Of a DNA stretch of 64,000 nucleotides, positions 1-64,000 are shown piece after piece. Source of the stretch: Scyliorhinus canicula (lineage: Eukaryota); assembly GCF_902713615.1 (NCBI RefSeq), contig NC_052156.1:41648776-41712775 (forward strand), given 5' to 3'. The notes under the pieces are model-generated. The model was not told where the DNA came from. It searched no databases and worked only from the letters and a program-made list of their open reading frames with translations. The position numbers and the translations under genes were made by a program. How positions within the stretch are numbered: position 1 is the stretch's first letter; each line of letters begins with the position of its first letter.

Positions 1-95
1 GCCGTTTGGGGCCCTTAAAAGAGCCCACAAGTCCTATTAAAGCTGGAGCTGCCGAAAGTGCGGCTTAGCTCCGCATAGCCGCAACCGGAAGTCCC
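1..95 (-). mobile_element. 5' end of an L1-clade LINE (continues left of window)
   Basis: Reverse complement resembles the 5' UTR start of the full-length L1 at 22851 (gaacttccggt...gccgcac...gagctc...aggactt...gctctttt). Confidence 0.75.
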
Positions 96-1354
96 GCAGT
101 CTTCAGACTTGTTGATCAAGAAAGCACACATACGATTGTGAACCATTTAGCCTTTCTTCTCTGGCCTTTTAAAAGTTGTGCTGAGTGCTCCAACTGACAA
201 GTGAAAACCTATGTTGTTCAATCGTTCCACTTCATTGCGCAGGAGTCATTTGATCCTTCTACCCTGTGAGATCACTGATTAAATAGAATTCAATTACACT
301 CCATGTATGATTTAATTATATTGAATAATATCATGCACCCAGGCAGCAGAAAGTCTTCCCACTTCTACGGAATGGAAAAGATCTTGTGCAGTTTATGTGG
401 GTTGCATTTCCCTCAAATATGAATTTACTGTTACCATGTCCACATGGTGCAACGTGCAGAACCTGTTTACCAGGACTGATGAAATCACCAAAATCAATGT
501 TATTATCTGCAGTGTCATAAATAACTAATGGAATCATTTCCTGGGTGTTCAGGAGGAAACTGATTGATACCATCTGTTGTGTATCATTGTTGAAGTTAAA
601 TTTTACCCAATACAAGTTAGCTTCAATGGTCAGGGTATAAAATGAGCAGTAGTTCCAATAGTACTTGTTTTACAGCATCGGTGAAGGCTAAAATGACTCC
701 CCTTCTGTACTTCACTTGATTTTTGAGGTTATAGTAATTGACAAAGCCATATATTCATATCACTGTCATAGTTGTAAGGGCCCTTCCTGTTGATACCCTT
801 ATTTCCCATTTCTTTTACATTGCCATTATCATTTTGATCCATGGATATTTAATGGACATATACCTTTATAAGTCAAGTAGAGGAAGTGAGGAACTCAGAA
901 CTTGCAAAATAGTATACTGTGCTTTTGGCGATTTAGCTTTTGAACAGCAGAATGCAGACTTTCTGGCACCCGAGAGATCAGATGGATTCCGTTCGATTGG
1001 TTGGCTGGTGGCCAATGAATTGGCCAAAGGCTGTATTCTGCCTGATGACAGCCGGTGATTGGGTCCTCCCTGTGTGGGATGGTTTTCAGAGAACCCAGGA
1101 AGGGACAGTTGGGTCCTGGATGCAGAGAGAAGAAGCTGTGAGCTCTCTCCTTCTCCAGAAATGCTGTGTGCCTGCTGTTTTCTGAACCAGAGACCTGGAT
1201 GAATCTAAAATGAAAACCATTACACACTGAAAGCAAAAACCTGCAACTGAAGGTCTAGACTGAAGAAAGGTGTACTGGAAGGCATCCATCTAAAAAGAGA
1301 CTTTTATACTTTTTACTTATTATGTTTCTTTACACCCCTCTTCCCCTCTGTGTT

Positions 1355-3310
1355 TGTCAACAGGAGATGTAGACAGTCAATAGATGAGAGGCGGGTTTGT
1401 GTGATGGACTGGGCTGTGTTCACAACTCTCTGTAGTTTCTTACGGTCTTGGGCCGAGCAGTTCCATACAAGACTGTGATAGCCAGATAGGATGCTTTCTA
1501 TGGTGCAGCTGTAAAAATTGGTGAGAGTCAATGTGGACATGCCGAATTTCCATAGTTTCCCGAGGAAGCTGTTGTGCTTTCTTGGTCGTAGTGTCGATGT
1601 GGGTGGTCCAGGACAGATTGTTGGTGATGTGCACACCTAAGAATTTGAAGCTGGCAACCATTTCCACCTCAGCACCACTGATGCAGACAGTGGTGTGTAC
1701 GATCCTTCGCTTCCTGAAGTCAATGAATAACCAGCTCTTTGGTTTTGTTGATGTTGAGGGGAAGATTGCTGTCACTACACCACGCCACGAGATTCTCTAT
1801 CTCCCTCCTGTACTCTTGACTCATTGTTGTTCGAGATCTGACCCACTACGGTCGTGTCATCAACAAGCTTGCGGATGGAGTTGGAGCCAGATTTTGCAAC
1901 ACAGTCGTGTGTATAGGGAGTATAGTAGGGGGCCAAATACGCAGCCTTGCAGGGCCCTGGTACCGAAGAGGAGGTGTTGTTTATCCTTACCGATTGTGGT
2001 CTATGGGTCAGCAGGTCGAGAATCCAGTTGCAGAGGGAGGAGCCAAATCCTAGGTTTTGGAGGATTGATATGAGCTTGGCTGGGATTATGTGTTTAATAA
2101 GAGTCTGACATAGGAGTCCCTGTTGCTGGTTAGGGACTTGGCGTGAAAGGTCTGGAGGGAGTTCCCTAGGTTGCTGGGATACACCCTGCTGGAGTGACTG
2201 CTGCTCCCGGATGTGGAAGGGGAGGGAAGAATTGGGGATATATACAAGTGGCTGGGGGAGCAGGGAGGCGAGCGGGTGGTGAAGATCAAGGAGAAATGGG
2301 AAGCGGAGTTGGTAGGGGAGATCAATTGGGGAGCATGGAGTGAGGCACTGCGTAGGGTAAACGGGACCTCCTCATGTGCAAGAAATTGCGAGGAAGAAGC
2401 TGTTTTTTAATCTGTTAGTACATGTTCTCAGATTTCTGTATTTTCTGCTCGATGGAATGATACAGTTTAAGGTGGCGCACAGGGTGCATATGACTCGGGC
2501 GGGAATGAGTGGGGGTAGCAGTTGAGCGTGAGAGGTGTGGGCGGGGGCCAGCGAACCACACGCCCATGTTTTGGGGTTGCGAAAAATTGGGAAGATTCTG
2601 GGCAGGAGTGTTCGCAGTCTTAGCCAGGATAGTGGAGGACCCGGACCCTTTGGTGGCAATATTTGGGGTTTCAGAGAAGCCGGGGCTCATGGAGAGGAGG
2701 AAGGCCGATGTTTTGGCCTTCGCCTCTCTGATTGCACGGCGGCGAATTTTGCTGGAGTGCCGGTCGGCATCACCACCGGGGCTAGCGGCTTGGGTGGGTG
2801 ACCTGTACGACTTCCTGCAATTAGAGAAGATAAAGTATGAGTTAAGGGGCTCTTCAGGGGGGGGTTTGAGGAAAGGTGGGGGATGTTTGTGGCCGTGTTT
2901 GAGGGACTGTTCATCGCAGGGGAGGGGGGGGTGAAAAGGAGGAATAATCTGTACAGACTGTATAGTTGATTGTTGGGAAGCATGTTTCCGGGATGTTTGT
3001 TTGCTGTAACCTGTTTGATACATGTTTGTAATAAAATACATTTGAAAAAAAGGAGTCCCTGTTGCCGAGATGCTCCAGGGATGAGTGTAGGGCCAAAGAG
3101 ATAGTGTCGTTTGTGGACCGGCTGTGGTGGTATGCAAATAGCAATGAATCAAGGCATTCTGTGAGTATGGAGTTGATGTGTCTCATGACCAACCTCTCGA
3201 AGCACTTCATAATGATAGATGTCAAGGCCACAGGACGGTAGTCATTGAGGCACGATGCCAGGTTCTTCTTTGGCACCGGTATGACGATGGTCTTCTTGAA
3301 GCAGGTGGCG
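1355..3310 (-). mobile_element. Rex1/Babar-like LINE RT fragment, interrupted by an L1 fragment
   Basis: ORF pieces [56 protein letters not shown]. Confidence 0.8.
2127..3050 (+). mobile_element. 5'-truncated L1 (ORF2 C-terminus, 3' UTR, polyA)
   Basis: C-terminal CxxC..H motif (CGRGPANHTPMFWGC), AFASLIARRRILL; A tail; 15-bp TSD AGGAGTCCCTGTTGC at 2112-2126 and 3051-3065. Confidence 0.88.
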
Positions 3311-3594
3311 GGTGGGCACACATAATTGAGGGGTTCTATTCTTATCCATCTAACTGTAACTAGAATATCATATGCAATAACTTCATTTCCTACTCCTGCA
3401 CTGTTGGTGTCCCCCAAAGATCTATCTTTAGTCCCTTCTATTTTCCAGATACATGCTGCCCCTTGGGAACATCAGCCAAAAGCACAGTGTTAGTTTTCAC
3501 ACGTATGCTGGTGACACCCAGCTCTACTTCATCACCTCCCTCAATCCCTCTGTTGTTGCTAAATTATCAAACTACTTGTCAACACCTTGTATTA

Positions 3595-3828
3595 AGGGCA
3601 GCATGGTGGCGCAGTGGGTTAGCACTGCGGCCTCACGGCACCGAGGTTCCCCGTTCGATCCCGGTTCTGGGTCACTGTCCATGTGGAGTTTGCACATTCT
3701 ACCCGTGTTTGCTTGGGTTTCACCCCCACAACCCAAAGATGTGCAGGGTAGGTGGATTGGCCATGCTAAAATGCCCCTTAATTGGAAAAAACTATAATTG
3801 GCTACTCTAAATTTATTTTAAAAAACAC
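3595..3828 (+). mobile_element. HE1-type tRNA-derived SINE
   Basis: gggcagcatggtggcgcagtgg A box, gttcgatccc B box, conserved core; 12-bp TSD CACCTTGTATTA. Confidence 0.9.
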
Positions 3829-4531
3829 CACCTTGTATTAGGCAAGCTGAAATGCCCTCCAATTAACTATTGGGAAGAATAAAACTATTATATTTGCTTT
3901 CTGCTATAAACTCTGTTCTCTAGCTATCAATAATGTCCCTCTATCTGGCAACTGCCTGAGGCTTAATCAAACTGTGTGTCTAATTTAACCCTGAAACAAG
4001 CTTCCAGCCACAAATACTTGGCATTACTAAAACTGTCTGTGTTGTTCCTCGTGTCTTAATAAAGCTCGTAGTCTCAAAGTTGGAGAAGATGCTTTATTGT
4101 GAATTTGTTCTCTCTTCAGAGCTTAACTTACGGCTACCTCAAATGCTGCCTGCTTGTGTCTGTGTCCGGCTTTCAGTTCTGCCTTCCGTGAAGTGTGTCG
4201 TCACTTCCTGTCCCTGTGTATATATAGCTTTCCCGTGCTCCCTCTAGTGCTTGCTCAGTTGTATTGCATTTACTCAGATCTACGATCACCACATCCCCCT
4301 TTTTTCTTTACATATTTTCTGTACATCGTTAAAGAAAATTGTACAAAACAGTTACTTATGATATGTGTATCTATACAAGTGATGGTGTTATTGCATATTT
4401 TACAAAGCCAATTTATATTTATGAGTCCACTCAATAAAAACATTTATGAGTCCAAACTTGATGAATTTGTTCACTGAGTTTTCTCTTTTGTTGTTGTTGA
4501 CGTGGTGAATGTTGTCGGTGTTCCTGTTATT

Positions 4532-6118
4532 TTAAGTAACCAATGCGTCATCCCGAGGTGTTTGCATGGTCGAACCACTGATGTTGACTGACATGGACTT
4601 TTTTTTGTGCTTGTGGTGTCGATTTATTATGTCATCCGCCTTGAAAGCTGGTGTGCTTGCTTGTTCTGGAGCAGATGTGAGTTTGTGCAATTCGTTGTCA
4701 TCCCATGGCATGTTTGTAGTCTTGTCATTGTTTTGCAGTGTGCTGTGGCATTGTCCTTCATGTGCAGAGTTGTACCATTTTGTACAAGTCGTTGTTTCAT
4801 TGCTGTTGTTTCTGTCGTTCCTGTCTTTGTTTTCATTGCCGTTCTTTTCGTTTCTGTCTTTGTTGTTGTCGCTATCTTTGTTATGCTTCTTGTTGGTTTT
4901 GTTGTTCTTCTTGTAGTTTTTGTCGTTGTGCTTGTAGTTTTTGTTGGTGCTGTTGTTCTTGTTTCTGCGGTGCTTCTTTTGGCTTTTGTTTTTCTTGTTA
5001 TGCTCAATGAGTGTCCCGTGTGGATAATTTGAGTCATTGAACGTTTCGTCTCGAGAATGGTGAGAATGATCTGACGTTGCATCGATGCTGGTGACATCAG
5101 TCATTTGTGGAGGATTTGATTCCTCGTCTTTGCTTTCTTGGTGCTTCTCTTCTGGAGTCAAATTCTTCACGATTTCAATTGACGTGGTCTCTCTGGACTC
5201 TTGGTGCTCCTCTTCTGGAGCCAAAATCTGCATGGTTTCTGTTGATGTTGTCTCACTGGACTCTTGGTGCTCCTCCTCTGGAGTCAAAATCTGCATGGTT
5301 TCTATTGGCGTTGTCTCTCTGGACTCTTGGGTGGCCCGACTCTGTGCTTCTGTACAGACAAGCTGAGAACTGTCAGTCTCGCTGTGATCCTGTATGTCGA
5401 GTGTGATCACCTTGTCACTGTTTTCGCATGCAGTGGGTAGATGTACATTGTCTTTTTCTTGTTTGTGTGAGCTTGGTAGACTTTCATAGTCTGCTTGCGG
5501 TTGCTCAGATACGGCGGGTTGACCTTCATGGTCTTGTTCATGCATGGTGTTCGCCAGGGAGTGTTTGCTTGCTTCCCTTTTGGAGTATTTCATCACTCTC
5601 ACTGTGGAGCCTGTCATTGCGCTCTCTGTGGAGTCTTTCTGTGCTCTCTGTGTGGCATAGTCTTCATCTTGGGTATTGCTGTCATCCAATGTATCGACGA
5701 TATGCCACGGCACCATGGTGTTGAATTCATCTACCACGAGTAGATTTGTGTTGAGCTTTGCGACCGTGTCCCTGATGCTGTGATCAGCATATCCGAATAA
5801 CTCAGCCATGTCTGAGTAGTATTCTTCGAAAACCAAATCATCTTGGTTGGATTCATCTACCACGAGTAGATTCGTGTTGAGCTTTGCGACCGTGTCGCTG
5901 ATGCTGTGATCAGCATATCCGAATAACTCAGCCGTGTCTGAGTAGTAATCTTCGAAAAACAAATCATCTTTTGTTGTTTTTGATTTATTTTTGTTCTCTT
6001 CACTTTGGGTGCTGCAGACTGCTTTTTTCCAGGGTGTTGTGCGAGTTGTTTTTAACTGCTGGTTTAAGTTCAGGCATTTTTTTTGTCTTCTGAGGCAATA
6101 ACGTTTGGTTTTACCACT
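4532..6118 (-). CDS. Long low-complexity, repeat-containing ORF inside the LTR element (probably a frameshifted Gag extension)
   Basis: Frame is open from 6118 to 4532; 42-aa duplication (FEDYYSD..), 3x21-aa acidic repeat (QESRETT..PEEEH), N/K-rich tract; no PR/RT/IN motifs. Confidence 0.5.
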   Translation of the reverse strand, partial: SGKTKRYCLRRQKKCLNLNQQLKTTRTTPWKKAVCSTQSEENKNKSKTTKDDLFFEDYYSDTAELFGYADHSISDTVAKLNTNLLVVDESNQDDLVFEEYYSDMAELFGYADHSIRDTVAKLNTNLLVVDEFNTMVPWHIVDTLDDSNTQDEDYATQRAQKDSTESAMTGSTVRVMKYSKREASKHSLANTMHEQDHEGQPAVSEQPQADYESLPSSHKQEKDNVHLPTACENSDKVITLDIQDHSETDSSQLVCTEAQSRATQESRETTPIETMQILTPEEEHQESSETTSTETMQILAPEEEHQESRETTSIEIVKNLTPEEKHQESKDEESNPPQMTDVTSIDATSDHSHHSRDETFNDSNYPHGTLIEHNKKNKSQKKHRRNKNNSTNKNYKHNDKNYKKNNKTNKKHNKDSDNNKDRNEKNGNENKDRNDRNNSNETTTCTKWYNSAHEGQCHSTLQNNDKTTNMPWDDNELHKLTSAPEQASTPAFKADDIINRHHKHKKKSMSVNISGSTMQTPRDDALVT

Positions 6119-6267
6119 TTAACTATCTTGTTTTCAATTTTCGGGCATTTCCCTTTTAAGTAGGCGTGGTCCGGATGTTCAGACGTCATGACGCTCATGA
6201 CGTCATGCGTAGGAATCAATTGCGCATGCGCAAATCGGCCTTCCTTTACTGTGCGGTTTTGTGTCTG

Positions 6268-6990
6268 TTACGCATGCGCGGCTTGCGCATGCGCAGAACG
6301 ATCAGCAACACAAACTTTTTTAAACTGCGCATGCGCAAGCAGAACGCAAAACGGGTGATTGTAACTGCGCATGCGCGGCTTCCGTTTCCTGCCATGCACA
6401 GACGCAGTTTGTAGTTCTTTGTGCCCCAGAGACAGTAAAATGTGGTCGGACGGCATTTTACCGCGGATTTCAGCGTTTTTTCTTTCTGAAAGTTGTAAGT
6501 TACCTTTTCCTTTCGATCTGGACTGGATTTCAGCGTTTTGGCTTTGGGAAAAATTCAAGTTATTTCTTCTTTTTGATCTGTACTTTTCACTCGCGATTTC
6601 TTGTTCTTTTAGTGATTGTTTAAGTTTTGCATCACTCAGTCTCTGTGCAGTTTGGCCTCTGAGCATACCGTGCTGTTCAAATTCCTTACAGTACTCTTCA
6701 AATTTGTTTAGTATTGTTTGTAAGCTGTTGCTGTCTTCATCTTTTGAGTATTTAAATCCATTATATACTTTCCTAGCTTCATGTCCTGCGATGAGCATTG
6801 CTATTTTAATTTTGTCTGATGCTGCTGCTACATCATTAGCTATGATATAAAAATCGAACATTTGTTTAAACATTTTCCAGACATTTCTTACATTGCCAGT
6901 CGTGTCCAGCTGAGGTGGGTATTCAAGCCACATCCTCGAATCAGCGATGTCTTCCCAAGTCCAATGTCCAGTAGGAGATTTCCATGCCAT
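6268..6990 (-). CDS. Gag N-terminal (capsid-like) ORF of the LTR element
   Basis: WKMFKQMFDFYIIA..KIAMLI.GHEARKVYNGF..ILNKFEEYC, the typical Gypsy Gag N-terminal pattern; starts just after the PBS. Confidence 0.75.
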   Translation of the reverse strand: MAWKSPTGHWTWEDIADSRMWLEYPPQLDTTGNVRNVWKMFKQMFDFYIIANDVAAASDKIKIAMLIAGHEARKVYNGFKYSKDEDSNSLQTILNKFEEYCKEFEQHGMLRGQTAQRLSDAKLKQSLKEQEIASEKYRSKRRNNLNFSQSQNAEIQSRSKGKGNLQLSERKNAEIRGKMPSDHILLSLGHKELQTASVHGRKRKPRMRSYNHPFCVLLAHAQFKKVCVADRSAHAQAAHA

Positions 6991-7402
6991 TTTGTTCTTT
7001 CTGTGTCTGCAGCTGAGTTGTCCTGTAGTAAGCGTCTGAAGCTAATCCTGGTACCATGTGTTGTTCCTCGTGTCTTAATAAAGCTCGTAGTCTCAAAGTT
7101 GGAGAAGATGCTTTATTGTGAATTTGTTCTCTCTTCAGAGCTTAACTTACGGCTACCTCAAATGCTGCCTGCTTGTGTCTGTGTCCTGCTTTCAGTTCTG
7201 CCTTCTGTGAAGTGTGTCATCACTTCCTGTCCCTGTGTATATATAGCTCTCCCGTGCTCCCTCTAGTGCTTGCTCAGTTGTATTGCATCTACTCAGATCT
7301 ACGATCACCACACTGTCCACACCCACCTCCATATAATTTTGCTGCTTCAATTCTGCTTCAGCTCAGCTGCTGTTGAAGCGCTCATCCATGCCTTTGTTAC
7401 CT

Positions 7403-8520
7403 TAAGAACAAAGAAGAATACAGCACAGGAACAGGCCCTTCAGCCCTCCAAGCCTGCGCCGATCACGTGTCCTATCGAGACCAACTGCCTGTATCCTTCT
7501 ATACCCCATATGTTCATGTGCCTATCGAGATAGGTCTTAAAGGTCACTTACATATCTGCCTCGACCACCTCACTTAGAAGTGCATTCCAGACCACCACCA
7601 CCCTCCGAATGAAAAACTTCCCCCGCACATACACTGAACCTTTCCACCCTCACCTTGAACTTGTGTCCCCTTGTAATTGTCATTTCTGCCCTGGGAAAAA
7701 GCCTCCAACTGTTCACCCTATGTGTATCGCTAAGAATTTTATAAACTTCTATCAGGTCGCCCCTCAGCCTCCTCGGGAGAACAATCCCAGTTTATTCAAT
7801 CTCTCCTCATAGCTAATACTCTACATACCAGGCAACATCCTGGTAACCTTTTCTGTACTCGCTCCAAAGCCTCCACGTCCTTCTGGTAGTGCGGTGACCA
7901 GAATTGGACACAGTATTCCAAATGTGGCCTAACCAACGTTCTATATAACTGTAACATAATTTTAGAGCTTGTATACTTGATATCCCGTCCTACGAAGGCA
8001 AGCATGCCATATGCTTTATTTACCACCATTTCCACATGTGCTGCCACTTTTAAGAATCTGTGGACCTGCATACTCAATCTCTGTATCTCTATGCTACTGA
8101 TGGTTCTGGTATTTATTTTATAGCTCCCACCTGAATTAGACCTACCAAAATGCATCACCTCGCATTTGTCTCGGTTAAATTCCATCTGCCATTTATCTGC
8201 CCAATTTTGCAGCCTATCTATATCCTGTTGTATTCTCTGATAATCCTCATCACTATCCGCAAACTTGCTAATCAGACACCTACGTTTTCTTCCAAGTCAT
8301 TTATATATATTACAGAAGAATATTACATTATATTAGAGCAGAAGTCCCAGTACTGATCCCTGCGGACCACCACTAGTTACAGACCTCCATTCGGAAAAAC
8401 ATCCTTCAACTGCTACTCTCTGTCTTCTATGGCCAAGCCAGTTCTGGATCCATCCAGCTAGTTCATCCCTGACCCCATGTGATCTAATCTTTTGCACCAG
8501 CCTGCCACGAGGGACCTCAT
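7403..8520 (-). mobile_element. CR1/HER1 LINE 3' fragment
   Basis: FNRDKCEVMHFG, LYRTLVRPHLEYCVQFWSP, LERVQKR; CR1-type 3' tail. Confidence 0.88.
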
Positions 8521-9438
8521 CAAATTACTATTCTAACATACCCATGACTGGTCTCCCACATTCTACCCTTTATAAACTTCAGGTGATCCGAAACCCTGGT
8601 ACACGTCCTTGTATGCAGCAAATCCCCGTCACCTATTGCACTTGTGTTTGGTGATCTACTCTGGTTCCTGTTGAGCAATGCCTGATCTTGGCTTGCAAGT
8701 CCTTGCATGTCTCATATTTGTAATCTCCTCCAGCCCCTCAATACTCAGAGGTACCTGTACTTTTCCAATTCCTGCTTTTTGACTGTTACCAATTTTCATT
8801 GCTCCACATTGATAGCAATTTCTTCAGCTGCCTCGGCTCTAAGCTCTGGAATTCCCTCTATCCCTCTACCTCGCTTTCCTTCCTTAAGACGCTCCTTAAC
8901 ACCTATCTCCTTTGCCAAGCTATTGGCCATCCACCTTACTATCACCTTGCATGGATCGGCGTCAAAATGATTCTTGCTGGGAAGCATCTTGGGATCTTTA
9001 TCATCTTAAAGGTGCTATATAAATACAAGTTGTTGTTATCAATTTCAGAAAGATCCATTTAAAGTTTTTTTTTAAATCAGTTAACAGACTCATCCACTAC
9101 TGGAAATATTTATCACTTCCCTACTTTCGCTATGCACATTGAAGATAAAAATAACAAAGTTTAAACAAATGCATACACCAGGGAAAGGACTTTTCGCAAC
9201 ATCCTGCGACGGTGAAATCAAAATTGTCGATATGTCGACAGTAATCCTGGGGTGTATGAACTGCAAGAACATGATCTCCTTCGCACTTTGGAAAGAGGGA
9301 AGCAGAGCGCCACTTGTAACTTGGTCTCAGACCCGATTGATGCTCCTCCACACTCGACCCTTTCATCAACCGGGATTCACGGTGGATCGAACCCGCCTCG
9401 AAACTGCGCGAAGGCTGCACGCTTGCCGAGTGACTTAC

Positions 9439-9570
9439 ATTGACTGCCGGCCGGCCTGTTCAATCTCTGTCCGCCGCTGATCCCCGGCTGCGGCCGCCGT
9501 TACCGCCCCTGCAAACAACCTGGTTACCATGGAGACGGTATTTCCGGCCCGGCCGAGCTGCTTCCGGTCT
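9439..9570 (-). promoter_or_regulatory. CpG-rich promoter and probable first (non-coding) exon of a minus-strand gene, with RFX X-box
   Basis: X-box GTTACCATGGAGAC at 9523-9536; ETS-like TTCCGG motifs at ~9542 and ~9562; minus-strand donor GTAAGT at 9438-9433; unique CpG-rich island among repeats. Confidence 0.6.
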
Positions 9571-10082
9571 GGCTGAATTCTGGGCGACGACTGGGCCACA
9601 CCCGTTATTAACCTGGCACCCCCTCCTCTCCCAGCTACATCGCCGGTTTATAAATAGGGTTCATTATTGTGCTCAGCTGCCCATCATTTCTTACTTTACG
9701 TACTTTTTTCGCTGGTCTTTCCGCATCCCATTCAAGTTAACAGTCAGGAAGTCAACAGCTTGGTGGCACAACTTGGATGAATGTTGTTGTAAGGATGTAT
9801 GTTGTCTTATGAAGACGGGCTTGGATGGTTGAACAATTACCATTTATTAATAACACGTAACTCTATACATATATGCGGGCTAATCCTGGTGCTATCTTCC
9901 AGAATATTTCTCACAGGCTCACGAATAGGCTAATACACCAATCTAGACTCACCATCATAATATGGGCAGCCCTGTCTCCTTCGTCCCAAATTCACCCTTA
10001 CAACTACAGTCACGGAAATTTACAATTGTGTTCATTTTTTATAAGTGCAAATCTAATGTAAAAACATTTTCCCCATGGAAGG

Positions 10083-10390
10083 GAGGCATGGTAGCACAGT
10101 GGTTAGCAAGTTGCTTCACGGCTCCAGGGTCCCAGGTTTGATTCCCGGCTTGGGTCACTGCCTGTGCGGATTCCCGTGTCTGCGTGGTTTTCCTCCGGTT
10201 TCCTTCCACAGTCCAAAGATGTGCAGGTTAGGTGGAGTGGCTTTGCTAAATTGCCCTTAGTGTCCAAAAAGGTACGGTGGGGTTACTGGGTTACAGGGAT
10301 AGGCTGTAGTTGAGGGCCTGGGTAGGGTGCTCTTTCCAGGGGCCGGTGCAGACTTGATGGGTCGAATGGCCTCCTGCACTGTAAATTCTG
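10083..10390 (+). mobile_element. HE1 SINE
   Basis: ggcatggtagcacagtggttagc head, HER1-derived tail. Confidence 0.85.
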
Positions 10391-11499
10391 TTTTTAAAAA
10401 AAGGCAAATGCAGCTGTTCAAAAATTGACTTCAATCTTCCCAATGTGTAGCTAGGGGAAGTTTCTGCTTTCCATCATTAAGTGGACAGTATGGAATGGTC
10501 AAAGGATGTGATGATATGGTAGATCTGCGTGTCGTCAACATACAACAGAGACTGACTTGTCCCATAGTGCAATGGAATCTGAATCATTTAATGGTCAAGA
10601 AGATAGATACATTTCTGATTTGAAAAATGGGTTAAAGGGATATCGGGAACAGGCAGGGAGGTGGATTTGAGACCAAGAGGAGATCAGCCATGATATAATT
10701 GAATGGTGGAGCATGCTCAAAGGGCTAATTGTCTACTTCTGTTCCTAATTCCTTTGTTCCTATGTTTTCGGATAATTTCAATGAGGATAGCATGTAGGTG
10801 AGAATCAGCAGGAGGCCAAGGATAAATCCTTCTGGAACATCAAAGATCATGAAGCAGGAATGTGCCAAGCCACTTCAGATGATTCACGCCCATTGACAGC
10901 ATAAAGGTGGAACCAGACAAATGCAATCCGCCCAGCTGGATGATAAGAGAGCTGTTGAAAGGGAATTGTGTGATCAAGTATACCAAAGCTACAGACAGGT
11001 CAAGAAATAGTGGAAGAGCTTACCGTTATCATTTCTGACTGATAAGAGTCTTTTTGGTATTGTGGCCAAGCAGAAATTGGTTTGGAGGGATTCAAACATG
11101 GAGTTCTGGGAAAGATGGGCATACATTTGGAAGTTGACATATTTAAGGACTTTGGAGAGAAAGGGGTTTGGTGATGCAGCAGTACTTTGTAAGGAAGGTG
11201 TTGTCAAGAATTGTTCCTATAAATGAAAGAGTGATGACAGCAGATTTTGAAGGAGAGACAGTAACGTAGCAAAATGCATCAGCAAATTTGTGCAGAGCAA
11301 TAAATGAAACTATTTTGGTTTAAGTGGCACTGGTTTAAAACAATGGTTCTTGGAACACTTTCCCCACAGACTAATTTGGCAGTGTAAAAGACCCTGCAGA
11401 CTACACTGCTGGTCGTATCTCACTTAACAGCACCAAAAACCCATCGGAATTAATGTTGCTGCTTTTGATGGTCTTCAAATAAGGTGATGTCTTTGAAGC

Positions 11500-12390
11500 A
11501 ACAGAGCTGCTCGGTTTGGGCTCTGATCTGTGGGAATCATAGGTCTGCTCCGGGGCTGGGGGCTGGACAGTGGAGATTGAGAGTTTTGGGGATCTATTCG
11601 TGGGGGGCAGCTTTACGAGCTTGGAAGGCTTGGTGGAGGAATTTGAGTTGCACGCCGGAAATGGGTTCTGGTATTTGTAGGTGAGGGATTTTGTCAGGAA
11701 GCAGGTGGGGACTTTTGGGGTAGTGAAGCGTAAGTGGGAGGAAGAGTTAGGGAGGGAAGTGGAGGCTGGGCTGTGGGAGGAAGCTTTGAGGGTGAATCCA
11801 TCCTCGTCATATGCTAGGCTTAGCCTTATTCAGTTTAAAGTGGTTCACAAGGCACACATGACTGAAGCTAGGATGAGCAGGTTTTTAGAAAGGTTGGAGG
11901 ATAGGTGTGGGCAGTGCGCTGGTGGGCCTGCAAATCTTGTCCACATGTTTTGGGCCGGTCCGAAGCTTGGGGGATTCTGGCGGGGGTTCACCAAGGTTAT
12001 GTCAGAGGTCTTCGGGGTGAAGGTGGTCCCGAGCTCAGAAGTGGCGATCTTTGGAGTGTCAGAAGACCTGGGAGTCCGGGGGGTAAGAGAAATTAACGAC
12101 TTGGCCTTTGCCTCCCTGGTAGCCCGGAGACGGATCTTATTGGTGTGGCGAGACGCAGGGCCGCCAAAACCGGGGGTTTGGGTGAGTGACCTGGCAGAGT
12201 TCCTCAGGCTGGAGAAGATAAAGTTCGCCTTGAGAAGGTCTGTGGAGGGGTTTGCCCGGAGGTGGCAGCCGTTCATCGACTTCTTTGAAAATAGTTAAGG
12301 TGTCAGCAGAGGAGGGAGGGGGTTTGAAAAAGGAAGTTGGGGTGCAGGAGGCGGGATGGTGGGGGGTTAGACATTTATTTGTTTTGAGTA
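11500..12390 (+). mobile_element. L1 3' fragment
   Basis: RLSLIQFKVVH, CGQCAGGPANLVHMFW, AFASLVARRRILL. Confidence 0.85.
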
Positions 12391-12394
12391 TTTG

Positions 12395-14610
12395 TTTTTT
12401 TCTAAATGTTCTTATTAAGGTATTTGAAAATTTTAATAAAAAATAACATAGACAATGACATCAACATGGTATAATAAACATTTCCCCCCCCCCCCCCCCC
12501 ATCTCAATCTTCACACACCCCAACCATACAACAACAATCCGCACCCCACCCACCCCTCCCACCCCCCACCCCCTCCGGAATACTGCATCTGCTAACATTT
12601 TAAGTTTCCCCGAGAAAGCCGATGAACCACCTCTGGCTGAACCCGACCATTGACCCTCTTAAGGCGAACTTTATTTTCTCGAGACTGAGAAACCCAGCCA
12701 CGTCACTAACCCAGATCTCTACACTCGGGGGCTTCGAGACCCTCTACATTAACAAGATTCGTCACCGGGCTACCAGGGAGGCAAGGGCCAAGACATCAGC
12801 CTCTTTCGCCCCTGAACTCCCGGCTCTTCCGACACTCCAAAGATCGCCACCTTTTGACTTGACACCACCTGTGTTTTTAGCAACGTAGACATTGCCTTAG
12901 CAAAACCTGCCAAAACCCTTTAATCTTCGGCATGCCCAAAACATGTGGACACGGTTTGATGGGTTTCCCGCGCACCTCGCACACCTATCTTCTACCCCGA
13001 AAAACCTGCTCATCCTAGCCGCTGTCATGTGTGCCGGTGGACTACCTTAAATTGTGTCAGGCTGAGGCTGGCACATGATGAGGAGGTATTAACCCTGCTC
13101 AGGGCATCCACCCATAGACCCACCTCTATCTCTCCTCCTAGCTTGTCCTCCCACTTGCCCGTAAGCTCCTCCGCCTCCAAAAGCTCCTGGTAAATATCTG
13201 AAACCTTCCCTTCTCCCACCCAGGTACTGGAGACTACTCTATCCTGTATCCCCCGTGGCGACAGCAGCGGAAAGGCCGGCACCTGTTTTCTCAGGAAGTT
13301 TCGCACCTGCAAATACATAAACCCGTTCCCTGCTGGCAATTCAAATTTATCCTCCAAGGCTTTCAGGCTGGGAAAGCTCCCATCTATAAATAGATCCCTC
13401 AGCCTTCTAATTCCTGCCCTTTGCCAACTCCGGAACCCATCATCTAGCCTACTCGGTACAAACCGATGATTATTATAAATTGGGGTCCAAACCGATGCTC
13501 CCTCCACTCTCTTATATCTCCTCCAATGCCTCCAGATTCTCAGAACCGCCACCACCACCGGACTTGTGGAGTAACGGGCCGGCGAGGACGGAAGAGGTGC
13601 CGTTATCAGTGCTCCCAAACTGGTGTCTTTGCATGACGCTGGCTCCATCTGCTCCCATGCCGACCCCTCCCCCACTACACACTTCCTAATCATGGCTATA
13701 TTAGCAGCCCAGTAGTAATTGCAGTGCCGACCTACGCTCCCCCCGACTGCGCTCCAGCAACACTTTCTTCACTCGCGGGGTTTTTCCCTCCCACACAAAG
13801 CTCAAAATAACCTTATTTACCCGCTTGAAAAAGGTCTTCGGGAATGAAGATGGGGAGGCACTGAAAGACAAATAGAAATCTGGAGAGGACCGTCATTTTC
13901 ACGGCTGGACCCTCCCCGCCAGTGATAGCGGGAGCATGTCCCGTCTTTTAAAGTCCCCTTCCATTTGTTCTACCAGTTGGGATAGGTTTAACTTGTGTAG
14001 TGCCTCCCATTCCCAGGCCACCTGGATTCCCAGATATCAAAAGCTCTTCCCTACCATTCTAAGCAGCAGCTCTCCCAGTCTCTTCTCCTGTCCTCTTGCC
14101 TCGATCGCAAACATCTCGCTTTTCCCCATGTTAAATTTATACCCTGAAAAATTGCCACATTCCCCCAAAATTCGCATTACTTCCCCCATCCCCTCCAACG
14201 GGTCTGAAATATGCAAGAGCAGGTCATCTGCGTAAAGCGAGACCCGGTGCCCCCCCCCCCCCCCCCCCCCCCCCAAACCAGCCCTTTCCAGATCCTAGAG
14301 GCTCTTAACGCCATGGCCAATGGCTCTGGCTGGTTTAGCTCACCAGGCTAAATCGCTGGCTTTTAAAGCAGACCAAGCAGGCCAGCAGCACGGTTCAATT
14401 CCCATACCAGCCTCCCCGGACAGGCGCCGGAATGTGGCGACTAGGGGCTTTTCACAGTAACTTCATTGAAGCCTACTCGTGACAATAAGCGATTTTCATT
14501 TCATTTCATTTCTATGGCCAGAGTAAACAGTAACGGGGAGAGGGGGCACCCTTGCCTCGTCCCTCAGTGTAGTTTAAAATACCCCGATCTCAGCCGGTTC
14601 GTATGCACAC
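12395..14610 (-). mobile_element. L1 3' fragment (RT to 3' end), tail-to-tail with the previous copy
   Basis: GTRQGCPLSP, SLYADDLLL motifs; ORF2 C-terminal homology to the 25190-28281 copy. Confidence 0.87.
14328..14512 (+). mobile_element. tRNA-derived SINE with (TTTCA)n tail, nested in L1
   Basis: ggctggtttagctca..ggttcaattccc tRNA-like head; tttcatttcatttc tail; partial copy on the minus strand at ~44772-44880. Confidence 0.8.
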
Positions 14611-14639
14611 TCGCTGCTGGTGCCTGATAGCTGCTGGTG

Positions 14640-15088
14640 CCTACTGCGCTAATCCTGTTTGCATACTCTCCTACTGTGAGAGTTGCGGGTGCTCTGTCAG
14701 ATTTTGCCATTCTCCAGACACACTGATTTACTGGATCGAACGACAGGCTGTGGGCATTCATGAAGTCAATGCCCAGTATGTGTTCTGCTGTGCGGGGCAG
14801 ATTAACTAACACAACGGGGTGTCTGGTGGAGATGTTCCCTAGCTGAATTGATACAGGGGCTGTAATGTGTCCCTGGCGTGAGTGACCTGTAAATCCGCTG
14901 AGGGTTATTGAAGCTGTAATGGGCCACGTGTCTGCCTGTGGTGTAGAGGAGGAATTAATGGTAGTGCGGGACCCTCCTGTGTCCTAAAGTAATTCTATGG
15001 GCTTCCCTCTAATTTTTGCTGTGACCACCGGTCTTCCGGATCGGTCCCAGAGGGTGTCACAGACCCAAGTGGGGGAGCCCGAACACCG
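14640..15088 (-). pseudogene. pro: Retroviral-type aspartic protease, one premature stop
   Basis: GRPVVTAKIRGKPIELL*DTGGSRTTI...LSGFTG...HILGIDFM, in the same frame as the gag knuckle. Confidence 0.82.
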
Positions 15089-16853
15089 TCAGTCCGTTCC
15101 GTCCACATTGGTCTGTCCTGACTGCGTCTCTATACTGTGGATTGGCTTTGCTTTGTTCCTGGTCAGAGTGCCTGTCTGCTGGCCTCTCTGAGATTTCTGC
15201 GGGCCGTTGCATTCCCTAGCGAAATGCCCTAACTGTCCGCAGTTATAACATTCCTGCGACTTCTGTGGGGGGCTGTTCTTTCATTCATTTACCCATGCGG
15301 GGTTTTGGTGCGCTCTTACTGCCTGTATATCTGCTGCAGCCTGAGCTTCTTCTGGGGTCTTTACTTTTACCTTGACAGATTTACTTTTACCTTGCCTAGG
15401 ACAGATTGTTCCCAAGCACGGGACAATTTTTCAATACCCATTTTTCATTATGGGCCTCTTCTGAGGGTTCATAACTGCTGCAGACATTCTGTCCTGCATC
15501 TGTGGTGTGGGAGATTATTGTGCGGGTCCATTTAACCATATTATCGCGGGTTAAATGTGCGCGGTCTAAATCGCCAAAGACGGCAGTGAAATGAATCCAC
15601 AGCCTTCCTGCGAAAGCTGTGGGGTACTCTGTCCTCTTTTGCCTACACTTATTTAGGCCTTCAACTGGGTCTCCTCTGTTGTACCCTATCGCGTCTATAA
15701 TAGCTGTATGCATCTCTTCGAGGGTGCCTCCTCCAACGTTCTGTGGGTCGGGGAGGGCTGCTACAACCGATGAGTCTAAACTCAAAACTGTGAGCTTCAC
15801 TTGCTCTCGCTCATCCAGGCCGTACATGGTCGCCTGCTGTTTCACTCTTGCGGAAAATTGGTGGGGGTCTGCAGTGGGGAGGAACGGGGTGATTTTCTCA
15901 CACGCGTCCCTTAGTTGTGTTACAGTTAAGGGGGTGGTGTATGTGATCTCGGGTGCGCCTTCTGCGGTTGCTTTTCTTTGGGTGGTGACTGGGTTCATTG
16001 GTGCGGGTGCTATCTGATCTGTGGGGGGTTGGGGCGCATTCCTTTTCTGTTGCGCTGCTGGCGCACATGTTCCCTGAACATAGCGCTGCACGGTTTCGCT
16101 TAATTCCTGCCAATCTGGGGCATTTTCTTCATCTAACTGGGTCCCAAATGTCTCTTGGAACCCATTCTGTACAGAAAGCAGAGATTGCAGCTGCGCAATC
16201 TGCTTCCTACATTTCGCATGATCCACTGTGCTTTGCCTTTGCTCAGTGGTGGCAGCATGGAGTGCTCTTAAAGCTGCCTTTAGGTCAGAGCATTGCCTCT
16301 GCAGTGCCTCTACCTGCTTTTCTGAATCTTCTCTTATCAGAACTGTGCGCTGCACATCCTGATAGACTTTCTCATACTGGGCTTGGGAACTGCTCAGATG
16401 GGCTAGACAAGACTGATGTGCCCTCTTGGCATCATCCACCTCTCTATCCTTCTCTGCCAACGTCCTTCTTAATTCTATGTTATCCTTTTCAACATCGCAA
16501 ATGTCGACTTTGCTCATTCTATTCTTTTCCTCTAATTCTTTGCGGACCGTCCGAACGACCTCCTCTGTGCCTCGCAATTGTGCCAAGCAGGACACAATTG
16601 CCATCGGCTTACGTGCTTTACATAAACTCTTTTTATGAATTTGAGATAGGTTCTCCCACCAAGTATGTCCTATACTCCCAGGACCTGTCTCCTCATTCAC
16701 ACAAAATTCACTCCAAAGGGGCCATCCTTTCCCTTTGAGGTACTTCCTGAGTTCCAGCTCCCATACGGGACACTGACCTACTCTCCTACTGTTGGTCGCT
16801 GCGACCACGAACTGCTCTGGATTCATGAGGCGTTCCATTGCCTGCATGGCCAT
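15089..16853 (-). pseudogene. gag: Gag polyprotein (coiled coil, capsid-like region, CCHC), frameshifted after ~15430
   Basis: 485-aa ORF, then [15 protein letters not shown] zinc knuckle (~15205-15255), which reads in frame to TGA at 15091-15089. Confidence 0.8.
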
Positions 16854-18074
16854 TTTCTCTTATGCTCTCTTTAATTTGGAACGAGGGATGATAAGGCAAT
16901 GCTTTTAAAATACGGGTACGGCTGTCGCTATGTTCCGACTTATAAAACTCCCGACAGTTTGTCGCAACAAAAGTCTCTCGGCTTAACCTTACAACCTTGT
17001 TAGTTACGCATGCAAAAACACACTTCCGAATTATGACTATTGATTTGAACTCCTTGAACACTTGTGGTTTCTCCTTTTTCCCAATTGGATTTCCAATTCA
17101 AATTTCTGGGTTTTCTCGGAGTTGGGGGGGGGGGGGGGGGGGGGCACTTCTAATCGAGTCCCACCAGAGTTGCCACTAAATGTTGCTCGTTCTGGGTGAG
17201 TGGGCTTAACACTCAATTTGGCTCTGTTTCGTTACTTAGCTCTGGAGTCGCCAGGTATCGTTAAGATACCGCCACAAGTTTCAAGGTCAAGTTCAAAGCA
17301 ATAAAACCATACACCAATTAGTAAGTTCAAACAAATGAGTTTATTATAATACAATTATAATACTACCCATGCACACGCTAAGATGATTAAACTATTCCTA
17401 CCACTAAATAAACCAAGGAGGGCTGGTTAAGAAGAACAAACTAAGTGTGGGACCTGTCTTTTATAGGTCCTAGGGCTTTGCGCCCTTTTGGGCGGACCCT
17501 TTACCTGCTGGGAATCGATTGGGTCTCTTCCCTAACGATTTGTTTGAATCCCCCCAATACTGAGGCTGTCTCTCGGCTACTGGGCGGGCCTTCAGGTGCT
17601 TTGTTTTCGAACCCCGCTGGTGCTGGGGTGTCTGGTTTCCCATACACTGTTGCAATCATTTCTCTATTTGTGTCCATTGTCCCTGGGATCGTTCCATTGC
17701 TATGTTAACTATCCCGGAGATTGCCTCATTAGTATACTGTCTGCTCTCTTAGCCGACAGAATACACATTGGCTTGGTGCAGCCTGCTTGTGCTGCAAACA
17801 TTGTCCATTTTAACCTGCAAGCTTTGTGTTCCTCCATTTTGTATTGAGGGAATGGCCAACTTCGGTGGCTACAAAGTGCCTCCCGAAAACTCTCTTTCCT
17901 CATTTAATGCACTCCCTAAAGCCAACCTCTTTGACAATTCTGCCTTATGCAGCTCAATGTACATGTTACCTTATATTATGGTTGCTCTGTAGTCCAAACG
18001 GGGTTGAACAATTACAGGCTCAGGTACATGATTTAGAACAGGTAAATAATGCAGTTTGGTTAGGGAAGTGTGAA

Positions 18075-20986
18075 GGCCGGATTCCCATTCCTGAGTGTTG
18101 ATGCCAAGGCAGGATTCGTGGAGTTCTACAACATCAAAAATGGTGTCGCAACGGGACCAATTCAATGACCGTTAGGGGGCTAGCACCAACACCACATCGA
18201 ATACAATTGATTCCAATGAGAAATGGTGCAGGATTCGCCGGGTCTGGAATTGGCACTCAGGAGGCTGAAAACCTGCAGCACATCTCCACAATGCACTCCC
18301 CACACACCATCCCAGCCAACAAAATGACAGCAAGATGCGCGGCCCCAACTGGAGACCCTGCTGGACGCCATGGTGGAGAGGCCGGTGACCCTGTACTCTG
18401 GGTGGGAAGGAGATTGCCAGCCACCATTCACCGGGTCTGGATGCAGGTGGCATAGGTGGTCAGGGCAGTGGGCAACACCATCCGGACCGGCCAGCAGTGC
18501 CGGAAGAAACTGCACTACCTCCTCAGGGCGGCCAGGGTGAGTAGGCAGAACCGGGCACCAACCCCCGAACCACACACCCGTAAACCTACCCTCACGTCCC
18601 AGAGAGCGGTCGAATCCCCACCCTGCACCACATGCCGGCACACATACCGGCCACCATGACCGGGTGCCCTGGCCACTCAAGCCACCAGCTACCTATGCTG
18701 CATACATCGGAACTGTCTAACTGCGTTTTGTGTGTGTTTTCTCCCACCCCCGGAGAAGGCAGCAGGGTAGCATGGTGGTTAGCATAAATGCTTCACAGCT
18801 CCAGGGTCCCAGGTTCGATTCCCGGCTGGGTCACTGTCTGTGTGGAGTCTGCACGTCCTCCCCCTGTGTGCGTGGGTTTCCTCCGGGTGCTCCGGTTTCC
18901 TCCCACAGTCCAAAGATGTGCGGGTTAGGTGGATTGGCCATGCTAAATTGCCCGTAGTGTCCTAAAAAAAGTAAGGTTAAGGGGGGGGGTTGTTGGGTTA
19001 CGGGTATAGGGTGGATATGTGGGTTTGAGTAGGGTGATCATGGCTCGGCACAACATTGAGGGCCGAAGGGCCTGTTCTGTGCTGTACTGTTCTATGTTCT
19101 AAGGCAGCTCAGAACCGCCGGGAGTGGGAGAAGACTGGACCTGCAGCCCCTCACCCCAGCAGAGCAGAGGGCACTGGATGTGGTCAGTGGGCTCAAGGAA
19201 AGGGCAGTCGCTAGGGTGGACGTCGGCACCGGGCAAGGAAGTGAGACCCCGCTGAGTTGTGGTTCCCTTTGGCATATGCGTCACCCCTACATTACCCACA
19301 CACCAACCACTAGCCTCACACTACCAACCACACTCCCACTCCACCATCACCCCTACACTCCCCTCCCCGTTCAACACCCCCCCCCCCTCCCCCAGGCCAG
19401 CAATGTAATTGCACGTCTTGTCTTATGTCTTGCAAGAGCTCTTGGTGATGGGGCTGGCCCTTCTGGTGTCCTCCGACTCCAGCCACAGACGGAACCCCAG
19501 GTGGCAAGCAGCGACAAGGAGGCACTGACAGGGAAGGGAGCCCTCGGCCCACATCCCAAAATACCCCCTAGACTGAGTCCAGGGATGACATTGATATCCC
19601 ATCACAGCTGTCACCAGACCCTCCACAATCCTAGAGACACTCACCTAGGTTGAGCACCTTAGTGAAGATGCTCCTGGGACACTATCTGGTGCACATCACA
19701 CACATGCTCCAGTACAGCAGATGGAGGTTGGAAACCCGAGAGGGTTGGACGGTCGGAGGGCAAACCAACCCCAGGGACTAGCTGCTGTCCAGATGGGTTT
19801 GGGGCTTCTGGAACAGACGGTCCCAACGATTGTGGAGCTGCAGTCGCAGAAACAGGGACTGCATGAGGAGAGCTTCCAGCACCTGCAGGTGCAGTTGGAG
19901 GAGGTGGTGCTGACCATGAGTGCCACCCAGGCCAACACCGCATGGCTGGCGTCCGCAATGGAGCCCTTGGTGCAAAGGTTTCGGCCATGGATCAACATGT
20001 CCAAAGCCTGGGGCATTCTGTGCAGGCAGTGTCTGAGGCCCAGGACAAGGCTGCCCGCTCACAGGTACCCATTTGCCAGAGCCACCTAGACATTGCAGCC
20101 GCTCTCCTGAGCATGGTCCAGTCACAACGAGCAATGGCAGAGCACCGGCGGTATTGCCCAGGCGCTGGCTGATGTGGCTCAGACACAGGAAGGTTGCACA
20201 GTTGCACAAGGAGATGGCGCAGTCACTAGCTGAAGTGTGGCACAATCGCAGCGTGATGTGGCGCAGTCCCAGATGGAGGTGGTCCATTCCCTGTGCTCCA
20301 TGGCCGCGAGTATGCAGACCCTGATTGAGACAGCACTAGTCCTCCAGGACTGGCAACGAACGGCAGGTGGCAGGGAGCCTCAGCGGTTAGCTCCGCTCGC
20401 ACTCCCGTCCCGTGGAGTAGCCCGGGGGCCACCAGGTACCCCGAGGGAGGACGAGGTGATGGGGCTGGTGCCAGTGACTCCTGCAGGGGAGGTGCCGAAA
20501 CACTGCAGCACCTCGAACTCTTCTTCCCACCCGTTCTCCCCTTCTGTCCCTGGCACAGAAGGATGTGAGAGGTGGGCTGGCCGCACAGGGGATGCGGTGG
20601 GGAATGGGCGGACATTGGGCATGGGCTTGGCCTAGGGACTGTGGTCCAGCCAGCACTCACTGTTCCGGTGTCCCAGCATCCCCCACCATCCCCACCTCCG
20701 CCATCCCAAGGAATCGATAGGACCGTGATGAAATGGACAGCTCACATGCAGGGATCACGCAGGTGGACTCTGGTATGTGCAACCGTGGGCATGAGTCAGA
20801 CATTGTTAAACGATGAGGAACACCAGAGCTCATCCTCTATCCCAGGTACCAGACCTGATATTCCTGCCAACGCAGAGCCTGCACCCCGTAGAGCGGGAGG
20901 TAGATATCACGGAGGGGGTTGCAGGCGGGGGATGTGAGCTGTTGGTGGGTGTGGGTGGGATGCGGTGTCCATGCCCCTGTCCAGGT

Positions 20987-21019
<33 letters not shown>

Positions 21020-21902
21020 ATTGAACCATGTTGCTGGTGACCCTCACTGCGCACTATTGGGAGGGCCCTTCCAGTGGTCCAGGCACCGGAACCGTATCTT
21101 CAAGATGCCTAAGAACCGCTCTATCATGCATCTGGTCGCTGCATGGGCATCGCCGTAGCAGGTCTCCGCGTCGGTCTGTGGCCTTCAGATAGGTGTCATC
21201 AGCCACAACTGCAATGGTGACCCTACACCCAGGAGCCAACCCCCCACCACCACTACCCCTCCCCCAAAGCCGGGGGCGCCCCGAAGAGGCCAGTAACGTC
21301 GAGTGCCAGGTTGAAGGGGTTGTGCACACTGCCCGGATATTGGGTGCAGAAGTGCATGATGACCTGCTTGAAGTGCGTGATGGTCACGCACCAAATGCAT
21401 GTTCAAGAGGAACCACTTTCGGTTTGTGAAGAGCGGCCTTCATCTGCAGGTGGTTGTAGGGCAACATGGATCCCGTTGATCACCCCCTGGACCCGGGGCA
21501 TCTCGGCAATGGCAGTGAACCCGGTTGCCAAGGCACTCTGGTGGGCTCGGTCCACATTGAAATGATGTATTGTGCCGCCCTGGCATATAAGGCCTCTGTG
21601 ACAGCCAGGGGCATGATTGAGCGGTGCTTTGGCATCTTGTGCGCTAGGAGGGTCACCAGCAACATGGTAGCCTGCTGCATCCTCCACAGCATAGCGCAAC
21701 AGATGGGCAGCGCGCTGGAGGAAGATGATGAACGCCAGTCCTCATCTGATGAGGGAGGATGCGGGGGAGGCCATGACGGCGCAGATGCTTCTGTGTACCA
21801 AACTAGGACAGATCCCTACTCGACGCCTGGAAGGATACTGTGATATAAAATTTCAGGGCGACCGTCATCTTGACGCCCATTTGGAGCTGGTGTCCTATCC
21901 CA

Positions 21903-21933
<31 letters not shown>

Positions 21934-22430
21934 ACCCCCGGAGGTGTCAGGTGCACCATGATCTGGCAGATATGTCGCACTGTCCCCCTGCTCAGCCGGT
22001 ATCTTTGACAGCTTACTAGATCCAACAGGTCCTCGAATGACAGGCGCTGCCGGTACACACGAGGCCTCATGCGGCGCCTCCTCCTCCTCCACAGTCTGTT
22101 GGGCGGGCGGCTCTCCATTCTCGAGGACTGCCTCCTGTTCCTCTGCGGCAGGCTCTGCTGCTACAGCGTCCTCCTCCTCGAGCAATTCCAGCTCATACAG
22201 CCTCAGTGCATCCACCCCAGGGCTGCGGCGACTAGCAGGAATTCCCCCCAGTGGAGGCTGAGAATCATGGATGCCCCGGGTGAGCGTTTACTGAACATGA
22301 GGAGTAGAACGCATTGACGCCGCTGTCAAGGCAGCGGAAAATTGTGATTTGGCATGAACCCGGCCCCGCCACAATTTCAGCATCACAACCGGTTCTCCGC
22401 CCAAGTTTCCTGATATTGGCGTCGGCTGAC
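18075..22430 (+). mobile_element. Decayed PIF/Harbinger DNA transposon (Myb/SANT-like gene on +, DDE nuclease on -)
   Basis: +: WMQVA..RTGQQCRKKLHYLLRAAR followed by donor GTGAGT ~18537; -: RPRVYRQR..RYRLSRGTV, VQGVINGIHV, WLLG, IERFLGILKIRFRCLD (HARBI1-like). Confidence 0.82.
18764..19100 (+). mobile_element. HE1 SINE inserted in the Harbinger Myb gene
   Basis: Full head/core/tail (gttctatgttct); TSD AAGGCAGC at 18756-18763 and 19101-19108. Confidence 0.9.
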
Positions 22431-23002
22431 AGATGATCTTTGAGCAGTTGTTTTGGGGAGTCCAAATGCAGATTCAGTGATCGCCTTCCTGCATACCTTT
22501 GTTCAGTCCAAGTGTGACCCTAAATGTCCAGTCACTACCATTTTAATCCTCCAACCCACTAACTCTGACCACAGCCTCCAACATTGTTGAAATGAAGGTC
22601 AGCACAAGCTCAAATAACAAACCACATTTTCCTGGGCACTTACCAAAATTTCAGATTATGACCACTGCATCACTCCATCGCATGGCAGCTCTCAGTACCG
22701 ATTCAGATATTGCCATCTTTTGTTTCTTGCTGCATTGTCATTTATCAATCAATTCGGTCTTCCATATCATCACATTTGGTTTTCAGGAAGAGTTGATAAG
22801 AACGGAAGAAAAAACACTGGTCTCAATGATGTTTTAAAGATGATAGGAGTGGAACTTCCGGTGGCGGCGATGACGTAGGAAGCCGCACATTTGGGAGCTC
22901 CCGTTTTAAAAGGACTTTTCGGCTCTTTTTAGAGCCCAAAACGGAAATTTTTCGACATCTCCCGGTGGGAGAAGGTGTGCTCATCGACTTTCCCTGCAGT
23001 CC

Positions 23003-23833
23003 ATGACTCGAACTCGGAGTGGAAAGGGGGAAAAGACGGCAGCAGCTCCCCAGAAAAAACGGGGGAAGGATTCCAAGATGGCGGCCGGCGGAGCTCCAGA
23101 GGAGTGGAAGCAGTGGGCCCTGGAGCAACAAGCTGCTCTCCTGCGCTGTTTTGCAGACTTCAAGGCTGAGGTACTGAGCTCTCTGCAGGAAACGAACAGA
23201 AGGGTCTCGGAGATTCAGACGACCCAGGGTGCTGCCATCAAGGAGTTGCAGACGCAGGCCACTGAACGAGAGGAGGAGGCCGGGATCCTCGTGAGTAAGG
23301 TGGAGGGACACGAGGCACTCCACAAGAAGTGGCAGGAACGCTTCGAGGAGCTTGATCACCGCATGAGGCGGAAAAATCTGCGGATCTTGGGCCTTGCGGA
23401 GGGGCTAGAGGGGTCGGACCTGACAACCTACGTGGCTACGATGCTGAACTCGCTAGTGGGGGCCGGGTCTTTCCATCTGCCCTTGGACCTGGAGGGAGCA
23501 CACAGAGTATTGGCCAGGAGGCCTAAGGAGAAGGTGCTGGTGAGGTTCCACCGGTTCAGTGATCGGGAGTGTGTGCTGCGCTGGGCCAAGAAGGTGAAGA
23601 GCAGCAATTGGGAGAATGGGGTAGTACGGATCTACCAGGATTGGAGTGCGGAGGTGGCTAAGCGGCGGTCCGGATTTAATCAGACAAAAGAGGTGTTTTA
23701 CAGGAAAAAGATAAAGTTCGGAATGTTGCAGCCCGCGCGCCTGTGGGTAACTTATTTGGACCGGCATTATTATTTTGATTCCCCGGAGGAGGCGTGGGCC
23801 TTCGTGCGGACGGAGAAACTGGACTTGAACTAG
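23003..23833 (+). CDS. L1 ORF1p (coiled coil, RRM, CTD)
   Basis: LDHRMRRKNLRILGLAEG, LEGAHR, VRIYQDWS, PARLWV; intact 276 aa. Confidence 0.9.
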   Translation: MTRTRSGKGEKTAAAPQKKRGKDSKMAAGGAPEEWKQWALEQQAALLRCFADFKAEVLSSLQETNRRVSEIQTTQGAAIKELQTQATEREEEAGILVSKVEGHEALHKKWQERFEELDHRMRRKNLRILGLAEGLEGSDLTTYVATMLNSLVGAGSFHLPLDLEGAHRVLARRPKEKVLVRFHRFSDRECVLRWAKKVKSSNWENGVVRIYQDWSAEVAKRRSGFNQTKEVFYRKKIKFGMLQPARLWVTYLDRHYYFDSPEEAWAFVRTEKLDLN

Positions 23834-24490
23834 GGGTTGGGGGTTGCGGGGTCGGTTGTAATACTTTATTGCTGGATTCTGCTGTTGCTGTGTTCTCTTT
23901 TTTTTGTACTTTTGCAATTTTGATATGGGTATTTATTGGGGTGTTGTTCTGTTATGTTTTTTTGCTGTGGGGCATTGTTTGAGTTTTGTATCTTGCGGGG
24001 AGGGTTGGGGGGGTTTGTTGTATTCTATGTCGGGTTGGGGGTATGAAGTGGGGCTGGTATTTGGGAGCTGCGTCAGAAGGGTGTGGTGGGGCAGTGCAAA
24101 AGTGCGGGCTTTCCCGCACTGCGGGGATGGGGGGTGGAGACGATGACAGGGGAGGCGGGGTCTTAACTGGTTCTTCCCCGCGCTGGAGCGGTGCCTGGAG
24201 GAGGGATAGATTGGGGGATGATCCCACTTTGGGAGGGGTCGGGTTATTGGCGGGAGTTTCCGGGGTCAGCAGAAGTTAGTTGACCCACGGAAGTACAATG
24301 GAGGATGGTTCGCGGCTAGGAGGGTTCCTAGCCTGGGGGGGGAAGGGAGGGGGGGAAGGGGAATACCGGGTTGCTGCTGGTAGGGTCAGGAAGGAGCTGG
24401 TGGGGGCTGGGGGGACAGAGGTGAGGTGTTGTCGCTGTGGGGACTGGGTCGGGTAGGGGGTGCTGGCCTGGGGCGGGCAGTCGACGGGCT

Positions 24491-27400
24491 ATGGCTAGTC
24501 GACGGGGGAGGGGGGCGGGACGCCCTCTGATTCAGTTGGTCACCTGGAATGCGAGAGGATTGAATGGGCCGGTGAAGCGGTCGAGGGTACTTGCCCATCT
24601 GAAGGGGCTAAAGGCAGATGTGGCAATGCTTCAAGAGACCCACCTGAAGGTGGCGGACCAGGCCCGTCTGAGGAAGGGATGGGTGGGGCAGATTTTCCGC
24701 TCTGGGTTGGATGTGAAGAACCGGGGAGTGGCGATTCTGGTGGGGAAAAATGTGTCGTTTGAGGCATCGGAGGTGGTGGCGGATAAGGGGGGTAGGTATG
24801 TTATGGTTAGGGGCAGGCTACAAGGAGAGAAGGTGGTACTTGCTAGTGTGTATGCCCCAAATTGGGACGATGCGGGCTTTATGAGGCGTATGTTGGGACG
24901 GGTCCCGGATCTGGAGGCGGGAGGTCTGATCATGGGGGGGACTTCAATACGGTGTTGGATCCTTCACTGGATCGGTCCAGTTCAAGGACGGGTAGGAGGC
25001 CGGCGGCGGCCAAGGTACTGAGAGGGTTTATGGACCAGATGGGTGGGGTGGATCCATGGAGGTTTGTGAGGCCGAGGGCACGGGAGTACTCTTTCTTCTC
25101 CCACGTACATAGGGTCTACTCTCGGATAGACTTCTTTGTGGTGAGTAGGGGACTGATTCCGAGAGTGGAGGAGGCCGAGTATTCGGCCATTGCAATCTCC
25201 GACCACGCTCCGCATTGGATGGAGTTGGAGATGGGGGGAGGTGCGGGACCAGCGCCCGTTGTGGCGGTTGGATGTGGGGTTGTTGGCGGAGGAGGAGGTG
25301 TGTAGGAGGGTCCGGGCAAGTATTGAGGGGTACCTCGAGGTGAATGATACGGGGGAGGTTCAGGTGGGGGTGGTCTGGGAAGCCTTGAAGGCAGTGATTC
25401 GTGGGGAGCTGATATCCATCCGGGCACACAGGGAGAGGAGCGAGAGGAGTGAGAGGTATAGACTGGTGGGAAAGATGCTGGAGGTAGACAGGAGGTACGC
25501 AGAGGCACCAGAGGAGGGACTGTTGGGGGAGAGGTGCAGCCTGCAGGCTAAATTTGATTTGCTGACCACTAGAAAGGCGGAGGCACAGTGGAGGAAGGCA
25601 CAAGGGGCAGTGTACGAACATGGTGAAAAGGCAAGTAGGATGCTGGCTCATCAGCTCCACAAGCGGGATGCGGCTAAGGAAATTGCTGGAGTGAGAGACA
25701 AGAGTGGGAATGTGGTGCGGAAGGGGGTAGAGGTGAATGAGGTCTTCAAGGACTTTTACGGGGAACTGTACCGGTCGGAGCCAACGGGGGAGAGGAGGGG
25801 AATGGAGAGGTTCCTCGACGGGCTTTCTTTCCCGAAGGTGCAGGAGGAGCAGGTGGAGGGGTTGGGTGTGCCGATTGAGCTGGAGGAGCTAGTTAAGGGG
25901 ATCGGGCAGATGCAGTCAGGGAAGGCACAGGGGCCGGATGGGTTCCCGGTGGAATTTTATAAAAAGTTTGTGGACCTAGTGGGCCCCTTGCTGGTGCGGA
26001 CACTTAATGAAGCGTGGGAAGGGGAGACTTTGCCCCCGACGATGTCGCGGGCGCTGATCTCGTTAATTTTAAAGAGGGACAAGGACCCCCAGCAGTGTGG
26101 TTCATACAGGCCCATATCTCTCCTCAACGTAGATGCCAAGGTGCTGGCAAAAATCCTGGCCACCAGGATAGAGGACTGCGTGCCAGGGGTTGTGCACGAG
26201 GACCAGACAGGTTTTGTGAAGGGAAGGCAGCTGAACACGAATGTGCGGAGATTGTTGAATGTCATCATGATGCCGGCGATTGAGGGGGAGGCAGAGATAG
26301 TGGTGGCGCTGGATGCGGAGAAGGCCTTCGATAGAGTGGAGTGGGGGTACTTATGGGATGTGTTGGGAAGGTTTGGATTTGGTGAAGGGTTCATTAGATG
26401 GGTATGGCTGCTATATGAGGCCCCGATGGTGTGCGTGGCCACGAATGGGAGTAGGTCGGAGTACTTCCGGCTTTACCGAGGGACCAGGCAGGGTTGCCCC
26501 CTGTCCCCCTGGTTGTTTGCACTGGCAATCGAGCCGCTGGCGATGGCGTTGAGGGATTCAGAGAGGTGGAGAGGTTTGGTGCGAGGTGGGGAGGAACATA
26601 TGGTGTCGTTGTATGCCGATGACCTGTTACTGTATGTGGCGGACCCGGTGGGAGGGATGCCGGGGGTGATGGAGCTGCTAGCTGAGTTTGGGACCTTTTC
26701 AGGTTATAAACTAAATTTAGGCAAGAGTGAGGTGTTTGTGGTGCACCCTGGAGACCAGGAGGAAGGAATTGGTAGGTTCCCGCTTAGGGGAGCTGGGGAG
26801 AGCTTTAGGTACATGGGGGTGCAGGTGGCCAGGGACTGGGGGACTCTTCACAAACATAGTTTCACCAGACTTGTAGATCAGATGGAGGAGGAGTTCAAGA
26901 GGTGGGACATGCTGCCATTGTCGTTGGCGGGGAGGGTGCAGTCCGTCAAAATGACGGTACTTCCGAGGTTCTTGTTCCTCTTTCAGTGCCTGCCCATCTT
27001 TATCCCCAGGGCCTTCTTTAGGAGAGTGACTAGCAGTATTTTGAGCTTTGTGTGGGCACATGGGACTCCGAGAGCGAAGAGGGTGTTCCTGGAGCGAGGG
27101 AGGGACAGAGGCGGGCTGGCGCTGCCCAACCTTCTGGGGTACTATTGGGCGGCCAATGTGTCAATGGTGCGTAAATGGGTGATGGAAGGGGGAGGGGCGG
27201 CGTGGAAAAGAATGGAGATGGCATCATGTAGAGGTACGAGCCTGGGTGCCATGGTAACGGCGCCGTTGCCGCTCTCCCCTAAGAGGTTTAACACGAGCCC
27301 GGTGGTGGCGGCGACCCTAAGAATCTGGGGACAGTGGAGACGGCATAGGGGGGAAACAGGGGGCTCGATGGAGGCTCCAGTGGGTGGCAATCATCGGTTC

Positions 27401-28281
27401 ATCCCAGGGAACAGGGATGGGAGATTTAGGGGGTGGCAAAGGGTGGGCATCAGTAAATTGAGGGACCTATTTGTTGGCGGGAGGTTTGCGGGCCTGGGGG
27501 AACTGGAAGATAAATTTGGGCTTCCCCAAGGGAACATGTTCAGATACTTGCAGGTAAAGGCGTTTGCTCGGCGACAGGTAAAGGGATTCCCTTTGCTGCC
27601 CTCGCGGGGGACGATGGACAGAGTGCTTTCGGGGGTGTGGGTCGGAGAGGGGAAGGTGTCTGACATCTATAAGGTAATGCAGGAGGTGGAGGAGTCGTCA
27701 GTGGTGGAGCTGAAGGCTAAATTGGAGGAGGAACTCGGGGAGCAGATAGAGGACGGGACTTGGGCGGATGCCTTGGAGTCAACTCTTCCTCCTCATGTGC
27801 GAGGCTTAGTCTCATCCAATTTAAGGTGCTGCACCGGGCCCACATGTCCGGGACTAGGATGAGTAGGTTCTTTGGGGGTGAGGACAGGTGCACCAAATGT
27901 TTGGGGAGTCCAGCGAACCACGCCCATATGTTCTGGGCATGCCCAGCACTGGAAGAATTCTGGAAGGGGGTGGCGGGGATGGTGTCGAGGGTGGTTGGAT
28001 CCAGGGTCAAACCAGGGTGGGGACTCGCAATTTTTGGAGTTGTGGTAGAGCCGGGAGTGCAGGAGGCGAAAGAGGCCGGTGTCCTGGCCTTTGCGTCCCT
28101 AGTAGCCCGGCGAAGGATCTTGCTGCAGTGGAAGGATGCGAGGCCCCCAAGTGTGGAGACCTGGATCAGTGACATGGCGGGATTTATAAAATTGGAAAGG
28201 GTCAAATTTGCCCTGAGAGGATCAATACAAGGGTTCTATAAACGATGGCAGCCTTTTCTGGACTTCCTGGCTCCAAGATAG
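24491..28281 (+). pseudogene. L1 ORF2p (APE endonuclease + RT), about 3 frameshifts
   Basis: TWNARGL, LQETH, YAPN, GGDFN, SRIDF, SDH; GPDG, YRPISLLN, LDAEKAFD, GTRQGCPLSP, YADD; frame breaks ~24940, ~25235, ~27775. Confidence 0.92.
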
Positions 28282-29599
28282 GTATCTTGGTCAATAGCAG
28301 CAGCAACCCGGGGAGGGGGGGGCGTTCCTTATTGTTGTTTCTATTATGTAACTTAATATTGTGTTAATTTGCGTAGTTGTTAATATGCTGTGTTATTCAT
28401 GGAGATGGGGGTGAATGTTTATGATTGCTATTATTATTAGTTTTGGTATTTTATGGTTCGTTGTTGTTGTATAAATTCAAAATTTTTCAATAAAAATTAT
28501 TTTTAAAAAAAAGATAGGAGTAAAATAAAATTATTGAACCATTTCTTGATCAGCATTGAACTCTATATCCACCCCGTTACTGAGCTTATTTTAGCATCAG
28601 TTCACAGCTTCCTCACAACCTCTTCTGAACGAGGACAAGAGCCAATTTGAGGTGCACTTGTGTTTCTATTTCTTTCCCGACATAATTTATGACCTGTACT
28701 CGTATTTCCAACTCATGTGCATACGGAGTTTATCAGCAGATTATCCAATCTTAAATTTACTCCCAATTTAAAATACTCATTTATGTATTTTGTTGTCACT
28801 AGTAATGCCAGTGTTGATTGATCATCCAGTGCAGTTGGATAGGGTGTTCCAGGAATTTGATCCAGCTACGATGCAGAAATGGCAATATATTTCCAAATCA
28901 GATCGGCTGTGATGAGAACTCGGGTACTACGCACCGGTCGCATGGGTGGTAGGTGTTATGAAAGAAGCCTTGGTGGGTTGCTGCACTGCATAGTGTAGGT
29001 GACACACACTGCAATTACAGTATACAATGGAACGAGTGAATGTTTAAGGTGGTGTCAATGAAGTGGCAGATTTGTCCTGGATTGGGTTCAGCTTGAACGT
29101 TGTGGATGCTGCATTCATGAGTTGAAAATATTCTTACTCTTGACTTGAGCCTTTTAGATTTTGGAAAGGCTTTGGAAGATCAGTGGGTGAATCACCCAGT
29201 GAAGAATACAATCTCTGGACCTGTTTGTGTAGCTGTGATTTGGATATTGACAGTGGAAGATTCAGTGAGAGAAATGTTGTTTAATGTCATTGGGAGATAG
29301 TACTCTTATTGGATATTGTCACTATCTGGCACTGGTGGTGCAGATTTACTTACCATTATCAGCCAAAGCCTGAATGCTGTCCCGTTCAGGCGGCACGTGG
29401 GAATGGACTGCTTCATTATTTAACGAGTTGAGTGAAGATGAAAATTCTAAGCATCAGTGAGCATCCCCATTTCTAACCTTGTGATGGAGGGAAGGCCATT
29501 GATGCAGATGAGCATGGTTTAGCATAAGACACTCCCATGAGGAACTCCTGCAGAGGTAACATGGGGCTGAAATGATTGATTGGCCTCCAGCAAACAGCC

Positions 29600-30440
29600 A
29601 TCTTCCTTGACCTATCTCCATTTCCAGCGAGACTGATCGATATTCATTATGACCCTCACAGCTACTTTGGCTACGTCACCTCAAACTCCACTTCCAGTGA
29701 GGACTTTATCACATTATCCCAGTTTCTCTGCCTCCTTCTGAAATGGTGCTTCTGACATTTCTGCCTTTTTTCATAACTAGTCCCCAGCCCCCAGCAGTGA
29801 CTGACAGGACTCAACCAGGTTCAACCCATAACCCCTACATGATAGTCCCCCTTATCCTCACATTCCACTCCACCAGCCTTTGCATTCAAAGGACGATCCA
29901 CTGCCATCGCCACCAACTGCAGCACGAGTCCACCACTCAACACCCTCTCATACCATTCTCTCTTCTGCACTCCCCCCCCCCCCCCCCCCCCCCCTCCCAA
30001 AACCCAGTCAACACTCCAGTGACCATTCCTCCAAGTCCAACGCCCAACCCAAAGCACTTTCCTCTGCAATTGCAGATCTGCAACATCTGCCCCGTTACCT
30101 CCTCACCATTCAAGACCCCAAATACACCTTTCAGGTTAAACAGCATTTCCTTCAATGTGGTCTACTGTTTTCACTGCTCCCAATGCGGTCTTCTCTACAT
30201 TGGAGAACCTAAATGCAAACTAGGTCACCGCTTTGCAGAACACCTTCACTCAGTCCTCAAGTATGACCCCAACCTTTGTTTGCTTGCCATTTTACCTCAG
30301 CATCTTGCTCTAATGCCCACAAGTCTGCCGTTGGCCTGTTGCAATGCTGTGAAGCTCGGTGCAAGCTGGAGGAGCAGCATCTTCTGATTAGGCACATTAC
30401 AGCCCTCATGACTCAACAAGAGTTCAACAACTTTAAACTG
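29600..30440 (+). mobile_element. Penelope-like element fragment (GIY-YIG endonuclease)
   Basis: SFNVVYCFHCSQCGLLYIGEPKCKLGHRFAEH. Confidence 0.8.
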
Positions 30441-31008
30441 ACCTTTTTCCTCCACCTTCAACCCTTTTGAAAAATAATCCATACATTTATTTTCTGCATT
30501 CTGATTTCATATTCCAGCATCCGCAATATTTTCCCCACCTTCCTTTCTGCTCGGCCTGACTAAACAATAGTTTCTCCAAATTCCACTGACTCAATGTTAT
30601 TCTGCCAAATGCTTGATATAAAAATACATGTTCATCTCAGCACCATAACTGAAAACAGAAGCAAAATGCAGTACCAAGATGCAAGGATTATCAATTCAAT
30701 GCAGGTCAGATGTGCACCCCCCCCCCCTTACCCACCCACAGAAAACAATGATTGTTGGACTCTTCCAAACATACCTCAAGCCAGTTCAATGATCTTGTTT
30801 GTTTACCCAGAGGAAAATAATACAGAACTCTTAAATGTCAAAACCTGGAATACACATACATTCTCAAGATTCTTTCCATTCTCAAAATTCTTTCCATTCA
30901 GTCTTAAAATTTTGCAGATAAAAAGGATTCAACACAAGGACGTTTCAGCTTTGTCAAATATCTATTTGAAATGTTTATTTTCCATCTTTGTTAATAAAAC
31001 TGAAACGG

Positions 31009-31155
<147 letters not shown>

Positions 31156-34100
31156 CTAAAAGATGAGAAATTTTGGCAATCAGTGAAATTGCTCAGAGCA
31201 CTTACAAACTAGAAATCATCCACTCTATAACTAATATGGGAAAAGATTATCAAATGTTGTTACATTAATGCTATTTACTGCATCAACTTTGTTTCCTTTC
31301 ATTTCCCATGAAAAGCACCAATATGGATTGGGGAACGATTTTAAATTGTGCACTTCATCAAGAGTGCAACTTTTTTGTGTTGGCATATCTTAAACTGTGG
31401 CTGCAGAGGTATTTAAGTTTTCTGAAGTATATCTGACTTTAAAAAAACGGCAAGATGAGCATCACATGGAAACTAATTAGAATGGGATTCAATTCCAAAG
31501 TCAGGTCTAAATCATTAGCAATCAACTGATCAAACTCAGCAGAAGTGTAAGGCGGGCAACAAGTGGGTGGGTATGGAACAGCACCATATTTCAATTAAGC
31601 ATTTTGAATTTGGAAACCATTACTCCATTGCACCAAACAGGACATTTTTGCCACTGATTTCTTTGAGTGTAGGTGGAAGCGGAAGCAAGAATATGAACAG
31701 GAAATAAAAGAATACAGTCAGACAGCTACAACTTGACAAACAAAACAAAAAGAGAAAAAAAAATCAATAACATCCAAGAGCACAAATCTAATTTGGCAGC
31801 AAGCAGAAATTCTGTAGATATGTCAGGGCCATGAGGCAAATTGTGTACACACTTCAAGTCTATTCAAATGTTCTGAGTTATTAGACAGCCTTGTGCACTG
31901 CCCTCCGCTATTAATAGTTACCTTTTTTTCCAATGTGTGATCAGAATTAAACTGAAACTGGTAGAAAGGATGGTGGAATTATACAGGAACAAGTTACCCC
32001 ATGCCATTATTAAATGTCTGCCAAATTGAATTTTTGTTTCTATATCAGATGTTCTAACTTCCCCATTCTACCTACAACCAACACCAATGAAAACAGATTG
32101 TCATTTTCTGTGTGCAAATTGACTGCTGCACTTACAACGCAAGCACTATTAACTATTAGGTAGTTAAGTGTTTTGGACTGGCACAGGTCATAAAGTGCTA
32201 CTACAAATGGAAATTAATTATTTGCATTTCTGCTCAGTGATAATAATGGGTACTAAAGTGGACACAAAGTAAACTAGAAACTAAGTCTTTACTGATCTGC
32301 TTTACATATGCCATCCCTAATTTACCCATTCCAGGCAGGTATTGAGGCATTGGCCAGATTGCAAGCTAACAATGACAGCAAAATGATCAGTGTTCACTCA
32401 TCACTCGTCATAAATGTCTCTTCTGGAATCCACACATGCTGATAAATGTTAAAATCTAAAACTTGCCATCAGTGAAGCTACACTTCTGGAGAACATGAAT
32501 TGCTGAACCACCTCACTGGCCCTGGAAAATGCTAAATTGCTCTATAAATTTTTAATCAAATTTTGTATGTTTTATATTTAGTTTCAACCCAATTCCAATT
32601 ATACCCCAAACATTTATTTTCCTATTCATAAAAGTAAAAAGTTAAATGAAGGAATTCAAAGCTTTTTCACTTCCTGGTTTGTTGTGAGGATACTTCAATG
32701 TAATTGGGTGCTTATTGTGCTTAACGACATCACTGCTCTGGATGCTTAAAGGAGAGCCCTTTGACTTGGTGCCAAATTCAAATGAACAATGGGAAAGACG
32801 AAATCCATGCCAGAGTGTGCTAGATCTTTGCATGTTTCTTCAAATTCAGTGATGAATTCTGTTGCTTCACCGCGATGGAAATTCAGCCTAATTTTCTTTA
32901 GCACCATCATCCAGATAAATTACAATAGAAAATAATGTTATTGAAAACATTTTTATGTTTCAGCAACAAATACTGGGAATGCTGGAAAGCTGAAACAAAA
33001 ATAAAAAATACTGGAAAATCTCAGGAGAGAAGCAAGGGTTCACGTTTGAGTCCAATATGTGTCTTCTTTAGAACCAAGGAAACATTAAACTTTTATAACC
33101 CGCACAAGACAAACGAGGTCGGACCAATTAAGTCTCCTTATGAGTCTCATTGAGGACAGGCTTCCCCACAAAGTGGCGGGGGCCCCATCAACAGAGGTGT
33201 GGACACGATGTATAAAAACTCGGCCCAAGTGGGAGCAGATGTCCCAACTGGGACCTGTTCACAACATGTAGTTACTGCAAAAAATAACATGTTTCTTTAA
33301 GCCTTCAGTGTGGAGTCCTCTGTGGACACAATAGAAACATTACTCTATTTCTCGGTCTACAGGTGCTGCTAGATCTGCTGCGTTTTTCCAAACTTGTTTA
33401 CATTTCTTAATTTCTCTATACACTACACCTCCAGTAATTTATGAACTTACTTGCTTATCTGGATTTTGGGAAGGGGCTGAGGGGAGAATACCAGATTTTT
33501 GAATGACTATCAGAAGACAACCAACACTTTAAAATCATTCGGTGGGATGTAGCATCATTGGCAAGAATGGTATTTATTGTTCAATGTTGGTTGCCACTGA
33601 GAAGCTGATGGTGTCAAAGCAGTCCAGATGCTCTCACAGTGCTTTAGGATAGGACTTTCCAGGATTTTGATCCAAATATGTTGAAACAAGAGAAGAAATG
33701 TCCAAGGTAGGACGGTGCATGACTTGGTAGAGAAACGGGAAGTGATGGAAGTCCCCAATTGCTGCCCTTGCGCTTCAAAGCAGTGGAAATTAGAGGTTTG
33801 GGGGCTGCTGTCATGTGTTGGTGATTTCCTGAAGGGCATCCTGTAGATGGTGCATTCTGCAGTCATAATGCATGTGATGGTCTCTTAATCAAGTACACTT
33901 TTTTTTGACTGGTGTTGAGATTCACAATGCAACGGTATTCCTTTGCACCTGTGCCTTGAAGATGTTTGTGAGTCTTTATTCTTTTATTTTTATCAATTTA
34001 GAGTATCCAATTATTTTCTTTTCCCAATTAAGGGCAATTTAGAATGGCCAATCCACCTACCCTGCACATCTTTGGGTTGTGGGGATGAGACCCACTCAGA

Positions 34101-35932
34101 CACAGGGAAAATGTGCAAACGCCACATGGATATGCTAACCACTGCGCCACCCACGAGCAGGTCTTTAGTGTCAGATGAGCCATGTGCTGCAAAACACCCA
34201 GCCTCTCATATACTCTCTCACCCACAGCATTTTTATGGCTATGCCAGTCAGTTTCTGGGCAATGATGACCTGTCATGGTGAGATCATCCAATCTTGAATC
34301 CCCACAGTGTAGGAGGCCATTCGGCCCATCGAGTCTGCACATGCACTTGGAAAGAGCACCATACTTAAGCCCATGCCTCCCCATAACCCAGTTACCCTAC
34401 CTAACCTTTTGGACACTAAGGGGCAATTTAGCATGGCCAATCCACCTAACCTGCACTTCTTTGGTCTGTGGGAGGAAACCGGAGCACCTGGAGGAAATCC
34501 ACGCAAACATGAGGAGAAAGTGCAAACTCCACAGTCGCCCAAATCCAGAATTTAACCCAGGTCCCTGTGCCATCGTGCCGCCAATGACAAAGGGGATTGG
34601 TTAGTTGGAAATCGTAACTGCAAAGCACTTTTATATCTCAAATGTTACCTGCAATTAATCAGTCCAAATTTGTATGTTGTCTAGATCATGTGGCATGCAG
34701 GAATGAATTGATTAAATTATGATTTGTAAACAGGGTGGTGAATACTGCAGTTCATTCATCGAATTTATAGTGCAGAAGGAGGCCATTTGGCCCATCGAGT
34801 CTGCACCGGCCCTTACAAAGAGCTCCCTACTCAAGCCCACTGATCTACCCTATCGCCGCAACCCACCGTTTTTTTGGACACTAAGGGCAATTTAGTATGG
34901 CCAATCCACCTAACCCGCACATCTTTGGACTGTGGGACGAAACCCACGCAGACACGGGGAGAACATGCAGACTCCGCACAGACAGTGACCCAGCTGGTAA
35001 TCAAACCTGGGACCCTGAAGCTGTGAAGCAATTGTGCTAGCCACTATGCTACCAAAAAACCTCCACTGCTGCCTCGTAATTAAAAAAGGTAATTGACGAA
35101 GCAACTAAAGATAGTGCAGCCCAAGATGCTGCCCTGAAAAACTCCTGCAGCAATTGATCTCCAGGAACAATCTTCCTTAAGGTAGGAGGAAGTCAGAGGC
35201 TCTCTCTCCCCCGATCCCCACTAATTTCAGGTTGTACAAATGATGGTCCTTTGTTTATAAATAATGTGGGAAAAAGTTGTGAAGTATCATATATAGGAGA
35301 AAGCCTAAAAAAGTGTTTAAATAGACAAAAGGAAAATACAGTGAACTTTCAAACTATTTCACTGTAAGATCCCATTGTTTACCCTGTATTCCAAGATGTT
35401 GCAATTTTTTTACCCATGCCAGTTTTAAAAAATGTTCAATTAGTCTGAACAAAACTGAAAGACCCATTTTATGCCATTATATTCGCAGCGGTTACAAAAT
35501 GCTATAAATATGGTAGCACAGTCCAAATTAAAAATGGTTGATCTAATTCTACTACTAATACAAGTGAGAGCAGCATACAACATAGGGTAGCACAATAGTA
35601 GTGGTTAGCATGTTGCTTCACAGCGCCAGGTTCTCCCCCTGTCTGCGTAGGTTTCCTCCGGGTGCTCTGGCTTCCTCCCACAAGACGCGTTGTCAGGTGA
35701 TTGGACATTCTGAATTCTCGTGCTGTCAGGTGAATTGGACATTCTGAATTCTCCCTCTGTGTACCCGAACAGGCGCCGACTAGGATATTTTCACAGTACC
35801 TTAATTGTGGTGTTAGTGTAAGCCTACTTGTGACAATAATAAAGATTATTTATTTATTATAAAACGCTATCATATACATTCACAGCATTAGTAACAATGC
35901 TGCAGTGTAATCCTAAAAATGTGATTGCTTAC

Positions 35933-36053
35933 CTCAATGAAATTCAAGCAACCATCATTTGGAACAAAAGCCGTGATTTTCTTGCCATTCTTAATAAGCT
36001 GGACTCGGACACACTTTCTGATGGCCGAATTGGGCTGCTTAGCCTCAACACCA
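35933..36053 (-). CDS. RPS23: RPS23 exon 3
   Basis: ag|..[40 protein letters not shown]|gtaagc; 121 bp. Confidence 0.98.
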
Positions 36054-36378
36054 CTGTATCAAAAAGAAGATTTAATAATTTCACATATTTCTGAACTCTA
36101 ACTGGTAAACTGAATTTCTCCCCACTCAAACTGATGATACAACCAGGGACATTTTGCAAACTTAAAGTGAGCATTAATATTTTTCAAGAAGGAAGAATGC
36201 ATCAGCAGTTTAATTCCAGTCACAATTGTTCATGTAGTCAGTTATCAGCCATGTCTTCAAAATCACATACCAGTGGCAATGTACCTGCCTCATGAGAGTG
36301 ACTAACGCAGCCAGTTATCCGAGGCCATTTTAAGCCCCTTTTTAAAAAATTGAAGTAAGCAAACTCCTTAGTTACTTA

Positions 36379-36654
<276 letters not shown>

Positions 36655-37748
36655 TCATCCAGCATAACGTGGGCAGCACAGTAGCTAGCACAACAACTTC
36701 ACAGTTCCAGGGTCCCAGGTTCAATTGACGGCTTGGAGTCTGCATGTTCTCCCCATGAGCGCGTGAGTTTCCTCCCAGTCCAAAGATGTGGTTAGGTGGA
36801 TTGGTCATGGTAAATTGCCCTTAGTGTCCAAAATAGCCTCTAGTGTTGGGTCGGGTTACTGCGTTATGGGGATAGGGTGGTTTGGGCTTGGGCAGGGTGC
36901 TCTTTCAGAGGGCCGATGCAGACTCAATGGGCTGAATGGCCTCCTTCTGCACTGTAAATTCTATAACTAATGAACTAAATTTCTTGCAGTATAAATTACC
37001 TGGGACCCTGGAGCTGTGAAGTAATTGTGATTTGTTGATCACGGTGGCACAGCACTGCTGCCTCACAGCACCAAGGACTTGGGTTCGGTCCCTGCTCACT
37101 GTCCATGTGGAGTTTGCACACTCTCCCCATGTCTCATAGATTTCATAGAATTTGCAGTGCAGAAGGAGGCCATTTGGCCCATCAAGTCTGCACCGGCTCT
37201 TGGAAAGTGCAGCCTACCCAAGCCCACACCTCCACCTATCCCCATAACCCAATCCAACACTAAGGGCAATTTTGGACATCAAGGGCAATTTAGCATGGCC
37301 AATCCACCTAACCTGCCCATCTTTCGACTGTGGGAGGAAACCCACGCATATAGACTCCCCACAGTGACCCAAGGCAGGAATCGAACCTGGGACCCTGGAG
37401 CTGTGAAGTAATTGTGCAAACCACTATGCTACCATCTGTGCAAGTCTCACCCCCACAACCCAAAAAGATGTGAATTGGCCACACAAAATTGACCCTTAAT
37501 TGGAGAAAAAAATAGAAGAATTGGATACTCGAAATTGTAAAAAAAAAAATCACATCACCAAACTGCTCAGATCAGCACCGTGCATACGTGTCAGTATTGA
37601 ATTTAATTTGAAGGACACATTCGATAAAATATATTCGTGCTAATACAGTGCTGCACAGAAATTACAGTCCCCAATGTGCGATCATTTTTGCCTCGAGCAC
37701 TTCCTCCGATGTCTTCCAAGAAATAATCCTTCTCAGTTTTTAAAGTGG

Positions 37749-37779
<31 letters not shown>

Positions 37780-38087
37780 AGATCTACAGGTGAAAAAGAG
37801 GTGTTGGGATTTTCTCACCCGGGGAGATTTTTAATGGGTTTAAGTTTTGAACCAAACCGGAGGCAGAGCGAGCGCCTGAACCAGGCCCTGGGCCTAAAGC
37901 CTCGAGTCAGGGCGCCGCAGCGTGGCGGCTGCTTGTCCGATTAAAATCCGCATCAGATGGGCCGCCGGAGCCCCGTCTTCGGAGGCGAGCTGCACAGACA
38001 GCGTGTGGCAGTTCGAAAGGAGGGCTGGCTGGGCGGGTGGGAGACGAGCCCCGCCGCGCTGCTTTCCTCTCCCTCGGCCTCACTCAC

Positions 38088-38091
38088 CCAT
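38088..38091 (-). CDS. RPS23: RPS23 exon 1 coding part (ATG G)
   Basis: ATGG|GTGAGT in a CpG island; 4+160+121+147 = 432 nt = 143 aa + stop. Confidence 0.9.
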
Positions 38092-38560
38092 GATCACAGA
38101 CTCGGCCTCGCAGCAAAAAGACCGGAGCTGCCCTGCGCCGCTCCTATTACTGAGCGCTAGGACCCCTCTCCCCAGCAACAGGCGACTCCCTACCGCCTGT
38201 CGTAAAACACTGCCTTCCCCCCCACCCCAAAAAAAACACCTTCCACGAATGCCTACCCCAAAAGCCTGAGAGCAAACAAGCTCCTCGTTCGGGAAATAAA
38301 TTATTCTCGCTGAAATCGTGCTTTTTCACCGTGTGAATGTGTTTATTCCAGAGCGCCCGCCCTCCGCTGGCCCTGGTTGGCCCCCTCGGCAGGAGGCCGC
38401 CGTTGATTGGCGGGCCCCGCTGTCAATCACACGGATCTGACTCTCGAGTTGTCTCTTGAAGCCGGCGTTCGGTTTTGGAACGTCGCGCGACTGGGAGATT
38501 CTGCTCCCCATTCATTCAATGGCAGGCCACCAGATACGGGGCTTGATAATGTCCCTCCTC
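38092..38560 (-). promoter_or_regulatory. RPS23 5' UTR with TCT/5'TOP start (~38120) and CpG-island promoter
   Basis: Pyrimidine start GGTCTTTTTG about 30 nt upstream of the ATG; GC-rich island. Confidence 0.75.
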
Positions 38561-39773
38561 ATTAGGCCGATAGCACCGTGCCTGTTATAATGTCGTCCTC
38601 GGCAAAGTGAGTGAAAGGTTCTCAAGCTGCACATTGTTTAACTTCAGTGAGATGTTTAAGTGAAATGCATTCGGAATATGTCTCTCCAAGCAAGTTGTGC
38701 AACGTTACAATAGATGGGATGCAAGGCATTTTTTAAAAATCCAATGTTCAAACTCAATTTTCCGGGGATAAAGCTGTGATGCTATTTTCAGACCTGGGTG
38801 CCCTCGGGAGTGCATTTTGTGCTAAATCAGTTCCATGATTTCTGACCCAATGCCCCTTCCTTCATCTTGATCACATTCTCCATCAACAATCATCTAGCAA
38901 CACGCGAATAAATATCTCGATAAATATCTTGAGCAGTAGTGCACTGCTTTAAAAGGCAAACAACACCGTGTAAAACTTATGCGCTTTCAGCAGTTATACC
39001 TGAAGACATAATTATTCAAAAATAATTAATCCATTGCTTTCTTTGCTGTGCAATACTTGACGTTCCACATCCTATTGTAAACGCACTGCTATTATTAGTG
39101 TGGGGGGAGGGGTCAGTCGTTCATTGTATTGTTTGAGAAGTTTGTAAAAAGGTAAACCAGCTTTGTGATTCGCCGTAAATGTTGAAAGGATGCGAAAACA
39201 ATCGGCCTCTGCTTTACTGAGTTGAGGAGGGTGCAGATTGGGATTTGAGAGTTTATGACTAGAAGTTTCTAGTCCTCTGATTTCGACCAACACAATTGCT
39301 GCTCCCTGATGTGACCATCAATTCACTAGAGACACGATTGGAAGTAAACTGTGGTTTTAATAGTCTTACAACTGAGCCTGCCTGCGACCAGAGGAACTGA
39401 GAGCAGGCTTACGGCTGCAGCACTTTATACTTCCGGTAGTGAGAGGGGCCATGGGCTGAGCCAAGGGTGGAGCCCTGTACAAGCTCCTCATCTCCCCCTA
39501 TGGGCAGAGCCGTTGCATACAGAGCCCACAAGGACATAATACAATGCAATGCAATACTGTGTGAATTACAATGCAGTATAATTCACCACATTCACCCCCT
39601 GTAAAAAACATCAAGTCCGGCGGGGGTGACGGGTCTACAAGTTGAGCCGGTCCGGTGGCCGAGTCACCTTTGGGATCGGCGGAGCACCGGGGTTGCAGCC
39701 TCTTCGAGTGGCTGGGTGGTGACGATCGGTGTGGGTATGAGGGCGGTCTCCGGGGGGTGTTTCGGTCCGAGCT

Positions 39774-42700
39774 TCATACCTGACCGGTGCGACGGGGGGG
39801 GGGGGGGGGGGCAGGAAACCTACAGGTGCGGGGGTGCCGAGCGTGGGCAGGGGACTTATAGGCGCGGGGGTGCAGGGGGTTGGGTGGGGTGTAGTGTGAG
39901 GGGTATCTCGGCGGTGGTGGTGGTAGTGGTGGATCCTGCAGGCGCCAGGACCCGGAGGGAAACGGTGTCCTGATGGCCGCCGGGGTATTCAATGAAGGCG
40001 TATTGGAGGTTCTCTCTACTAGCGGGTCTGTTTTGTGTGTCCGGACCTGCTTCCGGAGGAGAACCGGGCCTGGTGTCCTCAACCAGGATGGGCGCGTAGC
40101 CCCCGTGGTAGTGCCCCTAGAGAAAACAAATAGTCGTTCGTGAGGGGTCTGGTAGGTGGCGGTGCATAGGAGGGACCTAATTGCATGGAGCGCGTCGGGG
40201 AGGACCTCCTGCGAATGGGAGGTCGGGAGATTCCTGGACCGGAAGGTCAGTAGGACGGTCTTCCAGACTGTTGCGTTCTCCCTCTCCACCTGCCCATTAC
40301 CCCTGGGGTTGTAGCTGGTAGTCCTGCTCGAGGCGATGCCCTTGTCGAGCAGGTACTGACGCAGCTCGTCGCTCATGAAAGACGAACCCCTGTCGCTGTG
40401 TACGTAGCTGGGGAAACCGAACACGGTGAAGATACTGTGCAGAGCTCTGATGACTGTGTGGGAGGTCATATCAGGGCACAGGATGGCAAAGGGGAAGCGG
40501 GAGAACTCATCGATGACGTTCAGAAAGTACACATTTCGATTGGTCGAGGGGAGTGGCCCTTTGAAATCGATGCTCAGGCTTTCAAAGGGCCGGGATGCCT
40601 TTACCAGGTGGGCCCTGTCTGGTCTATAGAAGTGCGGTTTGCACTCCGCGCAGATCAGGCAATCCCTGGTGATAGCTTTGACCTCCTCGGTGGAGAAAGG
40701 CAGATTTCGGGCTTTGACGTAGTGGACGAGCCGGTGACCCCCCGGGTGGCAGAGGTCATTGTGGATAGCCTTCAGACGGTCATCTTGCATGCTGGCGCAC
40801 GTGCCGCGGGACAGGGCATCTGGGGGCTCGTTGAGCTTCCCCGGTCGATATATGATATCGTAATTACAGGTGGAGAGTTCGATCCTCAACCGCAAGATTT
40901 TATCATTTTTAATTTTGCCCCTTTGCGAGTTGTCAAACATGAAGGCAACCGATCTTTGGTCGGTGATGAGGGTAAACCTCCTACCTGCGAGGTAGTGCCT
41001 CCAGTGCCGTACGGCTTCCACAATGGCTTGAGCTTCCTTTTCGACTGAGGAGTGTTTTTTTTTTTTAATTTAGATTACCCAATTATTTTTTCCAATTAAG
41101 GGGCAATTTAGCGTGGCCAATCCACCTACTCTGCACATTTTTGGGTTGTGGGGGCGAAACCCACGCAGACACGGGGAGAACGTGCAAACTCCACACGGAC
41201 AGTGACCCAGAGCCGGGATCGAACCTGGGACCTCAGCGCCGTGAGGCGGTTGTGCTAACCACTAGGCCACCGTGCTGCCCTTCGACTGAGGAGTGTTGAA
41301 GTTCCGAAGCGGAGAGGGTTTGGGAGAAGGCGGCGACTGGTCTCCCTGCCTGATTTAGAGTGGCGGCGACAGCGACCTCTGAGGTGTCGCTCTCCACTTG
41401 AAAGGGGACGGATTCATTCACCACCCGCATGGCGGCTTTGGCGATGTCCTACTTGATGCAGTTGAAGGCCTGGCGGGCCTCAGCCGACAGTGGGAAGAGT
41501 GTGGTCTTAAATAGTGGGCGGGCTTTGTCCGCATACTGGGGGACCCACTGGCGTAATAAGAGAAGAATCCCAGGCACCTCTTGAGGCCCTGGGACAATGA
41601 GGGGGAGGGAGTTGTAAGAGGGGGCATACGGTCCGGGTCGGGGCCCAGGACTCCGTTTTCCACGACATAGCCAAGGATGGCTAGTCTAGTTGTACGAAAA
41701 AAGCATTTCTCCGTATTATAGGTGAGATTGAGTTTCTGGCCGGTTTGGAGACATCAGTGGAGGGTGGCGTCATGGTCCTGCTGATCATGGCCGCAGATGG
41801 TGACATTGTCCAAGTACGGAAAGGTGGCCCGCAGCCCGTACTGGTCCACCATTCGGTCCATTGTTCGTTGGAACACTGAGACCTCATTCGTGAAGCAAAG
41901 GGAACCCGGAGGAAATGGAAGAGGCGGCCATCTGCCTCGAACGCCGTGTAGTGGCGGTCCTCCGGGCGGATTGGGAGCTTGTGATAAGCAGACTTCAGAT
42001 CCACCGTGGAGAATATGCGGTACTGGGCGATCTGATTAACCATATCTGCAATTCTGGGGAGGGGGCACGCATCGAGGTGCGTGAATCGGTTAATGGTTTG
42101 GCTATAATCAACCACCATTCTGAACTTTTCCCTGGTCTTGACGACCACCACTTGAGTTCTCCAGGGGCTGTTACTGGCCTCTATGACTCCCTCACGTAGG
42201 AGCCGCTGGACTTCGGTTCTAATAAATACCCTTTTCTGCAGGCTATACCACCTGCTGCGAGTGGCTACGAGTTTGCAGTTCGAAGTGAGATTAGTGAAGA
42301 GTGGAGGGGGGTCGATTTTTAGTGTCGCTAGACTGCAGATAGTGAGTGGAGGTAGGGGTCCGCCGAAGCTGAGTGTGAGGCTCTTGAGATTACATTGGAA
42401 GTCGAGTCCAAGTAAGAGTGGGGCGCAGAGGTCGGGGAGTACGTACAGCTGGAAATTAGAGTAGCTGGCGCCCTGGATCGTTAGGGTCGCGACGGTGCGC
42501 CCTTGTATGTGGATTGAGTGTGAGCCCGAGGCGAGGGAGATAGTTTGCCATGCAGGGAAGATAGGGAGTGAACAACGCCTTACCAGGTCAGGATGTACGA
42601 AGCTCTCGGTGCTCCCGGAGTCGAAGAGGCACGGTGTCCTGTACCCATTGATTTTAACGGACATCATCGAGCTCTGGAGGTGCTTCGGACGCGACTGGTC

Positions 42701-43033
42701 CAACGTGACTGCGTTGAGTTGCGGGTAGTCGGCGGCTCGATCAGCTGTGCTGGAGTGGCCCCGTGATGACTGTCCGCTAAGGTCGTAGTCGTCGAGGTTC
42801 GGTTCGGGTGATGGCCAAGATGGCGGTCCCCGTTGATCGCACGTGGCGGGTGCTGGAGAAGATGGCGTCCAAGTTGGCCGCCCCATGGATCGCAAGTGGC
42901 GGGCGGCGAGGAAGATGGCGTCCAAGATGGCGGCCCCCATGACTCGCACGTGGCCGGCCGCGTGGAGGAGGGTTGCCAAGATGGCGGCCCCCATGAGTTG
43001 CACATGTCGGGTGGAGGCGGAGTCGGCAGACAC
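39774..43033 (-). pseudogene. pol: Gypsy Pol (PR, RT, RNase H, IN), interrupted by a SINE
   Basis: LFDSGS, LLGLDF, SPW, RMVVDY, FSTVDLKSAY, YLDN, HxxxxH..CxxC, IDFKGP, HSDRG, GNGQVER. Confidence 0.92.
41057..41280 (-). mobile_element. HE1-type SINE inside the Gypsy RNase H region
   Basis: TSD TTCGACTGAGGAGTGTT at ~41040-41056 and 41281-41297. Confidence 0.9.
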
Positions 43034-43847
43034 ACTGTAGCATTAGGGGGCCTGCGGGCCTGTGAGTTTGGGAGGCGAGTGCTCTGGACTGCGAGGGAGT
43101 TTGGAGTTTTTGATTTTGCCAGGCATACTCGGGCATAGTGTCCTTTGCGACCGCAGCTGCTGCAGGTCGCGTTGCGGGCCGGGCAGTGCTGCCGTGGGTG
43201 TTGGAGCTGGCCACAAAAATGGCACGCTGGCGCTACATAGTGGGTGGGTGGCCGCGCAGCGCAGGCCTGGGCCAGTCGCTGGTCAGGGGCCCACGATGGG
43301 GTCGCTTGGTCAGTGGGGAATGAGTTCAAACTGCGGAATGCGACCTCCATAGTCGTAGCTAACTCTACATTGCCCTCCAAGTTCTGGGCCCCTTTTTCAA
43401 GCAATCGCTGGCGCACATAGTTGGACCTGAGCCCTGCAACGTATACATCACGGACAGCGAGTTCCATATGCTGGGAGGCTGTTACAGCCTGAAAATTGCA
43501 GTCCCGAGCAAGGGCTTTTAAATCGCGCAGAAAGGCTTCCAGCGACTCGGCGGGGCGCTGGCAGCGGGTCATGAAAACGTGCCACGCGTAGACCTTGTTA
43601 ATCGGTCGCACGTACAGTCGGTCGAGCATGGCCAGGGCCTCGGTATATGAAGTGGTACAATTAAGTTGCGTAGAGATACGATGGCTCACCCTTGCGTGCA
43701 GTAGGCTGTGTTTCTGCTCCTCTGTAGTCTCGGAAGTGCTAGATTCAGCCAGGTCGGCCTTGAAACATTGAAGCCAGTGTAGGAAGATTTCCTTCGACTC
43801 TGCAGCCGGTCGAGTTCTCGTCGATCAGGTTTGAGGGCTGATTCCAT
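42664..43847 (-). pseudogene. gag: Gypsy Gag
   Basis: MESALKPD.., RQRLLEKG, CHFCGQLQHPRQHCPARNATCSSCGRKGHYARVC. Confidence 0.85.
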
Positions 43848-45121
43848 AGTAGTTTTCTTCAACTTTTCTAAGACTATTAAATTGACGTGACCATCAATTC
43901 ACTCGGAACACGATTGGAAGTAAACTGTGGTTTTAATAGTCTTACAACTAAGCCACCCTGCGACCAGAAGAACTGAGAGCAGGCTTACAGCTGCAGCACA
44001 TTATACTTCCGGTAGTGGGAGGGGCCATGGGCGGAGCCATGGGCAGAGCCAAGGGTGGAGCCCTGTACAAGCTCCTCATCTCCCCCTATGGGCAGAGCCA
44101 TGCAATGGCTCACATACAGAGCCCACAAGGACATAATACAATGCAATGCAATACAGTGTGAATTACAATGCAGTATAATTCACCACAGGTCCATGGTGAG
44201 GAGGGTATTTCAAGCCCAACAAATCCGTGTGTATGCCGCACTTAATGTTACACTGACTGAAGTCTGAAGGGATTTGCTGAGCTACCCAATTCTTCAATAA
44301 CTAAACATCCAATAAGCGGGCCAAGACTGACAAGCTTTGTAATTTTGTTTTATCTTTCTTAACCTAATTCGATTCTGCACGTAGATAAAATGTTACAACG
44401 TAATATTTAAGCACTAAACATTTTACTAATTGGTAATTGTTTTTAAACTCCAGTGCCTGCCACCTGATGTCGCAAAGGCCTTCTGGTTGAACGCGGCGAT
44501 CTATTTTGCCTCTTTCATTTGTCCAACAGTCTGACTCCCACTCACAAGTGTGTTCGATTGCCCAATGCAAATAGTAACAAAAGCTAGGGTTTTTTTCTTA
44601 ATCGAATATCGTTACATAATTTTGAAATAGTCATCTCATATTGACAAATAGAAATACTGTGTCAAATATGCAGATTTTCCCATTCCAATATTTAATACAA
44701 ATATGTGACTTCAATCAATTTAAAACAGGGCATTGTGGAAGATGTGAATGTTCCACATCAAGAGCACACAGAAATAAAATGAAAATCGCTTATTGTCACG
44801 AGTAGGCTTCAATGAAGTTACTGTGAAGAGCCCCTAGTCACCACATTCCGGTGCCTGTCCGGGGAGGCTGGTACGGGAACTGGTACTAAAAGACCTGATA
44901 GGCACACGCAGCAAGACGGGGGGGCTCTGTGGAAAAATATACGGACAGCTACTGGACAGAGCCCAAACACCACTGGACGAGACCAGTCAAAAATGGGAGG
45001 ACGAACTGAGGACAGAGTTAGGATGGGGACTCGGGAGTGAAGCACTGAGCAGGGTGAACTCCACCTCCTCCTCTGCAAGGCTCAGCCTAAGGCAGCTCAA
45101 AGTGGTGCACAGAGTGCACCT

Positions 45122-45925
45122 GATCAGAACCCGAATGAGCAGGTTCTTCCCCGAGGTGGAGGCCAAATGTTAGCGGCGCCAGATGGGTCCGGCCAACCAC
45201 ACCCAGATGATTTGGGCTTGCCCCAAGCTTGCTGGGTTCTGAACAGCCTTCTCCAAGACAATGTCCAAGGTTGTTGGGGTGAAGCCATGCCCAAAAGTGG
45301 CAATCTTCGGGGTATCGGAGCAGCCAGAGTTACACATGGGGAAGAGGGCCAACGCCCTTGCTTTCGCTTCCCTAATCGCACGCCGGAGAATCCTGCTTGG
45401 CTGGCGATCAGCAGCACCACCTACAGCTGCAGACTGGCTCGCTGACCTCTCGGAATTTCTCCACCTGGAGAAGATTAAGTACGCCATCCGAGGGTCAGAG
45501 GAAGACTTCCTGGATACTTGGGGACAGTTTGTCGTTCTGTTCCAAAACCTGTTCAAGGCCAGCAACGAAGAGTAAGCTAAGAATAAGAAAAACAAGATAG
45601 ATGAGGAACCAAAGGACTGCACGGGGGGGGGGAGGCACGGAAGGGAGGTGGGGAGACCACAAGAGAGGAGGAGGGATACTGAAGCCATGGCGAGGGGGGG
45701 GGGGGGGAGAGAGGAAGGGAGTGGGGGGGACGAAGGGGGAAAGGGGGAGAACTATAGACCGATCCAGAGGGCAACAAAACGTCCATAGAGTCAGTTAAAT
45801 GAAGGACAAAATAAACTCTGTACAATAGAGTAAATTAGCGCGGCAAGAAAAATGTAATGTATATTCACAACAACTGTTTATAAATATGAGAAATGGCAAT
45901 AAAAAGATTTCAACAAAAAAAAACA
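45122..45925 (+). mobile_element. L1 3' fragment
   Basis: AFASLIARRRILLGW, FLHLEKIKYAIRGS; polyA. Confidence 0.85.
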
Positions 45926-46719
45926 ACAGGCAAAGTCGCAACACTTAGAAAGGAATGTGTAAAATGGATTAAGACCATTGTGATACATCTGGACAGTCCA
46001 GAATCCGGGAAAGTCTGCATCCCACCATAATCCTTTATCCATGTTTTCTTTGGATTACCGACAAAATTTTCCTACAAAATTGCTGCATTGTTTACTAAAT
46101 TGCAAATGGTTGAAAACTGCTAGCAAGAGTACAGACCTGAAATGTGAAAATTCAGAAACTGATAATGGTTTTATCTGTTAAAACTCCTCACTATTCCAGG
46201 ATCCTGGAATGCAAAGATAATCCCTGGCATCTTTTTGCTACTGAAAACCATCTTCTTAATCCCCTCCACCCACACCATCAAGTGTGAGGAGCTCATGGAC
46301 TACTTTTTCACTATAATTGACACAATCTGATCAGCATCCCTCCCTCCCTTCCACTTACCAAACTGGTAAAACTTACTTCAGTGCTCCTCCCTGCCCTTTC
46401 TCTGAACTCCTATCTTCCTCTGTTTCCTCTCTTATTTTTCCTCATTCCCTCTCTGAGCTCAACTTGTCCATGAGACCTGCCACTTGTTCTCTTGATCCTA
46501 TTCCCACTAAACTGCTGAACACCTATTAAGGATGCCTGGTCAGATCTCGACAGTGGCTAAGATACTGGACCAGAATGACGTTTTAAAAATGTTGTTAAGA
46601 CTGTGCAAAAAGTTATTGTGTAAAAAATAGGGCTTGGTTATTTTTGCAAAGAACATTTTATTAAAACAAAAGAAAAATAAAATATCTAAACTTTTAAACT
46701 TCACACCTAACAATCACAG

Positions 46720-47845
46720 AATACTGTAATATAATGCGGAAGAAGCCCTTCGGCCCATCGAGTCTGCACCAATGCATGAAAAACACCTGACCTGCCTACC
46801 TAATCCCATTTGCCAGCCCCTGGCCCAAAGCCTTGAATGTAATGATGTGCTAAGTGCTTATCCAGGTACTTTTTAAAGGTACTTTTTAAAGGATGCGAGG
46901 CAACTCGCCTCTACCACCCTCCCAGGCAGCGCATTCCAGACTGTTACCACCCTCTAGGTAAAAAGCTTTTCCTCAAATCCTCCTAAACCTCCTGCCCCTC
47001 ATCTTGAACTTGTGCCCCCTTATAACTGACCCTTCAACTAAGGGAAACAGCTGCTCCCTAGCCACCCTGTCCATGCCCCTCATAATCTTGTACATCTCGA
47101 TCAGGTCACCCTTCAGTTCTCTGCTCCAACATAAGCAACCCAAGCCTATCCAACCTCTCTTCATATTAGCACTGTTGCTTCACAGCACCAGGGTCCCAGG
47201 TTCGATTCCCGGCTTGGGTCACTGTCTGTGCGGAGTCTGCACGTTCTCCGGCGTCTGCATGAATTTCCTTCCGGTGCTCCGGTTTCCTCCCATAAGTCCC
47301 GAAAGATGTGCTGTTAAGTAATTTGGACATCCTGAGTTCTCCCTCTGTGTACCCGTACAGTCGCCTGAATGTGGCGACTAGGGCTTTTCACAGTAACTTC
47401 ATTGCAGTGTTAATGTAAGCTGACTTGTGACAATAAAGATTATTATTATTAAATGTTCCATCCCAGGAAACATCCTGGTGAATCTCCTCTTCACCCAGTG
47501 CAATCACATAATTCCTATAATGTGGCAACCAGAATTGCACCCAGTACTCCAGCTGTGGTCTCACCAAAGTTCTATACGACTCCAACATGACCTCCCTGCT
47601 TTTGTAATCTATGCCTCGGTTGGTAAAGGCATGTGTCCTATATGCCTTTTTCACCACCCTGTTAACCTGCCCTTCTGCCTTCAGAGATCTATGGACAAAC
47701 ATGCCAAGGTCCCTTTGTTCCTCGGAACTTCCCAGTGTCAATACTTCTTTGTCACATTAGTCCCTCCAAAGTGTATCATCTCACATTTTCAGGGTTAAAT
47801 TCCATCTGCCACTTTTCTGCCCATTTGACCATCCCGTCTATATCA
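46720..47845 (-). mobile_element. CR1/HER1 3' fragment with nested SINE (~47165-47450, +)
   Basis: RDLGMFVHRSLK, YRTLVRPQLEY, GDLIEMYKIMRG. Confidence 0.85.
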
Positions 47846-47984
47846 AGAACGGCTTACACGTATCTTTTAACCCTAACACATAATTTCCCATAAAACAGCA
47901 CATAAAAATTAAGTGAGTGCCAGAATCAGAGCCTACAGATTGGGTAAATAACATAATGAGGGAGAAGCCAAATGGATGGCCATG

Positions 47985-48310
47985 AATTTGTCTTGATCCC
48001 AAAGATCTTAATCAGCCAATAAAAAGGAATCACTATTCAACTTCAACATTAGAGGAACTCACATTAGCACTGTCAGGGGCAAACGTTTTCAGCAAGCTTG
48101 GTGCCAGAAATGGCGACTGGCACATGAAGCTTGATGCGGAATCTTTGCTGTTGACAACATTCCGACATACCCTTTAAACAGTACAATTCCTGCCGATCAG
48201 CATTAAAGTGATCCAGGATGAATTCCAGCAGAAAGTAGACAAGACCGACGGGATACAAAGGAGCAGTCGGCGTTACTGATGCTATCCAGGTCTGTGTTGT
48301 AGATACCATG
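47985..48310 (+). mobile_element. Decayed Gypsy RT fragment
   Basis: LDPKDLNQPIKRNHY..TLEEL..LSGANVFSKL. Confidence 0.6.
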
Positions 48311-49199
48311 AAGAGTGTGGTTGCCTTCATGGAGTTTCAAGCATGGCTTTTAAATTGGTCCATGTATGCTGTGACCAGGATCATGCAGACCATATCCGCC
48401 ACCTTAAATAGGTTGGCAAATACCTTGAGCGAGATTCTCCGGGTCTGTTCGCCGTGCGGGGAAATCCTGTTATGAGCGCAGAATTTTACAAGAGGGCTAT
48501 ACGGGATTTATGCCGGTGAAATTTCCGAGCGGGATGTTCCCGGTCCCTCCCCGATGATATAAAAGGCAGGCTATTGTGCTCATCGTAGCCAAAATCAATA
48601 AACAGTTATAGGTCAGATGAACTCCATGATATACTTTGTAGTTTTCTAAACTCTGGTCCATAACAATATCTTCAGGCAACATCAAATGTTCCCATTACGC
48701 CAGCAGGAATCGCTACTTGTTTCCAAAAATGGAAAACAATCGTAATGACCACACCGGGGATGCAGAGGTGCGTATAGTCCCCGGGTGGTAAGGGACATGG
48801 GCACTGCTGATGGTGGGGCCAATAGGGAACCCCACTGGGGTTAAAGGGGACATCTATTTTCACTTTGAGATAAATAGTGCTCTGATCACTGAATCCCAAA
48901 TTTGCCAGCAAATCTAGGCCCCGCCCCTCCAGCTGGCTGTATAATCCTCACCAGCAGTTTGAAATTGTACAGAATGCTGTTTGATCTGGCAATAAAAGGC
49001 TGTGAAACCAGCAAGTTTCACACTGCTTTTTCCTCCTGATCCAGCACTCTGCAATTTTGGGAAAAATCTGCCCCGTATCTGTGGCCTTAAAAGCGTCACT
49101 GATTTTCTGCAAGGTGATATACTGACGTAGGTGAGGGATGATGGTGAATGGTGACAGAAGTTCTCTTTCAAAGACCTACTATTTCTCTACTGCCGTGTA

Positions 49200-49503
49200 G
49201 GTGGCATGGTAGCACAGTGGTTAGCACTGTTACTTCACAGATCCAGGGTCCCAGGTTCGATTCCCGGCTTGGATCACTGCGGAGTCTGCATGTTCTCCCT
49301 GTGCCTGCATGGGTTTCTTCCGGGTGCTCCAACATCAGTTTCCTCCCACAAGTCCCGAAAGATGTGCTATTAGATAATTTGGACATTCTGAATTCTCCCT
49401 CTGTGTACCCGAAGAGGCGCCGGAATTTGGAGACTAGGGGCTTTTCACAGTAACTTCATTGCAGTGTTAATGTAAGCCTACTTGTGACAATAAAGATTAT
49501 TAT
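49200..49503 (+). mobile_element. tRNA-derived SINE upstream of PDE12
   Basis: HE1-like head; tail gtgacaataaagattattatt. Confidence 0.8.
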
Positions 49504-49812
49504 TTAAAAATAATCACATTGTGGGCAGAGGTAATTGGACGTTCCATTATCTCCATGTGTGTGGTGGAACGATACAATGTTAGTTTGGCACACGGACTGA
49601 GTGGTGTGGCATTCTGGATGTACATGCAGAGGGCATAGTTCCTGCATCATTCTGGAACAAACAATATAGGCGGGCGGCCAGCACCGTCTTACCCAGTGTT
49701 AGATTTCACTCCAGGCAGTGGGGTCGTTATTGGGATTTATCTCTAACCGGGCTGCTGGTTGGATCCGGGTCCGCAGTGAGGAATGTGCCGCTGAGCCGGG
49801 TGGCCCAAACCC

Positions 49813-51015
49813 ATGTGCGGCCTGGTCGGCAGCGCCGTCCGCTCGCCGCCCTCAGCCGGTTTACAGCGTTTTGCCGCCCGCTGTTCCTCGAGGTCGGGGC
49901 CGGCGGCCATGCAGACGGCAGTGGTCCGCTGCGTCCCCACCGAGACCAAGCTGACCATCTCGCTGCGGCTGGGCCCCGGCAAGGGAGGGCAGCGGCACCT
50001 GCAGCGGGAGCAGAGCGAGAGCCTGCGGACCGCGCTCGGCCGTATCGCCCACAACCTGCTGAAAGCGCAGGCCAAGCCCAGGAAAGACCGGAAGGCGGCC
50101 CAGGCTGAGGCCCCGGCTCAGGCCCCGCCGGTTGTTCTCTACCGGGGAGAGCAGCCGGTGCCCGGGGACACGAGCAACGCCGAGGCCTGGCAGGACGGGG
50201 CCGTCTTACAGGTGGGGGAGACCCGGTACCGGGTGGAGCGGAACCCGCCCACCCTGACCCAGCTCCGGTTACCCGGCTCCATCCTGGTCGGCTTCCCGCT
50301 CTGCGCCACGGTGGAGCTGGAGTTCGGGGAGGCCTCGCACTCGCTGTTCGAGTGGCTGAGGGAGGAGGGCGGGGGCTGGGAGCCGGTGGCTAGCGGCCGG
50401 GTCTTCACCCCGGGCAACGGCCACATCGGCCTCAAGCTCAAGCTGAGGTGTCAGCCGGGCGACGGGCGGCGCTTCGGGGAGGCGGTGGAGCTGGAAAGCG
50501 GCGGGCCGGTGGAGGCCGGCCCGGGCACTTGTACTTTCGACGGCCGCCAGAAGTTCACCCGCCAGAACCCGGAGGAGCCGCTGCTCCGGGTGGTTTCCTA
50601 CAACATCCTGGCCGATGCGTACGCTCAGACCGAGTTCTCCAGGACTAACCTGTACCCTTACTGCCCGCCCTATGCACTCGAGGTCGACTACCGGCAGAAT
50701 CTCATCAAGAAAGAGCTGGGCGGCTACAACGCCGACATCATCTGTCTCCAGGAGGTGGACAAGAACGTGTTCACCAACAGCCTGGCCCCGGCCCTGGATG
50801 CGTTGGGCTTTCGGGGAGTGTTTCGAATTAAGGAGAAGCAACATGAAGGCCTCGCAACTTTCTTCAGAGACTCGAAGTATCGGCTGATAAGTCAGCACGA
50901 TGTGGCCTTTAGCGAAGCTCTAGCTTCAGATCCCTTACACGTCGAGCTTTTGGAGAAGATTTCTGCAAACCCCAACGTTAAAGAAAAGGTGCTGCAAAGA
51001 TCAACCGCTTTCCAG
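49813..51015 (+). CDS. PDE12: 2',5'-phosphodiesterase 12, exon 1
   Basis: AVVRCVP.E.KL, NAEAWQDGAVLQ, VEAGPGTCTFD, VSYNILAD.YAQTEFSR..LYPYC, ICLQEVD; donor CAG|GTACT. Confidence 0.97.
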
Positions 51016-51220
51016 GTACTTTGAAAGATAATTTTGGGCGGCTTGCACCCCTGCCAAATTGCCTCTGTTGGAGGTTTCGATTTTGGGGGATATAGGACAT
51101 TCTGTGCTGGGAAAATAGTATTATTAATTTTTCCTGGGAGAAAAATATTGGTACAATCAACTCGCTATGATTTTGGGCACAGTAAGAAGTCTTACAACAC
51201 CAGGTTAAAGTCCATTCTCA

Positions 51221-51265
51221 TCATTCACCTGAGGAAGGAGCAGTGCTCCGAAAGCTAGTGTTTGA
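51221..51265 (+). ncRNA. Minimal type I hammerhead ribozyme motif (Penelope-type) within inverted-repeat element 51180-51304
   Basis: cac-CTGAGGA-a-GGAGC-agt-GCTCC-GAAA-GCTA-gtg. Confidence 0.72.
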
Positions 51266-52018
51266 AGCAAACCTAGTGGACTTTAACCTGATGTTGTAAG
51301 ACTTTTTGGGGGCAGCTTTTTGCTTTAAAATTTAAGTGTTAATGAACATTGCAGCAAAGTGAAAATGTTGTGTTAATAAAATTGGTTAAATAACCAGCGC
51401 AGTGTTATAATGCTGTACGTTATGTTGTGAAGATGAATGTCCATTTGGGAACTTAAAGAATACACAAGATATGTTCCATTTTCAAAATGTTGGGGTAGCA
51501 AACTACATGATAATTATACAGCCGAAATCCCATTCAACAGTTTACCGGAAATTATTCGGGTCTGTAAGAATAGAGTGACTGAAAATCCTGACATTTTTTA
51601 GTTGATCAGAGAGGATTTGTGAATGGTTGTCATGCCTGACAAACTTCAAGTGATTTTTTTTTGGAGAAAGTGACTGAAGCAATGGCCCAGGGGAATGTCT
51701 TTGGATGTTGTTCATGCTACTTCCAGAAGCCATTTGACAAGGTTGCTCATAAAATACTCTTAAAGCTGAAGTTCACACAGAATTGAAAGCAAATTATTGA
51801 GTTGGTTAGAATTGAAAGCAAATTATTGAGTTGGTTAGGAAATCTGCTGCAGTAAGTGACTTAGCTGGGATAATGGTCAATGACTCTAATTGGCAGTATG
51901 TGACTAGTGGTATTCCACAAGGGTCTGTATTTGGTCCTCGACTATTCACCGCATTTATTAGTGACCTAAATGATAGAAAGGAAAGCCACATGTCCAGGTT
52001 TGCTGATGACATAAAGAT

Positions 52019-52104
52019 CTCCTGAAGAAGGAGCCGTGCTCCGAAAGCTCGTGTTTGAAACAAACCTGTTGGACTTTAACCTGGTGTTGTAAGACTTCTT
52101 ACTG
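52019..52104 (+). ncRNA. Second Penelope-type hammerhead-containing insertion
   Basis: CTGAAGA-a-GGAGC-cgt-GCTCC-GAAA-GCTC-gtg; 11-bp TSD GACATAAAGAT (52008-52018 and 52105-52115) inside a CR1 FADD motif. Confidence 0.68.
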
Positions 52105-52439
52105 GACATAAAGATAGACATCATTATCAGCAGTGTAAATGGAAACATAAAGTAATAAATTGATATTAATAGATTAAGAATGGTCGTTTGGTGTACCGAA
52201 CTTGAGTATTGCTGAAAAAAGACAGGTGGAAGCTTTTCATCTTGCCCTCATCAGGATATTTGTACGAGTACCAAATGTAAAGGGAACAACAGTTTTTAGA
52301 TTTAGTAAGGGTCTTGCTGATTCCTTTATTTCCCCTTTCTTTATTTTTGCCGTTATCATTTCTGATCTGTGGATGCTTAATGGACATGTATCTGTAAGTC
52401 AATCAGAAGCGAGAAGGAGGAATTCAAGAAGTTGCAACA

Positions 52440-53291
52440 CAGTATATGATGCTGCTAGCTTTGGACAGTAGGACCCAGACATTTTGGCACCCGCGAGATG
52501 GGGTGGGACTCGGTTCAATTAGAACATTACATAGAACATTACAGCGCAGTACGGGCCCTTCGGCCCTCTATGTTGCGCCGACCCGTGAAACCATCTGAAG
52601 CCTATCTGACCTACACTATTCCATTTTCATCCATATGTCTATCCAGTGACCACTTAAATGCCCTAAAATTGATTGGCTGGTGGCCATTGAATTGCCCAAA
52701 AGGCCATATTCTGTGAGTAGCAGGCGGGGTTGATTGTGTCCTGCCTAATGGAATAATTTTCAGAGACTCCCTCTGTTCTGAAACTGGACACACAGGGGAA
52801 ATGATCTACTCTTCTCGCTCTCTCTCCAGAAAGGCTGTGGTTTTATATGCTTCTGAACCTACAGTTAACCTGAATGAATCAATCTACCATGAAACCTTAT
52901 AGGTTACAAACTCAGACCTGGATCTGAAAGCTTACTTTGAAGGAACGTCTGCTTAAAAACTACCAACTGACTCTTTTTTTTTTTCTCTTACTTATTTTTT
53001 TGCACCCATGTCCTCCCCTCTTATGTTTCTGTCTTGTGTGTGTAGAGGGTGGGGGCAAGTTGTGGAAATAGATAATAGTTAACCAGTAGCTGCATATTTC
53101 ATTATAGTTCTTGTTATACATAAAAAGTAATTGTGTTTAAATTTACAAACCTAGTGACTGTAATTATTGGGCAACCAAGGACCAAAGACTTCAGATATTT
53201 TTCTAAGAATGATTGGTTAATTCAATTGTATTCTGACTCCAGGTCAAGGGGGATTGGAATTGACTGCGCCCTAGCCCAGGGTGTCGTAACA
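52440..53291 (+). mobile_element. Probable solo LTR, with a CR1 tail inserted ~52520-52665
   Basis: Ends ..gtcgtaaca; LTR-like composition; left boundary and TSD not resolved. Confidence 0.4.
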
Positions 53292-54594
53292 ACTTTCTGA
53301 GAAGAGAGTACTGATTGGATTGGCAAGTGGACTCTGATTGGTAGAGACGTTGCCATGGAGAAAGCTTTGACGTCTCCATTCAGCCATACTCAAAATTAAG
53401 AATGGACAAAGCTATGACAAATTTGAAGTCATCCTCGTCTATGATCCAGGGGAGAGCAGAATTGGAAAGCTAGAAACAGTGGAGGTGCAAAGAGATCTAG
53501 ACCCAGGTATATAAATCATTAAAATGCAATGAACAGGTACAGGAAGTAATCAAAAAGGCTAGTAAGAATGTAAAAATAGCAACTAGTGTAAGCCAAATGG
53601 ACCTTTCAGCCTGCTTCTCTAACATCGGAATTGATCTTCACCCTCCATTCCATTCTCTTCATATCCTTCAATTCCGCTAGAGTCCAAAAACCTATCTGTT
53701 GCAGCCATGAATATATTTGACAACAGAGCATCCACAGGTGGAGAATTCCAAAATTCATAACCACCATGGTAAAACTCCCTCTCCATAATTATTTGCTATA
53801 CATGCATGTATTTTTTTGTAATAGCGGTTAGCACTGCTACCTCACAATTTTCAATTCCAACTTTGGGTGACTGCATCAAGTTTGCACATTCTTCCCGTGT
53901 CTGCATGGGTTTCTTCCGGGTGCTCTGGTTTCCTCCCACAGTCCAAATATGTGCAGGTTAGGTGGATTGGTCATGCTAAATTGTCCTTTAATGTCCAACG
54001 GTTATGTGAGGTTACTGGGTTTTGGGGATAGATGGAGGCTCATTCAGAGGTTCGGTGCAAACCTGATGGACCAAATGGCCTCCTTCTGCACTGTAGTGAT
54101 TCTGTTCTATTCTATAAATACATAAGCAAAAGATTTATGATAAACTTAAACACTGATTTGGCCTCAGCTGGACTATTGTGACCAATTCAAGGAACCACAT
54201 GTAGAGTTAACATGAGAGGCAAGGTTACATGGACAGGGCTGGGGAGTGGGCCTAGGTAGGGTGCTCTTTCAGAAGGTCGTTTTAGACTCCAGCTGAATGG
54301 CCTACTTCTGCACTGTAGGGATTCTATGATATCTGATGGTCTAGAATACGAGTTATGCTACAGCCTGAATTGACCACAGCTGGAGTGCAGTGAGTGGTTT
54401 TGAACATTAGACCTTAGAAAGGATATATTTGTCTTAGATGGAATGGATCATAGATTAACTGGAATGACACCTGCACTCCAAGGATTAAATCGCCAGGAGA
54501 GATTACACTAACTAAGGTTGTGGCCATTGGAATTTTGAAGGTTATAGGATGATGTGATCATATTAAGATATTAAGGGGAACTGATAGAGTAAAG

Positions 54595-55460
54595 CGTAGA
54601 CTACAGAAGGGAGATAAATCACTTGGTTGCATGGTGTACCGAACACAACCTCTTTCTAAATGTCGGAAAGACCAAGGAACTGATCATCGACTTCAGGAAG
54701 CATAGCACGGCTCACACTCCCGTCTGCACCAATGGCTCCAAAGTGGAGATGGCCGATAGCTTTAAGTTCCTGGGGATCACCGTCACCAACAGTCTGTCCT
54801 GGTCCACTCATGTTGATGCAACAGTAAAGAAAGCCCAACAATGTCTCTACTTCCTACGGAAGCTAAAGAAATTTGGCATGTCTGCATCGACTCTCTCAAA
54901 CCTCTACAGATATGCCATAGAGAGCATCATATCCGGCTGCATCACTGCTTGGTATGGCAGCTGCTCGGTCCAAGATTGCAAGAAACTGCAGACTGTGGTG
55001 AACTCAGCCCAACGCATCACACGAGCTTGCCACCCCACATTGATTCTGTATACACCTCCTGCTGCCTCAGGAAGGCAGACAGCATTATCGGAGACCCCTC
55101 CCACCCAGGCACTACCTTCTTCCAGACCTTTCCATCAGGCAGAAGGTACAGAAGTCTGAAGACCTGCACATCCAGACAGGAATAGTTTCTAGCCCACAGC
55201 TACAAGACTTCTCAACGACTCCCTCTCTGACTGATCTGTTACCTGTAAGAACACTATACACAACGCCCTATGCTGCTCTTGCTCATGTATTTGCTTTGTT
55301 TGGCCCCTAGTTCTGCATTGTAACCAATCACTGTCGATGTACCATTTGTCCATGTACTTTGTTGATTATTCTTTTTTGGCTACTATGTACGTACTGTGTA
55401 TGTTCCCTTGGCTGCAGAAAAATACTTTTCACTGTACTTTGGTACATGTGCCAAAATCGA
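54595..55460 (+). mobile_element. Rex1/Babar-like LINE 3' fragment
   Basis: WCTEHNLFLNVGKTKELIIDFRK, FKFLGIT, IESIISGCITAWYG. Confidence 0.87.
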
Positions 55461-55848
55461 AATAAATTGAGTAAGTATAGATAAATTACATTAGTTGGTT
55501 ACCCAGCATTGGGAGCATAGGCTAAAAGTTAGAGCCAGACCTTTCAGGCGCAAAGTTATGGAAAATCTTTACATGCGAAACATGGTGAAAGTTTGGATCT
55601 ATCTTTTGAAAACGTCAATTGATTCTAAATTGGTTATTACTTTTCAATCTAGGGTTAATACATTTGGTTGTGTTAACCAAAAATATTGAGGGATGTGGAA
55701 CACATCGTTGGTGTGAGTTGCCAATCACCACAATCCCGTTGAATAGCATAACAGGCTCGAACGGCTAAATGAGCTATTTCTGCTGGTATTTGAGCAATTC
55801 AGTGTTTACTGTACATTATTGATCTGAAACACTGCTATTTTTATTTAG

Positions 55849-55927
55849 GTTTGTGTACTTCAGTCCCTCAAAGATTCATCAAAGAAGTTGTGTGTTGGTA
55901 ATACTCATCTTTACTGGCACCCCAAAG
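55849..55927 (+). CDS. PDE12: PDE12 exon 2
   Basis: ttag|VCVLQSLKDSSKKLCVGNTHLYWHPK G|gtaaat; 79 bp; frame is consistent with exons 1 and 3. Confidence 0.96.
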
Positions 55928-56002
55928 GTAAATGTTATATATATACCGTATATAAAATTATCTGGTGTTTCCTTTATTTTCCCCCCTCCCATTTTTAGAT
56001 AT

Positions 56003-56520
56003 ATTAAAAAAAATTTTTTTAGAGTACCCAATTAATTATTTCCAATTAAGGGGCAATTTAGCGTGGCCATTCCACCTACTCTGCACATCTTTAGGTTGTG
56101 GGGGCGAAACCCATGCAAACATGGGGAGAATATGCAAACTCCACACAGACTGTGACTCCGAGCCGGGATCGAACCTGGGACCTCGGCACCGTGAGGCAGC
56201 AGGGCTAACCCACTGTGCCACCGTGCTGCCCAGGCTGCGATACATTTCTACATAAGCATCATATTGATCAAAGGTCTACAATCACCTGGAAGCCAGTGCA
56301 ATTGGAAGGAAACCTGCTACAATCATGGGGAGATATATTTCAATGCCATTGAACTATAAATCATAATATGCAGAAATAATACAGCTGAAAAGAAAAAGGC
56401 AGTGGAGTTGCATTGGTTAAAGAGGAAATTAACACAAAGCGAGGAAGGATATTAGCTCCGACAATGTCACCTCGGTGTCGTGAGGCAGCAGTGCTAACCA
56501 CTACGCCACCATGCTGCCCC
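56003..56520 (-). mobile_element. HE1-type SINE carrying an internal templated insertion
   Basis: TSD TTTTTAGATAT at 55992-56002 and 56522-56532; internal 56233-56467 matches 60608-60842. Confidence 0.85.
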
Positions 56521-57499
56521 GTTTTTAGATATGCATGTAGAATCTGTTTGGCATGAACTTCCCCATTAAAAATGGTTAATTTGACTCTAATCATGAGGCT
56601 GACTTGCTGTTCGATGATGGATTGTGTTGTAGTTGAAGATCTAAAACTTGTTTGAAATCTAAAATAACTACATTTTCATCAGTGTTATCGTTTGATTTGT
56701 TTATTTTCTGATACCAGAATAGCACAAACAAAAAATGCACTTGGGCCTATATGTTTCTTGTGTGTGTTGCAATCACAGGAGACGTCACTAACTTTTAAAA
56801 ATAAATTTGAAACCCCAGTTATTAACTGAAAGAATTATGCCACAAGATTTCACATTTTAAATAAAAACTTCAAAAGGGTTAAATGAAGCAAATAATACTA
56901 ACTTAACACTAGATTTCTTAAACATACTTTACAAACCAAAACTGAACAGAATACTCTTGTTTTACTTTTATTTCCACCCAAGAGTTCCACTATACTTTAC
57001 TTGATCTTGAGGACTCTTTCACTTTTCCTGGGACTAAACCAGACTGTGCCACAGCTCTCAGAAATTCACTTTAATTCTTCTCCATTACTCTGAGGTATGA
57101 GATTTCTTGGGGTCCTTCAATATGCATTTGGCTAGGTAAACCCCCCAACTCTACTTTGTACCTCCCTAGCTGAAGCATGAGCCTCACTGCGTTACTGCTT
57201 CATGACTTCATCAGAAACAACTCTGGGCTTCTGATCACCTTCTGCTCCTGGCCCACAGTTCATAGCAGATTCTCTCTCTACATTTGTTCAACTGCTCCAG
57301 CCCCAGACATCAACTAATGGTTTCTGTGAGAAGTCACCCAAATAAAACCCCAAAACGAAGAAATAAAATCCCCCTGCAATCTCTCCATGGCAATGTGACA
57401 CATGGGATGTCATAGATAGAGATTTAAACCAATGATCTCCAATTCCCAAACCTTCCCTTTGTTCTGGGAAGCCAAATTAATGAATTTCAATATTCTGTC

Positions 57500-58270
57500 A
57501 ATTTCCCCATCTCCATTGTATCTTTCTGAGGATGCAACCTTCTTCTTTTTCCTCAACTGACGATTTCACCCCACTATGGTTGACAGGGTCCTCAACTGTG
57601 TCTGACCCATTTCCGCACTCGTCCCTTCCCTTTGTGGAACTGATACGGTTCCACTCATATCCACTTTCCGCTCCTTCAACCTCCACAGCATGATGCCACC
57701 ACCAAACACATCTTCTTCCTTTGAACATTCCGAAGGGACAGTCCCCTCCGCACCATCCTGGTCCACTCCCAAATCATCCCCAACACCATGTCCCCTTCCC
57801 ATGCAATCGCAGGGGATGTAATGCTTGCCCTCTCCTCAACGTCAAAAGACCCAACATCCTTTCCAGGTGAAATAATAACAAAGACGAAGAACAAAGACAA
57901 TACAGCACTTGAATAGGCCCTTCAGCCCTCCAAGCCTGTACCGGTCATGATACCAACCTTTGCCAAAACCCTCAGAAAGAACAAAGAACAATATAGCATA
58001 TGACTTTTACTTATTTCAATTTAATATACCGTATTTGTTGCTCACAACATGGTCTCCTCTACATTGAAGAGAATAATCTACTCAGTCCACAAGCATCATC
58101 TTAAACTTCCAGTTGCTTGCCAGTTGAGATCACTCCCATGCTCTTGTGCTCATGTTCCTGTCCTCTACCTGCTACAATGTTCCTTTGAACTTTACGCAAG
58201 CTCGAGGAACAGCACCTTATTTTCCAAATAGGCACTTTACAGTCTTCTGGACTCAACATTCAGACCATGA
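57500..58270 (+). mobile_element. Decayed Penelope-like fragment
   Basis: Homologous in layout to 29600-30440 (LIYRICCSQHGLLYI); decayed hammerhead-like end at ~59294-59330. Confidence 0.6.
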
Positions 58271-59475
58271 ACTCTGTCTCCCATTTTGATTTTTTTTTTG
58301 CCATGTGCTAATTTGAAACTTGTTTTTCATGTTTGTGCTTTTGGACAGACCGATTCATTATTCTGACACTCGTTCTGGATTAATGCATTGTTTCTACTAC
58401 AACCATTATCACTCCCTTTGCCTTTTGTTCCATGACACTTTGTTATTTAATCTCTCCCATCCTCAACCCTATTCAACCTTTCCTTTTGTTATTCTCTGCC
58501 CCTGTGTGCCTGAACTGCAGTGTGTCTTTATACAATGGGCAAATGACCACAAGTTGTTTTGTACAATAATATACTTTCATTTACTATCACACAATTGTTA
58601 CTGTTAATCAATCACACACACATGCAAGTTGAACTCTAAGCTAATACACACAAGGCTTTAACTGAACTTCAAGTGACTAGCAAGTACTAGGCAGATATGG
58701 CCTTATTTGGAGTCCGCAGTCTGGCAGTGTAGGAAGTCTGTTGCTGGTTGTTATTCTCTTTAGCTCTGGTCCTTCCATCGATGGCGTGGATGGTCTTCCT
58801 CTTCGGCCGGTGAAGGGTCACCGTTGGTTGCTGTCGAGAGAGAGAGTGGTGGGCTGCGCAGCACCTTTTATCCCCAGGAGTTTTTGCATCCTTTTGGGTG
58901 TTGAAGGCCCAATCAATCTATTAGGGCTTGATCACCTGATGGATAAGGTCCAATTAAGATCCACCGCCTTGATGGCAGGGCGTGCCCCTACTGCCCATGT
59001 CCGTTGGTGTCCGAGGAACGTAGGCCTTCGCAAATAAGGAAAACAGACGCCACTAAGTCAGCTATTTTATGCCGATTTCCATTTAAGCCCGTTGTCCCAG
59101 GATGGCTTCTTAATGGCCTTTTTTCTGGGCTGTTAGCAAAAGCCTGGGCTGCAGCTTTTTGTTTATTTGCAATCGACAGCCTGTCTGTACCTAAACTTGG
59201 CCACTTTCCCCAGCGTCCTTTGCCGCATGCCATTTCAGGTGGCCACACCCCCTTGCAACGCATATCTACATCACATTTCTACCCTCAATCAGTTCTGAAA
59301 ATGTCATCTTTGACTTGAAACGTTAGTTTTGTTTCTCCACAGATGCAGTTGAGTATTTCCAGCACTTCCTGTTTTTACGCCAGTCCCAATCTGTTGGATG
59401 TGATTTCAGATCAGTTTTGCCGAAACCTATATTAATTTATATTGCAACGCTAAATAGATTGATTTTTTTTTTCAG

Positions 59476-59918
59476 GAGGACACATTCGCCTTGTTCAGAT
59501 AGCAATTGCTTTTCGTCACCTTCAGCGAGTTACAGCAGAGATGTATCCTGCTACACCACTCATTTTTTGTGGTGACTTCAACAGCACCCCAAACTCAGGC
59601 TTGTATGAGTTTGTGACCAAGGGACACATATCTGCTGATCACCCTGACTGGACGTCAAATGGTGAGGAGGAACGATGCAACATGTCCCTTTCCCAGTTAT
59701 TTAAACTAAAAAGTGCTTGTGGAGAACCTGACTACACAAATTATGTAGGCGGCTTCCAAGGTTGCCTGGACTACATTTTCATGGATATGAACACGTTTGA
59801 AGTTTTTCAGGTTATTCCTTTTCCAAGTCATGAAGAAGTCACCTGCCATTTGGCTCTGCCAAGTGTTTCCCACCCATCAGATCATATTGCACTTATCTGT
59901 GATTTGAAATGGAAATAA
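59476..59918 (+). CDS. PDE12: PDE12 exon 3
   Basis: ttcag|GHIRLVQ..CGDFNS..YTNYVGGF.GCLDYIF..PSDHIALICDLKWK*; total CDS 1725 nt = 574 aa. Confidence 0.97.
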
Positions 59919-60381
59919 ATGATGATGACTTGTGGGTCTGCTGCTACTTTAAATGCAAATAAGGATGGTTCTTTTATGAGCTTGCAAACACTCAAACTTG
60001 CAGAACTTTGCCAGTATCTGTAAAGAGGATAATGGTAATATTTTGGATATTGATCTTTGTTCACAACTGATACTGATAAACCTGTCATTTCTATATTTTT
60101 TGTGTTTAATTTCTGAGTTTATTTTTACTAAAACCAATTGACTGGATGACAGTGAAAAATTGGCTAGATTAAATATTAGTGTAAAAAGCAAAACTGGAAT
60201 GTGACAATTGGACCTGCTAGGATTTGTAAAGAAATGTTGCAGAAAGGTTCACATTTTATTGCACTGTAACAGAAGTAAAATATTACTAGCATGAAATTGA
60301 AGGCCGTGTGTTTAAATGAAAAATCTCTAGAATTTTTCACGATGACCCAGAGATTCACCAATTTGGCTGCGATACATTTCT

Positions 60382-60607
60382 TTTTTAAAAATAAATTTAA
60401 TATACCCAATTTTTTTCCAATTAAGGGGCAATTTAGTGTGTTCAATCCACCTACCTTGCACATCTTTAGGTTGTGGGGGCGAAACCCACGCAAACACGGG
60501 GAGAATATGCAAACTCCACACAGACAGCGGCCCAGAGCCGGGATCGAACCTGGGACCTCGGCACCGTGAGGCAGCAGGGCTAACCCACTGTGCCACTGTG
60601 CTGCCCA
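60382..60607 (-). mobile_element. HE1-type SINE downstream of the PDE12 stop
   Basis: 17-bp TSD GGCTGCGATACATTTCT at 60365-60381 and 60608-60624. Confidence 0.92.
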
Positions 60608-60769
60608 GGCTGCGATACATTTCTACATAAGCATCATATTGATCAAAGGTCTACAATCACCTGGAAGCCAGTGCAATTGGAAGGAAACCTGGTACAATCA
60701 TGGGGAGATATATTTCAATGCCATTGAACTATAAATCATAATATGCAGAAATAATACAGCTGAAAAGAA

Positions 60770-63700
60770 AAAGGCAGTGGAGTTGCATTGGTTAAAGAGG
60801 AAATTAACACAAAGCGAGGAAGGATATTAGCTCCGACAATGTGAAATTTGTATGGGTGGAGCTGAGAAACACCAAGGAGCAAAAATGTTAGTGGGGGTTG
60901 TATGTAGACCACAAATTGGTGGTGATGTTGCGAATGGCATTAAACAGGAAATTAGAAACATATGCGATAAAGGAATATCTGTAATTGTGAGCGATTTTAA
61001 TCTGCATATAGATTGGGCAAATCAAGTAGGTAAGAAGTACCGTAGAGGAGGAATTCCGGGTGTGTGTTTGGGATGGTTTTCTGGACTAATACATTGAGGA
61101 ACCAACTAGAGAACAGGCCATCCTGAACTGGGTATTGTGTAATGAGAAAGGAATAATTGGCAATGTAGTTGAGGTTGACTAACCATAATATGATAGAATT
61201 CTTCATCAAGGTGGAGAGTGACATAATTGATTCTGAAACTAGGGTCCTAAATGTAAATAAAGGAAACTACAATGGTTATGAGACACAAGTTGGTTATGAT
61301 GGATTGGGGAACGCTACTTAAAGAAATGGTGGTGGATAGGCAATGGCAAACGTTCAAAGAACACACGGGTGAACTGCAACAATTGTTCATTCCTGCATGG
61401 CGCAAAAATAAAACAGGAAAAGTGGCCAAATCATGGCTTACAAGGGAAATAGAAATAATGTTAAAGCCAAGGAAGGGACATACAAATTGGCCAAGACAGC
61501 AGCAGACTGGATTGGGAGCAGTGTAGAATTCAGCAAAGGAGAACAAAGGGATTGATTAAGATGGGGGGGAATAGTGACCGAGTAAGCTTGTGGGGGAAAT
61601 AAAATGACTGAAAAACATCTAGGTATATTAAGAGACAAAGATTGGTGAAGACAAATGTAGATTTTTCCAATTACCCTGCACATCTCCACGCAGACAAGGG
61701 GAGAACGTGTAAACTCCACACAGACAGTGACCCAGAGCTAGGACTGAACCTAGGTCCTCGGCCCTGTGAGGTAGCAGTGCTAAACCCAGCACCACCATGG
61801 AGCATATAATGAGAAGGAGGAACTGAAGGAAATCAGGATTGGTAGGGAAACGGTGTTGGGGAAATTTATCAGATTGAAGGCTGATAAATCCCCAGGGCCT
61901 GATAATCTATATCCCAGAATACCTAAGGAAGTGGCCCAAGAAATAGTGGATGCATTGGTGGTTATCTTCCAAGATTTTATAGACTCTGGAACAGTTCCTA
62001 CAGATTGAAGGGTAGCTAATGTAACCACTATTTAAAAAGGGAGGTTGAGAGAAACCAGAGAGTTATAGAGCAGTCAACAGCAGTGGGGGAAATGCTAGAT
62101 TCCATTATTAAGGAATTAATAGCAGAAAACTTGGAAGACAGTGGCAGGATCGTACTGAGTCGGCATAGATTTACGCAAGGGAAATCATGCTTGATCGATG
62201 TACTGGAATTCTTCAAGGATGTAACTAGTAGAGTTGATTAGGGCGACCCAGTGGATGTGGTTTATTTGGACTTTCAGAAGGCTTTCAACAAGATCCCACA
62301 TAAGGGATTAGCATGTCAAATTAAAGCACATAGGAATGGAGGTAGTGTATTGTAGTGGGTAGAAAACTGGTTGGCAGAAGGGAAACAAAAAGTAGGAATA
62401 AACGGGTCTTTTTAAAAAACGTGTCATGGCTCTTGGGATTAAAAGGATCAAAGAATATGGGGGCAAAGAGGGAACACGTTACTGAGTTGGATGATCAGCC
62501 GTGATCATCATGAATGACTGCAAGTTTGAAGGGCCGAATGGTCTATTTTCTATGTTAGGTATCTGAATATAGATTTGTGCACTTTTGTGAAACCTGCAAA
62601 ATGTAGATGCCAAATACAGAAAATAAAAAGTGTTCATTACTGCAAATACATTGATTTTTAAAATGTACACCATAAGGTAAATAGACAGCACCAACCTCCT
62701 TTGTAGACGGCAGTGAGTAGTGGAGTACCGCAGGGATCAGTGGAAGGACCCCAGCTATTTGCAATGTGTATTAATGATTTAGATGAGGGAACTAAATGTA
62801 ATATCTTTACATTTGCAGATGTGACACAAAGCTGGGTCAGAAGGTGAGCTGTGAGGCTGCAGAGATGCTTCAGTATGAAGTTGAGTGAGTGGGAAATTGC
62901 ATTCGATGAAATATATTGTGGATAAATGAGGTTATCTACTTTGGTAGCAAAAACAGGAAGGCAAATTATTAATTGAATGGTTATCAATTGAAAGAAGGGG
63001 ATGTGCAACGAGACCTGGGCATCCTTGTACATACATTAATAGAACATACGTTGCAGAAGGAGGCCATTCAGCCCATCGAGTCTGCACCGACCCACTTAAA
63101 CCCTCACTTCCACCCTATCACCGTAACCCAGCAACCCCTCCTAACCTTTTTGGTCATGAAGGGCAATTTAACATAGCCAATTCACCTAACCTGCTACTCG
63201 CTGAAAGTCAGCATGCAGGTGCAGCAGGCGGTGAAAAAGATGTTATGAAGGGTGAGATAGCTGGGATGTTTGCAGTTTTGGTTTCCTTATCTGAGAAAGG
63301 ATGTTCTTGCTATGGAGGGGTGCAGCAAAGATTTACCAGACTGATTCCTGTGATGGTGGGACTTACATATGAGGAGAGAATGAGTTGGTTAGGATTATCT
63401 TCGCTGAGGGCAGCATGGTGGCACAAGTGGGTAGCACGGTTGCCTCACGGCGCTGAGGTCCCAGCTTCAATCCCGGTTCTGGGTCACTGTCCGTGTGGAG
63501 TTTGCACATTCTCCCCGTGTTTGCGTGGCTTTCGCCCCCACAACCCAAAAAGATGTGTAGGGTAGGCGGATTGGTCACGCTAAATTGAGCCTTAATTGGA
63601 AAAAATTTATTGGATGCTCTAAATTTATATGAAAAAAAGGATTATCTTCGCTGGAGTTTAGAAGAATGAGGAGTGATCTCATAGAAACGTATAAAACTCT

Positions 63701-63800
63701 TAACAGAACCAGATAGGGTAGATGCAGAAGGATGTTCCTGATGGTGGGGGAGTCCTGAACCAAGGGGTCACAGTCTGAGGATACGAGGTTGACCATTTAG
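60770..63800 (+). mobile_element. Fragmented CR1 LINE (EN to RT) with several nested SINEs
   Basis: VGVVCRP, SDFNLHIDW, KSPGPD, VYLDFQKAF, SGVPQGSV.GP, QRDLGILV, QQRFTRLIP. Confidence 0.85.
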
Positions 63801-64000
63801 AGTCATAGAATAGAATCCCTACAGTGCAGAAGAAGGTCATTTGGCCCATTGAGGCTGCAACAACTTTCTGAAAGGGCACCTTACCTGGGCCCACCCCCCT
63901 GCCCTATTCCTGTAACCCCACCTAAACTGCACATCATTGGACATTAAGTGGCAATTTAGCACAGCCAATTTACCTAACCTCATATGCTGCAGGAAAGCAT

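Follow-up and report, generated by a model that had tools for sequence, protein, structure and literature searches.

The window analysed here, a 64-kb stretch of the Scyliorhinus canicula genome, contains the gene for PDE12 (2',5'-phosphodiesterase 12), whose annotated span of 10,106 bp runs from 49813 to 59918. Exon 1 matches S. canicula PDE12 with 100% identity and ends at a splice donor at 51016|51017; the open reading frame that covers it (49813-51024) encodes the PDE12-like N-terminal domain and the beginning of the EEP nuclease domain recognised by Pfam. The frame of exon 2, ...GNTHLYWHPKG, was found at about 55849-55926, a piece of 26 amino acids that matches no Pfam family. Intron 1 holds two short copies of a repetitive element, referred to below as copy 1 and copy 2, each with a predicted minimal hammerhead motif. 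All features are collected in Table 1.

Table 1. Features of the PDE12 locus in the 64-kb window (TSD, target-site duplication; a dot marks features given without strand)
Feature	Position	Strand	Description
PDE12 exon 1	49813-51016	+	Pfam PF21171 PDE12-like_N (E 1.6e-26) and Exo_endo_phos
PDE12 intron 1	51017-55848 (3' end approximate)	+	Contains both copies
Copy 1 TSD, left	51171-51179	.	TTTTGGGCA; read from the sequence, borders ambiguous by a few bases
Copy 1, inverted arm	51180-51214	-	Last 35 nt of the element, ending at its 3' terminus
Copy 1, direct part	51215 to about 51307	+	Holds the upstream sequence of the family, its hammerhead motif and its 3' region
Minimal hammerhead motif 1 (predicted)	51229-51260	+	Sequence and pattern search; CUGAGGA, extra A, GGAGC-AGU-GCUCC, GAAA, GCU, A17
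Copy 1 TSD, right	51304-51314	.	Two extra G, making the duplication imperfect
LINE reverse-transcriptase fragment hosting copy 2	51831-52018, resumes after 52105	+	Pfam RVT_1
Copy 2 TSD, left	52008-52018	.	GACATAAAGAT; direct repeat, 11 bp, 100% identical
Copy 2	52019-52104	+	5'-truncated element copy of 86 nt, beginning 3 nt ahead of the hammerhead core
Minimal hammerhead motif 2 (predicted)	52022-52053	+	Sequence and pattern search; CUGAAGA, extra A, GGAGC-CGU-GCUCC, GAAA, GCU, C17
Terminal stem-loop	52089-52102	+	GUAAG-ACUU-CUUAC; predicted hairpin, 2 nt before the element's 3' end
Copy 2 TSD, right	52105-52115	.	Same 11 bp
Last PDE12 exon	59541-59918	+	Matches the C-terminal part of Exo_endo_phos

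The two motifs belong to a pair of plus-strand repeats, 51225-51307 and 52018-52100, each 83 nt long, 89% identical and spaced 793 nt apart. A preliminary description of this DNA had placed both in intron 1 of PDE12, in the sense orientation, and inspection of the sequence together with a pattern search confirms their positions and orientation. In hammerhead numbering, each motif runs from C3 (51229 in copy 1, 52022 in copy 2) to A9, followed by an unpaired extra A (51236 and 52029), helix II and G12-A13-A14, and both core boxes, CUGANGA and GAAA, are present in the two copies. Helix II is the same in both: five base pairs (GGAGC/GCUCC) with a loop of 3 nt, closed by G10.1-C11.1. Positions A15.1-G15.2-C16.2-U16.1 read AGCU, the palindrome that the preliminary description had likewise seen in place of helix III, and neither copy has a helix III. 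H17, in neither copy a G, is A at 51257 and C at 52050, which places the predicted cuts at 51257|51258 and 52050|52051, or 241 nt and 1,034 nt past the donor of exon 1. It is followed directly in both copies by GUG, the 3' arm of stem I. Helix I of copy 1 consists of three base pairs (CAC/GUG), a 2x2 U.U loop and three further base pairs (UCA/UGA); the extended stem of the earlier account thus stands with the U.U loop between its two parts. The 5' arm of stem I in copy 2 is damaged, as had been noted: it reads CUC, pairs with GUG as C-G, U.U and C-G only, and owes its shortness to the 5' truncation of the copy. Judged from their sequence, the two motifs are supported as predicted Penelope-type minimal type I hammerhead motifs carrying the AGCU palindrome where helix III would be.

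Copy 2 is the simpler of the two insertions. It is enclosed by a perfect direct repeat, 52008-52018 and 52105-52115, in agreement with the 11-bp target-site duplication first reported for it, and it sits within a fragment of LINE origin. The RVT_1 match of this fragment (E 2.1e-06, 28.0 bits) lies just below the Pfam cut-off of 29.6 bits, and its reading frame, ...FADDIKI, is broken at the point where copy 2 begins. A contig from a second species joins 52007 straight to 52105 and so presents the empty site of copy 2; this contig may be the ortholog or possibly a paralogous LINE copy, and in either case copy 2 is a secondary insertion. Copy 2 looks young, since it is near the subfamily consensus and its target-site duplication is perfect. 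The terminal stem-loop close to its 3' end is a candidate for the start site of reverse transcription.

Copy 1 is arranged head to head. Its inverted arm shows 100% complementarity with 52070-52104, where copy 2 has its 3' end; its direct part stops about 7-8 nt before the terminus present in copy 2. Both outer borders of copy 1 are 3' ends of the element, the left one coinciding exactly with the terminus of copy 2. The inverted-repeat cassette recognised in the preliminary description is borne out, with arms at 51184-51214 and 51277-51307 that are 31 nt long and 94% complementary. The duplication at the borders, TTTTGGG(GG)CA, is imperfect and 9-11 bp long. Copy 1 carries private changes at 51267, 51275, 51276 and 51291, and the upstream consensus of the family, ...CATTCA(C), is present in loose read ends.

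Both strands of the window were scanned with a minimal-hammerhead descriptor of our own that requires a helix I of at least 3 bp. Copy 1 was the only match, copy 2 failing solely on helix I, and no match occurred in 300 simulated 64-kb windows. As the copies share ancestry, they count as one family-level event in this estimate and not as two independent ones. The preliminary description had proposed a search with the Rfam hammerhead models, and this check failed: Hammerhead_1, HH9 and HH10 gave no match at gathering score over the 64 kb and none at E<=10 over 51100-52200. Such a failure is expected of motifs that have no helix III; it is nevertheless counted as a failed check. Sub-threshold Rfam matches to miRNA precursors were taken as an inverted-repeat artefact of the 31-bp hairpin of copy 1. 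A type III hammerhead in which a GUUUG/CAAAC hairpin would serve as closed helix I was rejected, as the bases that follow, CUAGUGGA or CUGUUGGA, are unlike CUGANGA. Three different probes found no further copies of the family in the window.

Elsewhere in the genome the family is abundant. In a DNA-type run of S. canicula (X6), about 19,800 contigs were placed on the element, with a summed contig depth of 6e5 to 2.3e6 over it and of about 5 on the unique flanks; summed contig depth is not a copy number but indicates a family of very many copies. A second species (X18) is similar. From the depth ratios it is roughly estimated that same-strand neighbours within 1 kb would be expected many times per genome. 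The 3' end of the family occurs in two forms. Some copies end at 52103 or 52104, like both copies in PDE12 intron 1, and 150 RNA reads ending at 52103 have heterogeneous flanks. Many others run past 52104 into a common stretch of at least 30 nt, a continuation shared by the loose ends of 500 further RNA reads and seen reversed before 51177. Variants reaching at least 10% within the motifs were listed for reads at least 85% alike, 27 weaker entries lying outside the list, and the listed ones fall at N7 (52026), in loop 2 (51242, 51244 and 52035) and at H17 (51257 and 52050), where A or C occurs and never G. None of these listed variants touches an invariant core position or the stem of helix II. 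The main variant of the family has an extra A after GUG, giving a helix I of 4 bp; copies 1 and 2 are without this A. Within the window, only a LINE-type reverse transcriptase and a gypsy-type pol were found, and no open reading frame for a Penelope reverse transcriptase or GIY-YIG domain. This short family is linked to an autonomous Penelope-like element (PLE) by inference from the motif and from the signatures of insertion.

The insertions appear to be restricted in their distribution. Intron 1 of the whale shark can be aligned from about 51330 on and is without 51017-51313, hence without copy 1, and 31.5 kb of the whale-shark PDE12 locus contain no copy of the family. No conservation in other species was seen, copy 1 being absent from the whale-shark intron and copy 2 facing an empty-site contig in the second species. 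Contigs from further S. canicula samples span the left border of copy 1 and that of copy 2, and others lead out of each copy into the flank on its right. Both insertions are therefore not confined to the reference, though contigs of this kind cannot show absence.

The closest published relatives are the minimal hammerheads of PLEs, whose hallmarks, including the extra nucleotide, G10.1-C11.1 and the palindromic 15.2-16.2, were defined by Cervera & De la Pena (2014, PMC4209133). These motifs share with both copies the type I topology, the CUGANGA and GAAA cores, G10.1-C11.1, a helix II extended beyond the usual 4 bp, the absence of helix III, the palindromic 15.2-16.2 and a short helix I. Single motifs left by truncated elements are scattered in their thousands in fishes, coelacanth, frog and reptiles (PMC4209133); some lie close together on opposite strands, and their dispersion resembles that of the catshark family. 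Two differences are seen. Helix I comprises about 4-5 bp in the published motifs and 3 bp before an internal loop here, and the published motifs lie in the pLTR of an element encoding reverse transcriptase and GIY-YIG, of which the window has no such reading frame. No chondrichthyan family of PLE minimal hammerheads, the catshark's included, was found in the literature searched.

The mode of insertion can be compared with that of Poseidon, a PLE of Anolis carolinensis that has been tested biochemically, whereas the shark family is known here from sequence. The reverse transcriptase of Poseidon initiates cDNA synthesis at an internal position, close to a stem-loop that lies downstream of the hammerhead. 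An optional tail of 30-40 bp, carried by some of the genomic copies, is explained by two start sites next to each other, and the protein cleaves and extends both strands of the target DNA (Frangieh et al. 2024, PMC11167929). The catshark family would have the same layout, its hammerhead lying at a fixed short distance upstream of a putative internal start near a stem-loop. This mechanism fits a terminus that is fixed at 54 nt beyond the cut, just after the GUAAG/CUUAC hairpin, and the extreme 5' truncation of copy 2, and the optional tail, likewise carried by a fraction of the copies, fits the continuation of at least 30 nt past 52104. The head-to-head form of copy 1 would follow from the cleavage and extension of both target strands (PMC11167929). 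The distance from cut site to terminus, 54 nt here, is roughly 85-90 nt in the anole element, and the catshark copies have no visible start codon at stem II. The hammerhead of the anole element is inactive without the element's protein, and RNA-seq ends are absent at its cut site (PMC11167929); no pile-up of ends was seen at the catshark sites either.

Two other classes of ribozyme show some likeness. Non-LTR retrozymes and the hammerheads of amphibian satellites (PMC7229834; bioRxiv 10.64898/2026.07.22.740005) are comparable to the catshark motifs in being of type I; they have a weak helix III, act as dimers and are probably derived from or mobilised by PLEs. Unlike the catshark motifs, they form head-to-tail tandem repeats of about 150-450 bp with circular RNAs and efficient dimer cleavage. 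At PDE12, unique sequence and the LINE fragment occupy the 793-nt spacing, and the two copies have separate target-site duplications. Domesticated intronic ribozymes (the amniote HH9 and HH10 in RECK, CTCL and DTNB, and the HDV-like ribozyme of CPEB3) share with the motifs their place on the sense strand of an intron. Each of them stands alone, folds stably, is active as a monomer and has long been conserved at its orthologous position, whereas the PDE12 motifs have no helix III, do not match HH9 or HH10 in Rfam and are not conserved.

Taken together, these observations very probably reflect two independent, neutral insertions into PDE12 intron 1 of the 3'-terminal part of an abundant Penelope-like family of S. 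canicula. The family motif would lie about 54 nt upstream of the start of cDNA synthesis, for which reason even extremely 5'-truncated copies would retain it. Copy 2 would have arisen by simple target-primed insertion of a 5'-truncated copy of 86 nt, with an 11-bp duplication, into an older LINE fragment. In the case of copy 1, both target strands would have been nicked and used as primers, leaving a 3' end of the element at each border. In the parent element, the literature suggests that the hammerhead presumably assists in processing the multimeric transcript of the element itself, probably aided by the element's protein. At PDE12 the motifs would be passengers; monomers cannot form helix III, and copy 2 lacks the 5' arm of stem I. 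The neutrality of both insertions is itself inferred, and a host function for PDE12 is not indicated.

The preliminary description had gone further and suggested that the two copies could form an intramolecular double hammerhead, paired through AGCU, that would cut the nascent PDE12 pre-mRNA about 240 nt past the first donor and could influence splicing or RNA output. Helix III of such a structure joins A15.1 of one motif to U16.1 of its partner, and each cut site takes its helix I in trans from the core and 5' arm of the other copy. The site at 51257 would need the 5' arm of copy 2, which is truncated to CUC, and so is left without a helix I. The arm of copy 1 could supply one, but only for the site at 52050. 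The catalytic cores and the stems of helix II are intact in both copies, both are sense to the pre-mRNA, and intact cores in same-strand proximity are what would also be expected of a functional pair. Two structures dominate the equilibrium fold of 51150-52120: a perfect long-range duplex of 35 bp that joins 51180-51214 to 52070-52104, and an extended duplex formed by the two copies. In this ensemble the trans helix I between the 5' arm of copy 1 and the 3' arm of copy 2, joined by the 35-bp duplex, reaches a probability of about 0.6. Against this, the inter-copy AGCU/AGCU helix III has a probability of about 0.001 and helix II of at most 0.01, and forcing the double hammerhead raises the energy by 17.2 kcal/mol over the optimum; nearest-neighbour models omit tertiary contacts, which makes these values negative evidence short of proof. 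The hairpin of copy 1 alone, 31 bp long, has an energy of -65.7 kcal/mol (z -8.2), and since transcription reaches copy 2 only 790 nt further on, copy 1 should settle into this hairpin beforehand. One oligo-dT RNA run shows zero depth over the unique intron, and no pile-up of read ends was seen in it at 51258 or 52051 among several hundred family reads crossing each site; these reads derive from both strands, and the result is weak, an oligo-dT library being a poor fit for nascent-RNA fragments that begin with 5'-OH. Nor does the literature agree with the premise of efficient dimer cleavage by PLE minimal hammerheads: no activity was recorded for monomers and a low one for dimers and trimers, mostly at non-physiological Mg2+ (PMC4209133), or else the protein is needed (PMC11167929), and efficient dimer cleavage belongs to the amphibian retrozyme hammerheads, a different class (PMC7229834). 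There is a precedent in Cpeb3 for an intronic ribozyme tuned to splicing (PMC10919898); orthologous conservation is absent from the PDE12 motifs. With one site deprived of helix I and with folding and RNA reads speaking against it, the cutting of PDE12 RNA by such a pair is highly improbable. Slightly less credible still is the narrower version in which the 35-bp duplex places the core and 5' arm of copy 1 on the cleavage site of copy 2, turning the two independently inserted Penelope tails into a composite hammerhead whose cut at 52050|52051 lowers or times PDE12 mRNA; if true, it would mean a ribozyme assembled by chance from transposon debris about 1 kb into intron 1.

A milder alternative is that the motifs are cleaved incidentally and at a low level, with the help of a Penelope protein or in trans with transcripts of the family, and with no consequence for PDE12. 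Family RNA from both strands in the RNA-seq data and the published, protein-assisted activity of a PLE hammerhead (PMC11167929) speak for it, but the 54 nt past the cut may omit the region bound by the protein (the anole element needs about 172 nt of its reading frame), no ends were found at the predicted sites, and helix I has merely 3 bp before its internal loop. This is unlikely, though less so than the double hammerhead. That the motifs merely resemble hammerheads by chance would agree with the silence of the Rfam models even at E<=10. The empty simulations argue that the motif is not a product of chance, the extra nucleotide, G10.1-C11.1 and the palindrome are all present beyond the core boxes, and the listed variation of the family sits at positions that are free in hammerheads, so that a chance origin is extremely improbable and ranks lowest among these alternatives. 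The reading as two neutral Penelope-like insertions is accordingly preferred; the preliminary description was accurate in its observation and right in its family assignment, while its functional inference is not supported.

As found, the two copies are a matter of routine repeat annotation, by which the known Penelope minimal hammerheads gain a family from a cartilaginous fish. They also offer two clean examples of Penelope insertion, one with extreme 5' truncation and one head to head with 3' ends at both borders. Wider significance would arise only if dispersed motifs were shown to cut host transcripts. Given the high copy number, many introns should carry sense-strand pairs, and the informative question is thus a genome-wide one, reaching beyond a single locus: orientation bias, the mapping of ends, and the decay of cores relative to that of flanks across the copies of the family. 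The PDE12 gene itself spans 10.1 kb in the catshark and 6.5-6.7 kb in Cetorhinus maximus and Mustelus asterias, a larger size that is consistent with lineage-specific insertions into its introns.

The two Penelope-like insertions with minimal hammerhead motifs in PDE12 intron 1, copy 1 (51180-51307) and copy 2 (52019-52104), are linked by a perfect 35-nt inverted repeat, of which each insertion holds one arm, with a separation of 855 nt. Pairing of these arms has a probability of about 1.0 in equilibrium folding and dominates the predicted structure of the intron RNA, in which it would constitute a potential long-range dsRNA. The hairpin of copy 1 also matched miRNA precursor families in Rfam, all below their gathering scores, and these matches were read as a by-product of its 31-bp inverted repeat.

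In the one oligo-dT RNA-seq run considered (51030-52300), RNA of the abundant S. canicula family to which both copies belong is present on both strands, at a depth of about 40 to 680 per strand, and unique PDE12 intron sequence has zero reads in the same run. The family repeat is co-transcribed widely at other genomic places.

PDE12 introns show fast turnover of content among sharks, with gene spans varying by species in the four compared. Upstream of copy 1, a 12-nt direct repeat, AT(A/G)ATTTTGGGC, encloses a unique 127-nt segment, possibly inserted at an earlier time or duplicated locally; in a cross-species intron comparison, whale-shark intron 1 lacks both this segment and copy 1. The intron further contains a perfect tandem duplication of a 29-nt unit. 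One contig from X6, a DNA-type public sequencing run of S. canicula, crosses this region minus one unit, reflecting either polymorphism or collapse in the X6 assembly.

A domain search of ORFs found no GIY-YIG ORF within the 64-kb window. It identified two other retroelement ORF regions, a gypsy-type pol and an 890-aa ORF that looks LINE-like.

Features of the window and PDE12 spans in sharks
Feature	Coordinates	Strand	Size, score or content
Inverted-repeat arms	51180-51214; 52070-52104		
12-nt direct repeats	51028-51039; 51167-51178		
127-nt segment with repeats	51028-51178		
29-nt tandem duplication	51779-51836		
mir-2363 match	51182-51309		37.8 bits (gathering score 90)
mir-3015 match	51182-51309		34.1 bits (gathering score 59)
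PDE12, S. canicula (catshark)	49813-59918	+	10.1 kb
PDE12, Mustelus asterias			6.7 kb
PDE12, Cetorhinus maximus			6.5 kb
PDE12, Rhincodon typus			11.5 kb
890-aa ORF	25190-27862	+	full RVT_1 domain
Gypsy-type pol	39774-43689	-	protease, RT, RNase H, integrase
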